This document shows positions 1 to 26,003 of a stretch of DNA of 26,003 nt, one piece after another. The stretch covers positions 1-26,003 of the forward strand of contig NW_021834100.1 in assembly GCF_006345805.1 (NCBI RefSeq). The letters are read 5' to 3'. The position numbers were made by a program, and so were the translations under genes. Each line of letters opens with the position of its first letter. The stretch's first letter is position 1. Below the pieces are notes generated by a model, which did no database searches, was not told where the DNA came from, and was given only the letters and a program-made list of their open reading frames with translations. The stretch is from Octopus sinensis (Eukaryota).

Positions 1-353
1 CCCCACCCCTAACCTAAAAGAGATTGAAATGCAATAGATCGATTCTAAGGTCATAATTATGGGTGACAATTTCATATGACACCGCTAGATAAAACTGCCG
101 TTCAAACACCGAAAAGATCCTGGGTTAGTAGGGGTTGGGGGAAGGGTATCCTTATTTTCTTCACAAATGTAAATAAACCCAATCTGTTTCTTAAACGAGG
201 GACATATTCATACGGCACAGAATGTTTTTTTTTTACCTCAATAGACGTCATTGATTGGTTGAAATTGCAGAAATTGAAGAAAAACAACAAATATCTTACA
301 AACTATAGAATTTTCTCAATAAAGCCAAGAGAAAAAGATGTTTTATAAACCAC

Positions 354-1017
354 GGATGCCCTTCCTAATGCCAACCAGTTTACATAGTGTACTAGGTGCT
401 TGTTATGTAGCACCAGCACTAGTGAGGTCTGCTTTGGTATGGTTTCTATGGCTGGATGCCCTTCCTAATGCCAACCACTTTACAGAGTGTACTAGGTGCT
501 TTTTACGTGGCACCAGCACCAGTGTGGTCTGCTTTGGTATGGTTTCTATGGCTGGATGCCCTTCCTAATGCCAACCACTTTACAGAGTGTACTAGGTGCT
601 TGTTATGTGGCACCAGCACTAGTGAGGTCTGCTTTGGTATGGTTTCTATGGCTGGATGCCCTTCCTAATGCCAACCAGTTTACAGAGTGTACTAGGTGCT
701 TGTTATGTGGCACCAGCACCAGTGAGGTCTGCTTTGGTATGGTTTCTATGGCTGGATGCCCTTCCTAATGCCAACCAGTTTACAGAGTGTACTAGGTGCT
801 TGTTATGTGGCACCAGCACTAGTGTGGTCTGCTTTGGTATGGTTTCTATGGCTGGATGCCCTTCCTAATGCCAACCACTTTACAGAGTGAACTGGGTGCT
901 TGTTATGTGGCACCAGCACTAGTGAGGTCTGCTTTCGTATGGTTTCTATGGCTGGATGCCCTTCCTAATGCCAACAACTCTACAGAGTGTACTGGGTGCT
1001 TTTTACATGGCACCAGC
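354..1017 (-). repeat. Tandem array of 100-bp units (6 full plus about 64 nt), reverse complement of the terminal module of the RTE LINE 3' UTR
   Basis: GGATGCCCTTCCTAATGCCAAC recurs at 354, 454, 554, 654, 754, 854 and 954. It is the reverse complement of GTTGGCGTTAGGAAGGGCATCC in the RTE tails at 8350 and 9330. Confidence 0.95.
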
Positions 1018-1034
1018 AATGCTTTTTACATGAC

Positions 1035-1375
1035 AACTTGTGGAAGAGGTAGACCCAGGAAGACATGGGAAGAGCTGGTGAATTATGATCTTAAAGATGT
1101 TGAGTTTCAGAGAGGCGACGACAAGTGACCGACATTTTTTTTGGTAATTTGTTGCGCTTGAAAAGACACCTCACGCTAAGTGAAATCGCTGTCGTGACCA
1201 GAGCCGGTGGCAAGTGAAAGACAGCTGAACTGGTGACACATAGACGACGCCAAGTATATTACATAGAATGGTCGGCGTTAGGAAGGGCATCCAGCGGCAG
1301 AAACCAAATCAAAACAGCCTGGAGCCTGGTGCAACTCTCCTGCATGCCAATTCCAGTCAAATCGTCAAATCCCCT
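1035..1375 (+). mobile_element. Degenerate 5'-truncated RTE-clade LINE: ORF C-terminus plus 3' UTR remnant
   Basis: Encodes CGRGRPRKTWEELVNYDLK, matching GRGRPRKTWDEVVKHDL in the copies at 7760 and 14700. Followed by GGCGTTAGGAAGGGCATCCAGC at about 1274. Confidence 0.8.
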
Positions 1376-1383
1376 TTTGAGAT

Positions 1384-1465
1384 GGCTATTATACTTTACA
1401 TCTCTAAAAATGCTTATATAGTTATTTCCCTTACAAACCCGAGCAACGCCGGGCGATACTGCTAG
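1384..1465 (+). mobile_element. Helitron 3' terminal fragment
   Basis: Nearly identical to the end of the 15902-16300 element: CCCGAGCAACGCCGGG hairpin, then CTAG (1462-1465) followed by T. Confidence 0.75.
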
Positions 1466-1486
1466 TCTTCATATATAATTTTCAAA

Positions 1487-2109
1487 GGCGGCGAGCTGGC
1501 AGAAACGTTAGCACGCCGGGCGAAATGCTTAGCGGTATTTCGTCTGTCGTTACGTTCTGAGTTCAATTTCCGCCGGGGTCGACTTTGCCTTTCATCCTCT
1601 CGGGGTCGATAAATAAAGTACCAGTTACACACTGGGGTCGATGTAATCGACTTAATACCTATGTCTGTCCTTGTTTGTCCCCTCTGTGTGTAGCCCCTTG
1701 TGGGTAATAAAGAAATAGGTATTTCGTCTGCCGTTACGTTCTAAGTTCAAATTCCGCCGAGGTCGACTTTGCCTTTCATCCTTTCGGGGTCGATTAAAAA
1801 AGTAACAGTTACACACTGGGGTCGATGTAATCGACTTAATCCGTTTGTCTGTCGTTGTTTGTCCCCTCTGTGTTTAGCCCCTTGTGGGTAGTAAAGAAAT
1901 AGAAACGTTAGCACACCGGGCTAAATGCGTAGCGTATTTCGTCTACCGTTACGTTCAAATTCCGCCGAGGTCGACTTTGCCTTTCATCCTTTCGGGGTCG
2001 ATAAATAGAGTACCAGTTTCGCACTGGGGTCAATGTAATCGACTTTATCCCTTTGTCTGTTCTTGTTTGTCCCCTCTATGTTCAGCCCCTTGTGGGCAAT
2101 AAAGAAATA
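1487..2109 (+). mobile_element. Three head-to-tail copies of a tRNA-derived SINE (1487-1717 full; 1718-1901 and 1902-2109 5'-truncated)
   Basis: A-box-like TGGCAGAAACG, B-box GAGTTCAA(A/T)TTCC, central GACTTTGCCTTTCATCCTTTCGGGGTCGAT and an AAAGAAATA end, repeated three times. The central block resembles the MetaSINE domain from memory (unverified). Confidence 0.9.
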
Positions 2110-2120
2110 TATATAATTTT

Positions 2121-2210
2121 CCAATGTGCTCGTACGAAACTTCGCGGTTAGGAATGTTACAGAATCGTCGGCTGGCTCTGCATTGGCGTTCTCCTTCTCG
2201 TAACACAAGA
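2121..2210 (+). promoter_or_regulatory. Putative promoter / 5' UTR of a + strand host gene
   Basis: Unique, non-repeat sequence with about 10 CpGs in 2121-2240, CCAAT at 2121 and ATTGG at 2182, directly before an ATG and a consensus donor. Confidence 0.45.
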
Positions 2211-2235
2211 ATGGCGTCTCAGGAGAAGATGCACG
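2211..2235 (+). CDS. Putative first coding exon, MASQEKMH plus 1 nt (phase 1); product unknown
   Basis: AAGA-ATG-G Kozak-like context, open reading to G|GTGAGT (donor at 2236-2241), followed by about 430 bp of unique intron-like sequence. Confidence 0.5.
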
Positions 2236-2668
2236 GTGAGTAAACTTTCGCTCTGCTTTTACCCACCAATTCCCCCCGTTTCAAACATCGATACACCCGA
2301 ATTAATATTCCACACACCCTAAACAATTACTTTCATTGAATTCATATCAGTATTTCCCGCCTGGAATTGTGTAATTTCGTGTTTTGTTAATCCAGGACAA
2401 TATGGCCGACTGTGTCGTTCGATAAAATTTTTGACTGAAAATGGTTAAAACTTATATTTGTCTTTGTTTTATGGGTTTATGAATGACTGAATTTTGTTTT
2501 CTGTGGAATATTTGACGTGTTTCTTTTCGTTTTTTACTGTTATTCGTTCTGGCTGCGAATCTCTCCATTGTTTACTGGTATTTATTCTACCTTAGACATT
2601 AAGCAATGTGTGTTTGTTCGTTGTAATTGTATAGGAACGAATGTTTGTTTAGGTAGTAAACGTATCAC

Positions 2669-3278
2669 ACACACGTGTGTATATGTGTGTGTATATATGT
2701 GTGTGTTTGTGTGTGTGTGTGTGTTTGTATATGCATTTGTGTGTATATGTATATGTGTGTGCATATATATGTATGTGTGTGTGTGCATATATATGTATGT
2801 GTGTGTGTATATATATATATATGGGTGTGTGTATATGTATGTGTGTGTATATATATATATGTATTTGTGTGTGTATATTTATATATGTGTGTGTGTGTAT
2901 ATGTTGGTGTGTTATATAGTGTGTGTGTATATGTGTGAGTGTGTGTGTATATGTGTGAGTGTGTTGTATATTATATGTGTGGTGTTTATTATATGTGTGT
3001 GTGTGTATAGTATATATGTATGTGTGTGTGTGTGTGTATATATATATATGTGTGTGTGTGATATATATAATGGTGTGTGTGTGTATATATATATGTGTGT
3101 TATATATATTGTGTGTATATATATATATGTGTGTTGTGTATATATATATATGTGTGTGTGTAATATATAATATGTGTGTGTGGTATATAATATATATATG
3201 GTGTTTGTGTGTATATATATATATGTGTGTGTGTGTATATATATGTGTGTGTATGTGTGTGTGTGTGTATATATATAT
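2669..3278. repeat. Compound (TG)n/(TA)n microsatellite
   Basis: Direct inspection. It explains the V/C/Y/I-rich pseudo-ORFs at 2517-3395. Confidence 0.97.
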
Positions 3279-3486
3279 GAAGAAAAAAGGTGTTCAGAAT
3301 GCTGGGTGGTTGTAAAAATATATATTTATTTACATATCACATTATTTCTTCATATAAGCGCTTTCAACTACTCCTGTAGTTTCATCAGTAGTTGAAAGTG
3401 CTAATATGAAGAAATATATGTGATATGTAAATAAATATATATTTTTACAACCATCCAGCATTCTGAACACCTTTTTCCTTTCATAT
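3275..3486. mobile_element. Fold-back palindromic element (about 95-bp arms, 14-nt spacer) with a hammerhead core at its axis
   Basis: 3275-3372 is the near-perfect reverse complement of 3387-3486, and the element is flanked by TA repeats. Confidence 0.85.
3355..3388 (-). ncRNA. Minimal hammerhead ribozyme core lacking the 5' strand of stem I in cis
   Basis: The minus strand reads CUGAUGA AACUAC AGGA GUAGUU GAAA GCGC UUA: a perfect 6-bp stem II and a palindromic AAGCGCUU stem III region. Confidence 0.6.
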
Positions 3487-3493
3487 GTAGTAA

Positions 3494-3715
3494 CCCTTTA
3501 GCATTTCAAACCGGCCATATCCGGCCAAAAGTATTCTGCCTGTTTTATGTTCAAACTGGCCAGATCTGGTCTCTCACACCAACCCTACAATATCATCTTA
3601 AAAACTAACAGCTACCTCATCAAAATCTCATAGCTACAAGATAATGCATGATTAATTCAAAACAATGCGGATGAAGAAGCATTAATTTTGGCAGAATAAT
3701 GCGAACACTAAAGGG
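3494..3715. mobile_element. piggyBac-type (TTAA) MITE, 222 bp
   Basis: Ends are (GTAA)CCCTTTAG and CTAAAGGG(TTAA). Confidence 0.8.
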
Positions 3716-3740
3716 TTAAATCTGTACATCACCCCCAATA

Positions 3741-3924
3741 CTTCTAACATATATATATATATATATATATATGTGTGTAAAGAGTTAATAACTCCAGTTT
3801 TCAAAGAATATATTTGGCATTCTTTCATTTGTTAACTCCAGTATCAACATATATACCGGTGTGTGTAATATTTTTATATATAAACACACATGCACTCCAT
3901 CCCTATATTATATTATAAAGTCAA
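3741..3924 (+). repeat. Left arm of a long-range inverted repeat (partner 7248-7430)
   Basis: CTTCTAACAT...GCACTCCATCCCTATA...AAAGTCAA is the reverse complement of 7248-7430. Confidence 0.9.
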
Positions 3925-3989
3925 TATAATATATATATATATATATAGAAAGTCAATATATATTAATATATAGATATATATATAAAAAG

Positions 3990-4032
<43 letters not shown>

Positions 4033-4373
4033 AATATATATATATATATATATATATAGATATATATATATAAAGTAAATATATATATAGATATAGATAT
4101 GTTATAAAGGCAATATAATATAGATATATATATATATATTAAGTCAATATATAGATATATATATATATATAAAGGCAATATAGATATAGATATATATATA
4201 TAGATATATAAAGTCAATTATATATATATATATATATAGATATATATATAAAGTCAATATTATATATATATATATATAATATAAAGCAATATATATATAT
4301 ATAAGTCAATATATATATGATAAAGTCAATATATATATATATATATTATAATATATATATATATATATAAAGT

Positions 4374-4407
<34 letters not shown>

Positions 4408-4445
4408 AATATATATATATATAAAGTCAATATATATATAAAGTC

Positions 4446-4476
<31 letters not shown>

Positions 4477-4942
4477 ATTATATAGAAGGAGCTTCTACAG
4501 GACTAGTACTGTTTCTTCAAGAGAAATCTTCCTGAGTTCTCTTGAATGAAACAGTACTAGGCCTGTAGAAGCTCTTCTATATAATAATTAATTTTACTCT
4601 GCTATGTATTGAGTACCTTACTACTGTGGTTAACCCCGGATCAACCCGGACCTACATATATATATATATATATATTATAGAATATATATATATATAAAGT
4701 TATATATATAGATATATATATATATATAAAGTCAATATATATATAATATAAAGTCAATATATATATATATATAAAGTCTATATATATAGATTAGATATAT
4801 ATATAATATATATAAAGTCAATATAGATATATATAATAGTCTTATATATATATAGATAGAGAATATAGAAAGTCTAGATAGATATAATATATATATATAT
4901 ATAAAGTCTATAGATATAGATATAATATAGATATCTAATAAA

Positions 4943-4978
<36 letters not shown>

Positions 4979-5798
4979 TAAAAGTCAATAGATATATATA
5001 TAGCAAGTCATATATATATATATAAAGCAATATATAGATATATATAAAGTCAATAATATATATATATATAATTTTTTAAAGTCAATATTATATAGATAAA
5101 GTCAATATAATATATATAAAGTCAATATATATATATAATATATATATTATAAAGTCAATATATAGATATATATAAAGTCAATATATATATATATATATAA
5201 AGTCAAATATATATATATATAAAATCAATATATATATATAATAAAGTCATATATATATATATATATAGATATATATAGCTAAAGTCAATAGAGATAGAGA
5301 TATATAGATATAGAATATATATATAAAGTCAATATATGATAGATATATATATATATAGATATAGATATAAAGTCTATGAGATATATAGCTATACAGATAG
5401 AATATATAGATATAGATATATATATATAAAGTCTATATAGAGATATATATATACATACAGATATATAGATAGATTATAGATATATATATATATAAGTGCG
5501 AGATATATATATAGATATACATATAGATATATAGATAAATATATATAAAGTCTATATATATATAGAGATATACCTGATATTATATAGGATATATATATAT
5601 AAAGTCATAGATATATATATATATATAGATATATATAGATATATATAAAGTCGAGATATATATTATATATATATATATATATAAGTCAATATATATATAT
5701 AAAGTCTATATATATATATACATATTAGATATATATATTAGATATATATATATATAGATATAAAGTCAATATATATATATAAAGTCTATATATATAAG

Positions 5799-5834
<36 letters not shown>

Positions 5835-6258
5835 ATATGATATATATAAAGTCTATATATATATATACAGATATGATAGAGATAGTATATAGATATATAA
5901 AGTCTATATATATATTTATACATAGATATAGATATATATATATATTAAAGTCAATATAGATATATGATATATATATATATATATAAAGTCATATATATAT
6001 ATATAATATTATATAAAGTCTATATATATATCTACATATATTATATGATATAGATAATAGATATAAGTCTATATATATATACATATATATTATAATATAT
6101 ATATATATAATAAAGTCTATATATATATATACATATATATATAAGAATATATATAAAGTCAATATATATATATATATATATTATAAATATATATATATAT
6201 ATATAAAGTCAATATTATATATAGAATAGATATATATAAAGTCTATATATATAGATAC

Positions 6259-6299
<41 letters not shown>

Positions 6300-6640
6300 T
6301 CTTATATATATATATATATAAAGTCAATATATATATATATATATAAAGTCTATATATATATATATATATATATAAAGTCAATATATATATATATATAGAA
6401 AGTCTAGATATATATATATATATATATAAAGTCAATATATATATATATAAAGTCATATATATAATATATATATATATAAAATCAATATATATAAAGTCAA
6501 TATAGATATATATATATATATAATAAATCAATATATATTAAAGTCAATATATATATATTATATATATATATAAAATCAATATATATAAAGTCAATAATAG
6601 TATAATATATATAAAGTCAATATATATATATATATAAAGT

Positions 6641-6681
<41 letters not shown>

Positions 6682-6705
6682 AATATATATATATATATAT
6701 AAAGT

Positions 6706-6749
<44 letters not shown>

Positions 6750-6832
6750 GTCAATATATTATATATATATATATCTATATATATAAAGTCAAATATATAT
6801 ATATTATATAGATATATATATATATATAAAGT

Positions 6833-6868
<36 letters not shown>

Positions 6869-6954
6869 AATATATATATAAAGTCAATATATATATATAA
6901 TATATAAAGTCAATATATATATATAAAGCAATATATATATATATATATAAAGTC

Positions 6955-6987
<33 letters not shown>

Positions 6988-7255
6988 AAGTCTATATATA
7001 TAGATATTAAGTCAATATATTATATATAAAAGTCAATATAACATATATATATAAAGTCAATATATATATATATATAAAGTCAATATATATATATATATAT
7101 AAAGTCAATATATATATATATATATAAAGTCAATATATATATATATATATATATAATAAAGTCAATATATATATATATATATAAAGTCAATATATATATA
7201 TATATATATATATAAAGTCAATATATATATATATATATATATATATATTGACTTT
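3917..7255 (+). repeat. About 3.3-kb satellite of AAAGTC(A/T)A units separated by variable (TA)n
   Basis: Dozens of AAAGTCAA/AAAGTCTA motifs, all in one orientation until TTGACTTT at 7248. The central part is noisy. Confidence 0.95.
4470..4591. mobile_element. Short palindromic (fold-back) element embedded in the TA satellite
   Basis: TATAGAAGGAGCTTCTACAGGACTAGTACTGTTTCTTCAAGAGAA pairs with TTCTCTTGAATGAAACAGTACTAGGCCTGTAGAAGCTCTTCTATA around an 11-nt spacer. Confidence 0.85.
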
Positions 7256-7430
7256 ATATATATATATATATATATAGGGATGGAGTGCATGTGTGTTTAT
7301 ATATAAAATATGTACACACACAGGTATATATGTTGATACTGGAGTTAACAAATGAAAGAATGCCAAATATTTCTTTGAAAAATGGAGTTATTAACTCTTT
7401 ACACACATATATATATATATATGTTAGAAG
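7248..7430 (-). repeat. Right arm of the long-range inverted repeat (partner 3741-3924)
   Basis: Reverse-complement match to 3741-3924 with a few substitutions and indels. Confidence 0.9.
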
Positions 7431-7527
7431 TTGGATTGACTTTATATATATATATTGACTTTATATATATATATATATATATATAAAGTCAATCCAAACA
7501 AGAAAGCACAAAAAAGCACATATATAT

Positions 7528-8497
7528 ATATAGCTTCATGCGTAGACTTGAAAGAAAAGAAATGAGCTAGCATGATCCGCTGGATGTGTAATGTCAGTGT
7601 GAATGCACGACAGAGTGTAAGCACCCTGAGAGAAATGCTAGGCATAAGAAGCATCAGATGCGGTGTGCAAGAGCGACGCTGCGAGGTATTGGTCATGTAC
7701 TGCGGATGGATGAGGAGAGATGTGTGAAGAAGTGCCACTCCCGAACAGTTGAAGAATCAGGGGGAGAGGTAGACCCAGGAAAGACATGGGATGAGGTAGT
7801 CAAGCATGACCTCAGAGCGTTGGGCCTCACTGAAGCAATGGCGAAGGACCGAGATCTCTGGAGATGTGCTGTGACTACTAAGACCCGGGATGCTTCCGGC
7901 ACCAGGTCCGAATACCCCCTGCCCATTCAAAGTACCTTGGATCCGGAAACATCTCGCTGTGCTTGAGGAGACCTGTTGAGTCAAGTGCATGTACATGAAC
8001 ATCGAACCAAATATCAATGGAAACAGTAGTTGTGATACCTGTGCCGGTATCATAAAAAGCACCATAAAAAGCACCATCTGAACGTGGCCAATGCCAGTGC
8101 CGCCCCGACTGGCTTGTGTGCCGGTGGCACATAAAAAGCACCATCCGAACGTGGCCGATGCCAGCGCCGCTCCGACTGGCTTCTGTGCCGGTGGCACATA
8201 AAAAGCACCATCCGGACGTTGCCAGCTCCGCCTTGGCTGGCTTCCGTGCCGCTGGAACATTAAAAGCTCCAACTGATCGTGGCCGACGCCGGACCTCCCC
8301 TGGCACCTGTGCAGGTGGCACGTAAAAAGCACCCACTACACTCGCGGAGTGGTTGGCGTTAGGAAGGGCATCCAGCTGTAGAAACTCTGCCAGATCAGAC
8401 TGGACCTGGAGCAGCCCCTGGCTTCCCAGAACCCGGTCGAACCATCCAACCCGTGCTAGCGCGGAAAACGGACGTTAAACGATGATGATGATGATGA
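7528..8497 (+). mobile_element. 5'-truncated RTE-clade LINE: frameshifted ORF C-terminus, 3' UTR with about 67-bp subrepeats, (GAT)n tail
   Basis: Across frameshifts it translates to ...MIRWMCNVSV...TLREMLGIRSIRCGVQERRLR.IGHVLRMDEERCVKKC...RGRPRKTWDEVVKHDLRALGLTEAMAKDRDLWRCAV, typical of RTE ORF ends. The tail is ACGTTAAAC(GAT)n. Confidence 0.9.
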
Positions 8498-8509
8498 TAT
8501 ATATCTATA

Positions 8510-8817
8510 TATTCAAAGGGCAAGACCGCAAGGTAGTTGGCCGTATGCTAGAAATAGATCACCAACAATCAAACTACAAAGAATGTTCTCTAGAGGAAAA
8601 TTCAGCGAACACCAGAATAATTAGGCGGGCAAGACAGATGAAAACTATAAAAAAAACAGAATTAATCACATACCAGCGGTTTCAACTATTAACAAATGAA
8701 TTACTTACTCAATCCAAATGTCCGTAGTTTCATCAGTGCGATCGTTCCGCCAAATGTAATTTGCAAAACTAATTTCTAGCATACGGCCGACCACCTAGCG
8801 GTCTTGCCCTTTGAATA
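8510..8817. mobile_element. 308-bp element with about 48-bp terminal inverted repeats and TA flanks, containing a hammerhead ribozyme
   Basis: TATTCAAAGGGCAAGACCGC...GTATGCTAGAAAT is inverted at 8770-8817; TA at 8508-8509 and 8818-8819. Confidence 0.85.
8664..8743 (-). ncRNA. Type I hammerhead ribozyme (predicted), cleavage after GUA between 8671 and 8670
   Basis: Minus strand: GAUCGCA CUGAUGA AACUA [36 nt] UAGUU GAAA CC GCU GG UA^ UGUGAUU. Stem I has 7 bp (2 G:U), stem II has 5 bp and stem III is A-U, C-G, C-G. All invariant core bases are present. Confidence 0.8.
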
Positions 8818-8989
8818 TACACATGTATTAGAATTTTTTCTGATTTTTCAGATTTTTGTATGCTAGGCTACTGGTTTTAAATTAATATTAATTTATCTCC
8901 CTCATTATTTAAATATATATACACACACACCAAAAATCAAAATTAAAATCAAACCAAACCAAATCAAATCAGATATCAGAAAGCAGAAC

Positions 8990-9477
8990 CAAAATCGAAG
9001 TCGATCAACATCAATGGAAATTGCAGCTGTGATACCAGTGCCGGTGACAAGTAAGCGAACCATCCGATCGTGGCCGTGGCCAGCGCCAGTCCGACTGGCC
9101 TCCGTGCCGGTGGCACGTAAAAGCACCATCCGTTCGTGGCCGTTGCTAGCCTCGCCTGGCCCCTGTGCCAGTGGCACGTAAAAGCACCATCCGTTCGTGG
9201 CTGTTGTTAGCCTCGCCTGGCCCCCGTGCCGGTGGCATGTAAAAAGCACCATCCATCCGTGGCCATTTGCCAGCTCCGTCTGGCACCTGTGCAGGTGGCA
9301 CGTAAAAAGCACCCACTACACTCATGGAGTGGTTGGCGTTAGGAAGGGCATCCAGCCGTAGAAACATTGCCAGATAAGACTGGGCCTGGCGCAGACTTCT
9401 GGCTTCCCAGACCCCAGTTGAACCGTCCAACCCATGCTAGCATGGAAAGCGGACGCTAAATGATGATGATGATGATG
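8990..9477 (+). mobile_element. RTE 3' UTR-only copy with 61-bp internal subrepeats and a (GAT)n tail
   Basis: Homologous to 8010-8497; GCC(G/A)GTGGCA units at 9106, 9167 and 9228. Confidence 0.9.
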
Positions 9478-9789
9478 ACACCTACGCAAATAAATATGGC
9501 AAAGGTATAGAATACGTACACTCGTTGGTTAGGGTTAATTTTAGGGTTACTGTTTTTGTTAAGCAGAAAACTGGTGGTGTACGTATTCCGAGAACACAGG
9601 AATTTTGGGGAAAAACAATTGGGGGTTATTTTTGATGACCTCTTGCCCCTCCCTCATTTTACCCCATTTTAGACCTCATTTTCTTGAAACTTGAAAATGA
9701 TCAAATTAGACATTAGTGTGTGTGTGTGTGTGGTGGGGGGGGAAATAATTGGCTTGGAACCCAACAGAGAATGTTGATTATTAAACACC

Positions 9790-9950
9790 AGGAGTGGCTG
9801 TGTGGTAAATAGCTTGTTTACCAACCACATGGTTCCGGGTTCAGTCCCACTGCGTGGTACCTTGGGCAAGTGTCTTCTACTATAGCACCGGGCCGACCAA
9901 AGCCTTGTGAGTGGATTTAGTAGATGGAAACTGAAAGACTTCCGTCGTGT
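9790..9950 (+). mobile_element. tRNA-derived SINE, CORE-like
   Basis: A-box GTGGCTGTGTGG, B-box GGGTTCAGTCCC and ACCTTGGGCAAGT resembling the CORE domain; it ends in (TA)n. An inverted copy lies at 17005-17163. Confidence 0.85.
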
Positions 9951-9986
9951 GTATATATATATATATATATGACTTAAATATAAATT

Positions 9987-10401
9987 ACAAAATGGGACAA
10001 GAACGCAAAACACACAAAGAGACGACACAAAAAACGGACGGGTCATTCGAAGCCTCTAATCTTCAGTCAAGAACCGGATCATCCTCGCAATTTCGGCTGA
10101 TTAATCTTGAGATCACTCCGATCCGGCCAGCCCCAAGGAAAAACTAAGCTACGAGCATTAGATTTCTTGGAAAAAGGATCGAATGTATATGAAACAAGGA
10201 CAGTGGCATCGTCTGTTTTTCTGTCCTTATTTCGTATGCATTCGATCCTTTTTCCAAGAAATCTAATGCTCGTAGCTTAGTTTTCCCTTGGGGCTGGCCG
10301 GATCGGAGTGATCTCAGGATTAATTAGCCGAAATTGCGAGAATGACCCGTCCGTTTTTTGTGTTGTCTCTTTGTGTGTTTTGCGTTCTTGTCCCATTTTG
10401 T
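9987..10401. repeat. Large palindrome: arms 9987-10203 and 10221-10401, 17-nt spacer
   Basis: Near-perfect reverse-complement match; the right arm lacks the 36 nt corresponding to 10049-10084. Confidence 0.92.
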
Positions 10402-10644
10402 GCTGGTAGCACGTAAAAGCACCATCCGTTCGTGGCCGTTTGCCAGATCTGTCTGGCACCTGTGCAGGTGGCATGTAAAAAGCACCCACTACACTCACGG
10501 AGTGGTTGGCGTTAGGAAGGGCATCGAGCCGTAGAAACACTGCCAAATCTGACTGGGCCTGATGAAGCCTTCCGGCTTCACAGACCCCAGTTAAACTGTC
10601 CAACCCATGCTGGCATGGAAAACGGACGCTAAATGATGATGATG

Positions 10645-10647
<3 letters not shown>
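10402..10647 (+). mobile_element. RTE 3' UTR fragment with (GAT)n tail
   Basis: Homologous to 9230-9477. Confidence 0.9.
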
Positions 10648-10691
<44 letters not shown>

Positions 10692-10716
10692 GTATGTATG
10701 TATGTATGTATGTATG

Positions 10717-10914
10717 TTTGTGTGTCTTTCCAACATAGCTTGACAACCAATGCTGGTGTGTTTACGTCCCCGTAACTTAGTGGTTCGGCAAAAAGAGAGC
10801 CATAGAATAAGTACTAGGCTTACAAAGAATAAGTCCTGGGGGTCGATGTGCTCGACTAAAAGGCGGTGCTCCAGCATGGCCACAGTCAAATGAGTGAAAC
10901 AAGTAAAAGAGAGA
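10717..10914 (+). mobile_element. SINE-like dispersed repeat with an AAAAGAG tail (unclassified)
   Basis: Reverse-complement match to 16724-16940 (GCTTGACAACC.ATGCTGGTGTGTTTA...GGCGGTGCTCCAGCATGGCC). Confidence 0.8.
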
Positions 10915-11180
10915 TATTTTATTAGCAACTTGAATTACAGTCGGGTCAAAGTTGTGGAAAAAGTTCTTGAAAAAACGCAGACCTGATTATGTTTCAAATT
11001 CTCTGAACTTCAAGAACTATGCTGACCAATTTTTACTTCTAAAAGACAATGGGTTGATGTTTACGTTAACTCCCGGTCGCCGAAGCAAACCACAAAAAAA
11101 TAAGTGTAATCGGTGGAAAGCAAAAAAAGTGGGGGCGCTAATGCAGATTTGCAACCCCTCTTCAAAAGTGCACTTTAAAT

Positions 11181-12407
11181 GCATTAGGAAGGGCCTCCAG
11201 CCATAGAAACCATGCCAAAGCAGACCTCACTGGTGCTGGTACCGCATAAAAAGCACTCAGTACACTCTGTGGAGTGGTTGGCATTAGGAAGGCCTCCAGC
11301 CATAGAAACCATGCCAAAGCAGACCTCACTGGTGCTGGTACCGCATAAAAAGCACTCAGTACACTCTGTGGAGTGGTTGGCATTAGGAAGGCCTCCAGCC
11401 ATAGAGACCATGCCAAAGCAGACCTCACTGGTGTTGGTACCGCATAAAAAGCACTCAGTACACTCTGTGGAGTGGTTGGCATTAGGAAGGCCTCCAGCCA
11501 TAGAGACCATGCCAAAGCAGACCTCACTGGTGTTGGTACCGCATAAAAAGCACTCAGTACACTCTGTGGAGTGGTTGGCATTAGGAAGGCCTCCAGCCAT
11601 AGAGACCATGCCAAAGCAGACCTCACTGGTGCTGTTACCGCATAAAAAGCACTCAGTACACTCTGTGGAGTGGTTGGCATTAGGAAAGGCCTCCAGCCAT
11701 AGAAACCATACCAAAGCAGACCTCACAGGTGCTGGTGTCACATAAAAAGCACTCTGTACAGAATGTAAAGTGGTTGGCATTAGGAAGGCCATGTAGCCAT
11801 AGAAACCATACCAAAGCAGACCTCACTTGTGCTGGGGTCACATAAAAAGCACTCTGTACAGAATGTAAAGTGGTTGGCATTAGGAAGGGCATGTAGCCAT
11901 AGAAACCATACCAAAGCAGACCTCACTGGTGCTGGTTCCACATAAAAAGCACCCAGTACACTCTGTAAAGTGGTTGGCATTAGGAAAGGCATCCAGCCAT
12001 AGAAACCATACCAAAGCAGACCTCACTGGTGTTCGTACCACATAAAAAGCACTCAGTACACTCTGTGGAGTGGTTGGCATTAGGAAGGGCATCCAGCCAT
12101 AGAAACCATGCCAAAGCAGACCTCACTGGTGCTGGTGCTACATAAAAAGCACTCTGTACAGAATGTAACATGGTTGGTATTAGGAAGGGCATCCAGCCAT
12201 AGAAACCATACCAAAGCAGACCTCACTGGTGCTGGTGCTACATAAAAAGCACTCTGTACAGAATGTAACATGGTTGGTATTAGGAAGGGCATCCAGCCAT
12301 AGAAACCATACCAAAGCAGACCTCACTGGTGCTGGTTCCACATAAAATGCACTCAGTACACTCTGTAAAGTGTTTGGCATTAGGAAGGGCATCCAGCCAT
12401 AGAAACC
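11181..12407 (+). repeat. Tandem array of 99/100-bp units (12 full plus about 30 nt), same family as 354-1017 but opposite orientation
   Basis: Unit starts at 11181, 11281, 11380, 11479, 11578, 11677, 11777, 11877, 11977, 12077, 12177, 12277 and 12377. A degenerate RTE tail with (GAT)n follows at about 12460-12515. Confidence 0.95.
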
Positions 12408-12799
12408 TTATCATAGCAGATAAGAGAAACCAACACGGTCCTCAGTCTAGCTGTATCCTGTGGAACCGTCCAACCCATACCAGCAGAGATCAAATACATT
12501 ATGATGATGATGATGGTGATTGTTCAGACCAGCTGTTCCCTTTTGTTTTAATCTTTCTAAGTCCACATCAGACTGGCTGCTTATATTCTCTCTGTGGGAT
12601 ATCTTCAGGAGAATAATGATATTGCTCTTTATCTAGCTGTTTCAAGGTTTCCTCTTCGTTATTATTCTTAATGCTCCTATCAGATTGGCTTCTCTTCTGG
12701 TAGGCTTCGATTGATCTTGCATTTTCCCTCCCCGCTGGGGTATTCCATGAGGAATGCCAATAAACTGGCTAATCATATGCAAAATGTGTATTTCTTTAA

Positions 12800-13478
12800 C
12801 CCCTTACCCGGCAGAAACGAATATATGCGTTTTGACCGAAATCGTTTTTTTTCTATCTCTGGCAAGTTGACTCGTCAAAAGATAGACTCGCCAAAATCGA
12901 CAGCAAACGAGTTCCTTCGTCTAAAAACGGGTTAACTTGTTTCTGCCCATTTCATTTCATTTCATTTGAGTTTGAGTCCATGCTCAGGCCAAGTCGAAGA
13001 CTCCACCCTCAGAGTCTGGTGTGGTTGCCAGGTTGTATTCTTTGTTTAATTTTGACATGAGTAGGAGCGAGTTTGAGTCAGTTTGTGTTCGTTGTATATA
13101 TCCTGGGAGATGGGGTTCATCTCTAATGGTGCTTAAGTATCTATCCAGCTGCAATTTGAATGATTCCACACTGCATCCTGATAGATTTCTGACATGTACG
13201 GAATGGAGTTGAATAGTGGTGCTCCTCGAACCAACAGACTTGACTCTCGCAGGGTTTTTGCTGCCTGGCCAGCCTTTTTGTTGATTGGTGGGAGCTGGCA
13301 GCGTCTTCCGTGGCGCAGTGAGTGGTAATTTAAAATCAATATTATTGAATGAAAATTCATAATAAATAAGGGTTGAAATATACCTCGAAATCACCATTCA
13401 AAACATAGTAAAATAAAACAATTAAAAAATATGCCTGAAAAAATACATTTATTTTCAAAATAATTGTTGGGTAAGGGG
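12800..13478. mobile_element. TTAA-flanked piggyBac-type non-autonomous element enclosing a LINE fragment
   Basis: TTAA-CCCCTTACCC (12796-12809) and GGGTAAGGGG-TTAA (13469-13482) form a perfect 10-bp TIR plus TSD. Confidence 0.7.
12949..13330 (-). mobile_element. 5'-truncated CR1/L2-group LINE 3' end, frameshifted
   Basis: Joining two frames gives RHGRRCQLPPINKKAGQAAKTLRESSLLVRGAPLFNSIP/HVRNLSGCSVESFKLQLDRYLSTIRDEPHLPGY, a typical post-RT C-terminus. The tail is (AAATG)n at 12949-12967. Confidence 0.8.
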
Positions 13479-13592
13479 TTAATTATATATTTGCTATCTT
13501 GTTACCACATTATACACTCCAACACACAGTTGGTGCGGGTGTTTGGTAAGAAGGCTTCCTCTCAACCACTACATGTTCTGGTTTCCCTTCTA

Positions 13593-14036
13593 TTGGGTTG
13601 TCCGGAAAGATCGTGCCGATTTTTAAAGGAAAGAAAAAGGTCAATAAACACTTGCCATTACATTTTTAATCAACCGGATATGAACCATTTTGTTGCACAA
13701 TGCGTCTCCATCTTTCCTTTAACTTGAAAATACCCACTTCCCAGAATTGAGGTGGTTTCATGGCAAAGATTTCATCATAGTATCTTTTTACCTCATCAAA
13801 GGAATTGAAATTTTTACCATTAAGACTATTCTGCAGAGACCCAAAGGAGCAATATCTGGTGAATATGGAGGGTGGGGTAACACATCCCAGCCGAGCTGCA
13901 GCAATTATTGTCTGGTTCCCAAAGCATCAAGTGCCGAAAATGAACTTTCTTATCATTTGAAAGAATATTTTTTGTTCTATAGGACTGTATTAAAATTTTT
14001 TTTTAATTGAACTACCTTCACTGAATGGTCAAGGTT
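13593..14036 (-). pseudogene. Mariner transposon, 3' part (TIR and transposase C-terminus), internally deleted
   Basis: TA then TTGGGTTGTCCGGAAAGATCGTGCCGATTTTT is mariner TIR-like. The minus strand gives LLQLGWDVLPHPPYSPDIAP and SLQNSLNGKNFNSFDEVKRYYDEIFAMKPPQFWEVGIFKLKERWRRIVQQNGSY. Confidence 0.88.
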
Positions 14037-14969
14037 CATCATCATCATATAGCGTCCGCTTTCCATGCTAGCATGGGTTAGACAGTTCAACTGGGGTCTG
14101 GGAAGCCAGAAGGCTGCGCCAGGCCCAGTCTGATCTGGCACTGTTTCTACAGCTGGATGCCCTTCCTAACACCAACCACTCCGTGAGTGTAGTGGGTGCT
14201 TTTTACGTACCACATACACAGGTGCCAGACAAGGCTGGCAAACGACCACGATTGGATGGTGCTTTTTACGTGCCACCGGCACGGGGCCAGACGAGGCTGG
14301 CAACGGCCACAATCGGATGGTGCATTTTACGTGCCACCGGCACGGAGGCCAGTCGGGGCGGCACTGGCAACAGCCACATTTGGTTCTCTTACTTGCCATC
14401 TCTTGGTTCTCTTACTTGCCATCGGCACTGGTATCACAGCTACAATTTCCATTGATGTTGATCGATTTCGATTTTGATTTTCATTTTCACTTGCCTCAAC
14501 AGGTCTTCACAAGTAGGGTTTGTGTCACAAGAAGGAAAGGTATGCATAAGTGGGCTGGCTACGTCCCAGGTAGAGGCCACGAGTTATGGTCTCACTTGTC
14601 CTGCCGGGTCTTCCCACGCAGAGCATACTTCCAAAGGTCTCGGTCTCTGGTCATTTCCTGGGTGAGACCTAATGTTCGAAGGTCGTGCTTCACCACCTCG
14701 TCCCAGGTTTTCCTGGGTCTACCTCTTCCACAGGTTCGCTCAACCGCTAGGGTGTGGCACTTTTTCACACACTATCTTCATCCATTCTCGCCACATGACC
14801 ATACCAGCACAAACTTCTCTCTTGCACACCACAACTGATGCTACTTAGGTCCAGCTTTTCTCTCAAGGTACTTACACTCTGTCAAGTATGAACACTGACA
14901 TTACACATCTATCGGAGCATACTGACTTCATTTCTTGCGAGCTTACGCATGTCCTCAGCAGTCACAGCA
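14037..14969 (-). mobile_element. 5'-truncated RTE LINE inserted into the mariner
   Basis: The minus strand gives AVTAEDMRKLARNEVSMLR...WYGHVARMDED...CGRGRPRKTWDEVVKHDLRTLGLTQEMTRDRDLWKYAL, then the 3' UTR and a (GAT)n tail at 14037. Flanked by a diverged direct repeat of about 54 bp. Confidence 0.92.
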
Positions 14970-15026
14970 GTGACTGTGTATTTTACTTTTTTTCAATTGA
15001 ACCACCTTCACTCAATGGTCAAGGTT

Positions 15027-15224
15027 CCTTGGACTCAGTTGGCTGAGCGGTGTGTAATCTGTCCTTGTCAAAATTCCCATTTTCAAAGCACAAAAGCTGG
15101 CGATATTTTGAGCCACTACTCTTCTATACACAGCACAAATCTCACGAGCAGCTTTGATGAGCTTAACACCCTGATTAAATGCAGAAAGCAAATAGTGTTG
15201 AAAATGCTCAATTTTGTCCACTTT
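15027..15224 (-). pseudogene. Mariner transposase N-terminal relic
   Basis: KVDKIEHFQHYLLSAFNQGVKLIKAAREICAVY resembles the mariner N-terminal HTH (EHFRHxLLFxFxxGxxAxxAxxxICAVYG). Confidence 0.8.
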
Positions 15225-15693
15225 CATTGCTGTATTTCTTTTGAGATGCTCTGTGTTTCTTTCCCTTACTTTAAATCATCATCATCATCATTTAGCATCC
15301 GTTTTCCATGCTAGCATGGGTTGGACGGTTCAACTGGGGTCTGGGAAGCCGGAAGGCTTCGTCAGGCCCGGTCAGATCTGGCAGTGTTTCTACGGCTGGA
15401 TGCCCTTCCTAACGCCAACCACTCCGTGAGTGTAGTGGGTGCTTTTTACGTGCCACCCGCACAGGTGCCAGACGGAGCTGGCAAACGGCCACGCTCGGAT
15501 GGTGCGGGGGCCAGGCGTGGCTGGCAACAGACAACAAAGAATTTAGTAAAATAACTTAGTCGCAGTTTATGTTCCTAACACTAGCTGAATGATAACTAAG
15601 GTTTTGGTGGAAGATTTCAATTCAAAACTTATGAAAACGAAACATTTCTACTCAGAGCCAGAGCCAGTTTCACCTGGGTTGGTAACAAAAGGG
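15225..15693 (+). mobile_element. TTAA MITE of the 24213/24466 family, split by an RTE 3' fragment and carrying an internal micro-inversion
   Basis: 15225-15276 and 15531-15693 align to 24466-24688; it ends AAAAGGG-TTAA. Confidence 0.85.
15277..15530 (-). mobile_element. RTE 3' UTR fragment
   Basis: (CAT)n then the reverse complement of the RTE tail module. Confidence 0.9.
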
Positions 15694-15901
15694 TTAATGA
15701 TCAGAAAATACACTAAAATCAATAGCTCAAAACACGATCTTGTACAGCTAAAAATTCATATTCAGATATCACAGAGCATTCTGCCAAAGAATTTTATTTG
15801 TGTGTGCACTTTTAAATTTCATTAAAAAAAAAATAAGAAAAATCACTCCTAAATTATTCCTCAGCCATATATACTAACTAGAACGTATTCTCCTTCATAA
15901 A

Positions 15902-16300
15902 TCTATATATATAAAAGTGAAGTTGTGTGAGTGTCTGTCTCCTACGATTTAGATTCCTAACTACTCCCACATTTTGCGGTGCAGTTTAACCAAAAGCGGG
16001 TATCTTATAGTCGTGATTCATATCGAGCCCTTCTGGGTATTAGCGCGCGTCTACGATGAGTCTACGATAAAAAAAAAAATTTACCATAATTTTTTTCCAT
16101 TTTAATGCATGTTTTCGCTATTATATAAGGGAAGTAACTCTCTAAAAATGTCTACGATGAGTCAACGATTTAAAAAAAAATTTACCATAATTTTTTTCCA
16201 TTTTTAATGCATTTTTTGCTGTTTTTTGGCTATAACTCTCTAAAAATGCTTTATAGTTATTTCCCTTACAAACCCGACCAACGCCGGGCGATACTGCTAG
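15902..16300 (+). mobile_element. Complete non-autonomous Helitron, 399 bp, with an internal duplication of about 100 bp
   Basis: A|TCTATATATATAAAA 5' end; CCCGACCAACGCCGGG hairpin and CTAG|T 3' end; 16050-16150 is repeated at 16151-16247. Confidence 0.85.
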
Positions 16301-16340
16301 TGTATTAATAATAGTGTATTTCTTTTTGTCTTTCTTTTAG

Positions 16341-16349
16341 GTTCATCAG
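16341..16349 (+). CDS. Candidate 9-nt microexon GTTCATCAG (Gly-Ser-Ser in phase 1)
   Basis: TCTTTTTGTCTTTCTTTTAG acceptor and GTAAGG donor, in unique sequence. Confidence 0.5.
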
Positions 16350-16589
16350 GTAAGGAATGTGGAATATAAAATAGCCAGCCTCCTCCGGTTTTTGTGTAAA
16401 GTACAAATATAGATATATTTTATTTTTGTTGTTGTGTTCTTTGTTGTTTTCAGACTTTGTTGTTTTCTGTGTGCGCTTGTGGTCGGTTGCGAGAGAAAGT
16501 TGTGGGCTGCATATATTTATAGAAAGTTATATCAATAATGTATATATATATACTTCTATTTCCATGTGTACCTACATGAAGTTGTGAGT

Positions 16590-16628
<39 letters not shown>

Positions 16629-16723
16629 CACACACACACACAAATGTATATATATTTGATGTATGCAAATATATATGCTCGGTGTATGCATATATATATG
16701 TTATATATATATATATAGATATA

Positions 16724-16940
16724 TACTCTTTTACTCTTTCTCTTTTAGTTGTTTCAGTCATTTGACTGCGGCCATGCTGGAGCACCGCCTTTAATCGAGC
16801 AACTCGACCCCATGACTTATTCTTTGTAAGCCCAGTACTTCTTCTATTCTCATCGGTCTCTTTTTGCCGAACCGCTAAGTGACGGGGACTAAACACACCA
16901 GCATCGGTTGTCAAGCAATGCTAGGGGGACAAACACAGAC
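16724..16940 (-). mobile_element. SINE-like dispersed repeat, inverted copy of 10717-10914
   Basis: Reverse-complement homology; (TACTCTTT)n tail at the left end. Confidence 0.8.
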
Positions 16941-17004
16941 CACAAACCACACATGCATATATATATTATATATATATTATATATATATATATATATATAC
17001 ATAT

Positions 17005-17163
17005 AAACGACAGGCTTCTTTCAGTTTCCGTCTACCAAATCCACTCACAAGCATTGGTCGGCCCGGGGCATAGCAGAAGACACTCGCCCAAGATGCCACG
17101 CAGTGGGACTGAACCCGAACCATGAGGTTGGTAAGCAAGCACTTACCACACAGCCACTCCTGC
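17005..17163 (-). mobile_element. CORE-like tRNA SINE, inverted copy of 9790-9950
   Basis: GGGACTGAACCC (B-box reverse complement) and CCACACAGCCACTCC (A-box reverse complement). Confidence 0.85.
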
Positions 17164-17164
17164 A

Positions 17165-17313
17165 CCTATATATATATAATATATATATATATATTTGGTG
17201 TTTGTGTATATATATATATATGTGTGTGTGTATATATATAGATTCGGTGTATGTATGTATATATATATTATATATATGTGTGTGTGTGTCTATCTCTATA
17301 TATATGTATGTAT

Positions 17314-17351
<38 letters not shown>

Positions 17352-17637
17352 GTATATTTGGTATGTATGTTTATATGTGTAGTGAAAAAGCAACAACATG
17401 AGGACGTGGTACAAGGAAAGGAAATACAGAAAAGTCCAAAGGAAGGAAAGATGGGGGAAGAAAATTGCCAAGGATACATTATATATATATTTGGTGTGTG
17501 TGTATATATATATATAATATTATATTAAAGGGCTTTATATAATGTAATAATTGAATTCCCTTAAATGGTCCCTTTGCATACTGAATACTTGGTGAAATGA
17601 TTATTAATTAATTATTAATTTTAACCCTCAATTGTTG

Positions 17638-17681
<44 letters not shown>

Positions 17682-17690
17682 GTATAGGTT

Positions 17691-17723
<33 letters not shown>

Positions 17724-17879
17724 TCTGTATATAGATACATATTTATTCTGTGTGTGCATATATATTCGGTATAATATATATATATATATGTATCGATATA
17801 TAAGGATTGGGTCAGACAGACACACATTCTCAGTTCATATATATAGATTAGTATGTGTATGTATATAGATGTGTATTTA

Positions 17880-17940
<61 letters not shown>

Positions 17941-18143
17941 TTATGTGCTCTGAAGGTCCTGGTTTCTTCACGATATGATTACCAGTTACGCACTGGGGTC
18001 GATGAAATCGACTTAATTCGTTTGTCTGTCCTTGTTTGTCCTCTCTGTGTTTAGCCCCTTGTGGGTAGTAAAGAAATAGGTATATATATTATTGATATAA
18101 TTAATATATGCATTGCCTGTGTGTGTATGTGTTTGTATTCATG

Positions 18144-18188
<45 letters not shown>

Positions 18189-18330
18189 TGTATATATAGA
18201 GAGATTGAGGAAGAGGTGTGTGTTATAAGAATGATTTTTGCATGTGTATGTGTGTGTGTATATATATATGTTTGTGGGTATGTGCACTTATTTTGTGTAT
18301 AAAAATATATACGATATATATTTATACATG
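17165..18330. repeat. Clusters of (TA)n/(TG)n/(CA)n microsatellites interleaved with short repeat fragments
   Basis: Direct inspection; includes a SINE 3' fragment at 17981-18078. Confidence 0.9.
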
Positions 18331-18591
18331 TCTATGACATGATATACACCCTTTTACATATATGCGAGTTTGTGACGAGAATTCTTGAAAATCGAAGTCC
18401 ATCGACTCCTAGGTGACCAGAAATGGCTAAGCATTCCAGCCATGCCATTCGTGTTTACTTCTGTAAATGCATGTATGTACATCGTGTTTATCTGTGTTTA
18501 CATTCACGTATATTATATACACACATAGATACATGTGTGTTTGTGTAGAGTTATGGTGTGTGTAAACATACCCACTGTGTTTTCCACGTAG

Positions 18592-18600
18592 GTCGTTCGG
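18592..18600 (+). CDS. Candidate 9-nt microexon GTCGTTCGG (Gly-Arg-Ser in phase 1)
   Basis: TGTGTTTTCCACGTAG acceptor and a weaker GTATTT donor, followed by a U-rich tract of about 65 nt. Confidence 0.3.
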
Positions 18601-18912
18601 GTATTTCTTTGTTTTGTTTTTGCTTTTTCCTTTTTTTTCTTTACCTTTTTTAATATTTTTTTTGTTACCCTTCCGATGTATTTCACCTTGTTCTACATTC
18701 CCGAGCCCCTTCCCCGAGTGAACCCCCCGTCCCTCCAACTTTTCCCCAGACACAGGATTTCAAAACAGTCATCTTTGTTTTAACAGCTAACGACCTCTTT
18801 GTGTTATTTGCTTTGCTTTCACAAACGGCTACTTTGATCTTTTTTTATGCATTCTACACCCAACAGACCATGAATGATCATACATGTACTCTTTCAGGTT
18901 TTCTATGATTTT

Positions 18913-18913
<1 letters not shown>

Positions 18914-18947
<34 letters not shown>

Positions 18948-19041
18948 TCATCATCGTCGTCGTCATCATCATCACCAACATTATTAAATATGTATAATTA
19001 CTTGTGTTTTTTTCCCCTCTCCCATGTTAATTTTTCAGTTG

Positions 19042-19086
<45 letters not shown>
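18914..19086. repeat. Trinucleotide tracts (CAC)n(CAT)n(CGT)n at 18914-18975 and (TAT)n at 19045-19086
   Basis: Direct inspection. Confidence 0.95.
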
Positions 19087-21573
19087 TTGAAGGGAGCAAG
19101 CTAGCAGAATCAATAACACAGGCAAAATGCTTAATAAAATTTCTTCTGACTCGTTCCATTCCGAGTTCAAATCCCACTGATGTCGACTTTGTCTTTCATC
19201 CTTTCAGGGTCAGAATGATAAGTACCAGTTTAATACTGGGGTCAGTGTTATCGATTAATCCCCTTTCCCCAAAATGCTGGCCTTGTGCTGAAATTTGAAA
19301 CCATTATCATTATTGAGTGAGAGAGCAGTGCATGCCATCAAAGTGAAACAGGTAGAAATACACAAAGCCCAACATGCCTACCCGTCTGATAAGGGTACAT
19401 CAGGTACATGCATCACAACCATATGTGCGTGACATGGTGATCTCATATCAAGATAAACAGCGCATGACCTTGCAGGTGGGGCCCAGTTAGAATTTTCTTC
19501 AGGTTGAGTAACCCATCCCGCTAAAAAGGTCCCTGATTAAGGGTTGTTTAAGGATGTTGAACGAACCACCTATGTTTCCAGAGGTGTATTATTCAAACCC
19601 CAAAGAATCCCTCTCAACACATGGCCATGATGCTCTCCCACTACTTCTGCTCGTGACCAGAGATGCACATATCGTCAGCCACTAAGGGACATGCTCAACT
19701 GGTTTAAGGTCAAACAACTGACAAGCAAATCTGTGGTATTGAGCAGAATATTTGCTGTAAAACCCATCTTTTATACCAAGACAAAACAATGTACATGATA
19801 ACACTTCCAATCAGTTAAGATCAGAAGCCACGAGAATCACTGCCTGGTACTGCATCAGGGCATTTATTATTATTATTCTTATTATTATTTTGAAGGCAGT
19901 GAACTGGCAGAATTGTTAGTATACCAGGTGAAATGCTCTGCAGCTTTTGTCCATCTTTATGTTCCGAGTTCAAATTCTGCTGAGGTCAACTTTGCCTTTC
20001 AGCCTTTTGGGATTGATAAATTAAGTACCTATGAAACATTGGGGGGGGGTCGATGTCATTGACTAGCACCCTCCCCACAAAATCCAGGCCTTGTGCCTAT
20101 AGTAGAAAGGATTATTATTATTTTGTTCTGAGTTCAAATTTCTCCAGGGTCGACTTTACCTTTCATCCTATTGGGGTCAATAAATTAAATATCAGTACTG
20201 GGGTCGATAAATTAAGCACCAGTGAAACACAGGGGTCAATGTAATCAACTATTTTCCACCCCACAAATTGCAGGCCTTGTGCCTATAGCAGAAAGGTTTA
20301 TTGTTACTATTATTATATTATTATTATTATTATTATTATTTTGAAGGGAGCAAGCTAGAAGAATCAATAACACAGGCAAAATGCTTAATAAAATTTCTTC
20401 TGACTCGTTCCATTCCGAGTTCAAATCCCACTGATGTGACTTTGTCTTTCATCCTTTCAGGGTCAGAATGATAAGTACCAGTTTAATACTGGGGTCAGTG
20501 TTATCGATTAATCCCCTTTCCCCAAAATGCTGGCCTTGTGCTGAAATTTGAAACCATTATCATTATTGAGTGAGAGAGCAGTGCATGCCATCAAAGTGAA
20601 ACAGGTAGAAATACACAAAGCCCAACATGCCTACCCGTATGATAAAGGGTACATCAGGTACATGCATCACAACAATATGTGCGTGACATGGTGATCTCAT
20701 ATCAAGATAAACAGCGCATGACCTGCAGGTGGGGCCCAGCCAGTTAGAATTTTCTTCAGGTTGAGTAACCCATCCCGCTAAAAAGGTCCCTGATTAAGGG
20801 TTGTTTAAGGATGTTGAACGAACCACCTATGTTTCCAGAGGGTATTATTCAAACCCCAAAGAACCCTCTCAACACATGGCCATGATGCTCTCCCACTACT
20901 TCTGCTCGTGACCAGAGATGCACATATCGTCAGCCACTAAGGGACATGCTCAACTGGTTTAAGGTCAAACAACTGACAAGCAAATCTGTGGTATTGAGCA
21001 GAATATTTGCTGTTAAAAACCCATCTTTTATACAAGACAAAACAATGTACATGATAACACTTCCAATCAGTTAAGATCAGAAGCCACGAGAATCACTGCC
21101 TGGTACTGCATCAGGGCATTTATTATTATTATTCTTATTATTATTTTGAAGGCAGTGAACTGGCAGAATGTTAGTATACCAGGTGAAATGCTCTGCAGCT
21201 TTTGTCCATCTTTATGTTCCGAGTTCAAATTCTGCTGAGGTCAACTTTGCCTTTCAGCTTTTGGGATTGATAATTAAGTACCTATGAAACATTGGGGGGG
21301 TCGATGTCATTGACTAGCACCCTCCCACAAAAACAGGCCTTTGCTATAGTAGAAAGGATTATTATTATTTTGTCCTGAGTTCAAATTTCTCCAGGGTCGA
21401 CTTTACCTTTCATCCTTTTGGGGTCAATAAATTAAATATCAGTACTGGGGTCGATAAATTAAGCACCAGTGAAACACAGGGGTCAATGTAATCAACTATT
21501 TTCCACCCCACAAATTGCAGGCCTTGTGCCTATAGCAGAAAGGTTTATTGTTACTATTATTATTATTATTATT
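19087..21573 (+). repeat. Direct tandem duplication of about 1.25 kb (19087-20340 and 20341-21573)
   Basis: Collinear match with the offset shrinking from 1254 to 1247. Each copy holds SINEs (19088-19300, 19893-20110, 20125-20297) and an unclassified segment of about 550 bp (19315-19864). Confidence 0.95.
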
Positions 21574-21978
21574 GGTATTTTATTAATTATTAATATGACC
21601 GTCCAGATTTACACAATGGCAACCGGATAGTTGTTTTGTTCATTTGAGATCAGATCAGGACTTGCAAAACCAGCTGAGGTTGGTTTTGTTTTTCTCTTCT
21701 TCCCTGGTTAATAAAAAAACGGGGTCACTCTCAATTGGGTTTGATATGATCAGCTTACACCCCTACATCTCAAGCCACCCCCTTACACCTTACTAGTTCA
21801 CTTGGCTTTGTGCCTAGATCTTATGGTTATTGGTTAACCTCCTTCAACTAGACCGACCCATGTTATTGGCGTGCAAGGCAATTACTTTCAACAACCTTCC
21901 AAGACCACAGAGCTATTATTACTACCTTGTGGTGTTTACTGAACTTATGTCAGTGTTATACTCCCTTCGTTATATTCT

Positions 21979-22026
21979 CTAACTTTGTTTCTTCCAATTT
22001 TATTTCATTTTTTTTTTCAGGTATGT
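21979..22026 (+). other. Candidate recursive (zero-length exon) splice site
   Basis: CTAAC at 21979-21983, a pyrimidine tract, CAG at 22018-22020, then immediately GTATGT. Confidence 0.35.
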
Positions 22027-22148
22027 CTTTTTTTTTAATTTTCAGATAATTAACTGATTGATGTAGAAGCATCTACGTCTTTGTACAGCTTCCCACACTA
22101 GATAACTTTTTTCCATTTTCATTCTGTTCTTTTCTTTCTTTCAGCTCC

Positions 22149-22179
<31 letters not shown>

Positions 22180-22182
<3 letters not shown>

Positions 22183-22607
22183 TTCTCTATATAAACGGCA
22201 GTTTATCTGTCTGTGTTTCTGTGTGTCTGTCAGGTTGTACCCTCACCCTGACCACGGCTTTCAACCGATTCTGATGAAACTTGACACACACATAGCCCAA
22301 TGTCATAATTCAAAACTAACGCAGCGAAAATTTTGAAAAGTTCCCCCAGTTCTGAAAAAAATCGATAATTCGACATGTGGTCGAGAATCTAAGCTTTTTA
22401 TATGCAACACATTTTCTGTCTAGGGGACACAACTCGACAGCTAGGGACAGCTAGGAACATCGTATACACAGAAGTATTCGAGTGAAGAGAAGACATTGCA
22501 ACCTACACATGCGCCTTCGTTCCCTAGAGGGAAAGAACTAGATTGGGATTAGTCATTGCCTACTAGGGGCTCTTACATACCCGGGCAACGCCGGGCTATG
22601 CTGCTAG
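22180..22607 (+). mobile_element. Non-autonomous Helitron (second family), about 428 bp
   Basis: A|TC 5' end (TCTTTCTCTATATAAAC); CCCGGGCAACGCCGGG hairpin and CTAG|T 3' end. Confidence 0.8.
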
Positions 22608-22844
22608 TATATATATATGTGTGTGTGTATGTTTCTAGAGAGAAAGAGAGATAGCTTACTGTCTGTAGTAGAATTGATGCTCTCAACGACAGTGTATCAT
22701 TCTGCAGAGTACGGTGATTCGCATATCTGTACCCTTCTATATATGTAAAGGGAAAGTTTACGAAAATAAACAAAAGGCGAAGGCAGGTGGTGTACAAACA
22801 AACAGATGTATTAGTATGGTGCTCAGGAATAGAAATAGAACAAG

Positions 22845-22882
22845 TCTTTTACGTTTCGAGCCTACGCTCTTCGACAGAAAGA
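22845..22882 (-). ncRNA. Degenerate minimal hammerhead-like fold inside a dispersed repeat (about 22760-22935)
   Basis: UCUUU CUGUCGA A GAGC GUAG GCUC GAAA CG UA^ AAAGA: stems I and II pair, but the core has A6->U and one extra A. Confidence 0.4.
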
Positions 22883-22944
22883 TACACAGAAAAGAAACAG
22901 AGAGAAAAAAATGCGTGTAGGAGCTAACGATCTATCATGGCATC

Positions 22945-23440
22945 CTGGTTAACCTATATATATAATATATATATATATATAATATATATCTATAGATATG
23001 TGTGTTGTTGTGGGTATATATGTGTGTGTGTGTGTGGGTATATATGGTGTGTGGTGTGTGGGTATATATGTGTGTGTGGGGGGTATATATATGTGTGTGT
23101 GTGTGGGTATATATATGTGTGTGTGGATATATATATATATAATATATATGTGGGTATATATATATATATATCTATATATGGGTATACACTTGCACACACA
23201 TTTATATACATCTGTATATGTATATTTTATGTGTGTGTGCTAATATTGATGTCACATCTACTCTATCACTTATCTGTTTATATACATATATATAATACAT
23301 GTGTGTATATAAATATATAGTGCAAGAGTGTATATAAATATATAGTGCAAGAGTGTATATATATAATACATATATATATGTAATGTATATATAATGCATG
23401 TATATATTTATAAAATACATATACACACATATATAAACAA
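22945..23440. repeat. Compound (TA)n/(TG)n microsatellite with GTGTGGGTATATAT higher-order units
   Basis: Direct inspection. Confidence 0.92.
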
Positions 23441-23491
23441 GCACACTAGCTAGTCAAGAAAAGCTCTATAAGAGATGAAAGTGTTTATAAT

Positions 23492-23698
23492 GAAAAGCTG
23501 GCAGGATCATTAGTATACTGGAGAAAATACTTCATCGCATTTTGTCCGTCGCTAAGTTCTGAGTTCAAATTCTGCGTAGGTCGAATTTGCCTTTTGTACT
23601 TTGGGCCTCAATGAATTAAGTACCAGTAGAACACTGGGTTTGATGTAATCATGTAGTCCCCTCCTCCAAAATTTCAGGCTTTGTGCCTTTAGCAAAAA
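23492..23698 (+). mobile_element. Diverged tRNA-derived SINE (1487 family)
   Basis: GCTGGCAG start, B-box GAGTTCAAATTC, AAGTACCAG. Confidence 0.8.
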
Positions 23699-23870
23699 GG
23701 GCACGTAAAAAGCACCCACTACACTCATGGAGTGGTTGGTGTTAGGAAGGGCATCCAGCTGTAGAAACACTGCCAGATCAGACTGGGCTTGGCGCAGCCT
23801 ACTGGCTTCCCAGACCCCAGTTGAACCGTCCAACCCGTACTAGCGCGGAAAACGGACGTTAAACGATGAT
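23699..23870 (+). mobile_element. RTE 3' terminal fragment
   Basis: Homologous to 8318-8490; ends ACGTTAAACGATGAT. Confidence 0.9.
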
Positions 23871-23900
23871 TATTATTATTATTATTATCATTATTTTATT

Positions 23901-24080
23901 AAGGTGATGAGCTGGCAGAGTTGTTAGTATATTGGATAAGATGCTCAGAGGCATTTCTCACGGCTTTACGTTTGGAGTTCAGATTCCACTGAGTTTGACT
24001 TGGCCTGTCATCCTGTCAGGGTTGATAAAATAAAGTCCTAACCATGCATCAGCCATGATGTAATCAACTTGTGTCCATGT
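23901..24080 (+). mobile_element. Diverged tRNA-derived SINE (1487 family)
   Basis: AAGGTGATGAGCTGGCAGAG start, GAGTTCAGATTCC B-box, GACTTGGCCTGTCATCC. Confidence 0.75.
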
Positions 24081-24212
24081 TATGAAGGATTTTTATTATT
24101 TCCGTCAAGGAAAGGTCCTAGGAAGAGGGGGACCACCAGGGGTAGTTTTGGGACGCCTCCACATAGTCACAGATTACTCGGCTGCATCGAAGGCAAGGGG
24201 AAAAGCTATTAA

Positions 24213-24434
24213 CCCCTTTGTTAATGCATTTATTTTGTGATGTTCTGTGTTTCTTTCAATTAATTTTAAATATAACAAAGAATTTAGTAAAATAACTTAG
24301 TTATCATTAAGCTAGTGTTAGGAACATAAATTGTGACTAAGGTTTGGTGGAAGATTTTAATTCAAAACTTATGAAAACAAGACATTTGTACTACAAAGCC
24401 AAAGGTGGTTTCAGCCAGGTTGGTATCAAAAGGG
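24213..24434 (+). mobile_element. TTAA MITE, 222 bp
   Basis: TTAA-CCCCTTTG ... CAAAAGGG-TTAA. Confidence 0.88.
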
Positions 24435-24465
24435 TTAAGAATTGTTTTTCTATCATATACTTTAA

Positions 24466-24688
24466 CCCTTTTGTTACTATATTTCTGTTGAGATACTCTG
24501 TGTTTCTTTCAATTAATTTTAAATATAACAAAGAATTTAGTAAAATAACTTAGTTATCATTAAGCTGGTGTTAGGAACATAAATTGTGACTAAGGTTTGG
24601 TGGAAGATTTTAATTAAAAACTTATAAAAAACAAGACATTTGTACTACAGAGCCAGAGCTGGTTTCAGCCGGGTTGGTAACAAAAAGG
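24466..24688 (+). mobile_element. TTAA MITE, second adjacent copy
   Basis: TTAA-CCCTTTTG ... CAAAAAGG-TTAA; collinear with 24213-24434. Confidence 0.88.
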
Positions 24689-24719
24689 TTAAACTGATGA
24701 GAAGATGAGTCATCAGTTA

Positions 24720-25855
24720 GAATGGTTCTTGACCATTTCTTTGACCTGAAACACACGGCTTGTTCCTGCTGTAGGGCACTGCGAAAAAATCGTTCAAGGG
24801 GGCTCAAATGTTGGATGGCTTGTCGCATGAATTATGTTACTACTTGCCAGACTGGTTTGCCGTTCATTGCAGCTGGCAGCAGCCTTCTTAGTCGGTGGTA
24901 TATATATATATATATATATATATATGCTTACATACACACATACATGGATTGGTTGTGCTGCTGAAAAGGAATCCAAAAATCAAGGAAGTAACAGCAACTT
25001 TGGACTGACAACATAACTAAACATAGAGGCATGGAGTCGGAAGATCTTGGCAAAAGGATGGTGATGTGCAAGTGTGTACAGTCCCTCATAAATCTATCTG
25101 TGATAATCTCTACTTTATATACTTTGTAGAGTGGCTTGGGAATAATCTGGCTTTAGTGGAACACTGTTCTTTTGAATTTGTCTAAGCATGGCATCTGTCC
25201 CCTGAGTTGCTGATTTTGATTCCATTTCCAGATCCTGGATCAACCATGGCGATGTACAGCAGCGTTTACTTGGTGAAATGGCCATATTTCACAACAGATT
25301 CATATCGCATGCTCGGTTCATCGAAGCCATGCCATCTCCTCTATCCTGTAAATTGTGGTGCTGGCGCTGTTGGAAGTTCAAGACTTTGAAGGGCATCTTG
25401 CTAAAACTGGGGCCAAGGAAAGTCATGCCTGTATATGTGAAGAATGTTACGGGAGCGTAGCAGTGGACATTCAGAAGTTGATGCTGGCACAAAGCAGATG
25501 GAGCAAGTTGGTCAGCTTAAGGGGCTAGATCCATGCCAGACAGTAAGTTCTGTTGCGGTACTCGGTGTTAGGTTTGGGCTCTGCTTTCAAGTGGACAAAA
25601 TACTTTGAAGTGCTTGTGAGCAGGGCAGCCAGTCTCAATCAGAAATGGGTCGAGAAGAAGCTGTCTTTGGAAGGCAGGGTGAGCTAATACCTGCGGTGTC
25701 TGAGAGTGAGGTGGGGTCCTACAGTCTAACCATTGTGCCTTGTCACAGGGCTATCTAACCAGACCGGTGCACAAGCTCTTTGATTTGTGCGTGATAGAGG
25801 CGGGTTCTAGTGGTCAAGATGTCCAGCTACCGCCAACATCCACCCTTTGAGGTAG
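24720..25855 (+). pseudogene. Highly degenerate Tx1/L1-clade reverse transcriptase relic, interrupted by (TA)n at about 24899-24940
   Basis: Ordered motifs across frames: LDGLSHEL (cf. DGLPYE), SNFGLTT*LN, KILAK, CTVPHKSICDNL, NGHIS, IVVLALL, YVKNVT (cf. YADDVT), VLGVRFG, WVEKKLSLEGRV (cf. WxxRxLSLxGR). Confidence 0.75.
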
Positions 25856-25868
25856 TCTCTGAATATAT

Positions 25869-26003
25869 ATTTCTTTACTACCCACAAGGGGCTAAATACA
25901 GAGAGGGGACAAACGAGGACAGACTAACGGATTAAGTCAATTATATCGCCGCCAGTGCGTAACTGGTACTTATTTAATCGACCCGAAAGGATGAAAGGCA
26001 AAA
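25869..26003 (-). mobile_element. tRNA-derived SINE (1487 family), truncated by the window end
   Basis: Reverse complement of TTTGCCTTTCATCCTTTCGGGTCGAT...GTGGGTAGTAAAGAAAT. Confidence 0.88.

Follow-up and report, generated by a model that had tools for sequence, protein, structure and literature searches.

A hammerhead-like motif in a small terminal-inverted-repeat element of Octopus sinensis and its interpretation

Introduction

If the complete consensus of a self-cleaving hammerhead ribozyme is found between the terminal inverted repeats (TIRs) of a short non-coding element, is it a ribozyme, by descent or by use, or is it a resemblance that has arisen by chance, and what kind of element carries it? 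This question is raised by positions 8510-8817 in a stretch of 26,003 nucleotides from Octopus sinensis (contig NW_021834100.1), the whole of which is referred to here as the window. An earlier note on this DNA had described the locus as a complete type I hammerhead ribozyme inside a TA-flanked element, either of the Penelope/retrozyme kind or a hybrid of a DNA element and a self-cleaving RNA. The hammerheads of animal retroelements, SINE-like satellites among them, are thought to process RNA intermediates. Penelope-like elements, retrozymes and related repeats are the known carriers of hammerheads in animal genomes (PMC7229834; preprint 10.64898/2026.07.22.740005), and the literature searched contained no description of one in a DNA transposon or a MITE.

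Results

Termini and insertion site

The element at 8510-8817 is 308 bp in length and non-coding, with an interior GC content of 35%. The longest open reading frame across it is of 81 aa, and a protein search with this frame and with two retrotransposon-tail frames revealed no homologues. Its left TIR extends on the plus strand from 8508 to 8555, where the outer TA (8508-8509) may be either flank or a target-site duplication, and the right TIR is found on the minus strand at 8772-8819. Of the 48 positions, 45 are identical in the two arms (43 of 46 if the outer TA is left aside), and TA or TATA, the latter being its own reverse complement, is present outside both ends, so that the TIRs of about 48 bp with TA flanks described earlier are borne out. 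The mismatches, which lie opposite 8530, 8535 and 8538, are all three located in a variable 9-nt spacer (8530-8538) between two perfect blocks, viz. 8508-8529 and 8539-8555, and each of these blocks occurs in only these two places in the window versus 0.00-0.04 expected. A clustering of this kind would fit the pattern of a bipartite binding site, with a chance p of about 0.08 by our own estimate. Beyond 8555/8772 the inverted similarity is lost at once, and no relation between the two halves of the interior is detectable. The idea that these halves are decayed inverted copies, one of them with a dead plus-strand hammerhead, was rejected, the alignment scores being within the range of shuffled sequences. 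The sole echo seen within the interior is that of ACAGATGAAAACTA at 8634-8647 versus ACTGATGAAACTA on the minus strand. A direct copy of the 9-mer GGGCAAGAC from the TIR core is also present internally, on the plus strand at 8627-8635 (chance about 0.06, a rough estimate). When the whole element is folded as RNA, it forms a long hairpin closed by the TIRs, with an energy of -129.7 kcal/mol (z = -11.7).

The insertion site is in a TA-rich tract, 11 nt past the (GAT)n tail of a SINE-like repeat, of which at least five other copies are present in the window. SINE-like repeats and microsatellites make up the flanks, and microsatellites, minisatellites and duplications are frequent throughout the region. 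As a target-site duplication, the TA at the ends is indistinguishable from this TA-rich background. The other copies of the SINE-like repeat were considered as a source for an empty site, and this was ruled out as the element lies outside the repeat. The assignment to a Tc1/mariner type made in the earlier note is not established, as the TA flanks lie in a TA-rich tract and the terminal bases point to no superfamily; the bases in question (TTCAAAGGG) recall no superfamily consensus known to us.

A second element with the same terminal motif

A near-perfect inverted-repeat foldback of 415 bp (9987-10401), referred to here as element B, lies 1.2 kb from the element at 8510-8817. Its arms are 94-98% complementary around a centre of 17 nt; a hammerhead core is absent from it and it has no clean TA duplication. 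Element B contains the subterminal motif GGACAAGAACGCAA at 9995-10008 and 10380-10393, and when the termini of the two elements are aligned, TATATT-CAAA--GGG-CAAGACCGCAA stands against TAAATTACAAAATGGGACAAGAACGCAA. When the window was searched for the 14-mer GGGCAAGACCGCAA without gaps and with no more than 3 mismatches, 4 matches were obtained versus 0.62 expected, and these are only the four termini. The gapped motif CAAA(0-2)GGG(0-1)CAAGA[AC]CGC is likewise found, in the whole window, only at the four termini of both elements. In both of them the motif is offset from the ends by 8-9 nt, and the similarity between the two elements is limited to the terminal 28 nt or so.

Two inverted ends are the rule for class II elements, and are unusual in double-primed retro-insertions. 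Since the motif is common to two elements, both of which are two-ended and one of which is symmetric, with a similarity of only about 28 nt, a terminus recognised by a transposase would fit these observations better than a double-primed retro-insertion, and the internal recurrence of the 9-mer at 8627-8635 weakly points in the same direction. Thus, at the level of sequence, element B tilts the balance towards a TIR element of class II and away from an insertion of the Penelope type with inverted arms, the latter being the less likely of the two. For the element at 8510-8817, the most likely identity is that of a class II (cut-and-paste) MITE, unassigned to a superfamily, and the basis for this is one related element (element B). 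Like MITEs of the Stowaway/Tc1-mariner-like and foldback-like kinds, it is short (308 bp) and non-coding, has TIRs, an AT-rich interior, terminal TA and the potential to form a hairpin, and a second element with related termini is located nearby. It is unlike them in that its TA duplication is ambiguous and in that a hammerhead-bearing MITE was not found in the literature searched.

The search for further copies was made in the window and, beyond it, in viral, metagenomic and prokaryotic collections only. A blastn search of the element against the window produced only its match to itself. An exact 18-mer of the TIR had one match in the viral contigs, a chance match in a GC-rich phage-like contig, and the two-block TIR pattern had no match in the JGI metagenomes. 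A 17-mer of the TIR gave 8 matches in metagenomes and 7 in prokaryotic genomes, all of them chance matches of 17-20 nt; the longest (34 nt at 88%) is in bacterial DNA unrelated to the element. No match was found in the viral contigs for the 3' half of the hammerhead or for the terminus of element B. The TIR and local SINE strings had no match in the literature searched, and no matching sequence was present in the supplements to relevant papers.

The hammerhead-consensus module

The hammerhead-consensus module is located on the minus strand at 8743-8664 and reads GAUCGCA-CUGAUGA-AACUA-(36 nt)-UAGUU-GAAA-CC-GCU-GG-U-A-UGUGAUU. It has a type I topology, with helix I open, and cleavage within it is a prediction. 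The 5' strand of helix I, GAUCGCA (8737-8743), pairs with the 3' strand UGUGAUU (8664-8670; read from the sequence and the fold) in 7 bp, including two G-U, with pair probabilities of 0.67-0.97 in the isolated 80-mer. The core boxes CUGAUGA (C3 to A9; 8730-8736) and GAAA (G12, A13, A14, A15.1; 8680-8683) were identified from the sequence and by a descriptor. The helix II domain (8684-8729) consists of AACUA/UAGUU, starting with the pair A10.1-U11.1, which enclose the 36-nt insert, and helix III (8672-8680) of A15.1-U16.1 and two C-G pairs with the loop GCU. The predicted scissile bond, as read from the sequence, is that between A17 (8671) and U1.1 (8670), and the cleavage triplet is GUA. The core positions C3, U4, G5, A6, G8, A9, G12, A13, A14, A15.1, U16.1 and H17 are all correct.

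The descriptor used was composed of CUGANGA, helix II, GAAA, helix III closed by A15.1-U16.1, H17 and helix I, with G-U pairs allowed and broad loop ranges, and on both strands of the 26-kb window it found exactly one site, with helices of 7, 5 and 3 bp. In isolation, the minimum-energy fold of the 80-mer and of a 101-mer is the hammerhead three-way junction, in which most pairs of helices I and II have a probability above 0.9 (overall range 0.67-0.99), whereas the pairs of helix III reach only about 0.5 even for the isolated 80-mer. Sequence, descriptor and fold thus bear out base for base the hammerhead layout proposed for this strand, and the cleavage position that follows from A17 at 8671 is the same as that proposed earlier (8671/8670). 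What had been described as a 36-nt loop is indeed an insert of 36 nt, but it is not unpaired: in the fold prediction it forms 4 bp and 7 bp with a 6-nt loop, as an interrupted extension of helix II, and the whole domain of 46 nt amounts to an interrupted hairpin of 16 bp in total (z = -3.3).

In its topology, invariant core, GUA triplet, C15.2-G16.2 pair, short helix III with a small loop and AT-rich non-coding context, the module is similar to canonical metazoan type I hammerheads (Rfam Hammerhead_1; those of satellites, SINE-like repeats and retrozymes in schistosomes, newts, mussels and corals) (PMC4209133, PMC7229834). It differs from them in the A-U rather than G-C pair at 10.1-11.1, in helix II (about 4 bp with a small loop in the canonical forms versus the 16-bp interrupted hairpin of 46 nt), in having no recognisable contacts between loops 1 and 2, in its non-palindromic loop 3 (GCU), in its location outside a tandem array, and in the lack of an Rfam score.

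Covariance models and marks of genuine hammerheads

No Rfam hammerhead model was listed for the window at the gathering threshold, and none was found at E<=5 on the whole window or at E<=10 on either 8450-8880 (431 nt) or 8660-8747 (88 nt); this failure may in part be due to the length of the insert in helix II and to the speed filters, and it is no proof of absence. The scoring against these models that the earlier note had asked for therefore reported no family at any threshold tried. The sole output from Rfam consisted of snoRNA or CRISPR noise and of microsatellite 'miRNA' artefacts.

According to Cervera and de la Pena (PMC4209133), three features mark off Penelope-type hammerheads from random hits: the conserved pair G10.1-C11.1, one additional nucleotide following A9, and the palindromic nature of helix III and its loop. 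None of these is present in the module. At the first of these positions, where G10.1-C11.1 is highly conserved, the module has A10.1-U11.1 (8729/8684); no register permits a bulged base between A9 and 10.1; and a palindromic 15.2-16.2 with loop 3 is absent, GCU not being palindromic. If two modules were to form helix III as a dimer, this helix would contain two G-U pairs and, at its centre, a C-C mismatch (-8.8 kcal/mol).

Chance expectation of the motif

The frequency of such motifs by chance was determined from 5.4 Gb of random sequence with the composition of the window, which is equivalent to both strands of a 2.7-Gb genome. Motifs with helices of at least 7/5/3 bp were found 15 times in this sequence, and 2 times if the loop of helix III was limited to 6 nt or less. 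The corresponding expectation is 1.4e-4 motifs per window (1.9e-5 with the short helix III loop), and about 15 motifs (about 2 with a helix III loop of up to 6 nt) per 2.7-Gb genome. An earlier run with 40 Mb of first-order Markov sequence gave consistent numbers. The hammerhead-like motif is thus significant for a single window and unremarkable at the scale of a genome. Further, G-C at 10.1-11.1 was present in only 10% of 212 simulated chance hits, and 62% of these hits had 30 nt or more inside helix II. Because both oddities of the module are typical of the simulated hits, its A10.1-U11.1 pair and its 36-nt insert are what chance matches look like. When the helix II insert was shuffled a p of 0.025 was obtained, with shuffled flanks 0.066, and with insert and flanks both redrawn 0.0145, but these tests were chosen after the features were seen and they carry less weight than the p values suggest.

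A competing fold

Upstream of the module, the strand AAUUACAUUUGGCGG (8747-8761, minus strand) pairs with 8679-8664 in a helix of 15 bp, with U 8672 bulged, which occupies the scissile site together with helix III and the 3' strand of helix I. Once 16 nt or more of the native upstream sequence is added, the probability of stem I is 0.01-0.04 and the competing helix wins. If the hammerhead is forced, its energy is about 10 kcal/mol worse than the minimum in the interior of the element (-39.9 vs -50.1 kcal/mol) and about 9 worse in the whole element (-120.4 vs -129.7 kcal/mol), in a comparison which is thermodynamic and by which co-transcriptional folding is not judged. In full-length retrozyme and viroid-like RNAs, rod-like folds likewise prevail over the hammerheads that occur there naturally. 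Due to this similar competition in natural rod-like RNAs, the competing helix and the energies weaken the case for a hammerhead without settling it. Taken with the missing Rfam report and the A-U pair at 10.1-11.1, they nevertheless leave only one part of the earlier description as a complete hammerhead ribozyme supported: the module is a type I hammerhead with a short helix III at the level of the consensus, while a ribozyme in the functional sense is not supported.

Discussion

The preferred interpretation

The interpretation that we prefer, with a confidence that is about evenly balanced, is that of an unclassified MITE-like TIR element which carries a fortuitous or relic hammerhead look-alike; the weights given to this and to the other explanations are a matter of judgement and not of calculation, and they leave next to no room for anything else. 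A look-alike is preferred because Rfam reports no hammerhead, the pair at 10.1-11.1 is A-U, helix II has a 36-nt insert, and about 15 chance motifs are expected per genome, and also because the Penelope marks are absent and the catalytic fold is disfavoured in its native context. The class II evidence from the termini is, in addition, evidence against a hammerhead of retroelement lineage, since the known animal hammerheads are those of such elements and of repeats related to them. Against a look-alike, however, the motif is improbable per window (1.4e-4 or 1.9e-5) and its invariant core is intact, and there is structure beyond what the descriptor requires (hairpin z of -3.3; p of 0.025 and 0.0145). 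It also counts against it that a single retroelement explanation would cover the short-helix-III hammerhead, the inverted flanks and the AT-rich target without any coincidence.

If the element is of this kind, then 8510-8817 would be a short non-autonomous mobile element that was inserted in TA-rich DNA after the (GAT)n tail of the SINE-like repeat, and it would be moved in trans by a transposase which is encoded elsewhere and recognises the subterminal motif GGGCAAGACCGCAA along with both conserved blocks of the TIRs. The hammerhead module would then most likely have arisen by chance, or be a decayed relic at best, and it would presumably be non-functional. In a minus-strand transcript starting near 8755 the module could fold and might cleave slowly after A8671, whereas in a longer native transcript the 15-bp competing helix, and then the 46-bp duplex of the TIRs, should be favoured. 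Any cleavage would probably be limited to a short interval of folding, before or instead of the formation of the competing helix. As helix III is weak and the pair at 10.1-11.1 is A-U, cleavage would be slow at best, and since there is only a single cleavage site, no circular RNA or retrozyme-like cycle is to be expected from this locus.

Insertion of a Penelope-like or retrozyme-lineage element

A different origin, which we regard as doubtful although it is the most serious of the alternatives, is the insertion of an element of the Penelope-like or retrozyme lineage with inverted arms, in which case the hammerhead would be genuine by descent. If so, the element would consist of two 5'-truncated copies from the 3' region of a hammerhead-bearing retroelement, one of 262 nt (minus strand, 8771 to 8510) and one of 46 nt in inverted orientation (8772-8817), formed when both strands of an AT-rich target were nicked and both 3' ends primed reverse transcription from the same internal start, and the 'TIRs' would be two copies of the 3' end of the retroelement. 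The literature on inverted copies, targets and hammerheads matches this architecture (PMC8557442, PMC11167929, PMC4209133). In Penelope-like elements, an inverted 5'-truncated copy often creates flanking inverted repeats, the targets are microsatellite, (TA)n or AT-rich sequences, and type I hammerheads are carried in the pLTR or close to the 3' end (PMC8557442). One purified Penelope-like enzyme nicks and extends both strands of DNA with a fixed internal start on the RNA (PMC11167929), and minimal hammerheads occur in pairs 100-700 bp apart on opposite strands, with many solitary truncated copies (PMC4209133), such copies of the Penelope type being common (PMC4209133). The present locus resembles Penelope-like insertions in its AT-rich or (TA)n site, its flanking inverted repeats and its occurrence as a solitary, truncated copy (PMC4209133, PMC8557442, PMC11167929), and it resembles their minimal hammerheads in a short or weak helix III and in a helix II longer than the canonical one (PMC4209133). 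The abrupt end of the inverted similarity at 8555/8772, with unrelated interior halves, and the occurrence of the motif far above chance for one window are also in favour of such an insertion.

However, the AT-rich target and the inverted flanks that are present here are explained equally well by a class II MITE. The module differs from Penelope-like hammerheads in that all three of the marks named above (G10.1-C11.1, the additional nucleotide, and the palindrome of helix III and its loop) are missing, it has no Rfam match, and no RT or GIY-YIG frame, other long reading frame or pLTR adjoins the element. Its termini are, moreover, related to those of element B, which has the same terminal motif and is a symmetric foldback without a hammerhead core. 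Both carriers of the motif are two-ended, no single-ended copy being seen in the window, and their similarity is limited to the terminal 28 nt or so, as expected of a site for a transposase.

The designation as a retrozyme, which was also suggested earlier, is not supported, as there is neither a tandem array nor a second cleavage site. The element is similar to the non-LTR retrozymes of animals in its size of about 300 bp, its low GC content, a type I hammerhead-like motif and a strongly self-paired RNA (PMC7229834). However, the units of these retrozymes, each with its own hammerhead, are arranged head to tail in tandem, which allows excision and circularisation, whereas the element is a single unit with one cleavage site and its repeats are inverted and not direct. 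No tandem array is present over 8510-8817, the window containing one unit and one motif.

Other explanations

If the interior of a class II MITE had taken up a fragment of a hammerhead-bearing retroelement, either through a nested insertion or as DNA captured in the repair of a gap, then the module would be genuine by descent and would have no role in the element. The interiors of MITEs are often unrelated captured DNA. A capture would be in keeping with this, with the class II appearance of the element and with the perfect core and extra helix structure of the module. Penelope-like and TIR elements are, in addition, both abundant in octopus (PMC13282606). However, the atypical features of the module and its lack of support from the models also count against a hammerhead acquired in this manner, and the interior (8556-8771) shows nothing that could be taken for the boundaries of a nested insertion. 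We consider a capture to be unlikely.

It is less probable still that the element belongs to a MITE family with a selected, working hammerhead, which could for example cut read-through transcripts or process the RNA of the element. The motif is complete, with a correct core, and improbable in one window, and its helix II is an ordered hairpin. A competing helix is also present, and this upstream helix may gate the hammerhead as an on/off switch. Such a family would also be new, as the literature searched has no DNA-transposon hammerhead. However, only a single copy was found in the collections searched (window, viral, metagenomic and prokaryotic), A10.1-U11.1 is combined with a weak helix III (about 0.5 in isolation), the catalytic fold is strongly disfavoured in its context, the related element B is without such a module, and about 15 motifs of this kind are expected per genome by chance. 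A family of TIR-bounded non-autonomous elements with a working type I hammerhead, characterised by a long helix II and A-U at 10.1-11.1, is to the same degree improbable. Lastly, a non-mobile origin, in which replication slippage or repair produced a local inverted duplication or hairpin with a chance hammerhead-like motif, would suit a region dense in microsatellites, minisatellites and duplications and the absence of a second copy of the element from the window and the collections searched, but with sharp ends at a TA-rich site, two perfectly conserved TIR blocks and a terminal motif in common with an independent element 1.2 kb away, it is very improbable indeed.

Significance

If it were true that a working hammerhead is present in a TIR-bounded DNA element, this would break the association of these ribozymes with retroelements, and the question would be what use a ribozyme is to an element that does not move through RNA. 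It would represent a self-cleaving ribozyme in a cut-and-paste element, which is not described in the literature searched. On the present evidence, however, a look-alike or a relic is more likely, and the finding is due to this mainly a caution. In random sequence equivalent to a genome of this size, about 15 perfect consensus cores with three helices are to be expected, and the chance matches typically have a pair other than G-C at 10.1-11.1 and a long insert in helix II, as is the case here. The two elements with their common terminal motif are, in addition, a small and ordinary addition to the repeat catalogue of this genome.

Repeat content of the window

Element B, which is a second inverted-repeat element (9987-10401; 415 bp), forms a near-perfect foldback whose arms (viz. 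9987-10203 and 10221-10401) show 94-98% complementarity and are separated by a centre of 17 nt, with a 36-nt indel located in the left arm. A terminal motif is common to element B and the 308-bp inverted-repeat element at 8510-8817, and the hammerhead core is absent from 9987-10401. Element B is bordered on the left by TA-rich DNA and is directly adjoined on the right by a 5'-truncated SINE-like copy. The SINE-like family is represented in the 26-kb window by at least six copies of 80-90% identity (8001-8507, 9059-9478, 10400-10656 and 23700-23889, and, on the minus strand, 14036-14377 and 15275-15471), which contain an internal minisatellite of 61-67 bp and end at the 3' side in ...GGAAAACGGACG(T/C)TAAA(C/T)(GAT)n. 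Segments of 80-90 nt within these repeats are also related to a 100-bp satellite, which itself forms two arrays in opposite orientations (354-1018, 6.7 copies; 11181-12420, 12.4 copies) with 93-95% identity. Copies of a tRNA-type SINE bearing the motif GGGGTC(G/A)AT, together with (TTA)n tracts, make up a tandem duplication at 19062-21563 (two copies, period ~1.25 kb, 94-100% identical), and a 184-bp x2 repeat at 1534-1902 belongs to this SINE type as well.

Non-LTR retrotransposon reading frames are represented by their C-terminal tails at 7625-7966 and 1040-1128 (plus strand) and at 12984-13397 (minus strand). These tails carry motifs such as GRPRKTWEE... and ...LDRYLSTIRDEP... and lack an RT domain, and no homologues of them were found in the protein collection searched. 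A (TG)n(TA)n compound repeat of ~600 bp (2675-3279) lies ahead of a 3.3-kb (AT)n-rich microsatellite block (3924-7276; GC 8-14%), and such tracts, with others like them, give rise to many spurious sub-threshold Rfam matches of the mir-297/mir-466 type.

A plus-strand near copy of the hammerhead box

The plus-strand sequence ACAGATGAAAACTA (8634-8647) resembles the minus-strand hammerhead box ACTGATGAAACTA (8724-8736), differing from it by one mismatch and one extra A, a likeness that is not significant by alignment score. Since it is a near copy of this box, its RNA complement, UAGUUUUCAUCUGU, could pair with the catalytic hammerhead box in the RNA and mask it.
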